A stretch of DNA of 64,000 nt, taken from positions 8,370,001 through 8,434,000 of the forward strand of contig OZ281496.1 in NCBI GenBank assembly GCA_965637545.1, written 5' to 3'. Shown here piece after piece: positions 1-64,000 of this stretch (positions are counted from its first letter, which is position 1; each line of letters begins with the position of its first letter). This stretch comes from Phallusia mammillata. Its lineage: Eukaryota. The notes below the pieces were generated by a model, which saw only the letters and a list, made by a program, of their open reading frames with translations, was not told where the DNA came from and did no database searches. The position numbers and the translations under genes were made by a program.

Positions 1-1978
1 ATAACAAGAAAATCCGTAAGTCAACCGTGGCATATAGGATCAAATGGGAGGCTTTGGAAGACAAAGAAGTAAGAAAGAAGTTTGCATCGAGCATGTCATC
101 AAAGTTCAGACAACTTCCAGATGTATCTGAGGACATTGAGATGGAATGGGAATCATTCAAAACAGCCATAATTTCTTCTGCTGCGGAAAGTTGCGGGCGA
201 AAACGACTCAGAGTAACGAAGAACAAAAAGAAAACACCTTGGTGGAATGAGGATGTGAAACAAGTGATTAGTGCAAAGAAGGAGGCTTATAGGGCTTTGT
301 TGCAACACAGGTCTTCATCTGAATTACAATCGCGTTACTCGGAAGCGCGGAGAGCTGCCACTTTAGCAGTTAAAAAGTCCAAAGAGAAATCTTGGGAGGA
401 GTTTGGTCGACAGTTGGATTCCAACTACACATCGGCAAATAAAGTATTTTGGCAGACCATACGCCGTTTGCGTGGTAAGAGATCAAATGCCACAAGCTAC
501 ATCAAAGACACAAATGGAAACATCCTTCGTGAAGAAAGGGATATACTTGCACGATGGAGAGAATACTTTAAAGACCTTTTGAACCCAGTAAAGGCAACGC
601 CAATTGATACACAGCAAATAGTCCAACCAGGAGAAGAGGAAGTCTTCACAGCAGTCGAAGTTGCAATAGCAGTACGAGGGCTAAAATCCGGAAAGGCAGC
701 TGGTGAAGATGAAATCCGACCTGAAATGTTGAAAGCTCTTGGACGGGAAGGAATTCTGTGGTTAACACAAGTGTGTCAAGTGGCGTGGAAACTTGGCAAG
801 ACACCTAAAGACTGGCAAACGGGCGTAGTTATTCCCATTTTTAAAAAAGGCGATCGTAAGGAATGCACGAACTACAGAGGAATATCGTTGCTTAGTTTGC
901 CAGGAAAGGTGTATGCCAAATGCCTTGAACGAAAATGCCGAGAAATAGTGGAAACAAAACTGGAGGAGGGCCAGTGTGGTTTTCGTCCTGGTCGCAGCAC
1001 TACGGACCAAATCTTCACATTGAAGCAAGTCTTCGAGAAATCATGGGAATATGCCAAAGACGTATTCGCATGTTTCGTCGACCTTGAGAAGGCATTTGAT
1101 CGGATTCCTCGAGAAAAGCTTTGGGGAGTACTACAGGAACATGGCATCAATGGCCAGCTGTTGCTGGCCATAAAATCATTTTACAATCAGCCCGAGGTTT
1201 GTGTTCGCGTGAACGGCAAACAAACTAAACCATTCCATGTGGGGGTTGGTCTTCGGCAAGGATGTGTATTGTCACCACTCCTTTTCGTTATCTACATGAA
1301 CTGGATTGACAAGTGCAGCCTAACTGATGATTGTGTCACGATTGGAAGCTTTAAAATTAGTCGTTTGCTTTTTGCAGTGATGGGAGACAAGACACCGAAA
1401 TTGATTTTAGAACTGGAAAAGCAAGCTCTGTGATAAGGGCATTGCAGCTTTCGGTTGTCATGAAACGAGAATTGTCAAAGAAGGCAAAGATGGCGATATT
1501 TAAAACCATCTTCATTCCCATACTCACTTATGGTCATGAGGCGTGGATCATGACCGAGAAGGTGCGATCACAACTACAAGCATCTGAAATGAGGTTTTTG
1601 CGTAGGGTTGAACGGGTTACTTTACTTGACAAAGTACGTAGCTCCGAAATCCGCAAATCTCTAAGCGTCGATCCTCTACTTCTCAAAATCGAACGATCCC
1701 AGCTGAAATGGTTTGGCCATGTTAACAGAATGCCTCAGAAAAGGCTTCCCAAACAATCTCTGTTTGCAAAACCAAAAGGGAAGCGGCCCACTGGACGACC
1801 TCGAACTCGATGGTTAGATCAAGTTAAAAGCCTGGCCTGGAATCCCTTGGGAATTTATCCGGATGAACTGAAGGAAGTGGTGACTGACCGTGAAGTGTGG
1901 AGGCTCAATCTTGAGCTGCTGCCCCCGCGACCCTCAAAAGGATTAAGCGGGAAAGAAAAATGATGAATGATGATGATT
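1..1978 (+). mobile_element. RTE-clade non-LTR retrotransposon (LINE), 3' part; runs off the left edge of the window
   Basis: ORF 27-1433 carries RT motifs (KAAGED, DWQTGVVIPIFKKGD, NYRGISLL, QCGFRPGRSTTDQIF, FVDLEKAFD, GLRQGCVLSPLLF). ORF 1430-1963 matches the typical RTE C-terminus (KRELSKKAK...LTYGHEAW...SEMRFLRR...LKWFGHV...GRPRTRW). It ends in a short (TGA)n tail at about 1961-1978. Confidence 0.93.
27..1963 (+). pseudogene. Reverse transcriptase ORF of the RTE element, inactivated by an internal deletion with frameshift
   Basis: At about 1375 the RT reads ...SRLLFA and then jumps, in another frame, to SDGRQDTEIDFRTGKASSVIRAL. The catalytic DD of FADD and the following RT segment are missing. 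Confidence 0.85.
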
Positions 1979-2088
1979 ATTCAAATACATGAGTTATTAG
2001 CTCAAGAACCGTAATCTGGTTAGGTGCACGGTAGTAAGTTATCCACGAGTGCACCTAACTACCAATGTGTAAAAGCATTCTTACTCAC

Positions 2089-5000
2089 TTAACAGCAGGA
2101 CACATTGCGTAGACGCTCCCAGTTCTTCCATAAGCACGAAACTGAACAAAACCGGTCGGTAGAGGTTTTACACTTGGTGGCAACATCGAGTTAACCACTG
2201 AATCGTTTCCGATTGAAAATTGAACTGGTACCGAAAGCACGTCATCATCATACAAGCAATCTGGACCTGAAACAACAAGCTTTTTCAAATTGTTGTAAAG
2301 CATAAGTTCTCAGTTACATCAAATTATTTACTCACAAAAGTCAGTTTCTGTAATGATTTCCAATATTTTGTACGTTGCAGCTTTAATCTCAGTTTCGGTT
2401 ATTAAAACTCCATTTCTCCTACCAATTAAAATCGATTTTAGAAAAGTATTTTATTACAATGTTTGTTAGTACAATGCCAAACCCTTCCTATTACCTTGAA
2501 ATCATTGTGTAACCAAAAACTATATTTGATACAGCATTTTTAATTGACCATTCGAAAAAATAACTATTGCCGACGGGGTTGTATAAACTGATAATAGGCG
2601 TTCCAGATGATTTCCAAAGCTAAAAAGAAAAAAGTTAGAAATAAAAAAAATACTAAGTTTTTATTAAGTTATATCTTTTATTTATATAGGCAATCTTATA
2701 ATATTTGTTTAGAAGAAAATAATGCAGGAAATATTTTCGTCTATGCTATCAAATTCAGAATTTGCAAATGTGTGTAAACTGCAGTGTAACTCAAGTAACA
2801 ATTACCAAAAACAATTTTTAGTTTTTTATTGATTATCAGAAATTAATCGACAATCTTTTGGCTTTAAAATAAATTTGAAGGTACGTATTAAAAACAATTC
2901 CAGTCACAACTGTATTATATTACCTGCGTAAACTCCGTGACTTGAAACTATCTACTGATATTAGGTAAAACAAAGGTAAAACGTACCTCTGGATTATTGA
3001 CATAAAACCAAACATCACACAAGCTGGCATATGACGTTCCATTTCTACATTGTGATTGAAAATGCAAAAAGAAATCGTTGATAGTGTGGTTTCCCTCGTA
3101 GAGAACTACTGAATCAGTTACTGGTCTTTGACTGTATAACTAAAACGAACAAAGTTTAAATGGATAATTGAAAAATGTCATAACGCAGTATAAACGTACT
3201 TCGAAATTCATGTAATCAAAACAGTGGTCAAAATTTCCGATACCAAACAAAGCAAAAAAGGGACGCATTTTTCGACTTGAACTCATTATGTTTCCAATGC
3301 CGCATCTTTTACAGTTGATTATTTAGTTAAATTTTAACAACAAAAAAATTGCAATTTAAACATACGTAGCATCCAAATCATAATACACATAACGATTATA
3401 ATGATCAGAACAATCTATTTGATATTCGTATGGATAATTGCAACGATGTCTTGTGTAGAATCTGACCTGAACAAACACTTTTGTTATAATTTCCTTGATC
3501 ATATCAGAATGGCAATAGCATACCCTCATTCCGTAATTGTTTCCAAACAATTGACTATCATCCATCAAATAAGAATGAGAACCATAGTTGTAAAAATAGA
3601 AATCAGTAATTAAACTCGTGATTTCTGTGGATTTTTTCTCAAGTCGATTCAACATTGAATTCACATCAGGATAAAAAACTTTAAGCAAACATAAAACTTG
3701 CTTTAGTTTAGAGCGAATTAATTTACCAAATTTGGGAAGATTCCCTGCATACGTTTTTTAGAGTTCAACCGCAGGCTAATATACACTTACTGTTAAAATA
3801 CAGAAATTCATACATAATTATTTAGCAATTGGGACTTTCAACATTTATACTTTAGTGCACTTTAAAGGCAATCAGTAATGCTGAGAGGTACATAATCTTA
3901 TATTTGCAAAAGCTACATTTAAGGGTATTTCTTACCATTCTTGGAACTTATTTGATATCGAGAATTAAACATTTTTTGCATATTTCCTCCATAAAATTGC
4001 ATAAATCCGTTCTCTGTTTGATATTGCAAAAAACTTTGCTCTCTGCTGATCTCTAGTGGTGTTTGGTTTAAAACATGACGTAACATAACATCTTTTCCCT
4101 GAAATTGATTTCTCCATTGTAAAAAATGGGTTAAGTCACTTTTTATCAATATTTGCCTGATATTCAAAATAAGCTTGACTTTTAAAATCTGATCGTGTAC
4201 AAGTAGAAAATGTTCCAAATGCGTTTGTGTTCATCCAATTTTGGTAATCTGGAATTCAAGAAGCACGTAAAATGTTTTCTTGCATTAGTACAATATAACT
4301 TACCTATAATATTATCGTTGTTGTTTGACGATGTAACAAACCACAAATCACTATAACTTTCTTCTAAACTTAAATCATTGTCGTTGATAGTTGCAGCGAG
4401 AATCCATCCACCACCAGCAGCAACCATGTCACAGTAAACCTGTAAACAAAACTCGTTCGTAAGAGTACATTTGTTATTCTAAAAGTTGCAATGATGTCAT
4501 TGATGGATTGTCAGAAAAAAAAGACAGACCATCTTTTTTTACATTAAAGGCAGAATTCTCGTTAAAGGCAAAATTGTAAACAACTCTCAGTACGCCAGGC
4601 CCAGTGAAGGCCTTTCACCGACTTAGCCGGTCACCAGATATTTTCCACATAGATTTTTCGGTATAACGCCAACAATAGGCCTGGCGTGCTGTCATTTATA
4701 TATGTGTGTGCCGTGATTGCTGGTGTGCATGAACGCTTCCGGGCTGGTCTGCAATCAAGTAAACATCGTCATAAAATATAATTCCACACCTCAAACGATT
4801 TGAGTGACGGTTGTATGACGTAAATTCCATCTTTGAAGCCTGTGTCTCTCAGTTGAATACATGAACGAGCAGGATTTGGGAAAGTACCGAGCGGTGATTT
4901 TGTTGTCTCAGATTCTGTTGTGTTCAGAGTTGTTTGTCCTGTTGTCGGCGGTGCTGAGCAATACAGAAATTAGATTAAATATATCCTTTATTCATGCAAA

Positions 5001-6293
5001 ACTACGACAACTTTGTCTAAGTGGCTCCTTCAGCAAATTTTTTATTCAGTTGTGTTTACAGTTGTTTGTCCAGTTGCCTGTGGTGCTGAGCAATAGAAAC
5101 ACTATTTTTAATGAAACTTTTAGTTCTACAACACTGCACTAACTTTATTTAAGTTTTCAACCTCCCGTAATTATACTTGGAAAGTCTTTTATTCTTACAT
5201 TTGTGTCAAAAAGAAACATATAAGACTTACATTTAGATTAAAATGTTTGATAACAGCTGACTGCATAATGACTGGTTAATATTTTTTGGATATGTTTAAA
5301 CCCAAACATTTATTTTCAGTCAAGCTTAAAGTTAAAAACGTTTACAAAAATCAGTCTGAAGTACTCGTCAGAAACTCGATTATGGTTTATGACTTACTGT
5401 GATCAGTTGCTTCGTCTAAGTTCTGAAACAATAAAACGTGCAGTTTGCAGTCAAACGCAACAAGTGTAACAAGTTAACTGCACCTGTTTTCCTGTGAAAT
5501 TGAGTATCCCGAAAACTAGACCCAAAGCAGCCAGAATACCAACTGCGCACACCAAGACTACAATCCAGTTTGATGTGTTTGGTTTTGCAAAAAAAATTCT
5601 TGGACATTTTTTACCTGACTGCGTGTCGACAGTTTCTGTATAAAATAGAAGTCATTGTTTCTCTAAACGTAGCCTCTCCACCACAAAAAAACAGGAACTT
5701 TGTTGCATTAAAACCTATTGAAATAGGATTAGACTTAAAAATAAACTGTTTGAAATAAATTAACTGAGTTTGCAGGAGAAAACTGTTTTTTTTTGCGCTA
5801 CAGTGGTCATAAATGATGCAACAACCGTAGTTTAAACACAGTTTAAAGATTTGTTTGGTAGCACTCAACACAGATTTAAATGTACTGCGAGTTTTTTTTT
5901 TTATCAAGCATTTACAAAACAACTTACCAGAACTGTGTACAGTTTTAGGTGTTGGTGTTGTTTTAATGGATTCTTCATATACGTCTGTGGAAGATTCCAC
6001 GTACACATTTGAGAAGGGCCCCTGTCGTTCTGGTTTGAAGGGGAAAAGTCACAGTAAATATTCGAGAGTAAGTATTTGTGGTTTGTGTTATGTTTCGACA
6101 AACATTTTAAATATGTTACACAGCATTTTGGACAGATGTAAACAAAAAAATTGAAGAGATTTTTTGCAAAGTTAAAAATATCCTTTAAAATATTACCTCG
6201 TTTCTTTCTGTTTGCTGCAGGCTGGTAACGACCTTGTTTGATCTCAATAGTTTCGTAGTCACCAGCATCGTTGTTCACATAAGTATGAGCCAT
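2089..6293 (-). CDS. Type II transmembrane intelectin-like (fibrinogen-related) protein; spliced, with the 3' exons beyond the LINE and outside the window
   Basis: Phase-consistent exons in transcript order: 6293-6197, 6029-5928, 5635-5484, 5422-5398, 4953-4790, 4439-4304, 4248-4157, 4098-3936, 3678-3524, 3139-2987, 2619-2495, 2418-2336, 2266-2089; GT-AG introns except one GC-AG. The product contains the TM helix WIVVLVCAVGILAALGLVFGILNF and a Thr-rich stalk. It then reads NPARSCIQLRDTGFKDGIYVIQPSLKSFEVYCDMVAAGGGWILAA, NWMNTNAFGT...SDFKSQAYFEYQGKDVMLRHV...FLQYQTENGFM and VPVQFSIGND...TGFVQFRAY...AMCPAVK, which align by eye with the intelectin consensus (FCDM..GGGW; NWANYNTFG..SDDYKNPGYYDIQAKDL; AGFVQFRVF..ALC). 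Confidence 0.85.
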
Positions 6294-7139
6294 GTTTGAT
6301 TTCTGTTATAACCCGTAATACCTACCACTGACCTTCAACCTTAGTTGCATTAAGTATAACATACATACAAATTTTGGGTGTTTATATTGCTTTCCTTCAA
6401 AAATTTCTCGGTTTAAAGTTTTGCATCTCTATTAAAACATAAGGAAACGCCCTGACTTCAACAGAAAGTAGTCCAAGCCTTATGTCTATTATTCAAACTG
6501 CCGAAAACCTGACTCGATTTAAAGACCCGTTACCACGAATTACACCTTAAAAAGCATTGTATCGAAATCGTAAAGATTCTACCCTTTAGCTTTTTCCGGT
6601 CTCAACGTTTTATTGATAACATACGTCCGTGGTCTGAATCTTTTTTGATCTTGTTTCGTTTAATTCTGCTGAGGTACGTTGACTCAAACAAAATAATTAA
6701 ATTAGAAGTCACACAATGGACAAGAACTTGCGTCATTGTAGACTATATCCTAAAAGTTTCTCTCAGTTCATTTCAGTTAGAATTCTTAGTTACCAATTTG
6801 CAATCTTTTTTGAATTTCCGAATTAGATAGAAAGGTATTCACATTTCTCAACAGTTGTGTCTGTTTCAACATTTTAACCAAGATTTAATTGGGTTAAACT
6901 AATAAATACAAAACGCATATGATCATTTCATAATCATTGCAATATTACCAAACTATACAATAGTATACATTTTTAAAACATTTAAATGACTGCTGTCTGC
7001 TCACGCATCGTGTTACAAATGCTAAACAGAAAGTAATGTACATCACGTTCAAGTGGTTTTAACGGTAGTAAACCTATCGCCTTAAAAGAGTCGTTATCAC
7101 AAATGGTGTGCAATAAAACCGTCAGCAAGGTTGTTCAAT

Positions 7140-8260
7140 GTTTGTTAGGGTCGTAAAAATCTCCGTACTTGTATATTTTGCTGTTTCGCGTTGGGTTTTT
7201 GTGTACGAATTGTGTCTCGTACAATACAAACCCAAGTTAGTTTAAACCAGTCTAGTAATCCTGCTAATGTTATGTTTAAAATCCAAGTGTTGGTAAAAGT
7301 TATGTTACAGAATATGGCGCAAACGCTTGCTACTAACAAACTTTGAAATGCAAAAACTAACAAATAGCAAACGCAAAAAGGGAACCTGTGGGTGTGTGAT
7401 TGTATGACTATTTTTAACAGCATTGTTTCAAGTAAATAAACTGTTTCTGCCAGGCAAATTTGTAGCACTTCCAGTAGCTACCACTGCGCTTTTTGTGTCT
7501 CATCGCCCTTGTTGCTTTGTAGCAACTCTGTGTTTTCAATTTATATCACTGATGATGGTGTCTCGTATGGGACATCGAAATGTCGGCATATTATCAGAAA
7601 AACTGCTGGAAGAACTACAAGTTTGTTAAGTGTTTCTTCGGGCATTTAGCAATATAATAAAACGTTGTTGCTATTTACAACTGCTCAGAATATCCTTCTG
7701 CCTGCAACCGATAATGGGAACTGCCCCAATCTTTGAAATTTTTGACATTGTCGTAAAATTCTATGCAACACCAAGCTTCATGTTCAGAGGAACCGCTTAG
7801 TCTCATCATCGCAGTTCAGTCTGACATACTTGGATGACGTTTTCAAGATATTTACAAAAGATTCCTACAGGAAAAAATATTCATCTTGAACTAACAGCTT
7901 GACGACAAACACGACCTAGCGTCTTGAGAAATTTGCTTCTATATTTTAAAAAAAGTAGAGATTATGATTTCGATTCTTCATGTAGACAGACAGCATTGTT
8001 ACAAAACCAATACACTGTTACATGTTTAAGTTTATTACTACGTGATCAGGTTGCTTTTTTGAATGAGTTGCATCTAAACCCAACATAACGCAGCTTTACT
8101 GGACAAAACTTCAGCACTACGCAACTACTCAAATATACCGCTAGGTGGGATAAAGAGAGTCCAAAGCTCAAATCAAGATACTACTCATCCTGGAGCACTC
8201 ACAATAAAAGCTTAGCAAAGTTGATATTATGCATTCTTCTTTAGTTTTTTTACATTTTGC
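7140..8260 (+). pseudogene. Possible decayed leucine-rich-repeat gene fragment
   Basis: GNLWVCDC at 7380-7403 followed by ...QICST resembles an LRRCT cap. Scattered LRR-like strings (LPQSLKFLTLS*N at about 7720-7760, HVQRNRL, LNELHLN) are broken by stops and frameshifts. Confidence 0.3.
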
Positions 8261-9300
8261 GCTTGGAAATTCTTCGTTAAAAGTTACCTATTTTAAATAA
8301 AAACACAAAACTAATAACTTTTTGGTTTATGGTAGTTTGTTTTATATTTCATATATTTTCATGTAACTTTATTTCATATAAGAATAATAAACTCGCCACA
8401 CAAAGTAACAATACAGATAAAATTTCACAGCCCTTTTCTTTTTTGTTTCTGTTTTGAAAAGTTTTGGTTTAGACAAAGTTTTAGGCTAAAAATGGTTTTT
8501 ATAGTATTTTGCATTTTCAAACGTGATGATTACGGTAAATCACCCTTAAGCAAAACACGGTCAAATTTAGCCTTAAAGTGGTAGCAGCTAACTACATTGT
8601 GACTGCCCGATTCCCTGCTTTCAAAACGACAGAAGATTCACATGTTAACAACATTTTTTGTGTCTTTTGCTTTCTTGCACTAACAATTAGCAGTTATGCA
8701 TCATTTGGCACAGTACATTTTTTAAAATAGCCACCGTTGATAACAAGTGTTGTGATGACTTAAAATTTAAGTTGCTGAAAACATAATTGTAGGAACTCAG
8801 TTGCACTAAAACAATAACCAAGCCGGAAATAGCTGCTCAAACCTGAAACGCTATAGTGGAAGGCGCAATTGGTGGACAATGTCTAAACGCGCTACAGCTG
8901 CTTCGTATTACAAATCGTTAAGCGAGGAAAACTTGAAACACAATAAGTTTGGCGCACTGTAAGCAAAACTACAACTGTTGGAAACGTTGATTTGACCACT
9001 CAAGAGGGCTCAAAGCCGTTAAAGTAATCTTTCCCGTAATTAAATCTGTTTTATCACAACTAAGTTTGTGAATTGCTGTGTAAAATGTAGCTCATATTCA
9101 TAGAAAACAACACTTAACCAGCATCAGTTTTGATAATATTGGAGAATTAAAGTTTCACTTATAAAACGTACTTTATGTAATTGTTGAGTAATTGTATTAC
9201 ATACGGAAAGCAATGTGTGCTTTACCCAAGGAATTTACCAACGACAAATGTTAGAATGCAAACACATAACAATCTTGAGTATATGGGGAAAAACTTATAT

Positions 9301-12300
9301 CTACAGACGAATTTGTTTAGCTGTTGGGTTCAGGGAAATTTTGCTCCATACAAGGTAACCAGCTACCATCACTACAGCAGCTAGAAGAACAAACATCCCA
9401 AGTTGGAAGATGTTGTGAGCTGCTTCATTGGCTTCATCTCTATCTCCTGCAGTGTCTGCAATAAAAAAACGTTTAACTTAGATCTACACATATGAACGAG
9501 AACATATTTATTACATAAAATCTGCACTCAATTGAACTTTTAGGTTGGTCAACTTTAAACAATACTGTATATATAAATATCATCGTACGTCAGACCTGGA
9601 ACTGAACTTATATCTAATTAAGAACCTTAAAAAGGCATCTACATACAATATGAGTTAAACTAAACTTATAAAGGGGCAAGCATTTATTAAGTTTACAACT
9701 TTTTGCTTTCAAAGATTTTGCCAGAGACTTTGGTTGCGTATTCAAAAAGCCAATATTCGCTTATCGAAATAGGTATTGGAAATAGGAGATTAGAATAAGG
9801 TTGCAAGTTAAGTATAAATGATATTTCATTTGTTGTGCTGTTACCTTGCACATGCAAATACTTGGTAGTTTGTAGGATGTGCACTGGTCCTGTAGAAAGT
9901 CGTTGGTTGCGTCCATTGTTGTCAACAGATCGTCGACCTACACCTCCACATGTCTGCGAATAAATTAATACACTCAATTAATACACATAAATTAATATTG
10001 CATTAGGGATTTACCATTAAGTGTTTTAGTTTAAAAACTTGAAACAAATTTAGACACACCGAATCTGTCTAACTCTAAAAGATAATAGTGACAAAAAACT
10101 CTTAGGTAAACTTTTAACTTGGTTAACAGCATTTTCTAGTGTTTCATGTTTCGGAGAGAAATATTATCAACCCAACTCACCTGTCCAGGGCATTGTCCAG
10201 TTGAGTTTTGACAGACGGTCACGTCGCAGTGGATGTAGATAAATTGTTCTGCGTCGGTAAAGTTTGTCCACACAAAGCTCATCACCTTAAATGTTGCAAA
10301 GATGGATTCGTAATTTCGCATCAACATTTTTGCGTCGGCTGCCTCGCTTCCACTGGGTGGCGCATCGCATCTAATATTTTGACACGAGTTACGCACAGTC
10401 AAATAGGGAACGAAAATATAAGAAATAAGTATACAAGTAAAGCTTACCCGCTTTGTACAACAGGGTAGTTCGGCAAACCACTGGAGGTTTCAACGCGTGT
10501 GGCCCAACATTCTTCAAGCTGTGCACAAAAGTTGTAATTACAATCTATTCTGCGTAAATGGATAATTGGCGAGATCAAAACCAAATTACGAAGCCCGTTT
10601 TATAAACATCAGGTGAGGCACAACTTTGACATTTTCAAAAATGTTCTGGAAGCTCTAATCGATAATTCTTTGTTCCACAAGAAACTTTTTGTATTCAACG
10701 CACCCGAACAATATAGTCATCGCTGCTTGGAGAAATTTCATTTAGTCTGACTTCAGCAAAAATGTAGTTAGGTACAGTGACTTCTCCGGGCAAGCTTTCG
10801 TTGAAATGTTCGTTGGCAAAGAGATTGAGAGCGATATCAAAGTTTCCTGTATTCTGAGCTGAAATTTCAGCGGATCTACAAATAGGTTACATGTCTCAGA
10901 AATTGGTACTTTAGGCTTCAAGGTATCTTGATTTGAAATTTCAAGTTTCTATGGGTAAAAAGTAATGCACATTTTTCTGAGGATTTTGTCAAATTAACTG
11001 TAATTTCGAATTATTGTCTTTACCGTTTATTTTTTCCATGTTTTTTGACTAGCACTAAAAATCAAACTAAATTTCCTCAACAATTTCCTGCAAAAGCAAC
11101 GCTTGTGTGTGGCATGTTTTTTTCGCATTAAATGACGTTTGTCATTTTTATATTTCGCATATTGTTATTGTTGACTGTGGCATGTGACATGGGCTCCCGC
11201 ATCGAATGACATGTGCCATGTTTATATTTCTGATGTGGTCTGCTTTTTGCTTTGGTTTCTCACCCTGCTTGTGGTTGGACGTGGGATGACGAGAGAAATA
11301 GGTCTGCTTCAAATAGACAAGTCACATTGAGCTTGTTTTGAACGTCACGTTGGATCACGGCAGAGGATGGAGCTAGGTATCTCCAGATCAGGAAAGACGC
11401 CGATACATTGCCGTTCTCATTCTGTCACATATACAAATTTAGAAGCTGATCAAAATGTACAACAGCCAATCGCAACTTTATAGAATACAGACATTAAAGA
11501 GCTGAATACAATGTACACTTTCAATGCACACTTACTTTGATTTTGCTTTTGTAATGTATTTTAACAACTGATATTTTTCGTGTCACCTTGTAGAAGGCTT
11601 CGCATTGGCCAATGTCAAACACGAACACTGGATCTGATCCCGTGACCTTGCAGCTGTCATTGAGTTGAGAAGGGGGAGTTTCCCGGTTCAATGCGATGTA
11701 AAGTGTGTCACCGAGTTCGTAATCTAATGTCATCTGTTCATCAGCTGTGACTCTGCAATGATCAGGTTTTTGCTATTTACAGATCAATTTAATTCAACAT
11801 GTCTTCAAGGAATACATAGTAAAACCTTTTTTAGAACCACTATAAGAGAGAAAACAATGACTAAGCATGACGTGACACTACTATTACATCAAATGTGTAC
11901 AATATTGTAAGATGTATACATCGCTATTCTATCTTGAACATTATGTAGCCACGGTGTAGCTGCAGTGCGTTTAGCGCTCATCCGTCGATTGTGCCCTGCG
12001 CTGTTTTGCGCTCTATGACGTTTTAACGCTGCGCAGCTATTTCCGGCTTATTGATTGTTTTAATCCAGTGGTTCCCAAACTTTTTCATATTTTTTATCAA
12101 AACGGTCCCTTTGCCATTATTTCGACGGCTCGCGGTCCTTAAGCCTAAACGTGTATTTCATAAAAACGAAAGTTGATTGCAGGGTTTTAGCTAGTTATGC
12201 AAAATTGCGCATAACAATCATCCAAATACAGCATATGACATCACAAACAAGACAAAAAACATTACGATTGTGCGCGAACAATTGCATTTTTGATAGTTGT

Positions 12301-14784
12301 CATTCAATAAAGGCCATTGTTTAGCAATGGAGACAGTCGATTCTCAATTCTACTTTGATTTAAACTTATTTAGTGGCACAAACTGAGGCCAAATAAGATT
12401 ATAGAATTACTTCAACCGCTTGGCGGTCCCCCTAAAATTGCCTCACGGACCCCTAAAGGACCGCGGACCCCAGTTTGGGAACCGCTGTTTTAATCCAATT
12501 GGGTCGCTATGCATTCTTTCATCCAGTAAAACAAACTAAACTCGACCATTTCACGGCAGTTACTAAATTTGACGCGACAATTTTCGATACAGTGAACGTT
12601 GGTTCAGTTGCAATCGAAACATTTTCTTTGTTTCATGCCGCAAAATGTATTTTTTGCCCTGCAATTGGCCTCATAGTAACGTTGTTTTAACGGGGAAAGT
12701 ATAAATTAGCACTTGTTGGTAACAACGTGTATCCCTTCGTTCATATAGCTTGAGGTAGTTTGTTTTCGTTTTGAAAGTGTTCAATATATTATTACTCTAT
12801 TGTTAGGAGCTAACTACACAACAAACTCACCTTATGGTCAAATCTTTTTCGCTGCATTTCACTGCTTGCTGCATGTCTAAAAAAATCCACAATAATCAAT
12901 AATCATTCTCTAACTTACAACAAGCAGTTAAACCAAAACAATTAAAATTTAGCTGATTGTTTTCCGTTCCGACCAGTTTGGCTGCATTTGGTTACTTTAA
13001 CCTTGCAACACAGCCTCTTTAAGTGAGTGGTTTTCAACCTGTGGGACGTAACCCATTGGGGGCGTTAGCCATTTTAACTGGGAGTCGTGAAGGCCGATAA
13101 ATGGTATCAAACATTAGTATTCATAAAATCCAACCGTTTGATTTACACTTGCCATGTAGTGAACTATGACTATAAAAAACAAATGCCTTATCACGTTGCT
13201 ATTACGAAGAAATGTTAATGCAAGTGACCCCGGCGCGTGTAAGTGTCGGACATGCGTTTTGGGTCGGGTTCGGTTTCAGCATTATACTTTTGGGTTCGGG
13301 CCGGGTTCAAACTCGAATTTGTGCTCACTGACCCACACACAGATGGCAAACTTGATCTCAGAAGCGGCATGAGATCAAAACCCGCGATAAAAAGAAAAAA
13401 ATTCACTCACCTTGTAGATTTTACTGTCGCATTAAATTTAAAACAAACAGTTTTTTACATACTTTCTTCTAGGACCACAGTTGCATTAAACCCCATTCCG
13501 CCAACATTTCTGTCACTGAGAAACATAACAGTGAGACTTGTTGCGTTAACTCGGTGTTCAAATTCTTGAAGTAATCCACTAAGTACCTCCATACGATTAT
13601 TGTCGATCTTGAACTGAATAAAAAGTTGTAAATTATCAATTAATGTAAAACTATCAGAAAGCTTGGTCGGTTTTCTGTCCGAATGGGCTACATTTCGTTA
13701 TCAAGTTGCAGTGTAATTTTAATAACAGTAGTTTAGATGATGTCTTTCGAGTTTTAGGTCAACTAGATTTGGGTTAGATTTCACAATGTTTTGGCGGTTT
13801 CCAAGCACTAATTGGCGACCCCACACCCAATGAATAGAGTGTCAAAAACAATGACTTTTTTATTTAAAAGCAATAGGTAAAGGAACCGCTCTCATTATTT
13901 GAACTGGAACGTAATAATTGACTTACCAATAACATGTCATAAGTGGATTCAAGGTCAAAGGCTGAGAATTGAAACAACAAGGACTTTCTGGTATCGAGTT
14001 GAAAATTCCATGTGCACACATGATAAGGAGGGTAGTCGCTTGGAAAGTTTGGAGACATGAAATTAAACACTGGTCCAGTTACTTCTTCCCCACACAAATT
14101 TGCTGAAATGTAACAGAACGAACGCAATGAAAGCTGCTTGATTCGGACCTGACTTTTCGCTCGTTTCGCAACTTTAAGGTAAATCTATATATTTTCTTAC
14201 CTTGAAGAATTCTGAAATTCACCCTTTCTGTTGTATAGTTTGTTACACATTGAATGAAGGCTCTAGGGCCGGTCAAGACCACGGGAAAAGACGGGCCTCC
14301 TCCCTGCAAAATCCCCACGAAATTGCCTGTGTTGTCAGTTCCCTCGTAAACCTAGATAATGAAAAAGAGATTTCGGTTTCAGATTGGATTTATATATGAT
14401 TCTCGGAGTCTCGGGGTCTCGTGGAGCCGCTTGGCATCGGGTTGTCGGAGTCTCGGGGTCTCCGAAGTAATAGTAAAGTGTTATAAAACGATAGTTGAAA
14501 GTAAACATGTTGTGGCGATATGAAGTCACTCAAACCCAGCATTGTAAACTAAAATAAGATTCTTATCAACCCCAGTAAGTGCGAACGTAGGCGATTGTGC
14601 AGTTTTGAAGGGAAATTTACCTTACAGAAGTTATCTGCTGCCAGCTCGGCTGCTCGTGTATAGGCGACCATTTTGGCGGAACCAAGAGTTGAAGTAAATC
14701 GAAGGTTGAAACCGTCACATGATGGTTCAATGTAGTCCACATACTCATGGTATGTCGACGTTACATTGCACTGAGCATCAGAAA
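9301..14784 (-). CDS. CUB + zona pellucida (ZP) domain single-pass membrane protein, CUZD1-like architecture, paralog A; first (signal peptide) exon not firmly placed
   Basis: Exons 14784-14621, 14351-14201, 14102-13927, 13613-13463, 12876-12831, 11752-11587, 11421-11264, 10875-10704, 10518-10448, 10370-10181, 9953-9845, 9455-9301, all GT-AG and in phase. CUB: CGEEVTGPVFNFMSPNFPSDYPPYHVCTW...GMGFNAT. ZP-N: AVKCSEKDL...NKLNVTCLF. ZP-C: LEECWAT...FATFKVMSF...IYIHCDVTVC. Dibasic GRRS at the usual ZP cleavage position, then TM LGMFVLLAAVVMVAGYLVW and stop at 9301. Confidence 0.87.
12066..12487. mobile_element. hAT-type MITE in an intron of CUB-ZP paralog A
   Basis: TIRs CAGTGGTTCCCAAAC / GTTTGGGAACCGCTG with a perfect 8-bp TSD TTTTAATC on both sides. 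Confidence 0.9.
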
Positions 14785-16692
14785 CTAAAATGTATTTGCA
14801 ATGTCAGAGGAAATATGAAGTTTGTCACAACCAAGCATTTCATCAAACTCGTATATGTGAATTAAACAAATAGGTTTTCAAAGTATTAGCCTGCATAGAG
14901 TTTGACTGGCTTAGTATGGACATTCGTCAAAGCTTCGGATAATTTGCCGAATCAACCGAATTAAATTTGACGTCACCCTGCGATTCTGACGTAATTACAT
15001 GAATTTTGCTGAAAAGTACCGTATTTACTCGATTGTTAGCCGCACAAACACGGAGGGTAAAACACCTTATTAGGTCAATACCGAAGTTTTTATAAAATGC
15101 CTAAGCGAAAACTTTATTCCAGTACTATTTTGTTTAGATTCTGCTTGCGAAAAGTTTAATCGGATTATTGTACTCATTGACAAAAATGGGTATTATAGCA
15201 GCCCAAGTTTTAAAGCAAGAAGTGCTATTACAATGTAGCGACTCAATTGCATCCAATTAACTTACCTCCGTGTAATAAACTTAGACTGGATAGAACAGGG
15301 CAATTTTGACAAGTCGACTTGCCATTTTTAACGGTTTTATCAAAAAAACTGTTATTAAATATAAAAGTTATAGCTACAAACATATGACCAGCGTTAATTG
15401 CAAACTAACAAATTTAAATGAGTATCAAACGATTCCCCCAGTCGTGTTTACCCACAATGGACCGACTTCCCTTTCCATAACGTTTGACCGTTACGCATCT
15501 ATTTCCAGGTTGGTGACTATTCGGTGCGATTGTGTCGCTATGTTTTGCTTGACCAAGCGAAATAAACTCAATGGTTTCACCCACGAGTTTTTACCTGATT
15601 GCACGGTTCGTGGCCTAAAGTTTTACGAAGTACACTTTTCAGTTGTTGCAGTCTTTCGTTTATTTTTTGTAAAATATCTTATCTTAAGTAAGGTATTTTA
15701 TGTGTATTGTATAACCACGGGGATTTTTATGCTTTATGGTGAAAGTAACGGCCCAAATAGACGTAAAAAGCGACATGCTTATATATTTCAAACGTTTCGG
15801 CAAATGCTCATGCCATCATCATTTTTATGTTTTTTGTAGATAGTGGTGATGTTATATATACGCACACATATGCATATATAACTTACAATCTTAACGACAA
15901 ATAATTTTTTTTCATGTAAGTTGCTTAAATCTAAACGATAAGAACTACACTTAAAACAAGAATAACTTTTGATCAAACAACATTTTGAAACCACTTACTT
16001 TTGTGTAGCAAACTCATCGAGAGGACAAAAAGAGCAAACTTTAGGAGTCGAAGTGACATTTTTTACCGTTTTTTTTTTTCAAATGATTAACTGTACTAAC
16101 TAATCAACTGCCAAAATATGATCAGAATATAATACAAATTATACCAATTTCACACCCAACACTTTCATTTATGTTGCGCAAATGCAAATGTTTTTGAATA
16201 CATCACTAAAATACTATTTGTACAGTACAAAAGCTCGTATCCAACCTTCTTACAACTAAATACATTTGTTTTCGGCAGAGCTGATATTATAAAGCTACCT
16301 CTATGCTAAAACCTTTCTAATGTGCCAAGCGGGTTTCCTCATCTGCGTTATAACATACAGTGGCCTATTTAAGACTTACAACCATAAACACCGCAAGTCC
16401 CGTAACACAACGCAGGTGATTCAAACCGGATCTATACAGTTGCGTCGCTTTTCCTGTTAGCGATGCCGCTACATCTAACTGTGTTAAACGAGTATTATGT
16501 ACCCAACACGAGTCTACAGCGTTCTTTTTGATACACTGTGCTGGAACAAAATGTAGATAATGTACATTTACTGAAAATCGCTTCAGCACTACCAACAATA
16601 CCAATGGTGCTTCTGAACTGGCGTTTCAACAGCTTGAAACCCATTTACCAATTAGTTTGCCAGATAGTATTTTGCAACTGTTGTTTGCTTAA

Positions 16693-17175
16693 CACTTTCA
16701 GTGGGGCCAGCAATCACCCAAACATGCGTTCTGTGCGGGCTTTTGTTAATTATTTCAATTATTGCGCACAATTGCATGGTCTTGTCTGCTGCAAGGTCTC
16801 AACAGCATCAATAACGAACTACAATGGAAATAATGTTACAACTTATGGACAATAAAATCTAATGCACAATAATTTACTACTAAAACTTATGCACAATGAT
16901 TACACAGTGTAACTACCTCAAGCATTTGTTAGAAAAGTCAGCATTGTTACATTGTTATAAAACAAGACTCCTTTCACATAACCAAGTTTAACGCCCGCCA
17001 AGCGTCGCCCTAGACACGCGCCGATCACGCATTTATGGCGTGGGCTATTTGGTATCGACGTACATTAACGGTCAGCCGCATTTATGAGCAGAAATATTTG
17101 ACGTTAAGTAACGTCAAGCCGCACTCTGCGCAAAACGTCTTTTGACATAGATTTACGTCTACCGCACTGAAAGTG
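16693..17175. mobile_element. piggyBac-like non-autonomous element (MITE)
   Basis: Termini CACTTTCAGTG / CACTGAAAGTG (11-bp inverted match), each flanked by TTAA. Confidence 0.6.
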
Positions 17176-18169
17176 TTAAAGGATGAAAAATTATAAAACT
17201 AGAAAATAGTAACATATAACGTCAAAAAATGTGAAACAGTGAGAAAAATTAACACAACAAACAGAAAGAGCCCAACAAACATATATTTTCCGCCCGGTGG
17301 ACCGATTACATGAAAAAACAGCAAGTATTTTTTTAGGAGAATAAGAATTGCTAGTAGAAAAAAGCTATTTAGTTAAATTAAGTTAATAAACGACATTAAG
17401 TTAAATATTAGCGTTCTTTGTATCAAGGACTTCCTATCCAATCAAATTGTTTGATTGAGTGCATTAGAGGCCTCGATGTAGCAGATTACGTGGTACGTGC
17501 TTTTGTTACTGTCCGTTTTTCAAACATTTTCTGTCACACATTGCGTGGCACCTTTTGGTCGGTGGCTTACTCAAAATTTGCTTGACCCTCTAAGATGCTT
17601 GCTAAATAAGCACGAGGTATTTAACCAATACAGTAACCAACCAAATCTAATTTTCAAACCGAACCCCTTTGATGCGGTGCAAAGCGCTGTGATTCTGCTG
17701 CTTGAAGAAAAATGTTTTACTGAAGCAGTGGTTCCCTACCTGTGGTATATCGTAGATTTTGGTTTTCAATTTCCATAATTAAATATCTACAGTAGCACTA
17801 TAAATCAGGTATTCTGTCCCTTACTATTTTCAGCCCCATTCAGTAACACAATGCCTTAAAAAAGCGACCGCTAGGTTGTGCAGCAGAGTGCACGTTGTAG
17901 AGAATTGGGGGATCTTTCCAATAACACTTGCGGAACATATTTTTACTGGAATTGGTAGCTGGCTGGTTTCAGAAATATTCTAGTCTGGTCGGAAAAATAG
18001 GCCTATATCTTGGTCTTCGCATTCAAACAAGGTTTCGGTGGTATGCAGCGATAGAGAATGTCGTCAGATGGTACGCGATTAGTATATGGTTGAGAAGTTT
18101 TGTACTTTTTTTAGGAATCAATATGCTCTACTTGCAAAAAAATACAACGAGACTGGATGTGGTTTAGAG

Positions 18170-19081
18170 CAGTGCTCTTCAACCTTTTTTCCCGTTGTAT
18201 ACCTTTTACAATTTGCAAGCAACTTTGTATACCCTACACATAGCAATTTATAATTGTGCACAGAAAGTAACAGTCTACCAATAGGTACTTGCCTGGTCGC
18301 GTGAATTATTGTTATACAAGGCCAGGAGTAGACAACCAGTGGCCGTGAACATGTAAACTGAAATATTTGGATTTGCAAAACTAGTTTGAGGGGCTGGAAA
18401 AAATATTAACAGCCCAGAAGCCGCATGTTTGAGACTTTTTGTAAGCCTATTATGGGTAAACAATGTGAAAACAGGCATCATTAGCGTCGCAATTTCGATG
18501 GTGACGTTATAAACAGTAAAGTCTGATCCCTAGACTGTTCTACGTAACAAGCTAGAATTTAAATTGGCTATCAGGCACTATTAATAAGGATTTACGATGC
18601 GGTCGTCACAGCGGAAAGGTTGTGCACCCCCTGTGCTACGTCCAGGAAATTTAGCATACAAAAGTGTGTAAACCTAAGAAGTTGATTTAATGGCTGGCTT
18701 GTTGCTACATTCTTTCAGCGATTTGGACATGTGGTGTGGTGTTGACTTGTTCTCAAAACATTTTTTTGTATTCGCAATCCTTTACTCCAGGGATGTTAAA
18801 AGTAAAATTTCAGAAAGTACATTGTTCAACCATAACAGATACTCCAGGTATGTGCTTATTCGCTTCATAATTCGCATGATTGACGCAACAATCGCAACCT
18901 GACGCAATAATATTTACAACAAGCAGGTCAGTCTCACATAGGTCACCAGCATGCTATGTCTTCCTGCATTTTTAACACTGACCACAGCTGTACTCCCTTC
19001 GTATACCTTTCTTCAGTCGTATACCCTAGTTTTAATGTGGTATACACTTGGGTATACAGTATACCCGGTTGAAGAGCACTG
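18170..19081. mobile_element. hAT-type non-autonomous element
   Basis: 15-bp perfect TIR CAGTGCTCTTCAACC / GGTTGAAGAGCACTG with a perfect 8-bp TSD GTTTAGAG. Confidence 0.9.
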
Positions 19082-19836
19082 GTTTAGAGAGAAAAATAAG
19101 ACTAAGCACTTTTTCAGGCTACACGTTTAACGCACAAAATCAACTAATTTCCTCCAGTTATTTTGTCATTGTAAATAACGCAAATGAAAGGCTGGATGTA
19201 GAGACCACCAGATGTCGTCTTGTGTTTTAAATGCGTTGTAAAGTACACACGAGGTTTGAAACGCCTGCTTGTCGTTAAAATCCTTAGTCAGCGTTGCTTT
19301 TTTTTAAGTTGCTTCCCGTCGTAGATGAACAATATATTTCTCGTTCTAAATCCTCCAGTTTGTTCGGAGCAACAAGCTACAAACCCATGCCTCACCTAGT
19401 CTGTGCGATGCCACAACTGGGCATACAGCACAAGTGTTTGTACATGAAACACGAAAATCGTTACCATGATTAATAGTAAAGAACAGTTTCCTGCATATAA
19501 TAAGGACCCTCAAACAGCAAAATCTGTTAAAACAGTATATTAAAACTTGTTTGCCACTGTATTTTATACCACTTTTTGCAGGGGAGTTTGTTGTGCTACA
19601 AGGCACTTGTTTGCGTTTCGGCATAAGAAAAAAAATGCTACAAATGTTTGCTACAAATCTTGGAAAAATATCGCTTATTTCTTGAGTACAAAAAAGTTTT
19701 TTTTTTTTTTTTTAAATCCATGCTTATGTATTATAGACCAAACAATTCGTCGAATGCACGTAGAAGCAGATTCTAGAACAAGAAATCTTTGTTGTGTGGA
19801 CCGTCGACCATGTTGTTTATGCTAATAATTAAGAAT

Positions 19837-19999
19837 AAAGTAATTTAATCATAAACATTACTGCCAAGGTACTGATGTATATAGAATACAGCGTTCTGAC
19901 GTTTCGACAATCTCTGTTGTCATCATCAGTGCAACGTCTGAACGATGTATTCTATGTACACCAGTACCTTGGCAGTAATGTTCATGATTAAATTACTTT
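19837..19999 (-). repeat. Fold-back palindrome (arms of about 60 bp) enclosing a minimal hammerhead-ribozyme core of the Penelope/retrozyme type
   Basis: Arms 19837-19896 and 19940-19999 are near-perfect reverse complements. The loop on the minus strand (19929-19898) reads CTGATGA-T-GACAA-cagaga-TTGTC-GAAAC-GTC. Confidence 0.7.
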
Positions 20000-22488
20000 T
20001 TAAGTGCGTGTATAGTGTTTCTAAGAATAAAGTAATTTGTTAATTTCTGCAGAACGTAAATTGATCCAAGATATTAGTGACATATTAGGTGACCGCTAGA
20101 TGCTGCGAAAGAGTCCATATTGAAAAGGGATAATGGAAGTATCCAACAAGACGTGCGGGACAAGCTGTTATTTCACAGATCATAATTTTCAAACTTTATG
20201 AAGAGCAAAACTTTTCGTGTTGATATTCTGTACAAGCTACATCCAAATCCGATAGGAAGGAGCTAAAGAAAAGGCTGACCTGCGTCAGTTTAGATGAGGC
20301 TACGAAAATGACAAAGTGTTTGAGTTTAACTTGGAGCACAGGAACCTATAGAAAATTTAATAAAGGCTCGAAATAAAGTGTTTGTTTGTTTGTTTTTCTA
20401 ATCAAAAACGGTCGGACTTACAAAACTTCGCGACGCGGGTCAGCAAAGATGTATTTTCATAGTGTCCTCGGTTAACTGCGCCAACTTGAGATAAATGTAG
20501 AAAATAAACATATAACCCGGAATAGGACTTATAAAAAATAAGGAGTATATAACGGATCAGACAAGCGCCCGGTCCTTCCGCGGGGAAGCGACAAGCGAAA
20601 TCCCGCGAAAACCCTAACGACTCATAGGGGCTAAAGGAAAGACAAAAATAGTTAATCTGTTAAATATTCATAGATAGGAATGTGTCTTTACTGTATGGGC
20701 ACTAGAGTTGCTTACGTTAATCATAATTAGTATTTTCGTTTGGAGACCCAATACAGGTTTGTCTTCTTTATAATACCTATTGTAAAATACAACACGTTTA
20801 CGCCCTCGCTCATTTCAGGATACTTAAAATACATCTTGCTCTCGCAGATCTGTCTTCAAAAGACCAGCCTACTCGAGACGAGCAAGCTTATGTAAAGCAA
20901 CATAACCCCTTTATTGCATGCTCGTCGGCGTCAATCGACTCTCGCAACCTGATCGCGCTGGAGCCGATCGTGGCGAGGGTAGTATTACACCGGCGAATAA
21001 AAGTGTCCCTAACGGATTAATCAGTATCTTGGATGTACCGGATATCAAGAATTCACGTGCAGCTGCAATAAGCGACAATTATACAGTAACAGCATTAATG
21101 AAATCCTGTTTATAGAACGTTTGAATTGTTTACGGTTACAACTTAATTAGCCCTAAATTACTTTTCAGCAGTATTAATTACATAATGTTGCATCTCAAGC
21201 CGAACGCTGCGAATGTGTCAAGATGCACCCGAACACACTGAGGCCTACTTAGGGATTGTCGGCTCAAACCATCGCAAACCCGAGGGCTCTGTAAAATGCA
21301 TTATTAATCATATATGTCCGGGTGTCAAACAGTTCTACTCGTGTGGGGTAACTTATATTGCCACGCTTTCAAACCCGTCTTTTGCACTGATACTGCAATT
21401 CGGAGTTATACATTTGAATTACCTGGCGTATAGCCCTACAACATGCACTGCAAATGGTTGATGACACACATATCCTTAATATGTAACCGGTATCACTGAT
21501 AGTCCAGATACAATTAACTTGACTGGACAGACGGCCTTCTTAAGCAACAAAAATTGTCTTAACTTAGTTATTCACCCAACACGCATATATGTTTTACTTG
21601 TCAAAGTGACTTTAGTTAGCTTGCAGAAAAAAATAGCACTGGGTGCATTGATCAGCCCAGAAACAAATATAATTTAAGCCCCTTGGTGGGAATGCAGTAA
21701 TACACTTTATTTAAAATGCAAACTTCCCCGCAGATCGCACAACCGTTCATCAGCGAGCCGCAGGTTGCTCACCGCACTGACATAAACCATGCTGCAGTAC
21801 CATAATGCTTCTTAGCACGCAGTAGCTACCCAGAAATAGGTCACTGTTTGATTTGGTTTGATGCTCGGTTACTGTGCTTTGTCAAAAGCTATGGCTCATA
21901 TTCCAACCCCTTGAAATTCTAGTATGTTTATATGTCTGAAATGCAACAACAGCCGTTTTTGACTCCTGTGCAGCGATTTTTAAAAGAACTCAGGTTTGCT
22001 ACACTTGGCGCGTGTAAGTAATACGCCAAATGCCGCACGACATTTTTTTTCATTTTATCATAGTTCAATTTTCTTTTCTGACTTATCTGTTTCTAGCGAG
22101 AAAAAAAGTTGGCTAAAGGGTGAAAAGCACTGCTAATGTGATAAACGCTAATAGCAATGTTTAATTATTTTGACCTAAAATGTTTCCTAATGAGTGTACC
22201 CATATGTAAGATCCTTATCCGAAATTGTATTAAGCTTTCCGCAACCAGAATCAGCCTCCCAACTTTAGAACAACTTGCAAATTGAACTCAATTTATGCGT
22301 GTTTGGTAAACAATATTTAGCCTTCTTTTTTGACCTATCAGTAAACCGTTTTACATGGTCGTGTTCGCAAGTGGGTTATAACCCGCATAATTGACCAATC
22401 GGACGCTTGTTTGCTAAAGCGTGACGAACGCGCTAACGGCACGTATTTACATGCGACGCATTGCTGTCACTTTGTCTCATGAACAAAC

Positions 22489-24209
22489 ATGAACGGTACG
22501 GAAGCGGAAATGCTATTGCTACTGCAGCAATTTAGTAATCGTCGCACTCGACAAAGATTGAGACTTATTTGGATGTGTTTTGTAGAACACCTACAATTAA
22601 ATTTAAGGATAGGCCGTCCATGGATGTTGCCAAGGTTTGTTTTTATAAACTGCATTTTCTGTTGTTGTAATAAATTGGTACATTGCTTTAGTTGATCTTA
22701 CAAACCATTAAGTTACTTACATAGCACAGTTTGGTAGCAATAGCATTATTTTGTTGTGCTTGGACAAATAATTTGAGTTGTATCCTACATTCTTTAGATC
22801 TAACCATTGGTGGAACAGTATTGTTCCTGGTTTTAATGATGCCCAATGGGTGAACCACTTTCGTTTGCAGCACAGTGATTTCAGGGAACTTGTTTTAAAG
22901 TTGTGGATCGACATGAAGCCAGGTTTACTTAACTTGCCATTATAAGTGAGACTTTGTAATAAAACAAACTTGTTTTGTGTTCAGAAGATTATGTGGTAAG
23001 AAAGCCTATATCTACTGATAAGCGGGTTGCAATTGGAATTTTCAAACTAGCCTCAGCAGCAGAATATAGGACTGTTGGACAGTTATTTGGAGTTAGTGAT
23101 GCATCAGTGCACAATTGCTTAAAATGGTAAAAACACTGTTTGAAGTACTTAAGAGATGCCATTTTGTTACTGATTTAGACTTTTTCTTTAGGTTGTGTGA
23201 TGCATTGTGCAAACATATTTCCAAATTTATAAAAATGCCTGGACTGGAAGAAGCAGTTTCAATCGCCAATCAAATCAAAACAGAAAGCCATTTTCCACAG
23301 GTATAGTTGACTACTAAAATGACAAATGTGTATATTAGATGTTTTTTAGAATCCTTGCACTAATTAGACAAATATATTGGTACTATTTACAGGTGATTGG
23401 TGCCATGGATGGTTGCCACATCCCTGTCACAGCACCAAGGTTGGGAAAAAAAGATTACACAAATAGAAAAGGATGGGATTCCTTAATCCTGCAAGCTGTG
23501 GTTGATCATAAATATAGGTAAAACTGACATAATCTAAATAGTTCAAATTTCATTTACACTTAATGTAACTCCAAGTATTTTAGATGTAGAGATATCAGCG
23601 TAAAACTGCCTGGAAGTTGCCATGATGCCAGTGCTTTTAAGGAGTCATGTTTGTTTAAAAAGGCTGGACAGCTTCCAAATGTAAGTTCGCAATGTACATT
23701 AAACTACACTTAAAAATAAGTGCTCTAAGGTTTGTTTGAAAATTATGTTTTATTAGTTTCCTGCTGAAATTGAAGGAGTTACTGTTCCACTGATAATTTT
23801 GTGTGACCCTGCTTATTCACTACTACCATGGCTTATTAAGCCATACTCTGGATGCAACCTAAGTGAGGAGGAGGAATCCTTTAACTGCTACCACAGTTCA
23901 GTGCGCATCGTTGTAGAACATTCATTTGGTAAATTAAAGGCAAGGTGGCGCATTATGGGCAAGAAAATAGATGCAGAAATCAAATTTGCCCCTAAAATTA
24001 TTGCCTCATGCTGTATTTTGCACAATGTGTGTGAAAAAGCTAGAAGTCCCATCCCGGAGACCAATAGATCAGCGACACAAGGTGGTTTTTCTCAACCAGC
24101 AACTAGGATTTTTCAAAATGACTCCACAGAAGGCCGGGAGGTCCGTGAAGCTTTAAAACGTTTTGTTGTTAATAACCTTCCTCTGCGTAAGTCATCACGC
24201 TTTCTTTAA
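22489..24209 (+). CDS. Harbinger transposase (HARBI1/ALP1-like DDE nuclease), 7 exons, apparently intact
   Basis: Exons 22489-22634, 22798-22922, 22985-23126, 23192-23300, 23393-23517, 23584-23680, 23757-24209, GT-AG and in phase. Motifs RSNHWW, FRLQ, PISTDKRVAIGIFKLA...EYRTVGQLFGVS, GAMDGCHI, YTNRKGWDS, PGSCHDA, DPAY, RIVVEHSFGKLKARWR. Confidence 0.88.
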
Positions 24210-24253
24210 AATTGTATACATGCATTACAAGATCTAACTGTGTTTGTCACTTT

Positions 24254-25420
24254 TTATTTTCAAGAACACCAGCTAGTTTTAAAAACAATTCTTTGGTCAG
24301 CTGGCGGTCCTTTTCTGCCTCTTGCCTGAAAGCATCTATCATTTTAGAGACAGAGTCCTCATGTTCTGTACAAAATAAACTCCTTACTTGCTTGGGACTG
24401 TTCTTAAAAATGACAAATTGAAACCAATATATACATATTCAGTTTTGTAGAATAGGACTTTTTAAACCAGAAACTTACTACGCTTTCTAGTTGTTTTGGG
24501 ATTTGGGTCACTACTATCACTGGGTATACTGCACCCAGATGTGTCTGATGTAGATGCAGCTTCATCACTGGGTTCCAGTACTATAACTGCAAAAAAATGG
24601 GGAACAATATTGTGGGATGCTTATCACAGATTAGCCCAACAACACTAGCTACCTTCTTCTGCTGACTCGCTTGTATCATCTACTAAGCCAAATAACATTT
24701 AGTTTTTGTGAGATAACAACTTATTGCACTTGTAATACACACCATTTGTAAAGTCTATCTCTTCAGGCTCATAGCTGGAGTCAATTCCCTGACTATCATT
24801 CATAGCCTAAAATAAGACTGATTTATAATTAAACTACTACCTTAAAATGTTTCAATTTGTGACTAAACAACTTTCTCAAACAACACATCCTGACTTTTAT
24901 ATCACCTGGGCTCTTGGTCTTGACCCTAGTAAAAGGTTCATTTGATTGTAATGGGCCCATCTACTGGCATAAGCTGAGGACCCAGATACTGACAATTCCC
25001 TCTTCTTTTTATAATATAACCTCTTCAAGTTTTTCCATTTTTCTCATACCTGTTCACTGCACAACGAAAAAATTACTTGTAAGTGTTATTGCAAAAATTT
25101 ATCTATATTTGCAAAAATAGTTATATGTAAGTGATATTGCAAAAATTTATCTACACAACATGATCTCTACATTAAAGAAATATTGAAGCCGTATATGATA
25201 TTACACACCAATTATACACAATTTTGTCAAGAGATTTGACTTACCATGTAAAACAGACACCTTTTTCGGCCAACGTTGCTGAGACAGACTTAAAAATGGT
25301 GGCATTTCTTTGAGTTTTTCCATCAATTAATGGTAAAATGCCTTTGTCGTGAATTACAGCCAATAGCTCGTTTACATCAGACTCACTCCACAAAGTGGGT
25401 GACTTTCTTGGCTTCGCCAT
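24254..25420 (-). CDS. Myb/SANT (MADF)-like DNA-binding partner protein of the Harbinger element; spliced, internal exons not fully resolved
   Basis: First exon MAKPRKSPTLWSESDVNELLAVI...QRNATIFKSVSATLAEKG ends at a GT donor near 25241. Acidic Ser/Thr-rich middle exons. Last exon EHEDSVSKMIDAFRQEAEKDRQLTKELFLKLAGVLEK* is coiled-coil-like, with stop at 24254. Confidence 0.7.
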
Positions 25421-36875: not shown

Positions 36876-37051
36876 CTTGATAACTTTGCTTATGCACAAT
36901 TCAAAGTCCAAAGTTGAAATCTTCAATTTCAACGAGTTCCATGAGTTGAAAAACTTTATTTTTCAACGATTTCCGTAAGTTGAACACTTGTGTTCCAAAA
37001 GTTGAAAAACTTTATTTTTCAACAGTTTTTCCGTAAGTTGAAAAACTTTAA

Positions 37052-37782
37052 TGTAACGACCGCTAGGTGCGCAGCCTGGCCCTGCGCCGTTCGTCACACT
37101 AGATAACCCTTTTTTTTAGTAAAACGCGCCCGTCCTACAGCCTGTCCTCCAAGACGACCCACTCTTGCATTTGCAACGAATGTTCTTTTTTGGCGATAAA
37201 AGGCAACGCTGACGAATAAACCAAGACGACAACGTCAATAGCAACGGCAACGGTTTTTCTGTAACCACAAATAATTTACATAAGCCATACGTATACATTA
37301 TGACGTCATAGCGACCATCACACAATAAGCAGTTTTAACAGTACACACAAGGTTTTAAACTAAATCTACATTAATCGGTCATATTTTACATTAGATTACT
37401 TCCAAATTACTCATAACAAGTCAAGTTACTGTTAAAATACACATTAACACAAGTTAAACACAAATCAAGCAAAAACATAAAACATACCAACTGTTGGGTA
37501 ACCAGGGCTTTACTAGCACGCGGCTAGAGGTTCCACAACTGACAATTCAGCATTTTAGCTATTGCTCTTAACATTTACAGTTTCACTATAAACAAAATAG
37601 TCACAAGAAATTAGGATAAATTCACTTAAATTGACTGCAAACCTAGCAACTAACGCAGCTCACAAAAACGTGGCGTTCAAAGCACATGCTCTGTCGCGGA
37701 TGAATATTTCAATACGTCACGAATAAACGAGAACTTCCAAGCGGAAATCACCCAAGCGGAACAATTAATTCTCGCTGTAACA
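37052..37782 (-). repeat. 5' LTR of the BEL/Pao element (731 bp)
   Basis: Direct repeat of 31235-31964, followed by TSD CGCAG. Confidence 0.95.
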
Positions 37783-38007
37783 CGCAGTTTTAATGTATCA
37801 CATCCGATATTCATATCACATCCTTATAGCTGAGTGGATAGATGATTCTTTTATGACATTTTGTTTTTGGTCAGAATGTCACATTGAATTATTATTTTCT
37901 CAGAAACAAACAACAGGATGACTTTGATTTTCTTTTTTAACGTTCGTTTCTCTTATGTAGAGTATATGTACTGATCTTCAATAAAAGCAGATTATAAAAT
38001 TACCATT

Positions 38008-39064
38008 ATGGGTAGAAAGTGTTGTGTGACAGGTTGCAGAAGTGGCTATGATTCACAAGACAAAACCTCAGTTTTTCGGTTGCCCCGTGATAAATGTCAA
38101 CGTTTGAGATGGATTAGTGCAATACCTCGTGATAATATTCCAGACAAAGCAGATACAATTGTGTGTGAGAAGCATTGGCCAGCAGGGTATGAGAAGCTGT
38201 TATCATATGGCAGATATCGACCAGCAAATCCACCTTCAGTTTTTACTTGTGTACCACAAAGTTTAATTCCCACTGCCAGCAGCAAACCAAGATCCACGAA
38301 AAAGGCTTTGTCAAACCAAAGAAGCATTTTTGAGGATGAGATCAATGAATTGGAAATGAAAGATAGGTTACCTACAGATTTAAATGAATTAATTGAGTCC
38401 TTGAACAAACGTTCTTTTCCTGTCCCTGTAATTTCTTATAAAAGTGATGATAATGTGATAATCCAGTCTAAACACTGCATATCTGGAGTACCTTCATTTT
38501 ATATTAAAATTTCAAATACTTTCACTCATGAATGTTTTCATGTTGGTGTAAAATGCACCATTCCTTCATTGCGTTCTAACAAGGTTTTCACATTAGACAG
38601 ATGGTCACACATAGAAGAGGCAGTTAATTATCTTTGTCATACAGAAGAAAGCCATAATAGCAAAGTCATATCAGATTACAGAAACTCAATTGCAGCTGCA
38701 CAGATGGTTGGCAAGCCTGTATATTCGGCTGAGGCATTTACAAGGGCCTTTGATTATTTTGCCTCATCCAGATCAACTTATGAAAGGTTTAGACAGGATC
38801 ATAAGCTTCCCAGCACCAAAACAATAACAAGAATTACATCCCGAATTGGCAATACTGATGACTTGGTGTTCTTAAATGAAGTAAGCAAAAGTTTAGAAAC
38901 CAAACAGAGAAATAGTATTATTATGATTGATGAAATTTATGTGAAAGCATCTCTGTCTTATCATGGTGGCACAGTTTTTGGAAAGGCAAAAAATAATACA
39001 GATCACTTAGCACGGACAATACTTGCAGTAATGGTTAAATGTATGTTTGGAGGGCCACAATTTT
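38008..39064 (+). pseudogene. THAP-domain P-element-like transposase, N-terminal part
   Basis: THAP C2CH motif (CCVTGC...FRLP...WISAI...VCEKHW), then HKLPSTKTI and IIMIDEIYVK. The ORF is cut at PQF (39064), where the sequence switches strand. Confidence 0.9.
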
Positions 39065-39512
39065 GTAATCATCACATGAGCTGATAATAGTTCTCAACGG
39101 ATCCCTAAATCTGATGTCTGTACCTGGTCGTCTTACATTAACAGTTTTCCAAAACTTGACAAACATTTTTAAAAACATTAAGGTGGCATGGTTGTTGTGG
39201 TCTACAACTGCTGTGTGTGTTTCTAAAGCAACTATGGTTTCCTCTGAAAACACTCTCAAGCATGTAAGTACATTTTGGCGCTCAATGGGTCTTGGATAGA
39301 CTGCAATATAATTTAGCCTGGATAGTTTAAGTAATGAATCTTCTTCTGCCTTGAATAAATCCCTTAAATCAGACCACCTTGCAACACAATCATCCCCTGA
39401 ATCATCTTTAAACCTAATTTCTCCACACTTTTCAGACAGCCAATTATTTCGAATGCACTTCAATAAATGGACATAGTCAAATAAAAGATGTATTTGGTCA
39501 TTTCTTGTGACC

Positions 39513-39712
39513 NNNNNNNNNNNNNNNNNNNNNNNNNNNNNNNNNNNNNNNNNNNNNNNNNNNNNNNNNNNNNNNNNNNNNNNNNNNNNNNNNNNNNNNN
39601 NNNNNNNNNNNNNNNNNNNNNNNNNNNNNNNNNNNNNNNNNNNNNNNNNNNNNNNNNNNNNNNNNNNNNNNNNNNNNNNNNNNNNNNNNNNNNNNNNNNN
39701 NNNNNNNNNNNN
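39513..39712. other. Assembly gap (200 N) flanked by a 484-bp direct overlap
   Basis: 39029-39512 is repeated at 39713-40196. Confidence 0.95.
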
Positions 39713-39748
39713 TAATGGTTAAATGTATGTTTGGAGGGCCACAATTTT

Positions 39749-40949
39749 GTAATCATCACATGAGCTGATAATAGTTCTCAACGGATCCCTAAATCTGATG
39801 TCTGTACCTGGTCGTCTTACATTAACAGTTTTCCAAAACTTGACAAACATTTTTAAAAACATTAAGGTGGCATGGTTGTTGTGGTCTACAACTGCTGTGT
39901 GTGTTTCTAAAGCAACTATGGTTTCCTCTGAAAACACTCTCAAGCATGTAAGTACATTTTGGCGCTCAATGGGTCTTGGATAGACTGCAATATAATTTAG
40001 CCTGGATAGTTTAAGTAATGAATCTTCTTCTGCCTTGAATAAATCCCTTAAATCAGACCACCTTGCAACACAATCATCCCCTGAATCATCTTTAAACCTA
40101 ATTTCTCCACACTTTTCAGACAGCCAATTATTTCGAATGCACTTCAATAAATGGACATAGTCAAATAAAAGATGTATTTGGTCATTTCTTGTGACCCATG
40201 GTTTATCTGGAACTGTGTCAAACTTTTTGAAGAAAGCTTGGTTGACTCTGCTGCCATCACATACTATGGCAATGACGTTCATTGTGCACTTCTTCATCTG
40301 ATCAATCAACAACGTTATTTGTTCATACTGAAATTCTGCTGTTAGCCGGTAAACAGGAATCATTTTAATTAAAAATTGTGGCCCTCCAAACATACATTTA
40401 ACCATTACTGCAAGTATTGTCCGTGCTAAGTGATCTGTATTATTTTTTGCCTTTCCAAAAACTGTGCCACCATGATAAGACAGAGATGCTTTCACATAAA
40501 TTTCATCAATCATAATAATACTATTTCTCTGTTTGGTTTCTAAACTTTTGCTTACTTCATTTAAGAACACCAAGTCATCAGTATTGCCAATTCGGGATGT
40601 AATTCTTGTTATTGTTTTGGTGCTGGGAAGCTTATGATCCTGTCTAAACCTTTCATAAGTTGATCTGGATGAGGCAAAATAATCAAAGGCCCTTGCAAAT
40701 GCCTCAGCCGAATATACAGGCTTGCCAACCATCTGTGCAGCTGCAATTGAGTTTCTGTAATCTGATATGACTTTGCTATTATGGCTTTCTTCTGTATGAC
40801 AAAGATAATTAACTGCCTCTTCTATGTGTGACCATCTGTCTAATGTGAAAACCTTGTTAGAACGCAATGAAGGAATGGTGCATTTTACACCAACATGAAA
40901 ACATTCATGAGTGAAAGTATTTGAAATTTTAATATAAAATGAAGGTACT
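39749..40949 (-). pseudogene. Inverted copy of the central part of the same P-like transposase
   Basis: 40372-40949 is the reverse complement of 38487-39064. It continues through IVCDGS and FDYVHLLKCIRNNW to SSCDDY, where it is truncated. The same segment also appears at 39065-39512, before the gap. Confidence 0.9.
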
Positions 40950-41552
40950 ACTTTCACCTATTTGTGTGATAATTATTCAGGTTTCTCCTTTTCAGATTTA
41001 ATTTTTGTTCATTTTAAAATTGAATTTGAACTGTTTCCAGCAACACTTTATTGAACACACTCTGTTTACCCCCTTTTCATGCTGTGTTTTTTTTACTTTT
41101 TTAATCTCCCTTTTTGAAACAAACATGTTTCGCATTAATAACAAAGTAAGATGATCTTTACAACATAAAAGAACAATTTTTGCCAAGAGACAATTCTTAT
41201 TACGTGGTAACAACGGAGTCGTTTATTAAATTTCTTTGTTTGAGAAGTGAACGTTGCATTCCGTGGACTAAAAGCATTCTTTTGCTTAGCTGGATGTTAA
41301 ATCCCCGACGCTCTGGGCAGTTTTATTAGTTCTTTTGTCAAAATTGAACTTACAAGGTTTTTGACGTCACAATAGCAATGCAATCATTACTCGTTTTACT
41401 GCAGAAAATGCCATTCACAAACCCGCCCAAAAAAGGCGCAACCCGCAACTCATGAAAAAAGCCCGCAACTCGACGTCCAAAGCAGCCCAATTCGGCAACA
41501 AAAGCGCAACCTGGCAACACTGATCAGATTGCTTAACTAACAACATATATAG

Positions 41553-41871
41553 CAGGGGTGGGCAACCTTTGTTAACGTAGGGCCAATTATAAATGTCAAA
41601 ATTGGAGCGCGGGCCGCACATGTGCATAACACAAAGTGATTTTGCTTCGTTTCTTACCAAATATGCTTAACTACACGAATAATTCGTATTTAATTCTAGC
41701 CACATTTTGCCAGATCGCAGAAAACTAGCACCAGGCGCATTAATAAAATAAAAAATATGTAATAATTGGACTCGTTTGCCAGAACTTTTGAAATCCAAGC
41801 GTCACTGAGGGCCGCACAAGTTTTAATGAAGGGCCGCATGCGGCCCGCGGGCCGCAGGTTGCCCACCCCTG
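41553..41871. mobile_element. hAT-type MITE present only in the right arm
   Basis: TIR CAGGGGTGGGCAACCT / AGGTTGCCCACCCCTG with a perfect 8-bp TSD ATATATAG; the empty site is seen at about 30125-30135. Confidence 0.92.
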
Positions 41872-42845
41872 ATATATAGTGTAGTCGTGGACAAAAGTTA
41901 ATATTTGGCAAATAGTTTAATTTGTAGATAAAATTAGGGCAGAAATCCAGATTTGGTACAGTTGAAAGCGTTTATCGAAAAAAGAATTTTCGTTCGGCTC
42001 ATCCTCATGGACGAAAATGTTTTTTCCACCCGAACCTATTAGGGCTGGTTGGGAAACTAGTTTAAAATTTTTTGTGGTTATAGTTTCTCAGTGCGGTTTT
42101 GCTTCTGTGAACGAAGCTGAGTTGAATGTAGTTGTTGCTGTTTCTTGTAACAACTTTATTCGACAATTTACTACAACTGAAGGCTCTTCGAGAATGGTCG
42201 CTTATTTTCCGGCTGGAGGATTGACTAGAGGCGACATCTGTGAGGTAACGTTTTCCGTCGATTGTGTCCTTTTTCATCAAGTTGCAAGCGGGCTTAAAAG
42301 TCCTAAATCAAAAGTACAAGCCTCTAAATCCGGCCTAAACCCTCGACTTAAAACTCGAGCTCTTTAAAAGAAAACTGTTAATTTGAGCCACAAAAAATAA
42401 TCACTTTTTTTTCACAAACTTTTGTTTACTTTTTGTATAAACGGCATTTTTTTTCTTTTTGTGATTTTATTTGTTTGTTTTTTTTCATGTTCAATTTTTT
42501 GCTGTTGATATTATTAACTTAGTTAATTTGAAACAAACATCAATCGTATTTTAACTCAAGAATCTTGACTAACGTACCTAGTCTTATGATAAATCCCAAT
42601 GCCGATTTTCTTACTATGAAGGTTTACGAGGGAACTGACGACACAGGAGTATTAGCCGGTACCTTGCCTGGTGGTATTACTCCTTTGCCTGTTCTTATTA
42701 ACGGACCATCCGCCTATGTCAGCTGCGTAACTCTTGCTTCCTTTATCTCCATCTCCTTGACAATCCATCCAGGTGAGCAACGTTTATTGTCGAATCTGTA
42801 AGTATGATAAGACAAACATGCAGTCATAACTGGGACCAGCCCTGA

Positions 42846-43055
42846 CCCTCTGTAGCTCAGTTGGTAGAGTGCGAGTCCCGAAAAGGTGTCTGTCGTGGGT
42901 TCGAATCCCGCCGCAGGCTTGATTTTTCTCCCCTATCCCTGACGTGCATCGTGATTGCTGGTATGCATCCACGCTTTAGGCCGGATTCCAGCAATGAATG
43001 TATGTTTTTCCTAACTGGTATACTTAACATACTTAACTGGTCAATCTGTCGATCC
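42846..43055 (+). mobile_element. tRNA-derived SINE-like element (duplicate of 28950-29160)
   Basis: A box TAGCTCAGTTGGTAGAG and B box GGTTCGAATCC; cloverleaf stems incomplete. Confidence 0.55.
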
Positions 43056-45265
43056 CATACTACAAAGCTTATATGTGCAACATACGTGTAAGGCAGCAGT
43101 GGTTGTGATTGGTCTTTCAAAAAATTCACCACTGGGATTGTGTACAATGGAATGTTTGGTGACCCGCTGATTTAGTATGTTAATGTATACATGATAGCTT
43201 TACATGTGATTTTGCATCACAGCCATGATGTGCGGAGAAGACGTTACAGGACCTATGTACAATTTACAGTCTCCTAACTTTCCGGGTAATTATCCTCCGT
43301 GGTCAGCTTGTGTTTGGAACTTTAAGCTCGATACCAGAACTTCTTTGGTTTTTCAATTCTCGACTTTTCACACCGAGAGTCACGTCGACGTTCTCTTCGT
43401 GAGATAGTTCTTATTTTTGTAACTACTTTTATTTGAATCGACTTTTTCAAAACGGTTTACTTGAAACCAAGGATGTTTTTTACACAATAACTATTTGACG
43501 CTCCAATATTTTGTGACACTGATTTTTGTCTGAAACATTATTCAGTTTAAGTACGATGATGTTACTATTTCAATCTTTGGGGATCAGGGAAGTTTTTCAC
43601 TTCAAATGAATACAACAACTCTCACTGTTTTGTTCGTCAGCAATTTCGAAAACAATGAAATGGGATTTAGCGCGACAGTAAGTGCGCCAGGTAGGTAAAA
43701 GTTCATTTTGTTTTCTTTGGATAACATGGCTGTCCCAAGAACAAATGCGAATCGAGTTTTCTTTATCTGTGTATCGTTAAATTGGCCCGAAGCCCGGTCC
43801 GAACCCAAATCTTTTTTTAGTTTAGTTTTAGATTTTTGTAGTCCGTTTCAACCCAAAAGGGTAATTGACAGGTCCACACGTTAAGGCCTACAAAAAGTAA
43901 GGATGTACAGAATAGAATAATGAAGACATGCACAATGGACATTATTAGACAATGACTTAAACAAGACGTTTAAAAGCTGTGGCAACATCAACTAGCTATG
44001 CTAGCGGCAAATACACTTATTGCATCACAACGTATCAAATACCTGTTCAAAGTGCCTTTAATAGTCTTAAACAGTATCAAAAAAACACAATATATTATGT
44101 GACATTTTAAACTGCTTCATAGTAAGGTTACGTGGTTGTTGAGTGGTTTGGGGTACAACCACGGAAGTTGCAACCAAAATTTATCCAACAATATGGCCAA
44201 GCTTTTACTGTGTTATTTTTTTTTGTAGAAATGCCCCAAGCAGTAGAATGCAGAGAAAAAGATTTGGGTCATCACGTGAGTTTGTTCCCAACAACAGAGA
44301 TACAGTGTTAGATGAAATAACGCTTTTACGGCGTTCATGCAAGCAACAGAATGATGTTTTGTAGCATAAGACAATTAAAATGCCTTGTGACCACATCAAC
44401 GTAACTGTCGTCGCCTGTTTGGGTTAAGTTTATTCCGATTGGTGTATAAAACAGCACATAGCGGCACAATAGCACCGAAATAGTCACTGAGTCGGAAACA
44501 GCTGCGTGAAACGTCATAGAGCACAAAATAGTGGAAGGCACAATTGATGGACGATGGCTAGAGTAACAGAGTGGTTTAATATATAATAGCGGTGTACTCA
44601 TCTTACGACATGACACACACACGGTTTCAGAGGCAGCGTCATTTTGCCTCAGTCATTATTTCTTCTCTTGTTTGTAGTCAGTTGATCTAAAAGAATTTTT
44701 TTTTCAAATTTGTTTTTCTAGGAAGCTTTTTAAAAAATTTGAATAGACGACATGTATTTTATAAGATTTGGCCGGTTGGCTTTAATTGAACTGCAAAGAG
44801 TAATAACACATTCTTTTCAGAATAACAGAAGATCAGCAGAACACATTAGATTACGAATTCGGTGACACGTTTTACATTGCATTGAACCGGGAAACTCCCC
44901 TAAAAAAACTCCCCCCCCCCCCCCCCCCCCCCCCCTTAAGAAACTCCCCCTCTCTCAACTCAATGACAGCTGCAAAGGTCATGTCCTCCGACCCGGCGTT
45001 CGTGTTTGACCTTGGCCAATGCGAAGGCCTCTATAAGGTAACAATAAAAATTTGTCAAAATATTACGTTGTTCAAATTGTAGCCTTGATTTAAATTACAG
45101 AGAAAATGATTGTTGCGTCAAGTTTATAGGCAAAAAATGCTAAATACAAATGCAAGAAACATTTGCATGATAAGTAAGTTGCGAACAGTGCATACTGTTT
45201 CGTCTTGCCGTTCCTAACAAACTGAAGTGCCGCAGTGTGGCTATACACTAGCCTATACCATCAGT

Positions 45266-45334
45266 GCATTGTTACGAGCTGCGTTGATGAGACTATCAGT
45301 CGAAACAATGTGAATTGTCTGCAGCTGACAATGC
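45266..45334 (+). ncRNA. Type I hammerhead ribozyme motif (C3U variant) in an intron of paralog C
   Basis: Stem I AGCTGCG/TGCAGCT extended by GCATTGT/ACAATGC; core TTGATGA; stem II GACT-atc-AGTC; GAAA; stem III ACAA-tgtgaa-TTGT; cleavage triplet GTC at 45317-45319. Confidence 0.72.
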
Positions 45335-48300
45335 TTTGAACTAATCGTACATACAAAACTGCTTCCAAATTTCTATATTTTACACAATGAAAACGGAACG
45401 GTGTCGGTGTCTTTCCTGATCTGGAGATACCTAGCTCCAACCTCTGCCGTGATCCAACGCGACGTTCAAAACAAGCTCAATGTGACTTGCCTTTTTGAAG
45501 CCGGTCAACTTGTCTCGTCTTTGAACGTCCAACCTCAAGCCGGGCAAGGAAACACGAGGGGACCGAACCATTAGCTATATGTCTTATGCCACATAGCACA
45601 CAATATGCGAAACATAAACATGACACGTTTCATGCAATGACTTAATGTTGATTCAATAGTTGAATTGTTTTGGAGCGGAAATTTAGTTTGATTAATAGTG
45701 CTGACCAAACAGATACTAAAAGGCTAAAAATTACAATATTAAATTACTTTTTGTGGTTTCAAAATGTCCTCCGAAAATCTTCTGTTTATTTATTTAACAA
45801 GTAAACATTTTGCAGATCCGTTGAAATTTCATCTGAGAATACAGGATCCTTTGATGTCTCTCTAAGTATTTTCACCAATAAACATTTCAACGAAAGCTTG
45901 CCCGGGGAAGTCACTGTACCCAACTACATTTTTGCTCAAGTTCAACTTAATGAAATCTCTGCAAGCAACAATGACTTCATTGTCCAGGTGTGTTGAATAC
46001 AAAAACATGCTTTTGGTACATTTTTTTTATATAAATTTCCAAAAAAAGTAGAAATTTATGGTACAAGTCCTTTTTCTAATTTTAAACATGTCGAAGTGGT
46101 GCCTCAATGAAGTGATAATTAGGATTTATGCTGGACAAATTCTCAATGCAATTTTAAATTCAATGCAGTATTAGGTTACGTTATAGCTTCTAATTATTAC
46201 TACTTGAATTTAATCAAAATAAATCTGCACAGCTGGAAGAATGTTGGACAACCCGCGTTGAAAACTCCAGTGGTTTGCCGAACTACCTGGTTGTATAAAG
46301 CGGGTAAGCTTTGCTTATATCGGAGTAGCAGTGGGTGCTCTAGCTGTAACGTTTGTCAAAATTATTAGGTGCGTTGCGCCACCCAGTGGAAGTGAGGCTA
46401 CCGACGCGAAGATTTTGATCCGAAATTACGAAACCAACTTTGCAACGTTCAAGCTGATGAGCTTTGTGTGGACAAACTTTACCGATGCAGAACAATTTAT
46501 CTACATCCACTGCGACGTGACCGTCTGTCAAAACTCAACTGGACAATGCCCTGGACAGGTGAGTTGAGTTTGACAAAGTATCAAAGTCTTGATTTGCTAC
46601 AAACAAATATTTATTTTTTAGTGAAATGAGCTGATATATTGAGGTTAAAATACAATATTTGCTCTAAGATTATCTAATCAAAACCAAAAACATATGTATA
46701 TAAAGCTTACAGACATGTGGAGGTGTAGGACGACGATCTGTTGACAACAATGGACGCAACCAACGACTTTCTGCAGGACCAGTTTGTATCGTAAAAACTA
46801 CCAAGTATTTGCTTGTGCAAGGTAAAAACTTCCATTTTTCTTGTTATTCTATTTAATAGTGCTATATATTTCCGATATCTGTGTTAATTAAATAGTCAAT
46901 AATTATAATATAGCCTATGTGCTATGCTCTTTTATATATCTTTATATCTGAGCTAAACTCCCTATTTTCTTGCAGACACTGCAGGAGACAGAGATGAAGT
47001 AAATGAAGCAGCTGACAACATCTTCCCATTTGTGATGTATGTTCTTCTGACTGCTGTAATTATCGGAGCTGGTTACCTTGTATGGGGCAAAATTGCCCCA
47101 GATCCAATGGCGAAACAAATTCGTCCGTACATAAGATTTCACTACAGCTCAACAATGTATTGTGTATCTATTTCGATTACGCTTAACACTTCTCATTGCT
47201 AGTTTGTATTAACTTCATATTGAAATTTTTTTAGCTTCTTACAGAAAAAAATTGCAACACTTGTTTAAAAATTGAAAGTTGATGTTTGAAAAATTAATTA
47301 AGCAAATCGTTCTACGTTTTTTACAATGAATACTTTAATTAATTGCACTTAAGTGTTCGGTATTTTTTTTGAACAAATTTAACAAGCTAAGTAGCTAGTT
47401 GCTGGACCTGAAGTAATGTCAATCAACCCAAAAGCGCCTTGTTCCAATTGACCAATTGTGTATTGTGTTTGTTGTCTAGGTCTTTCCTGGTGCTTAACGT
47501 ATTGACCTGTCAATCAAACTTTTAGGCCCAAACGGGCTTCTCAAAAACGATCAGAGTTTGGGCCGGGGTTTGTACTTGTGCTTTTGGCCTCGGGCCGGGT
47601 TCAAGCTCCAGTTTAAGGCCCGTTTGCAACTCTGGAATGTACACTTGCGTTGTTTTGAATACGAACGACTTGTGTTTTACCCAGCGTTGCCTACAATTAA
47701 CAAGAATATAGAAAACGCTCGGTTAACCCAATTTCGCCTAATTATACCACCTTGCTGACCGTACATGTTGTTTTATATAGCTGACTAGTTTTCGTCACAA
47801 AGACAGTGAATTATATATTATAGCATAGCCAGTGTGTTTGTCAGCATGGGGCAGTCATATGGTGTAACGCATAAGCATTATTCGAAACCAGACCAGTTAT
47901 TCCTATTCGCAGTAGTACGTTTAAAGCAAATGTGATGAAAAAATACCTCTTAACAAATGCCTTATACATCGAAACCGTTCTTTGCAATCTTTTTTTCACA
48001 TTTCGTGCATAAAATTTGCTGGTGCGAGCGTTACAACCAAAAACATAATGAAACCGAAAACATTATGATTCGTTTCTGTCTGTGGCAAAAACGCAGCAAA
48101 ACAAGTATTTTTGAAACAGTGTGTGCCTGAAAGGATGCAAGGTCGATGCTGAGTTTACCTTTGTAAAGCAAAATAAAAAATAAAAAAGGCTTATCTTACT
48201 TTTTTGTGTGTTAGCATTTGGGAAAGGACTATCAGAATCTGTAAGTTGGAACAACCTTGACTAGGCAGTTTTTTGTTTTCTTTTGAAGCAAGCAGCAGAC

Positions 48301-48970
48301 AGTGTACACTGTTTCGATTTACAAAGTTACATTAGTGCAGCTGCTGTAACCAACTAACGGCACTCGAGTTTGTTTGGAAAATTAAACTGAATTAGAATGT
48401 TAAATTTAAAACTCTAACCACCTGTATGTACTCAAATCACAAAAATACGATGCAGAGAAAATATTTTAAAGTTTACAGCAGTTTGTTCCTATTGGATTTT
48501 AGGTAGCAGTATAAGACAATATTTTGCAACTGTTTATACTTACAACAAAGCAAACAATATATATATACACACACCGACATTTGCCAAAAGCAGTTTTAGT
48601 TACGTTGATTTAAAATCTTTTCGTAGAAACTATTAGAACCAGTTAAATGCTATCGCTCGCAAGGGAAATGCTATCGTCATTTCGTTTACAGGACTTATTG
48701 CGAAACTAAAACGACATGTACTTTGGCTGTTATACGCAAAGCGATGTTTTGTTTTGCATCGATCTGCAAGTAAGATCCAAAAATCTAAAATTTGTACCAC
48801 GTGTTTTGGTGCACAAGATTTTGCACTCATTTATTTGGACTTTTTTATTAGGTAAATTACCATCTACAGTAGTACATTAAATGTGCCTCTTCCTATTTAT
48901 ACCTCAAATCAGCGAAAATTACCTAAAATAACGCGATCGCTAGGTGTTGCGAGAGCGTGCACGCTAAAGA

Positions 48971-49078
48971 GGAAGGATGATTGGCCGAATGGTCTGGCGG
49001 GCCTGACCCACATACAGACATAAAAAAAAACCTTGATCGGGATTCGTCCCCGGGAGTGTCCTGGGTTCGAACCCCGTG
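48971..49078 (+). mobile_element. Degenerate tRNA-derived (SINE-like) head
   Basis: A-box-like TGGCCGAATGG and B box GGTTCGAACCC, followed by an A run; no cloverleaf. Confidence 0.4.
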
Positions 49079-50614
49079 AAAAAAAAAGAAACTTTTTCTG
49101 TGGGACCAGTTTTTATTTTACAGATCATAACTTGTCAAGCTTGATAAAAAAGAGATTGTGTACAACTTTTTTTAACACAAGCAAGCCTAAAACGTGCAGA
49201 TACGTGTTTAGAGCTCAAGTTTGTGTTTTGTGATAATTTCGGCTTTTCTAAGCACACAAAAAGCAAAACTATTAGTTTCTTTAAGTTTGCTGCAATCTAG
49301 GTTTCACATAAAAACACTGTCCTCGTTTTATTTATGTTTGTGAATTCATTTATACATTTCTTAAACGTTAAAAATAATTAACTAATTACGGTTATCCCAA
49401 AAGGATTTTTGCTTGGTATTTTACCAATTACTTCATTGAAATCATTCAAATTAGTTGGCTGTCGGAAAATTGCTTTTTGCTCAAAAACCTGTCATATTGC
49501 GAATCAAACTGTCAAAATCAGAAACAAAACAAGACTTGGGCAGGAAGTCACCACTTTTGCAGCATGTGTAACCTTCGAAATATAGATATACTCTCAACTG
49601 TTACAATATATTAACTCAACTTGATTATATTGCATTAAAATTACAGACACAACGAAATATTTCGATAAAGTAATTTTCAGACAATAGCAAAACAACTAAA
49701 TATTTTTCTGAAGATCTGTTTTAGATCGAAAATACTACAAAGTGAGAAACTATTAAAACCAACAGTTACGCTTTACACGTATTTAAATGGAATGCACAAG
49801 ATAAAGTTTCATATCTTTGTTATGTTATCTGCAGACGCATTGCTTTAGCTTTAGGGTTCTGGACAAATTTTTCCCACATAGAAATTGCTCCAATTTTTTC
49901 CCACATGTAAATTCTGAAATAAAGAGATATAAGAGAGCATGTTTACAACTAGAATCGGCCTGCAAATGTTATTTTTGACTAAAATCATAACAACAAAAAT
50001 ACATCACAGTACGCCAGACCAGCAACAAAAGTTATATCGGTAAGGAGATCAATGATACAAGGGGTAAGCTGAAAGTGGTAAGCATTTTTTGTAGTTTGCC
50101 TCTGTGCTTTTCAGGTGTTTAATTTTCAAAGATATAAGATATTTCTACATATTTTACTTTATACCACTTTATTTTGACAATCAACTACAGGTTTGCTTTT
50201 ACAGAAACTAATTCCTGTTTTTATAAGAAGAAAAATTTATTTTTGTTGATTTCAAGAAACGATTTATTGCTTGTAACTGTTTTTTTTTTATAAAACACTC
50301 TAAATATTTAATTGATTTCAAGCAAGAATCTTTCTTTTTACATTCTATTGTTTGCGGGAAATTCCTTTCTTACAAAAGTGTTTCAGCTTGACGCAATTTA
50401 TATTGAATTTGAAACTTCGACTGAATCTGATTTGCCTATGTTGGTAAATCTAATCAAAATAATTTTCCACTGGTTAAAGAAAATGGATCTAATCTTCATT
50501 GTTGCCATAAGAGTTTAACTTCATTTTCTGATATTTTTTGTTTGATTCTGTACATTTTTTTGAAAAGTTGTAAGTAGGGTCGAGTTCGTTTTGACCCGGG
50601 TTTTAGTTTGGACC

Positions 50615-51279
50615 TGTATCGGACTTTGGACTTTTTAATTCAAAACATTTTAATTCGTGTAATTGTCGTGTCATATCATTACGGTCAACCCCGTTCATAA
50701 CTCGCCTTTTTCTACACAAAAGCTTGACCGGCTGTTAAACCTATTTAAACCTGTTTTACTTATTACTGCATCGGTCAATTACTGCTTAAGGCTATCGTTT
50801 TATCGTCCCCTTACGTGTTAACGTGAAGCAATGTCTTAAACTGCTTCCAGCCATGTTACACTTGACAATTCTATAAGCGATTTAAAGTATAATTACGGTT
50901 TAGAACACAGTTAATCTTCTCGGGCGTACGTTTTACGACTATGCCGGTGATAACGAGATATGACCTGAACGCTATAAATATAGACGTATTTTAGACTTAA
51001 AATCAGTTATCTAAAGTTACCTAGAGTTACCTTAAGTTACCAAGAGTGACTAGAGTACGCATTAGAATTGATGTCTCACAGTTGATTCGTGCGCGGTGAC
51101 TTTTGTGTTGCGTGTTTAGCCGCAATTGGCGCTCTCGTGGCATGGTTTATTGAAATATAATGTGGGAACGTTAAATCAGTTTGCGTCTTTTTAGGTTTGT
51201 TTCGACAGTGATAGTTTGTTTGTTTATTAGAGTCAGATATACGGCAGTGTTTTTATTGTCTACCCACTGGGTCAGCACA
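50615..51279 (+). repeat. 5' LTR of the Gypsy element
   Basis: Direct repeat of 54124-54788. Confidence 0.93.
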
Positions 51280-51365
51280 AATTTGGTGACGCCCTCTGCC
51301 GTGATGAAATTGATTGTCGCGCATTTAATCTTCTGATAAAATCGCTGTTAAGAACGCCTAAATTA

Positions 51366-52085
51366 ATGATGCAGACAATTGCTAGTTTCGTTCCCGTTTC
51401 TGTAAGCGCCGCGACGCATTGTTATAATACGCCTGTCCAGTCTGCATGGACTGCACCAACGGTATTGTATTACTCTGAGACTGAGCTCCGCTCAAATTAT
51501 TCTGTAAAGTTTTCAGATAGACACCAGGTAGCATCGCCGTTTTTGACACGTAGCCAGGCACCGTGTAATGCACAGTATTTTACGCCTCGCTATCAAATTA
51601 ATTCTGCGCCTGTTGGGATTGATGAACTTAATTTACCTCCCATGTGGACGGATACGGTAAAATTTTGGTTTACAACGGTGGAAAACATTTTCCAAAGCCA
51701 CCAGGTAACGTCCGAAGCTGAGAAATTCTGTTTAATTGTCTCTGTGTTGAACCAGGCACAAGCGCAAAAGGTCAGCCACGTCATTTTAGGTGCTGTTGGT
51801 GGTTGTCTTTCGTATGACGATTTAAAACAGGCTCTCATAAAGGCTTTTGGCGTTAACCCTGTTGCTAAGGTAAATGAGTCGCTTCCAAATGTTACGTTGG
51901 AAAGTAAGCGCCCTAGTGTCTCTGTTGATAATTTGGTTCCTCAGGGCGATAACCAAGATCCAGTACCGGTCGCCGAAAAGTCGTTAAACTACTCGTTTTG
52001 GGCGCCTGATTACGGTTTGTCCATTGATGCATTGGTCAAAAACGCTGATCAAATCGCATTGATTAGCGAACCAACGAACTTTTAA
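51366..52085 (+). CDS. Gag-like capsid protein of the Gypsy element
   Basis: LPPMWTDTVKFWFTTVENIF...SEAEKFCLIVSVL...SYDDLKQALIKAF matches the LPPFW...WF...E..F...KF..V..L...Y..LK..LI pattern of Mag-like Gypsy gags. Confidence 0.8.
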   Translation: MMQTIASFVPVSVSAATHCYNTPVQSAWTAPTVLYYSETELRSNYSVKFSDRHQVASPFLTRSQAPCNAQYFTPRYQINSAPVGIDELNLPPMWTDTVKFWFTTVENIFQSHQVTSEAEKFCLIVSVLNQAQAQKVSHVILGAVGGCLSYDDLKQALIKAFGVNPVAKVNESLPNVTLESKRPSVSVDNLVPQGDNQDPVPVAEKSLNYSFWAPDYGLSIDALVKNADQIALISEPTNF

Positions 52086-54123
52086 GCGTTTAAGGTGGCT
52101 GAAAAGGACACAATTGTCTCCGGCAATAAAAGTGTCATTGTCGACGCGTGCCGATTCCAACAACTCGTCAGACGAAACGCCGGATTGTTTAGATCCGCAG
52201 GCGATCTAAGAATCGGATAGCAGGGAAGTATAATTATTGATTGACTATTGTTTACGGACAAATTTGATTACCTTACTACGAAATTGCCTACTCCCTGTGT
52301 TTTTAATCTCTACCTTGCGATTGCTAATCCTAAATGACAACAACTGTACCATGTTTTGACTATAATTTTTACTAAGAAATGTCACCTTTATGCTTGATAC
52401 GGTCTAATAATAATCTACTTGTCTACTTAATTAGAAATCCTCTTCTCTCTCGTACGTGGTTGCGGTAATTGGGGCCGCATGCGCCTAAGGCAGCAATTAT
52501 TTTATTTTTTCTACTTCTACATACTTGTCTGACCCAATAGTCTCTAAGTCCTTGCTAATAGGGATTGACTGCTTCTCGCTATAGACATAAAAGCGAAAGT
52601 TTGTCATTAAGGCATAGAAAGTTTGCAGACCGGTATCATTCATAGATAAGCATGTTCTTGTTTGGTTTATTACCAATACTCTCACATGATAGTTTGTTTG
52701 CTCTAAATAGTTAGCGTCGCAAAGTTGCAGATTTAATGTTTTGTTTTTTTGAGTGTAGTTTTACAGAAAGATCAATGCTACATGAGGTTCGAACGATTTC
52801 TATCGATACTGACGACGAATTGTCAAGCACAGTAAGTACTTTAATCATCATCGGCCTTGCTCACGCCAATACAGCTATAAGCATTCTAAGAACCTCGTAA
52901 ATTGGCCTTTCTAACAACTACCTTGATATTGAAACGAAAACGATCATAACATTCGTTCTAAGTACCTAGTAGGTTGACCCTGTATAAAAATAATTTTAGA
53001 TTTGACATGACTATATGTGAAACCAAAACGATAAATATGAAATTGTGTTTAATCAATTAAACGTGCCAAGGAAAAATGCAGGAGAATGCTACAGTAATAA
53101 AGCGGAAAGATGTTAAAGCAAATGCAAATGGCCTTGACACTATAGCGCCGCCGCGCGCACGCGTTCATCGAACGCCAAGCCACTGGTTCATATTGAACTT
53201 TATAATTCAATGAGCACAGCTCAAAGCAGCATTGCTGCTCAGTCGCTAGGCCAAATGCCGCCTAAAAAGCAATTGCAACTCAAACGAGATTGATTGCCTA
53301 AAAATCCTTACCTTGCCTCGACGGCAGCGCGAAAATATAATAATCTGTCATAGATTGGCCTGTCGGTCGAAATGGCGAGAGTAATACCTCAAAATGCGAC
53401 TCAACAACTCACAACCGCAGATTGCTAAAGCACTGCAAAACCCTTACAAGTGGGAGGCTGTACAGCCACATTTCACATGTAAAATCAAGTCGCCAGCACA
53501 GCTACGCGTCAAACCGTAAAAAAGCTTAGCAAAAACTCTGAAAAGTACGGCAGCTCGTTTAATTTCTTACAAGAATTCGAAACAGAAACACTTGTCAAAT
53601 GTCAAAACTATTTTTATTTGTATCACGAACCTACATAGTACTTAGAATTTGCGCCTTTTTTCAATCGTATTGTATATATATACTTAATCAAAATTATAGC
53701 CCTAAAATACCCTTATATAATCATTGGTGTGAGTATTTTGCCGCGCGAAATGTTGAGTTTAGATTACAGATGTTTAAAAAATCAACGTGCGAATTCAACT
53801 GTTCGAATCACCGGATCAACTGTTCGAATCGCATCAAGCAACATTCTATCACAACTCCATTCGATCTCCACATGATGACGTTCGAAAATACAAAAGACTT
53901 CGTCAACTGGAGTTCACCAAAAAATACAAACAATCTATTACCACACAGCGTGATATCCAACCATCAAGCAAACGAAGAATGGACAAAAAATTTCGGCACA
54001 ATCAACATTTGACTTTGGAGCACGAAGCGTCAAATCGGAAACAATAAACGGACAACAAACTAATTCGGAAAACATCATCCAGGAGAATCTCTTCCGGAAA
54101 ACATTTCACGGGACGGAGAGTGA

Positions 54124-54788
54124 TGTATCGGACTTTGGACTTTTTAATTCAAAACATTTTAATTCGTGTAATTGTCGTGTCATATCATTACGGTCAACCC
54201 CGTTCATAACTCGCCTTTTTCTACACAAAAGCTTGACCGGCTGTTAAACCTATTTAAACCTGTTTTACTTATTACTGCATCGGTCAATTACTGCTTAAGG
54301 CTATCGTTTTATCGTCCCCTTACGTGTTAACGTGAAGCAATGTCTTAAACTGCTTCCAGCCATGTTACACTTGACAATTCTATAAGCGATTTAAAGTATA
54401 ATTACGGTTTAGAACACAGTTAATCTTCTCGGGCGTACGTTTTACGACTATGCCGGTGATAACGAGATATGACCTGAACGCTATAAATATAGACGTATTT
54501 TAGACTTAAAATCAGTTATCTAAAGTTACCTAGAGTTACCTTAAGTTACCAAGAGTGACTAGAGTACGCATTAGAATTGATGTCTCACAGTTGATTCGTG
54601 CGCGGTGACTTTTGTGTTGCGTGTTTAGCCGCAATTGGCGCTCTCGTGGCATGGTTTATTGAAATATAATGTGGGAACGTTAAATCAGTTTGCGTCTTTT
54701 TAGGTTTGTTTCGACAGTGATAGTTTGTTTGTTTATTAGAGTCAGATATACGGCAGTGTTTTTATTGTCTACCCACTGGGTCAGAACA
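54124..54788 (+). repeat. 3' LTR of the Gypsy element
   Basis: Direct repeat of 50615-51279, followed by TSD GACC. Confidence 0.93.
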
Positions 54789-55363
54789 GACCTAAGTGAA
54801 AATAAAGCAGGCTAGACTTGGTCTGAACTTTGAATTAGACACATTTATGTCTTAATGTTTTTTTGGTAAACTATTCTTGCCTAATCCAGGCTGTACTTAA
54901 ATCGAATATTGGGCCGAGTTTCGGAATTTTGCTTTTGGGTTCAGGCTTAATTTCCTGACCGCTTAACATTCAGAGAAAGAGAATATAATTTTACACCATG
55001 ATAGAAAGATAGTTGAATCAAAATCCAATTAAATCTTTTCTAATTGCCCAAATACTCCAAACATAATCATCAGACTCAAAGTGAATTAAACTTGACTATA
55101 TAGCATTATAATTACAGACACAATGAAATACTTCGACAAAGTAATTTTCTTAGCACACGGCAATTAATTAAAGCATTCATTGTCGAAAACGTGTTAAACA
55201 ATTTACCCATTTAAAAATTTCATATTTAGCATTTTTTTAAACCATCAAATTTCAAATTGCAAACAAATGCTGCAAAGTCATTTTCTTTAAGATTTCATAC
55301 ACACGTGTTAAGCATTTTTGACAAAGGTACACAATACGATTTTTAAAATACATGACAACTCAT

Positions 55364-58300
55364 CTACAGACGAATTTGTTTCACCTTTGGATCTTGGGCC
55401 AATTTTACCCATACGAAGTACCCGGCACCGATAATTACAGCAGCCAGAAGAACAAACATCACAAGTTGGAAGATGTTGTCAGTTACTTCATCTCTGTCTT
55501 CTGCAGTGTCTGCGAGAAAATTAAATGTTTAACGAAGATGTAAAGATATATGAGAGAGCGTATCCACGATATGCACCAGTCTTTAAACGACCTCTGTGGC
55601 CAAAATTAAGGCTAATCATAGATCACAGTACGCCAGACTAGCAAGAGGTGTTGTGTCAAATCAAATATGTTGAGAGATCACATCAAATAAGGGGTAAGAA
55701 AAAAAGTGCTGAACATGGACAAGAGTAAACTTGACAGGGTTTGAAGCCAAGAATGCATCTGCATGCAATAGACAGTCATTCATGGAGTTTTAGACAATGA
55801 CGCGTTTGCATCTAAATACCACAGCGGGAACTGAAAGCAGGGAACTGGTTTTAGAGTCATAAAATAACGGTCTACTTTTCAAGTAACCGCAGTGATTATG
55901 GAGATGATATTACAACAGCAGAAAATTCACTGAGAGACTTTTACGGCACTTTATGTGGAGCTATATTCCACTGCACAAAGGTTTCGAAATAGCCTTCCCT
56001 ACATAGAATCACCAGATGAGCGATAAAGCATTTAATTTATTGCCTTGTTACCTTGCACAGGCAAATACTTGATAGTTTGTAAGATGTGCACTGGTCCTGC
56101 AGAAAGTCGTTGGTTGCGTTTATTGTTGTCAACGGATCGTCGTCCCACACCTCCACATGTCTGTAAATAACTCAGATGGCTTTCAAGAGGCTCAGTATTT
56201 ATTTGACCTTATGTAAACTACAACACATTGACTTTCTGCTTAACTATCGACTTTGTGTGAAAAATTCAGAACTGTTATTTTATTTAGGTAAACTCCAGAC
56301 TTTTTCGTACAGTCTCGACAAACAGAAATTGATAAACTATATAATTGTTACAGAGTTTCAAACAGAAATATGCTCAACTCAACTGACTTGTCCAGGGCAT
56401 TGTCCAGTTGAGTTTTGACAGATGGTCACGTCGCAGTGGATGTAGATAAATTGTTCTGCGTCGGTGAAGTTTGTCCACACAAAGCTCATCAGCTTGAAAG
56501 TTGCAAAGTTGGTTTCGTAATTTCGCATCAATATCTTCGCGTCGGCATCCTCGTTTCCACTGGGTGGCGCAGCGCACCTAACAATTTCGACACAACGTTA
56601 CCCACAGCGCAATACAGAATGTAACTTAACACTTAAAAAATCAGAACAATAGACCCATTGTAGCAATGCTTACCCGCTTTGTACAATCTGGTAACTCGGC
56701 AAACCACTGGAGTTTTCAACGCGTGTCGCCCAACATTCTTCAAGCTGTGCACAATAACTTTGATAACAATCAAAATAAAAGCATTTCAACTTCAAAGTAA
56801 CTAAATTAACGAGTCGAAATTACAGTTAGAAAACGGGTTTTAGAAAATAGAATTAGGAGCTTTACCATGTTCTAATACTTTAGTACGTTTTTTTTTTTTA
56901 CTTTTTTTGCAAAGATAGTCTGCGCCAAAAGCATTTATTTGTTTTCAATTCACCTGGACAATAAAGTCATCGTTGCTTGCAGAAACCTCATCAAGTTTAA
57001 CTTCAGCAAAAATGTAGTTAGGCACAGTGACTTCCCCGGGCAAGCTCTCGTTGAAATGTTCGTTGGTGAACAGATTTAAAGCGACGTCAAAGTTTCCTGT
57101 ATTCTCAGCCGAAATTTCAACCGTACTGTAAATTTGACATATTTTACCACAGCATGAAAGCTTATTTAAAGTAAACTTAAACTTTTCTGGTGTTATCACA
57201 GTCATTTTAGTGGTGAGTATATACATAAAATTACACTACTAAAAACTGTTATAAAGGAATTATCCAACTTTTAACAGAATATTTCGGAAGGGCGCAAATA
57301 ATGCCATCCTTGTCCACTGCAGCGAATCATTTGTGTTTGGGATTTGCTTAGGTTGAAATATGTAGTTTTCTGTTCATTACTTGAAGAATAAATGTTATGC
57401 ATTTTATATTGACAATGGCAGACGTATTGTGTTATGTGTGCTCTGTGTGTCGTGTGATCTGTGGCAGGTGCCATATGTTATTTTTTAGGTGCCATATGTT
57501 ATGATCTGTGGCAGGTGCCATATGTTATGTTTCATGGCAGATGCCATATGTTATGTGCCCTGTATGTCTTGTGTATTGTGACATGTATGGCAAACATTAT
57601 GTTCATTATGTGTATTTGCTACCACTCACCCTATCTGTAGTTGAACGTTGGATGATGAGAGAAATTGATCGGCTTCAAATACACAAGTCACATTGAGCTT
57701 GTTTTGAACGTCGCGTTGGATCACAGCAGTGGATGGAGCTAGGTATCTCCAGATCAGGAACGACACCGATATGTTGCCGTTTTTATTCTAATTGTCAAAA
57801 TTTAGAAAAAAAATCTTTTTTAATCGTGTTTGTTTTTAACAACAAAAGATGCAAATCCATCAATAAAGTTCAAAATAAGAGTATTTTAAGTTTGAATTGT
57901 TTTGACATCAAATATATTAAAAGAAACACCATAGGTTACATTATAGAGGCCTTCGCATTGGTCAATGTCGAACAGGAATTCCGGATTTGACCCAGTGACC
58001 TTGCAGTTGTCATTGAGATGAGAAAGGGGGGGTTCCCTGTCCAATGCGATGTAAAGTGTGTCGCCGAGTTCATAGTCTAATATCATCTGATCATAGGCTG
58101 TTACTCTGCAAAAGTGAGGTTGTTCGTAGCAGCGGATCAAAAAATAGCTCACGCTTAGTCGCATTACGCAGGAAAGACAGCTTCACAGATTTTGAAAACG
58201 GGATATTAAAATCACCTGATTATCAAATTTTGTTCCTTGCACTTCAACGGTGGTGGCATCACTGAAAGAAAGAAAATCAAAATAAATTCTTCGTTTGGTT

Positions 58301-60048
58301 TTAAAATGAAGAATTACCATTATGTAGTTTGATCAATCAACATTTCCTTTTTTATATTTATGATTTTTCGTTGCGTTACTCTACGCTAGGGGTCACCAAA
58401 GTCTTTTTATTGCCGGTCGGATAAGTTTAATAATGATTCGCGCGGTGCATAGTTTACATGCACGAGCGCCGCTGTTCCAAACTTAGCCTGCGAGGCGATT
58501 TTTCTTGGGGCGTCAATATATGGTCTTTCTTCAATCCCATTTAAAATCTGGTGATGCGACTGTTAAATCGTATTAAATCTCACCTTATGATCAATGCTTG
58601 TATATTACGTCACAATTAACAGAAGAAGGCAATTGTTCGCGCATAATTAACACTTGTAGTCATGTCTGTGACGTAACAAACTGGCTTAGGAATCCTGGCT
58701 GTTGTAGTCATATGGATCTAGGTAATATTGAGTGTACGTTCCACGATAGGAAAACTTCCGTTAAGATAATTTTTAAATGTGCAAAGTTATCAATACAACT
58801 TGGCACCAAAGCATGTGGTCGCGGGCCGGATGAAGTGACCGCGAGGTCCGGATCCGTGGGCCGTAGTTTAGTGGCCCCTGCTCTACGCTATGTAGAACAA
58901 TTTCTACCCACCTTGCAGATCTACTGTCGCATTAAAGCCCATTTCCTGGGTCTCGAATTTGCTGACGAACATAACTGTGAGAATCGTTGCATTAAATCCG
59001 TATGGAAATGGTGATGGAACAGACCCGGAAATTCGTGAGGCATATTCGTTTTCGTCCTTGAACTGAATAACATATAAGACAAACACATACAAAATGTTGG
59101 AGCGTTGAACGACTGTTTGGTTAACAGATGTATAGTTTCAAATGTAACGTTACTGCTTTTGTTTGCTTTTTGCCACTACTTAGTTTGATTACTGATTTTT
59201 CCGAAAGCATTTCGTCATGTTGGAAAACCCTTTAACTGCTGAATTTGTTTTGTTAAAAAATATCGTTTTGACAAATGTTAGCAAAAAGTGCGATTAAAAA
59301 TATAACAGCGGTCTTACGTAAAGATAATCGACGCCGCTTTCTGTGACAAAATTTGAAAATTGAAAAACCAACGGCCTTATGATCTGCAAATCAAATCTCC
59401 AAACACATCCAGACCAGGCAGGATAGGAGCTCGGAAAATTAGGAGATTGTAAATTGTACATCGGTCCTGTTACATTTTCCCCGCACTCCATAGCTACAAT
59501 GCAAAATAAGTTTTTAACCAAACAAACCTTAAAACTCTTGAATTACATCAACCAAATTAAACATGGATCCTTTAGTGTTTCAACAGACCGACAAATAAAC
59601 TTACCGGGAAATATGCTTAAATGTACGTCTGCCGTGGTGAGATCCGTCATACAATTAACATAGGCCATTGGGCCTTCGATGACAACAGGAAAAGACACCC
59701 CCCCCCCCCCCCGCCCAGTAAAGTGCCAGCTAATACACCTGAGTCGTCGCTTCCCTCGTAGATCTGGGTTTAAAATAAATATCTGAGTCGAGTCGAGTCG
59801 AGTCGAGTCGAGTCGAGTCGAGTCGAGTCGAGTCGTTTTGTGAAAGTCTCAGACAATCAAAATATCACAATCGGATAAAAAAATTACCTCACAAAAGTTG
59901 TTAGCAGCCAGCTCGCCTGTTGGAAAATGAGCAACCATTCTGGGTGAACCCTGACTGGTAGTAAATTGTCGGCTAAAGTGATCGCATGAACCAGGGATAA
60001 GTACATTTAACTCATCAGCATTTATATCATCCACATCGCATACATCGA
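55364..60048 (-). CDS. CUB-ZP paralog D; intact except for an apparent frameshift at a G15 run; first exon not placed
   Basis: Exons 60048-59888, 59763-59605, 59493-59318, 59062-58912, 58261-58216, 58105-57940, 57787-57630, 57125-56954, 56744-56674, 56577-56388, 56160-56052, 55509-55364. The second exon is 159 bp versus 151 bp in A and C because of C15 at 59698-59712 (plus strand). All other exons are in phase, with TM helix and stop present. Confidence 0.8.
58387..58880. mobile_element. hAT-type MITE in an intron of paralog D
   Basis: Imperfect TIR TAGGGGTCACCAAA / TTTAGTGGCCCCTG with a perfect 8-bp TSD CTCTACGC. Confidence 0.85.
59785..59834. repeat. (GAGTC)10 pentanucleotide microsatellite
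   Basis: Ten perfect units, about 20 bp from a splice acceptor of paralog D. Confidence 0.97.
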
Positions 60049-61360
60049 CTGCAACGACAAAAGATGTTTAACAAATGTCTCAATTTCGGTAAAATGTCTT
60101 TCTTTGGTCAAGTCGACTTACAACTCTGCTTTGTCAGTTAAAATTTGTAACCTTAGAAGTAAAAAGCAGCGTAAAAAAATGTTTTGTCCAAAGATATTGA
60201 TAAGCTAATGTATTTAGAATATGGCACTCATTTCTATTGGGACCACTCCAGGAATATAGAAGATAGGCAAGCCAGCACAAGGCCTGATCGCGGACTAGAA
60301 TCTGTTCTTAGTGGCCGATGCAGCTAATATCAAGAAGTTCTCTTAGCGATTGTACGCCCAGAGCCCAAGCATATCCAAAAATCGCGAAGAGTGAAACGTA
60401 TTTCATACGTGATAATGTCTGTCACAAACCCCTAGCTTAGTTTTTATTTCTTCTATTGTTGTGTCTTTTGTTCTTCGCGCGAAAAGCTTTGTTTAGTGGC
60501 CAGAAAGTTTAATAAGATATACAATATCTGCAGCTTACACAACTTTAACGTTTGTGAGCGTCTCCAAACTTTTAAAGGTAAGTGCGGATAAAAATTATAG
60601 CAGGGTTGCCATCAAAATGGACCCCAAAATAAGGACAACCGATTTTTTTACCTTTTGAACAAATCATTGCATTTATACGAGTCATGACATATCACATGCC
60701 ATATTTTTTTGCTAGAAACAATCTGTTCCAGCTATTCCTCGTTCGTAAAAAATACTTTTTGCATCTCACGACAGCTCAGGTCTATAGGTTTACTTTTACT
60801 TGTAACAGGGATTTGAGTTGTAATTATTGAAAATATTACAAAATAAGAAAGTCAAAAAAGGACATTTCTTAGAAATAAGGACAATAAAAAGTGCTTAAAA
60901 ACAATTTCTACTTACTTTCTCTTACAAACATTGTGACATTAAACCCAATTGCACTGGAGTCAAAGTCACTGACAAACATAACGGTAAGATTGGTGGCTCG
61001 AACGTAGTGTCAAGTGACTCCGCATTGAATATTCCAACATGAGTATCGTCAATCTTGTACTGATGAAACAATTGCCATACATAAATTTAGTAAAAAAATA
61101 AGTTTTTGCTGCATTTCAGTTGAGTTTAATTCGCTTGGTGAACATTGCGACACAATCGCACTAAAAACAATCACTAAGTCGAAAATATCTGAGCAACGTT
61201 AAAACGTTAGTGAAAGCGCAAAACATTAACGGCACAAATTCGCTTTGACATTTCGACACGAAGTTGTGGCATTTTTAATCATGTTAAATGTATTTTGGCA
61301 TTAGAAACGGTTAAACGTAAGACGATGTAGTGGACTCCGCAAGTACTTGACCCAGCAAGG

Positions 61361-61456
61361 GACCGTTATCGACGTATGCTACTTGAATCAGTTTGTATTC
61401 AACAACATAAACCCGACATAAACGATGATTCAAATCCGGTCCTTCTGTACTTGTAA
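61361..61456 (+). mobile_element. Penelope-like element remnant: C-terminus of the GIY-YIG endonuclease
   Basis: DRYRRMLLESVCIQQHKPDINDDSNPVLLYL* matches the R...LES..I...KP.LN.....L.L end of Penelope-like GIY-YIG domains; upstream sequence is degraded. Confidence 0.6.
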
Positions 61457-64000
61457 AAATTTAACGGACAAGTTGTGTTTACTGATGTAGCGTTGTCTAA
61501 CTTGTCTTACTAATGTGTTCTGATGTTGGAAACTGTTGTATATTTTACACCTCGCAACAACTTTACCCAATGCTACGTACCTTTTTTATCTAACATTTTT
61601 ACGCGCTTTCGCACCTTTTTATAAGCCCAAATTGCCTGCCTACTGTGTATGTTGTAATCGTTTGTAACTGGCCTCGTGGTGTGTGTTTGTGAACTGCTGA
61701 CGATTCTATTTGCATAAGGTAAGCATCCAGTACTATAATCGGTTGCCCCTTGTGGGTGGAGGTGGAGAAGCATCTGATTGTTTCAAGGCGGACTCCACCC
61801 TGCTTTAAAATCTTGTTGGCTCACAAATATCATTTGGCTCCCGCGAAAGTTGGCTCCAGAACGTTTACCCACTTCCTCCCTTGCCGCGCCCTCTACCTTT
61901 CACCCACTTCCCTCCCGCAGTCGCCCGTTGGGCCCTTGTCAGGGTCACTAACACTAGGGCCTTTTGAGAGAATTGACTACACCCTTCCGTACCTAGTTTC
62001 CCTGCGTGTGTCTCACCACAAAGGGAAGTTCTCTACCCCCACACCCTACCCGACAATCGAGCCGTAGTGTCAGATTGTACGACCCTTTCCACCCTTTCTG
62101 CACTTCCTTGAAACGAGCAGAGCCCTCCCCAAGACCGCCTCTAGCTCGCCAAACCCGGCCCTTCTCAGGGCCCTCGCGAGGGAAAGAGCTGTACGGACCT
62201 TCATTGTACCACGTGCACAAACGCACAACTCTCTGAAGTCCTCTGATTGGCTGCGATCAGAAGCAACTCACTTATCACGCATCAGTGATTTCCGATCGTC
62301 ACTCGACCGTTACGTACTTCTTTTAACCGCGACACGGAGGTACTCGCAAAACTTCCTAGAAAACGAGGCAATTCATCTACAATATGCTCAACAAGATTCA
62401 CTTTCCTGTCTGGAACCCAGAAGGGATTATAGAACCAAGAGGTGGCCTCACGGAGTTCACTTGCCTTACCCGTGAAATGGCCTAAGAAGTAGTCACCAAA
62501 TTGAAGAATGTGAGATCAGTTGATTTCGCTCGTCTGCACGATCAAGGGTGGAGAAAGGCATTTATTAAAGATACTGACCGAAAACACTGCTGCTAATACC
62601 GTTCATACCTCGACTTCGATCACTGAGACAACAGCAGCCAAGAAAACTCAAGGTGACATTGTGAATGAATCTAACGCTTTGTTGAATCCCGTAGAAGAGA
62701 CCACCTCGGGCGCAGACCAGATTCCCGACGGGACCGCCGACCCTGGACATCGAGATGATGAAAAGAACTTCTCGACAGAACCCCTAAATCTTGACGGGAT
62801 CTCAGTGAGTCCGATCCCGCTAGTTATTGATGAAGTTCATCGATACCCCGAGACATCTATGGCAGGCGAAGATAATATCAATGCCCGCGAAACAGAGCTT
62901 CTAGATCGCTAGCTAACGAGCAACAAGACCCTGACGCCCGCGCCACGAGCGCTTTCGCCAAAGTCACCGAATATTCTGAGGACAGCTCCAAGGGCGCCGC
63001 AACAGAACCAAAGAAGAATAAAGACCCTCCAGAGCTGGCGAGTCTTCCTTTGGCCGACCTAGACCTCATCAAAGAAGTAAGAATTCTGACAAAATCGGTA
63101 GTTATTAGTACCTAGGAAGAGTTGGAGGCCTTTCTTACAGGGTCCAATCTTCTCATTCCCCATCTTCATTAAGCGGTGGTACGAAAAAGCGATATAAATT
63201 TAGCACCAAGCATGCTGCGCCATGTAATTTTAGCGCGGATGTAGATGTTCCGCCCGGTAATGGGGACGCCTTTTGCCCTACATGCGCAAGTTACTTTAAA
63301 CGTTGTAAATGTAATGTAATTACGTGCCTTGGAGTAGCGATTATTGCTGGTGCTGCGGTAACCTGGTACAACCAGACCCTAAACTTAATCAACACGTACT
63401 GATAGAACCTTTTCTCAGCGCGTGCACTGCTTGTAGATTTGTCTCCAGTTTAAAGTAAAACATCGTTATTAGATAACATCACCTTTATTGCCCGGTTTGT
63501 CATATTGTTGCTTTTTTTGCATTCACGGCTATCCCTGTTAGCCAATTAAAGCTTTGATTTTGTTCAACAAGCCCACAAACTTGATTCATGTTGTTGTATC
63601 GTGTTCAACTGTTTTTTGTTTGTTTTTCATCTAAAACTAAGGCCTTAAACTTTATAGTGTTTCAGTTTTATGCCTGTTTTTTACCTTTACCATGTACACC
63701 CTTACGGCCTACATTGCGTCAGCGCGCCCCCTCAGCGCTATTGGACAGCCCGATAACCAATCACAGGTCGAAACGAGTTTAACAACCAATAAGCTTAAAT
63801 TTGCGCTATCAAACTGGCTCATGAATATAGCTGTGTGTTTTTGCTAAGAGCATTGTTACGTTTTTCTTTCTTTTTTGCTGTGCTTAGTTCATTGCACGAA
63901 GCTGCTTAACCTTAGGCCCTAATTGGCCAATCCTGGACCAATGAGAAACTTCCCTTTTGCGTACGCTTTTACTGTAGTTTTATTGAACGCCGTTATTGTT

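What the first reader, a model, noticed from the sequence alone, without database searches (positions are those of the whole stretch)
2336..3678. A 172-aa, four-exon domain of unknown type inserted in frame inside the intelectin fold
Four exons (3678-3524, 3139-2987, 2619-2495, 2418-2336; 155+153+125+83 = 516 nt) chain with canonical GT-AG sites and matching phases (1-0-0-2-1) and no stop codons. They sit between ...RYQISSKN and CPDCLYDDDVLSVPV, two segments that are contiguous in canonical intelectins (YPVKYG..KC...GP.IPV). The insert reads VFYPDVNSMLNRLEKKSTEITSLITDFYFYNYGSHSYLMDDSQLFGNNYGMRLYSQRPVTDSVVLYEGNHTINDFFLHFQSQCRNGTSYASLCDVWFYVNNPELWKSSGTPIISLYNPVGNSYFFEWSIKNAVSNIVFGYTMISRRNGVLITETEIKAATYKILEIITETDF. 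It is aromatic-rich with two Cys and looks like a folded domain. As a phase 1-1 module it could be skipped wholesale to restore a canonical lectin domain. The ORF track shows only its first exon. I do not recognise the domain.
Basis: partly seen in the sequence, partly recalled or inferred. Interest (0 to 1): 0.82.

Follow-up and report, generated by a model that had tools for sequence, protein, structure and literature searches.

The report
Extra domain nested inside sea-squirt intelectin
A sea-squirt gene for a membrane-anchored relative of the sugar-binding protein intelectin has one surface loop replaced by a whole extra, conserved beta-sandwich domain of about 240 residues; the module is real and shared with Ciona, but it has six exons rather than the four reported, and its function is untested.

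Summary
The chain is incomplete. The module is therefore six exons, 723 nt and 241 aa, still phase 1 to phase 1.

The core reading holds. The flanking exons match Xenopus lectin XEEL at residues 121-165 and 175-229, so the module replaces a loop of about 9 residues.

The same module sits at the same site in two Phallusia mammillata proteins and in at least ten Ciona intestinalis genes, all named only "uncharacterized protein". Exon phases match in Ciona. dN/dS among three Ciona copies is 0.53-0.62 in the module and 0.23-0.29 in the host part.

RNA-type contigs of paralogues are spliced with the module kept. No transcript of this copy was seen, and no isoform skips the module.

The gene's 3' end leaves the window behind a LINE element. 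I found no paper on the family. The scan has noted it on other stretches of this genome.

The parts
5484..5635 (-). Exon with the single transmembrane segment (type II anchor); upstream exons for the tyrosine-bearing tail reach to about 6293. This belongs to the neighbouring finding and is only outlined here.
   Evidence: Reading; tblastn of P0001 residues 71-114 on 5621-5478.
4790..4953 (-). Exon: end of the Thr-rich stalk and start of the intelectin/fibrinogen-like domain.
   Evidence: AG/GT sites and open frame; 85% identical to P0001 184-222.
4304..4439 (-). Host exon with the CDM..GGGW motif of fibrinogen-related and intelectin domains.
   Evidence: Pfam Fibrinogen_C, weak, E 0.014; tblastn of P0001.
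4157..4248 (-). Host exon of 92 nt, the same length as in Ciona. Its donor is GC (CAG|GCAAAT), not GT.
   Evidence: Ciona exon of 92 nt.
3936..4098 (-). Last host exon before the module; ends in phase 1.
   Evidence: phmmer against PDB: XEEL 121-165, E 1.3e-6.
3524..3678 (-).
3366..3466 (-).
   Evidence: tblastn of P0001 and P0002; AG/GT sites; Ciona exon structure.
3200..3305 (-).
   Evidence: Ciona exon of 103 nt with the same phases.
2987..3139 (-).
   Evidence: (phmmer hits P0001 and P0002).
2495..2619 (-).
   Evidence: The RNA-type contig X5 record 23 ends its match exactly at 2495 and runs on into the next exon.
2336..2418 (-).
   Evidence: The paralogue contig reads ..NF|CPDC.. with no intron (table 5c).
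2092..2266 (-). Host exon after the module. It ends at donor AA|GTGAGT, at the same position and phase as the Ciona donor. If unspliced, the frame reads AAG TGA (stop at 2090-2088).
   Evidence: XEEL 175-229; 88% identical to the end of P0004; Ciona donor AA|GTATGT.
27..1963 (+). LINE-type reverse-transcriptase ORFs on the opposite strand, lying in what should be the next intron. They separate the gene from any further exons, which would lie outside the window.
   Evidence: ORFs; Pfam RVT_1, E 3.5e-25; no C-terminal intelectin exon found in the window.

Best explanation
This is one copy of a large ascidian gene family. The family encodes type II membrane proteins whose outer part is an intelectin-like (fibrinogen-related, X-type lectin) domain. 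One short surface loop of that domain, between the YP..K.G.G and C...VPV segments, is replaced by a complete extra domain.

In this copy the extra domain is encoded by six exons (3678-2336, 723 nt, 241 aa) bounded by phase-1 introns. It predates the split of Ciona and Phallusia, is kept under purifying selection, and is spliced into mRNA in paralogues. All of this is shown.

The domain is predicted to be a nine- to ten-strand beta sandwich. Two short N-terminal helices and one long C-terminal helix would bring its two ends together at the host loop (predicted).

My inferred mechanism is that the sandwich is a second, faster-evolving binding surface. It is probably for glycans or other microbial or cell-surface ligands, on a cell-surface receptor that signals through the tyrosine motifs of its short cytoplasmic tail. 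The canonical calcium and diol site of intelectin is altered in the Ciona members. For this copy it cannot be seen, because the last exons lie beyond a LINE insertion and the window edge.

My odds: a real conserved nested domain, about 0.9. This particular copy being an expressed, intact gene, about 0.5. A ligand-binding role for the module, about 0.35.
For: - Exons, splice sites and open 11-exon chain.
- Two extra exons found by homology.
- Nested position: P0005 matches XEEL and intelectin-1 in two blocks either side of residues 253-490. The window's own flanking exons match XEEL 121-165 and 175-229.
- Family: two Phallusia mammillata proteins and at least ten Ciona intestinalis genes carry the module, with 29 invariant columns over 10 sequences.
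- Exon lengths are 161/53/103/153/128/86 nt in Ciona and 155/101/106/153/125/83 nt here, with identical phases.
- dN/dS is 0.53-0.62 in the module and 0.23-0.29 in the host part, at dS 0.33-0.49.
- The window copy against P0004 is 70% identical in the host N part, 53% in the module and 88% in the host C part.
- Spliced RNA-type contigs of paralogues keep the module (X5 record 23, X4 record 17).
- Depth in the same-species DNA run is about 260 in introns but 2,500 to 139,000 over exons, module exons included. This points to many paralogues.
- The module is not an internal duplication of the host domain.
Against: - No transcript of this very copy was seen. All RNA-type contigs match at 90-95% and so come from paralogues, and the runs are only guessed to be RNA.
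- This copy has a GC donor at 4156 and a LINE directly downstream. Its last two expected exons are not in the window, so it may be truncated.
- P0004 also ends at the same ...CPAVK. That could reflect intron retention or a real short form.
- No sequence-level relative outside ascidians was found in my searches.
- Function is entirely inferred. A higher dN/dS could reflect relaxed constraint rather than diversifying selection.
Confidence: 0.72

Rival explanations
1. This window copy is a dead or truncated family member. The LINE insertion and loss of the last two exons cut off the C-terminal third of the lectin domain, and the open frame merely reflects recent duplication.
For: LINE reverse transcriptase lies at 27-1963, right after the last exon. 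No C-terminal exon is in the window. There is a GC donor at 4156. No contig of this exact copy appears in RNA-type runs. Earlier notes on this genome speak of decayed copies beside intact ones.
Against: Eleven exons are open over 484 codons, with ten canonical donors and a tolerable GC donor. The donor AA|GTGAGT is kept at the Ciona position. A LINE in an intron need not harm a gene. The missing exons may simply lie beyond the window edge.
Confidence: 0.4
2. The module is a structural spacer or oligomerisation piece, not a binding site. It holds or orients the intelectin part, as the supersandwich domains of many glycoside hydrolases mainly build the dimer and the rim of the active site.
For: The closest solved look-alikes are accessory domains of enzymes rather than free-standing lectins. 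The helices at both ends look like a stalk.
Against: The module evolves about twice as fast as the host at non-synonymous sites. It is the most divergent part between paralogues. Length changes concentrate in one Cys/Tyr-rich exon. That pattern is more usual for recognition surfaces than for scaffolds.
Confidence: 0.25
3. One reading: a four-exon, 172-aa insert, with exons 3466-3366 and 3305-3200 skipped in this copy, or the whole module skipped in a canonical-lectin isoform.
For: Both shortcuts keep the frame (207 nt and 723 nt are multiples of three). One paralogue contig (X4 record 17) spans the module in about 570 nt instead of 723, so shorter forms of the module exist in the family.
Against: Every homologue, from mRNA-derived or RefSeq models, contains the two segments, including the invariant S-R-K-x-x-P-F motif. 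Both exons have good AG/GT sites. No listed isoform skips the module. No contig joins 3936 to 2266 or 3524 to 3139.
Confidence: 0.07

Closest known systems
Intelectins / X-type lectins (human intelectin-1, PDB 4WMY; Xenopus XEEL, PDB 4WN0)
   Same: The host domain aligns over both halves (P0005 against XEEL E 5e-46; window exons). It has the CDM..GGGW fibrinogen-like start and the FVQFR segment.
   Different: Known intelectins are secreted, about 300 aa, and have a continuous lectin domain. This family is membrane-anchored (type II) and has a 230-240 aa domain in place of a loop of about 9 residues. In the Ciona members, the positions aligned with the calcium and ligand residues that I recall for human intelectin-1 (Asn260, Glu262, His263, Glu274; recalled from Wesener et al. 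2015, which I could not open) read Asp, Gln, Tyr and a gap (alignment). In this copy that part is not in the window.
Supersandwich (galactose-mutarotase-like) domains of glycoside hydrolases, glycan phosphorylases and polysaccharide lyases (e.g. GH65 7FE3, kojibiose phosphorylase 3WIQ, heparinase III 4FNV)
   Different: Sequence identity is only 3-12% and Foldseek finds no significant hit. Those domains are parts of bacterial and eukaryotic enzymes, not inserts in lectins. Shared ancestry is not shown.
Unnamed proteins of phages and other viruses in BFVD (A0A8S0HZG8; A0A6J5PYY2 and A0A6J5NIC1 of uncultured Caudovirales phages)
   Same: These are the best fold matches anywhere: E 2.1e-6 with TM 0.66 over 241 columns, and E about 1e-4 with TM 0.51.
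   Different: Both sides are predicted models, with 10-15% identity. There was no hit by sequence in PHROGs, IMG/VR or GenBank phages. The library holds only viruses, so it cannot show that the relatives are only viral.
Type II lectin receptors with tyrosine motifs in the tail (e.g. Dectin-1 or CLEC-2 among C-type lectins)
   Same: The overall layout is alike: a short N-terminal cytoplasmic tail with Y-x-x-I motifs, one membrane span, a stalk and a lectin-like head. This is an analogy only, drawn from general knowledge.
   Different: The head fold is unrelated (intelectin, not C-type). Signalling is untested.

Membership tests
Intelectin (X-type lectin) domain | Fibrinogen-related N-terminal segment with the C-D-M-x-x-x-G-G-G-W motif | tested here: met
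   Exon 4439-4304 carries the motif. Pfam Fibrinogen_C gives E 0.014 on the exon alone and 1.5e-8 on the homologue P0005.
Intelectin (X-type lectin) domain | Intelectin-specific middle and C-terminal segments alignable to solved intelectins | tested here: met
   Window exons match XEEL 121-165 (E 1.3e-6) and 175-229 (E 0.07). P0005 matches in two blocks with E 5e-46.
Intelectin (X-type lectin) domain | Uninterrupted lectin domain of about 270 residues | tested here: not met
   241 aa (window) or 238 aa (P0005 253-490) are inserted between XEEL positions 168 and 177.
Intelectin (X-type lectin) domain | Calcium-coordinating and ligand residues of the exocyclic-diol site (C-terminal third) | tested here: inconclusive
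   For this copy the exons are not in the window. In Ciona P0005 the aligned positions differ (C-D-G-Q-Y-V-C against C-N-V-E-H-H-C of XEEL, and the P-E segment is gapped). The residue roles are recalled from the literature, not re-derived here.
Intelectin (X-type lectin) domain | Secreted, soluble oligomer | tested here: not met
   A hydrophobic span of about 23 residues lies after an N-terminal tail with no signal peptide, in the window and in P0001, P0004 and the Ciona proteins. Topology is inferred, not measured.
Reeler / reelin N-terminal domain (label that UniProt gives to F7AL57, a fragment equal to the module) | Match to the family's sequence profile | tested here: not met
   Pfam gives no Reeler hit at E up to 10 for any of 10 module sequences. 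The module profile finds no PDB chain at E up to 10. The PROSITE profile behind the label could not be run.
Galactose-mutarotase-like supersandwich | Fold-level superposition over most of the domain | tested here: inconclusive
Exon-shuffled mobile module | Symmetric intron phases at both borders (1-1) | tested here: met
   Phase 1 at 3936/3678 and at 2336/2266; the same holds in Ciona. The same module in other host proteins was sought but not found.

The most novel reading that the evidence does not exclude
The nested domain is a glycan-binding sandwich of viral or bacterial type. It was captured once, as a phase 1-1 module, into a loop of an intelectin in the ascidian lineage. This created a two-headed, membrane-bound, rapidly diversifying receptor family that ascidians use for microbial or self/non-self recognition. 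It would be an invertebrate-chordate counterpart of diversified innate receptors, built on a fold not known to do this.
Probability: 0.15. Interest if true: 0.8.

Novelty: new variant of a known kind. Interest (0 to 1): 0.62.

Why it matters
Intelectins are studied as secreted lectins that tell microbial from host glycans through a single calcium site. This looks like a branch of the family in the closest invertebrate relatives of vertebrates. It is anchored in the membrane, carries a whole second domain inside the lectin fold, has an altered canonical site in Ciona, and is expanded to many copies.

That gives a clean natural case of domain-in-domain insertion with conserved introns. It also gives a candidate diversified receptor family in animals that lack adaptive immunity. 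The Ciona members are tractable: a model organism, RefSeq models at hand, and ectodomains that can be expressed for glycan arrays and structure determination.

The public records call these genes only "uncharacterized protein", and I found no paper on them.

Tried and rejected
- Pfam on single exons and on ten whole modules: nothing for the module.
- PHROGs: nothing below E 0.07.
- Module profile against all PDB sequences: no hit at E up to 10.
- IMG/VR pattern scan: 95 pattern matches, none confirmed.
- tblastn against GenBank phages: nothing at E up to 1.
- ESM Atlas by shape: TM 0.43 at best.
- ESM Atlas by features: unnamed cnidarian clusters at 0.94 with no ids to test. Intelectin clusters also appear, so the part-query probably leaks host features. 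I did not use this result.
- Internal duplication of the host domain: rejected, hhalign probability under 1%.
- 'Reelin domain' label of UniProt F7AL57: not reproduced.
- Skipping isoform: not seen in contigs or listed isoforms.
- phmmer with the 51-aa exon against 1.84 billion representatives found only two true hits and missed the Ciona family. Absence of hits from that search says little about wider distribution.
- Exact look-ups of P0004, P0002 and P0007 in assemblies found nothing.
- The spliced protein of this window has no reference id, so I did not hand it to the search or folding tools. Homologues with ids and single exons by reference were used instead.

Full report
**What is in the sequence**

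The gene lies on the minus strand. They sum to 516 nt and give the quoted peptide in one frame without a stop. Upstream exon 4098-3936 ends in phase 1 and downstream exon 2266-2092 begins in phase 1.

As single-exon queries, these flanking exons match the solved Xenopus intelectin XEEL. The upstream exon matches residues 121-165 (E 1.3e-6). The downstream exon matches residues 175-229 (E 0.07, weak alone but in register).

**The chain is incomplete**

A phmmer search with exon 2987-3139 against 1.84 billion representative proteins gave two true hits, P0001 (582 aa) and P0002 (166 aa).

With splice sites these stretches are exons 3466-3366 (101 nt) and 3305-3200 (106 nt). Both have AG/GT sites and phases 0 to 2 to 0. 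Together they make 207 nt, which is why leaving them out did not break the frame.

The module is thus six exons, 723 nt and 241 aa. An 11-exon chain from 4953 to 2091 is open over 484 codons. One donor, at 4156, is GC rather than GT.

**It is a conserved family, not a quirk of this locus**

P0001 and P0004 are Phallusia mammillata proteins named only "uncharacterized protein". Ciona intestinalis has at least ten genes with the same module at the same place: LOC100185179, LOC100179075, LOC108950076, LOC104266703, LOC100183495, LOC100182049, LOC108949836, LOC100183062, LOC144747153 and LOC144745788.

The Ciona protein P0005 aligns to XEEL and human intelectin-1 in two blocks. Residues 99-252 match chain positions 14-168 and residues 491-605 match 177-289 (E 5e-46). 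Residues 253-490 are unmatched. The module therefore replaces a loop of about nine residues.

Across ten module sequences, 29 columns are invariant. These include an S-R-K-x-x-P-F motif, an N-F-x-L-x-Y-x-A-x-C stretch with a second Cys ten residues later, and Y-x-M-x-x-R.

I mapped three Ciona genes exon by exon on their genomic loci. The module exons there are 161, 53, 103, 153, 128 and 86 nt, against 155, 101, 106, 153, 125 and 83 nt here. Every phase is the same, and phase-1 introns lie on both sides. The module with its introns therefore predates the split of these two ascidian genera.

**Selection**

Among three Ciona paralogues, dS is 0.33-0.49. dN/dS is 0.23-0.29 in the host N-terminal part and 0.53-0.62 in the first four module exons. 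The module is under constraint but changes about twice as fast as the host.

The window copy compared with P0004 is 70% identical in the host N part, 53% in the module and 88% in the host C part. Length variation concentrates in module exon 2, which is 53 nt in Ciona and 101 nt here, with extra cysteines in Phallusia.

**Expression**

No indexed RNA run holds this copy. Laying contigs of one DNA run and three runs guessed to be RNA, all of the same species label, gave two useful records.

- X5 record 23 (406 nt) matches 2535-2495, stops exactly at the exon end, then continues through about 100 nt into 2252-2137. The letters at the junction read ..N-F-C-P-D-C.. with neither intron present. This is a spliced paralogue transcript keeping module exons 5 and 6.
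- X4 record 17 (1229 nt) covers 2091-2268, 2998-3031 and 3581-3685. About 570 nt lie between the module borders, against 1,413 nt of genome. This is a spliced paralogue with a somewhat shorter module.

All such contigs are 90-95% alike to the window, so they are not this copy.

In the DNA run, intron depth is about 260. Exon bins reach 2,500 to 139,000, module exons included. This suggests many paralogues, although the tool warns that summed depth is not a copy number.

None of the RefSeq isoforms I listed skips the module. The shorter ones are cut at the N-terminus or stop at the insertion point.

**The 3' end**

The last in-window exon ends ...C-P-A-V-K, followed by GTGAGT. The donor AA|GT sits at the same position and phase as in Ciona, where two more exons (89 and 101 nt) finish the lectin domain. 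If the donor is not used, the frame reads AAG TGA.

P0004 ends at this very lysine, which could be intron retention. In the window the next about 120 nt run into a LINE element on the other strand (ORFs 27-1963, RVT_1 E 3.5e-25). No C-terminal exon is found anywhere in the window.

Whether this copy is complete cannot be decided from this window.

**Fold**

With a 12-sequence alignment, AlphaFold modelled the Ciona ectodomain poorly in the intelectin parts but confidently in the module (pLDDT 65-94 over construct residues 169-392). The module alone gave pLDDT 72.6 and pTM 0.79. It has two short helices, about nine long strands and a 17-residue C-terminal helix.

- Foldseek finds nothing significant in the PDB.
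- Foldseek does find matches in the viral model library. A0A8S0HZG8 gives E 2.1e-6 and TM 0.66 over 241 columns. Two proteins of uncultured Caudovirales phages give E about 1e-4 and TM 0.51.
- By sequence I found no relative in Pfam, PHROGs, PDB, IMG/VR or GenBank phages.
- The module is not a duplicate of the host domain.
- UniProt names a Ciona fragment that equals the module (F7AL57) "Reelin domain-containing protein". I could not reproduce this with Pfam or PDB profiles.

**How it probably works**

Shown: a real, conserved, spliced, nested domain in a membrane-anchored intelectin-like family.

Predicted: a beta sandwich whose two ends meet at the host loop.

Inferred: the sandwich is a second recognition surface on a receptor. 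This rests on four points:
- It evolves faster than the host.
- It varies in length in one Cys/Tyr-rich exon.
- It resembles carbohydrate-handling domains.
- The Ciona members have changed the positions aligned with the calcium-site residues of intelectin-1 (residue roles recalled from Wesener et al. 2015, which I could not open).

The tail with Y-x-x-I motifs and the membrane span suggest signalling, but nothing here tests it.

**Earlier notes of this scan**

After I had found the six exons, I looked up the scan's notes. The same family has been noted on several other stretches of this genome. Notes include a "six-exon, 237-codon module flanked by phase-1 introns" and a follow-up that called the module virus-like.

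My exon count agrees with the first. My viral-library fold hits partly agree with the second. My sequence searches in viral collections found nothing, and a viral-only library cannot show that relatives are only viral.

**Novelty and verdict**

The genes are in public annotation without a name. Four literature searches found no description. This is a new variant of a known kind: an intelectin with a nested domain and a membrane anchor.

The window copy itself adds one more, possibly truncated, member.

Noticed in passing
window 7680-7881 (-): A full-length match to U3 small nucleolar RNA (Rfam RF00012, 39.6 bits against a gathering score of 34, E 3e-6), about 1.4 kb upstream of the gene's first coding exon.
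   Followed up: no
window 27-1963 (+): Two adjoining ORFs (468 and 177 aa) of a LINE-type retrotransposon with a reverse-transcriptase domain. G+C is 44% against 32% next door. The element runs off the window start and sits in the expected last-but-one intron of the lectin gene.
   Followed up: partly
window about 4560-4770 (-), inside the intron between exons 4790 and 4439: A G+C-richer stretch that is highly repeated in the genome (DNA-run depth about 14,500 against 260). It appears as short contigs in the RNA-type runs and is probably a SINE-like repeat.
   Followed up: no
window about 5045-5090 (-): A decayed second copy of the Thr-rich stalk-repeat exon (S-T-T-G-N-W-T-N-N...) that runs into a stop. 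Phallusia P0001 has three such repeats in its stalk, so stalk length varies between copies.
   Followed up: no
window 4155-4156 (-): The donor of exon 4248-4157 is GC (CAG|GCAAAT). It is either a rare GC-AG intron or a weakened splice site in this copy.
   Followed up: no
L002 3001-6029 and L003 3001-6060 (Ciona intestinalis): Two Ciona family members (LOC144747153, LOC144745788) are annotated as ending inside the module, after its fourth exon, by read-through into the intron. They are either truncated copies or model errors.
   Followed up: partly
L001 1-600 and 9680-10319 (Ciona intestinalis): The Ciona gene LOC104266703 has near-identical neighbours on both sides. The last two exons of one copy lie upstream and the first two exons of another lie downstream, so the family is tandemly arrayed in Ciona too.
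   Followed up: no
P0020 (UniProt F7AL57, Ciona): This 180-aa database fragment is exactly the module and carries the automatic name 'Reelin domain-containing protein'. Neither Pfam nor PDB profiles support the name here.
   Followed up: partly
window 39513-39712: A run of 200 N (assembly gap or masked) inside the region that another note calls an 18-kb quasi-palindrome. I left it untouched.
   Followed up: no

What the first reader, a model, noticed from the sequence alone, without database searches (positions are those of the whole stretch)
5398..6293. Intelectin-like protein built as a type II membrane receptor with a tyrosine-rich cytoplasmic tail
Joining the first four exons gives an 89-aa N-terminus with no signal peptide, a hydrophobic helix (W90-L111) preceded by basic residues, a Thr-rich stalk and then the intelectin domain. 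The tail has five tyrosines: Y5 (YVN, Grb2-type YxN), Y13 (DYETI, YxxI in acidic context), Y23, Y42 (NVYVES) and Y50 (DVYEESI). Characterised chordate intelectins are secreted, soluble glycan-binding lectins (some GPI-associated). This topology instead resembles signalling lectin receptors such as Dectin-1-type C-type lectins and the type II fibrinogen-domain receptor FIBCD1. It may be an undescribed microbial-glycan signalling receptor; the signalling role is inference from motifs.
Basis: partly seen in the sequence, partly recalled or inferred. Interest (0 to 1): 0.88.

Follow-up and report, generated by a model that had tools for sequence, protein, structure and literature searches.

The report
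Membrane-anchored intelectin-like receptor gene
A sea-squirt gene encodes an intelectin-type sugar-binding domain pinned to the cell membrane by an inner tail with two conserved tyrosines, unlike the secreted intelectins studied so far; no paper describing this was found.

Summary
On the minus strand, exons at 6293-6197, 6029-5928, 5635-5484 and 5422-5398 join in frame to a Thr-rich stalk and a divergent intelectin domain. Together, 15 exons give 600 codons without a stop. W90 and Tyr 5, 13, 23, 42 and 50 are as stated.

The only strong hydrophobic segment is about residues 88-111. Its flanking charges favour a type II (N-in) orientation, and I found no signal-peptide exon.

The genome is Phallusia mammillata or a close relative. 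Ciona, Clavelina and Styela have unnamed relatives with the same design and the same exon plan: helix exon phase 1 to 0, a micro-exon phase 0 to 1, then the lectin-start exon. Other family members instead carry a signal peptide and collagen stalk, so the N-terminus is a swappable cassette.

Tyr5 and the DYETIEIK motif (Tyr13) recur in a Ciona protein. Tyr23, 42 and 50 do not.

Signalling stays an inference. Glycan binding is uncertain, because the ligand site lies off the window and is only partly canonical in paralogues. No RNA covered the 5' exons.

This scan already noted the same family on other DNA of this genome. I found no paper on it.

The parts
6197..6293 (-). Exon 1: ATG, residues 1-32 of the cytoplasmic tail (Tyr5, Tyr13, Tyr23, basic run RKKR)
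   Evidence: for the splice model; for the in-frame stop 5 codons upstream; good start context (aaacATGg) read directly.
6237..6281 (-). Codons 5-19: Tyr5 and the D-Y13-E-T-I-E-I-K motif, the part of the tail shared with Ciona P0142
   Evidence: DYETIEIKQGR against DYDTVEPKPSR scores 34, z 4.4, shuffle fraction 0.0028 for exon 1. Tyr is at position 5 in both proteins.
5928..6029 (-). Exon 2: residues 33-66 of the tail (Tyr42 in NVYVES, Tyr50 in DVYEES). Its 102 nt are divisible by 3, so it could be skipped in frame
   Evidence: No counterpart in any fetched relative.
5484..5635 (-). Exon 3: juxtamembrane segment (KKCPR...), the helix and NFTGKQ; enters in phase 1 and leaves in phase 0
   Evidence: The same phases are found for the helix exon in Styela, Clavelina and Ciona.
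5502..5567 (-). Codons W90-L111: predicted signal-anchor / transmembrane helix
   Evidence: Kyte-Doolittle peak 2.88, the only such segment in 600 residues; 4 K/R and 0 D/E before it, 1 K/R and 3 D/E after it.
5398..5422 (-). Exon 4: 25-nt micro-exon (NLDEATDH), phase 0 to 1
   Evidence: Counterparts of 31, 31 and 61 nt with the same phases occur in Styela, Clavelina and Ciona.
4790..4953 (-). Exon 5: Thr/Pro-rich stalk and the start of the lectin domain (first conserved Cys)
4304..4439 (-). Exon 6: CDM...GGGW core of the fibrinogen-related/intelectin fold
   Evidence: ITLN1 (6usc, 4wmq) E about 1e-4, and XEEL.
4157..4248 (-). Exon 7, with a GC rather than GT donor
   Evidence: The intron position fits the family alignment.
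3936..4098 (-). Exon 8: lectin domain up to the insertion point, ending in phase 1
2336..3678 (-). Six exons (3678-3524, 3466-3366, 3275-3200, 3139-2987, 2619-2495, 2418-2336) encoding a 231-aa module inserted in the lectin fold; the block enters and leaves in phase 1
   Evidence: for the model. It is collinear with Styela, Clavelina and Ciona proteins. A paralogue RNA contig joins the last two insert exons to exon 15. No Pfam or PDB sequence match.
2089..2266 (-). Exon 15: second half of the lectin domain; the last coding exon visible in the window
   Evidence: XEEL 175-229. RNA contigs with 0-3 mismatches end at 2089 and continue into an exon that is not in the window.
27..1963 (+). Non-LTR retrotransposon reverse-transcriptase ORFs on the opposite strand, inside the intron after exon 15. 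The gene's last roughly 67 codons lie beyond the window start
   Evidence: RVT_1 E 3.5e-25; paralogue fragments give the missing C-terminus, which ends MIFYR.

Best explanation
This is a real 15+-exon gene of Phallusia (P. mammillata or a very close relative). It encodes a single-pass type II membrane protein with four parts:
1. An 89-residue cytoplasmic tail.
2. A signal-anchor helix, W90-L111.
3. A Thr/Pro-rich stalk, probably O-glycosylated.
4. An extracellular, divergent intelectin domain split by a 231-residue inserted module.

It belongs to an ascidian-wide family in which one lectin body is fitted with one of two phase-compatible N-terminal cassettes. One cassette is a signal peptide plus collagen stalk, giving a secreted form. 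The other is a tail plus anchor helix plus micro-exon, giving a membrane form.

Likely mechanism:
- The ectodomain binds a ligand at the cell surface. Glycan is the default guess; the specificity is unknown.
- The conserved N-terminal tail motif then couples binding to the cell interior. That motif is Tyr5 in YVNN plus the acidic D-Y13-E-T-I-E-x-K, a YxxPhi / 'core-1' / hemITAM-like site.
- Coupling would run through phosphotyrosine docking (Src-family kinase, then an SH2 effector such as Syk or Grb2), through AP-2-type internalisation, or both.

Shown here: the gene model, the hydrophobic helix and its charge bias, the homology and exon plan of the membrane cassette, and conservation of Tyr5 and Tyr13 with Ciona.

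Inferred: surface topology, ligand class, phosphorylation, and any downstream pathway.
For: Gene model:
- 15 exons and 600 codons with no stop.
- 5' exons GC 0.42 against 0.31 for their introns; chance open frame about 2e-4.

Topology:
- One helix only, with a positive-inside charge bias.
- No alternative first exon with a signal-peptide core in the introns.
- No collagen-type or signal-peptide-type 5' exon anywhere in the window.

Family:
- Intelectin similarity.
- Organism, from paralogue fragments that are 95% identical in exon 15.
- Membrane-type relatives: Ciona P0142 and P0143, C. savignyi P0137, Clavelina P0134, Styela P0136 and P0222.
- The same cassette plan in four genera: helix exon 1>0, micro-exon of 25/31/31/61 nt 0>1, then the lectin-start exon in phase 1.
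- The collagen-type control has a different plan but the same phase-1 entry.

Tail:
- Tyr5 plus DY[ED]T[IV]ExK shared with Ciona P0142 (z 4.4, p about 0.003).
- A Trp at the cytosolic edge of the helix is shared.

Machinery. [quoted passage not shown] Botryllus receptor tails use hemITAM, YxxI/L/V and paired [A/D]VYxxV motifs (PMC12582321).
Against: - No RNA evidence for the 5' exons or their junctions. Exon 7 uses a GC donor. The 3' end is off the window, behind a retrotransposon.
- Topology rests on hydrophobicity and charge rules only; no dedicated predictor was available.
- The motif match with Ciona is short (11 residues) and was one of about ten comparisons.
- Three of the five tyrosines are not conserved. 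Membrane-type tails in Ciona P0143 and Clavelina are only about 20-25 residues long and have few or no tyrosines, so a tyrosine signal is not a family-wide requirement.
- D-A-G-D-Y-E-T-I does not meet the strict hemITAM pattern [DE][DE][DE]xYxxL.
- The ligand site is only partly canonical in the closest paralogues, and one canonical Cys is lost here. The Phallusia clade sits on a very long branch, so lectin activity may have changed.
Confidence: 0.6

Rival explanations
1. The protein is membrane-anchored, but the tail only sorts it. It is a constitutively recycling endocytic or scavenger receptor that uses YETI as a YxxPhi AP-2 signal, like FIBCD1 or the asialoglycoprotein receptor. There is no phosphotyrosine signalling.
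For: YETI fits YxxPhi and lies near the N-terminus of a type II tail. Known type II lectin receptors use such signals; this rests on my knowledge of ASGPR, the transferrin receptor and FIBCD1. The strict hemITAM pattern is not met. Short-tailed relatives lack multiple tyrosines.
Against: The acidic context and the conserved E-x-K after the motif, plus a second conserved Tyr in a YxN context, are more than a bare YxxPhi needs. The Styela tails carry YENV, a Grb2-type site. Ascidians have the phosphotyrosine machinery. The two roles do not exclude each other.
Confidence: 0.3
2. The anchor is only a tether or a precursor form. The tyrosines are incidental, and the working molecule is a surface-displayed or proteolytically shed lectin.
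For: Three of the five tyrosines are not conserved, and tails differ greatly between genera. Sister genes of the family are secreted collagen-stalk forms, so the lectin body works outside the cell.
Against: Tyr5 and the Tyr13 motif are kept between Phallusia and Ciona although the rest of the tail has diverged beyond alignment. That is not expected for a mere spacer.
Confidence: 0.2
3. This particular copy is a silent or decaying member of a large family and makes no protein.
For: No RNA contig covered exons 1-8 in four runs. There is a GC donor at exon 7, a retrotransposon in the last visible intron and a lost canonical Cys. Earlier scan notes report decayed copies in other arrays (unchecked).
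Against: 600 codons in 15 exons are open, with intact splice signals. RNA contigs with 0-1 mismatch over exon 15 are spliced exactly at 2089 to a downstream exon. The runs were small contig sets, so silence is not shown.
Confidence: 0.12
4. The 5' exons are wrongly joined: they belong to another transcript, or the helix is a cleaved signal after a long leader.
For: The junctions were not seen in RNA. A V-F-G site inside the helix could in principle suit signal peptidase; this was read from the sequence and not scored.
Against: The upstream same-strand gene (CUB + ZP domains) ends about 3 kb away. The phase chain needs the 25-nt micro-exon to reach exon 5. The same cassette plan is annotated in three other genera. 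The hydrophobic core is about 22 residues long and starts at residue 90, unlike a signal peptide.
Confidence: 0.06

Closest known systems
Human intelectin-1 and Xenopus XEEL (X-type lectins; PDB 4WMQ, 6USC, 4WMO)
   Same: Fibrinogen-related start with the CDM...GGGW core; matches to XEEL 45-82 and 175-229; paralogues end in ...FYR.
   Different: Those are secreted with a signal peptide. This protein has a tail and an anchor helix, a 231-aa insert inside the fold, one canonical Cys lost, and the ligand-site Asn and His replaced in the closest paralogues.
Unnamed ascidian membrane-type intelectin-like proteins: Ciona intestinalis F6XRZ3 'Intelectin-1b-like' (P0142) and LOC100177669 (P0143); C. 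savignyi H2YWG1 (P0137); Clavelina LOC143468938 (P0134); Styela LOC120333426 and LOC120333434 (P0136, P0222)
   Same: N-tail, one helix, then the lectin domain; identical exon plan of the N-terminal cassette; the insert module is present in most; Tyr5 and the DY[ED]T[IV]ExK motif are shared with P0142.
   Different: Tail lengths range from 20 to 89 residues. This gene has an extra tail exon carrying the NVYVES/DVYEES pair. P0142 lacks the insert. By lectin-domain tree, the Styela pair groups with Styela collagen-type genes.
Secreted collagen-stalk split intelectins of ascidians (Styela P0040 and P0132, Clavelina P0033, Ciona P0129)
   Same: Collinear lectin plus insert at about 30% identity over residues 148-600; same phase-1 entry into the lectin-start exon.
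   Different: They have a signal peptide, a Cys-rich segment and Gly-X-Y repeats in place of the tail and helix.
FIBCD1 (vertebrate type II fibrinogen-domain receptor)
   Same: Works alike in outline: an N-terminal cytoplasmic tail, a signal anchor and a C-terminal fibrinogen-related recognition domain. It is an endocytic pattern receptor (my knowledge).
   Different: A different branch of the fibrinogen-related superfamily. FIBCD1 has a coiled-coil and a polycationic stalk; here the stalk is Thr/Pro-rich. No orthology is implied.
Dectin-1 / CLEC-2 hemITAM C-type lectin receptors
   Same: Type II lectin receptors with a single acidic YxxL/I motif within about 15 residues of the N-terminus (my knowledge; CLEC-2 motif described in PMC3576117, seen).
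   Different: Unrelated lectin fold. The motif here is D-A-G-D-Y-E-T-I, which is not [DE][DE][DE]xYxxL. Syk dependence is untested.
Amphioxus intelectin-like proteins with an N-terminal helix and collagen repeats (P0013-P0016, P0019)
   Same: Intelectin domain behind a short basic tail and an internal hydrophobic helix.
   Different: Canonical intelectin clade, no insert, collagen repeats present, no tyrosines in the tail. Probably an independent solution.

Membership tests
Intelectin (X-type lectin) family | Fibrinogen-related N-terminal subdomain with conserved Cys and the CDM...GGGW core | tested here: met
   ITLN1 E 1.4e-4 for one 45-aa exon; BLASTP about 1e-33 to annotated intelectins; C157 and C183 kept.
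Intelectin (X-type lectin) family | Intelectin-specific second half of the domain | tested here: met
   exon 15 aligns to XEEL 175-229; paralogues continue to ...CIGG...W...MIFYR.
Intelectin (X-type lectin) family | Ligand-binding calcium site (Asn260, Glu262, Glu274, His263, Trp288, Tyr297 of human ITLN1; residue list from my knowledge of Wesener et al. 2015) | tested here: inconclusive
   This region lies outside the window. In the closest paralogue P0003, N-T-E-H-H reads R-G-E-F-V: the Glu and the downstream Trp are kept, the Asn and His are replaced.
Intelectin (X-type lectin) family | Cleavable N-terminal signal peptide and a secreted protein | tested here: not met
   The first 85 residues are hydrophilic and the helix starts at residue 90. 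No signal-peptide exon was found.
Ascidian membrane-type split intelectins (unnamed) | Tail plus a single internal helix ahead of the lectin domain | tested here: met
Ascidian membrane-type split intelectins (unnamed) | Cassette exon plan: helix exon phase 1>0, micro-exon 0>1, lectin-start exon entered in phase 1 | tested here: met
   this gene; Styela; Clavelina; Ciona; the collagen-type control differs.
Ascidian membrane-type split intelectins (unnamed) | About 230-aa module inserted in the lectin fold, entering and leaving in phase 1 | tested here: met
hemITAM lectin receptors (Dectin-1 / CLEC-2 type) | Type II topology with an N-terminal cytoplasmic tail | tested here: met
   By hydrophobicity and charge rules only; no experiment.
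hemITAM lectin receptors (Dectin-1 / CLEC-2 type) | Motif [DE][DE][DE]xYxxL | tested here: not met
   The tail reads N-D-A-G-D-Y-E-T-I: two acidic residues, and Ile at +3. The pattern is as quoted in PMC12582321.
hemITAM lectin receptors (Dectin-1 / CLEC-2 type) | C-type lectin domain | tested here: not met
   The ectodomain is intelectin-like.
hemITAM lectin receptors (Dectin-1 / CLEC-2 type) | Syk recruitment to the phosphorylated tyrosine | not testable with these tools
   Needs biochemistry. Syk-family kinases are reported in ascidians.
FIBCD1-type receptors | Coiled-coil and polycationic stalk that make tetramers | not tested
   The stalk here is Thr/Pro-rich (read from the model). No coiled-coil analysis was run.

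The most novel reading that the evidence does not exclude
Ascidians carry an old, exchangeable 'tail + anchor + micro-exon' cassette that turns secreted collagen-stalk intelectins into type II receptors. Its conserved Tyr5/DYETI motif would be a working phosphotyrosine switch. [quoted passage not shown]
Probability: 0.3. Interest if true: 0.8.

Novelty: new variant of a known kind. Interest (0 to 1): 0.62.

Why it matters
Every intelectin studied so far is a soluble lectin, and how intelectins pass information to cells is an open question. A membrane-anchored form with a conserved tyrosine motif, found in several ascidian orders next to secreted sister genes, offers a directly testable link between X-type lectin recognition and cell signalling or uptake. 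It is also a clear case of domain-cassette swapping that decides whether an immune lectin is secreted or cell-bound. Ciona is transfectable, so the Ciona relatives give an experimental route.

Tried and rejected
- RNA check. No listed run is on record as RNA and holds the gene. Contigs of four probable RNA runs touched only exon 15 and small parts of other lectin exons, mostly as diverged paralogues. None reached the 5' exons, so the splice chain stays unconfirmed.
- Searches failed because of a frame slip of mine and were corrected.
- The next 3' exon, taken from loose ends of RNA contigs, is not in the window.
- The search for homologous proteins with P0004 alone returned only itself. A profile headed by a tandem canonical intelectin was swamped by canonical intelectins. 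A profile built on full-length split intelectins worked.
- The look-up of encoding contigs had no record for P0004, P0136 or P0142.
- Tails of Styela, Clavelina and Ciona P0143 against this tail gave no similarity above shuffles. I therefore dropped the idea that the NVYVES/DVYEES pair is homologous to the Styela DLYENV/VTYEQP pair.
- The 5' end of Ciona gene 1 in L001, which has TYET before its helix, could not be modelled cleanly. It is reported only as an aside.
- I first labelled P0142 'canonical'. It is membrane-type, so the AU test was redone.
- Look-ups in the scan's notes by sequence were blank.
- I could not fold or run family searches on the spliced protein itself, because it has no reference. 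Those steps were left out. All work on the joined model was done in scripts.
- I left the stretches written N alone and met no human-like contig.
Full report
OBSERVATION

The finding lies on the minus strand. A script-built splice model gives these exons: E1 6293-6197, E2 6029-5928, E3 5635-5484, E4 5422-5398, E5 4953-4790, E6 4439-4304, E7 4248-4157, E8 4098-3936, six further exons between 3678 and 2336, and E15 2266-2089. All acceptors are AG. All donors are GT except E7, which is GC. The phases chain without a break into 600 codons with no stop.

An in-frame stop lies five codons before the ATG, and E1-E4 contain no other Met. The 5' exons have GC 0.42 against 0.31 for their introns. At the intronic stop density, 126 open codons have a chance probability of about 2e-4. 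The 25-nt micro-exon E4 is exactly what is needed to bring the helix exon (which ends in phase 0) into the stalk exon (which is entered in phase 1).

TOPOLOGY SIGNALS

In 600 residues only one segment passes a Kyte-Doolittle 19-residue threshold: residues 86-116, peak 2.88. The 15 residues before the helix carry 4 K/R and no acidic residue. The 15 after carry 1 K/R and 3 acidic residues. By the positive-inside rule this is an N-in, type II signal anchor.

I looked for a hidden secreted form in two ways:
- No ATG-started exon in introns 2-4 with the right phase has a hydrophobic core; the best 10-residue score is 1.07.
- No collagen-type or signal-peptide-type 5' exon like those of relatives exists anywhere in the 64 kb.

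The upstream gene on the same strand is a separate CUB + ZP-domain gene that ends about 3 kb away. No dedicated topology predictor was available, so the topology remains a computed inference.

WHAT THE PROTEIN IS

- E6 alone matches human intelectin-1 (6USC, 4WMQ, E about 1e-4) and Xenopus XEEL.
- E15 aligns to XEEL 175-229.
- The joined model reaches about 1e-33 against annotated intelectins by BLASTP.
- An exhaustive search with E15 found two fragments that are 95% identical over that exon and one at 48%. All three are from Phallusia mammillata. The window is therefore from that ascidian or a very close relative.
- The fragments supply the missing C-terminus of about 67 residues, ending MIFYR. 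In the window it lies beyond a reverse-transcriptase element that sits in the last visible intron.
- Between E8 and E15, six exons encode a 231-residue module inside the lectin fold. The block enters and leaves in phase 1. It has no Pfam or PDB sequence match, but it is collinear with long ascidian proteins.

RNA

No listed run is on record as RNA and holds the stretch. Contigs of four probable RNA runs covered exon 15 and small parts of other lectin exons, mostly with 5-10% mismatches, which marks them as paralogues. Nothing covered 5398-6293.

The useful parts were these:
- Contigs with 0-3 mismatches stop exactly at 2089 and continue into an exon reading K-V-N-D-W-R-S-E-F, so that donor is used.
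- One paralogue contig joins the last two insert exons to exon 15.

The 5' splice chain is thus unconfirmed by RNA.

RELATIVES

A family profile built from full-length split intelectins plus my exons recovered two kinds of ascidian protein. All are annotated only as 'uncharacterized protein LOC...' or generically.

Kind 1 has a signal peptide, a Cys-rich piece and Gly-X-Y collagen repeats:
- Styela P0040 and P0132
- Clavelina P0033 and P0231
- Ciona P0129 and P0138

Kind 2 has a tail and one strong internal helix:
- Styela P0136 and P0222: 72-residue tail with DYRY, DLYENV, VTYEQP
- Clavelina P0134: about 25 residues
- Ciona P0143: about 20 residues
- C. savignyi P0137
- Ciona P0142 (UniProt F6XRZ3, 'Intelectin-1b-like'): 44-residue tail and no insert

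Amphioxus has its own canonical-clade intelectin models with a short basic tail, an internal helix and collagen repeats.

IS THE MEMBRANE CASSETTE HOMOLOGOUS?

I mapped the N-terminal exons on fetched loci. In Styela (L002), Clavelina (L004) and Ciona (L001) the plan is the same as here:
- The tail exon or exons end in phase 1.
- The helix exon runs phase 1 to 0. It ends in Gln in Phallusia, Styela and Ciona.
- A micro-exon of 25, 31, 31 or 61 nt runs phase 0 to 1.
- The lectin-start exon is entered in phase 1.

The collagen-type Clavelina gene (L005) has a different 5' plan, with exons ending in phases 0, 0 and 1, but the same phase-1 entry. So the two N-termini are phase-compatible cassettes on one lectin body.

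The lectin-domain tree places this gene with the Phallusia fragments on a very long branch. It gives a Clavelina + Ciona membrane-type clade, and it puts the Styela membrane pair inside the Styela collagen-type clade.

The AU tests gave two results:
- All membrane-type rows held as one clade: rejected, p = 0.0004.
- The same test without the Styela pair: borderline, p = 0.048.

The groups were partly named after the tree had been seen, so these p-values are indicative only. The disagreement between cassette and lectin body fits cassette exchange between paralogues.

ARE THE TYROSINES CONSERVED?

Against the Styela, Clavelina and Ciona P0143 tails, this tail shows no similarity above shuffled controls.

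Against Ciona P0142 it does:
- DYETIEIKQGR aligns with DYDTVEPKPSR. The score is 34, z = 4.4, and the shuffle fraction is 0.0028 for exon 1 (0.042 for the whole tail).
- Both proteins have Tyr at position 5.
- With about ten comparisons made, this stays near 0.03.

The Clavelina tail shares STEHLA with the later part of the P0142 tail (z = 4.9). A Trp at the cytosolic edge of the helix recurs in several relatives (FWK, LWK; here NW).

So Tyr5 and Tyr13 are conserved between two phlebobranch genera. Tyr23, Tyr42 and Tyr50 are not found elsewhere; exon 2 has no counterpart in any relative I could fetch.

HOW IT MAY WORK

DYETI is a YxxPhi sorting signal. It also fits the YxxI/L/V 'core-1' type described in Botryllus receptor tails. 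It resembles the strict hemITAM [DE][DE][DE]xYxxL but does not meet it. The NVYVES/DVYEES pair recalls the paired [A/D]VYxxV 'core-2' motif but does not match it either (PMC12582321). [quoted passage not shown]

I judge a cell-surface receptor whose conserved N-terminal tyrosine motif mediates signalling, internalisation or both to be the best reading (0.6 overall). Within that, phosphotyrosine signalling and pure endocytic sorting are about equally likely.

Ligand class is open. In the closest paralogues the canonical N-T-E-H-H ligand-site stretch reads R-G-E-F-V: the Glu and a downstream Trp are kept, the Asn and His are replaced. This gene has Glu in place of one canonical Cys.

NOVELTY

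Four literature searches found no description of a membrane-anchored intelectin. A review of placozoan immunity cites 22 intelectins in tunicates (PMC6321704).

The proteins do exist in public annotations under generic names. Earlier notes of this scan report the same family on other DNA of this genome. I treated those notes as leads only. The cross-species cassette plan and the Ciona motif match were tested here.

I class the finding as a new variant of a known kind: an X-type lectin in a type II receptor format.

Noticed in passing
window 2336-3678 (minus strand): The module inserted in the lectin fold is six exons and 231 residues in my model, not the four exons and 172 residues given in note s1-410952. 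It enters and leaves in phase 1, so skipping it keeps the frame. Ciona P0142 is a membrane-type relative without it. It has no Pfam or PDB sequence match.
   Followed up: partly
window 27-1963 (plus strand): Non-LTR retrotransposon reverse-transcriptase ORFs (RVT_1, E 3.5e-25), broken into two ORFs at about 1430. They lie antisense inside the intron after exon 15, and the window starts inside the element.
   Followed up: partly
window 5030-5100 (minus strand): Intron 4 holds a duplicate of the exon 5 acceptor and its first 45 nt or so (the ctattgctcag|cacc... stretch is nearly identical). It has no compatible donor or phase, so it looks like a dead pseudo-exon.
   Followed up: partly
window 4157 (minus strand): The exon 7 donor is GC rather than GT (CAG|GCAAAT). 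The intron position matches the family alignment.
   Followed up: no
window about 9300-14130 (minus strand): The upstream neighbour on the same strand encodes CUB (E 1.7e-10) and ZP-C (E 3.6e-6) domain pieces. It is a separate gene that ends about 3 kb before exon 1.
   Followed up: partly
P0013-P0016, P0019, P0021 (Branchiostoma): Amphioxus 'intelectin-1a-like / ITLN2' models carry a short basic tail, an internal hydrophobic helix and collagen repeats ahead of a canonical intelectin domain. This looks like a separate membrane-anchored design.
   Followed up: partly
L001 1730-1905 (Ciona intestinalis): A second tandem Ciona split-intelectin gene has ...DTYETNNYTSICKGFGDITWK before its helix, another YET-type motif with a juxtamembrane Cys. 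Its first exon could not be modelled in frame.
   Followed up: partly
L002 10001-34818 (Styela clava): The annotated Styela gene span contains two tandem copies of the membrane-type gene (5' exons at 10001 and at 27224, 85% identical). It is flanked by a C-type lectin/Ig gene and a CAP-domain gene.
   Followed up: no
window 2117-2232: Of the 12 differences listed between this exon 15 and paralogue RNA contigs, 9 fall on codon positions 1 or 2. This hints at fast protein divergence among paralogues. The numbers are small and come from several contigs.
   Followed up: no
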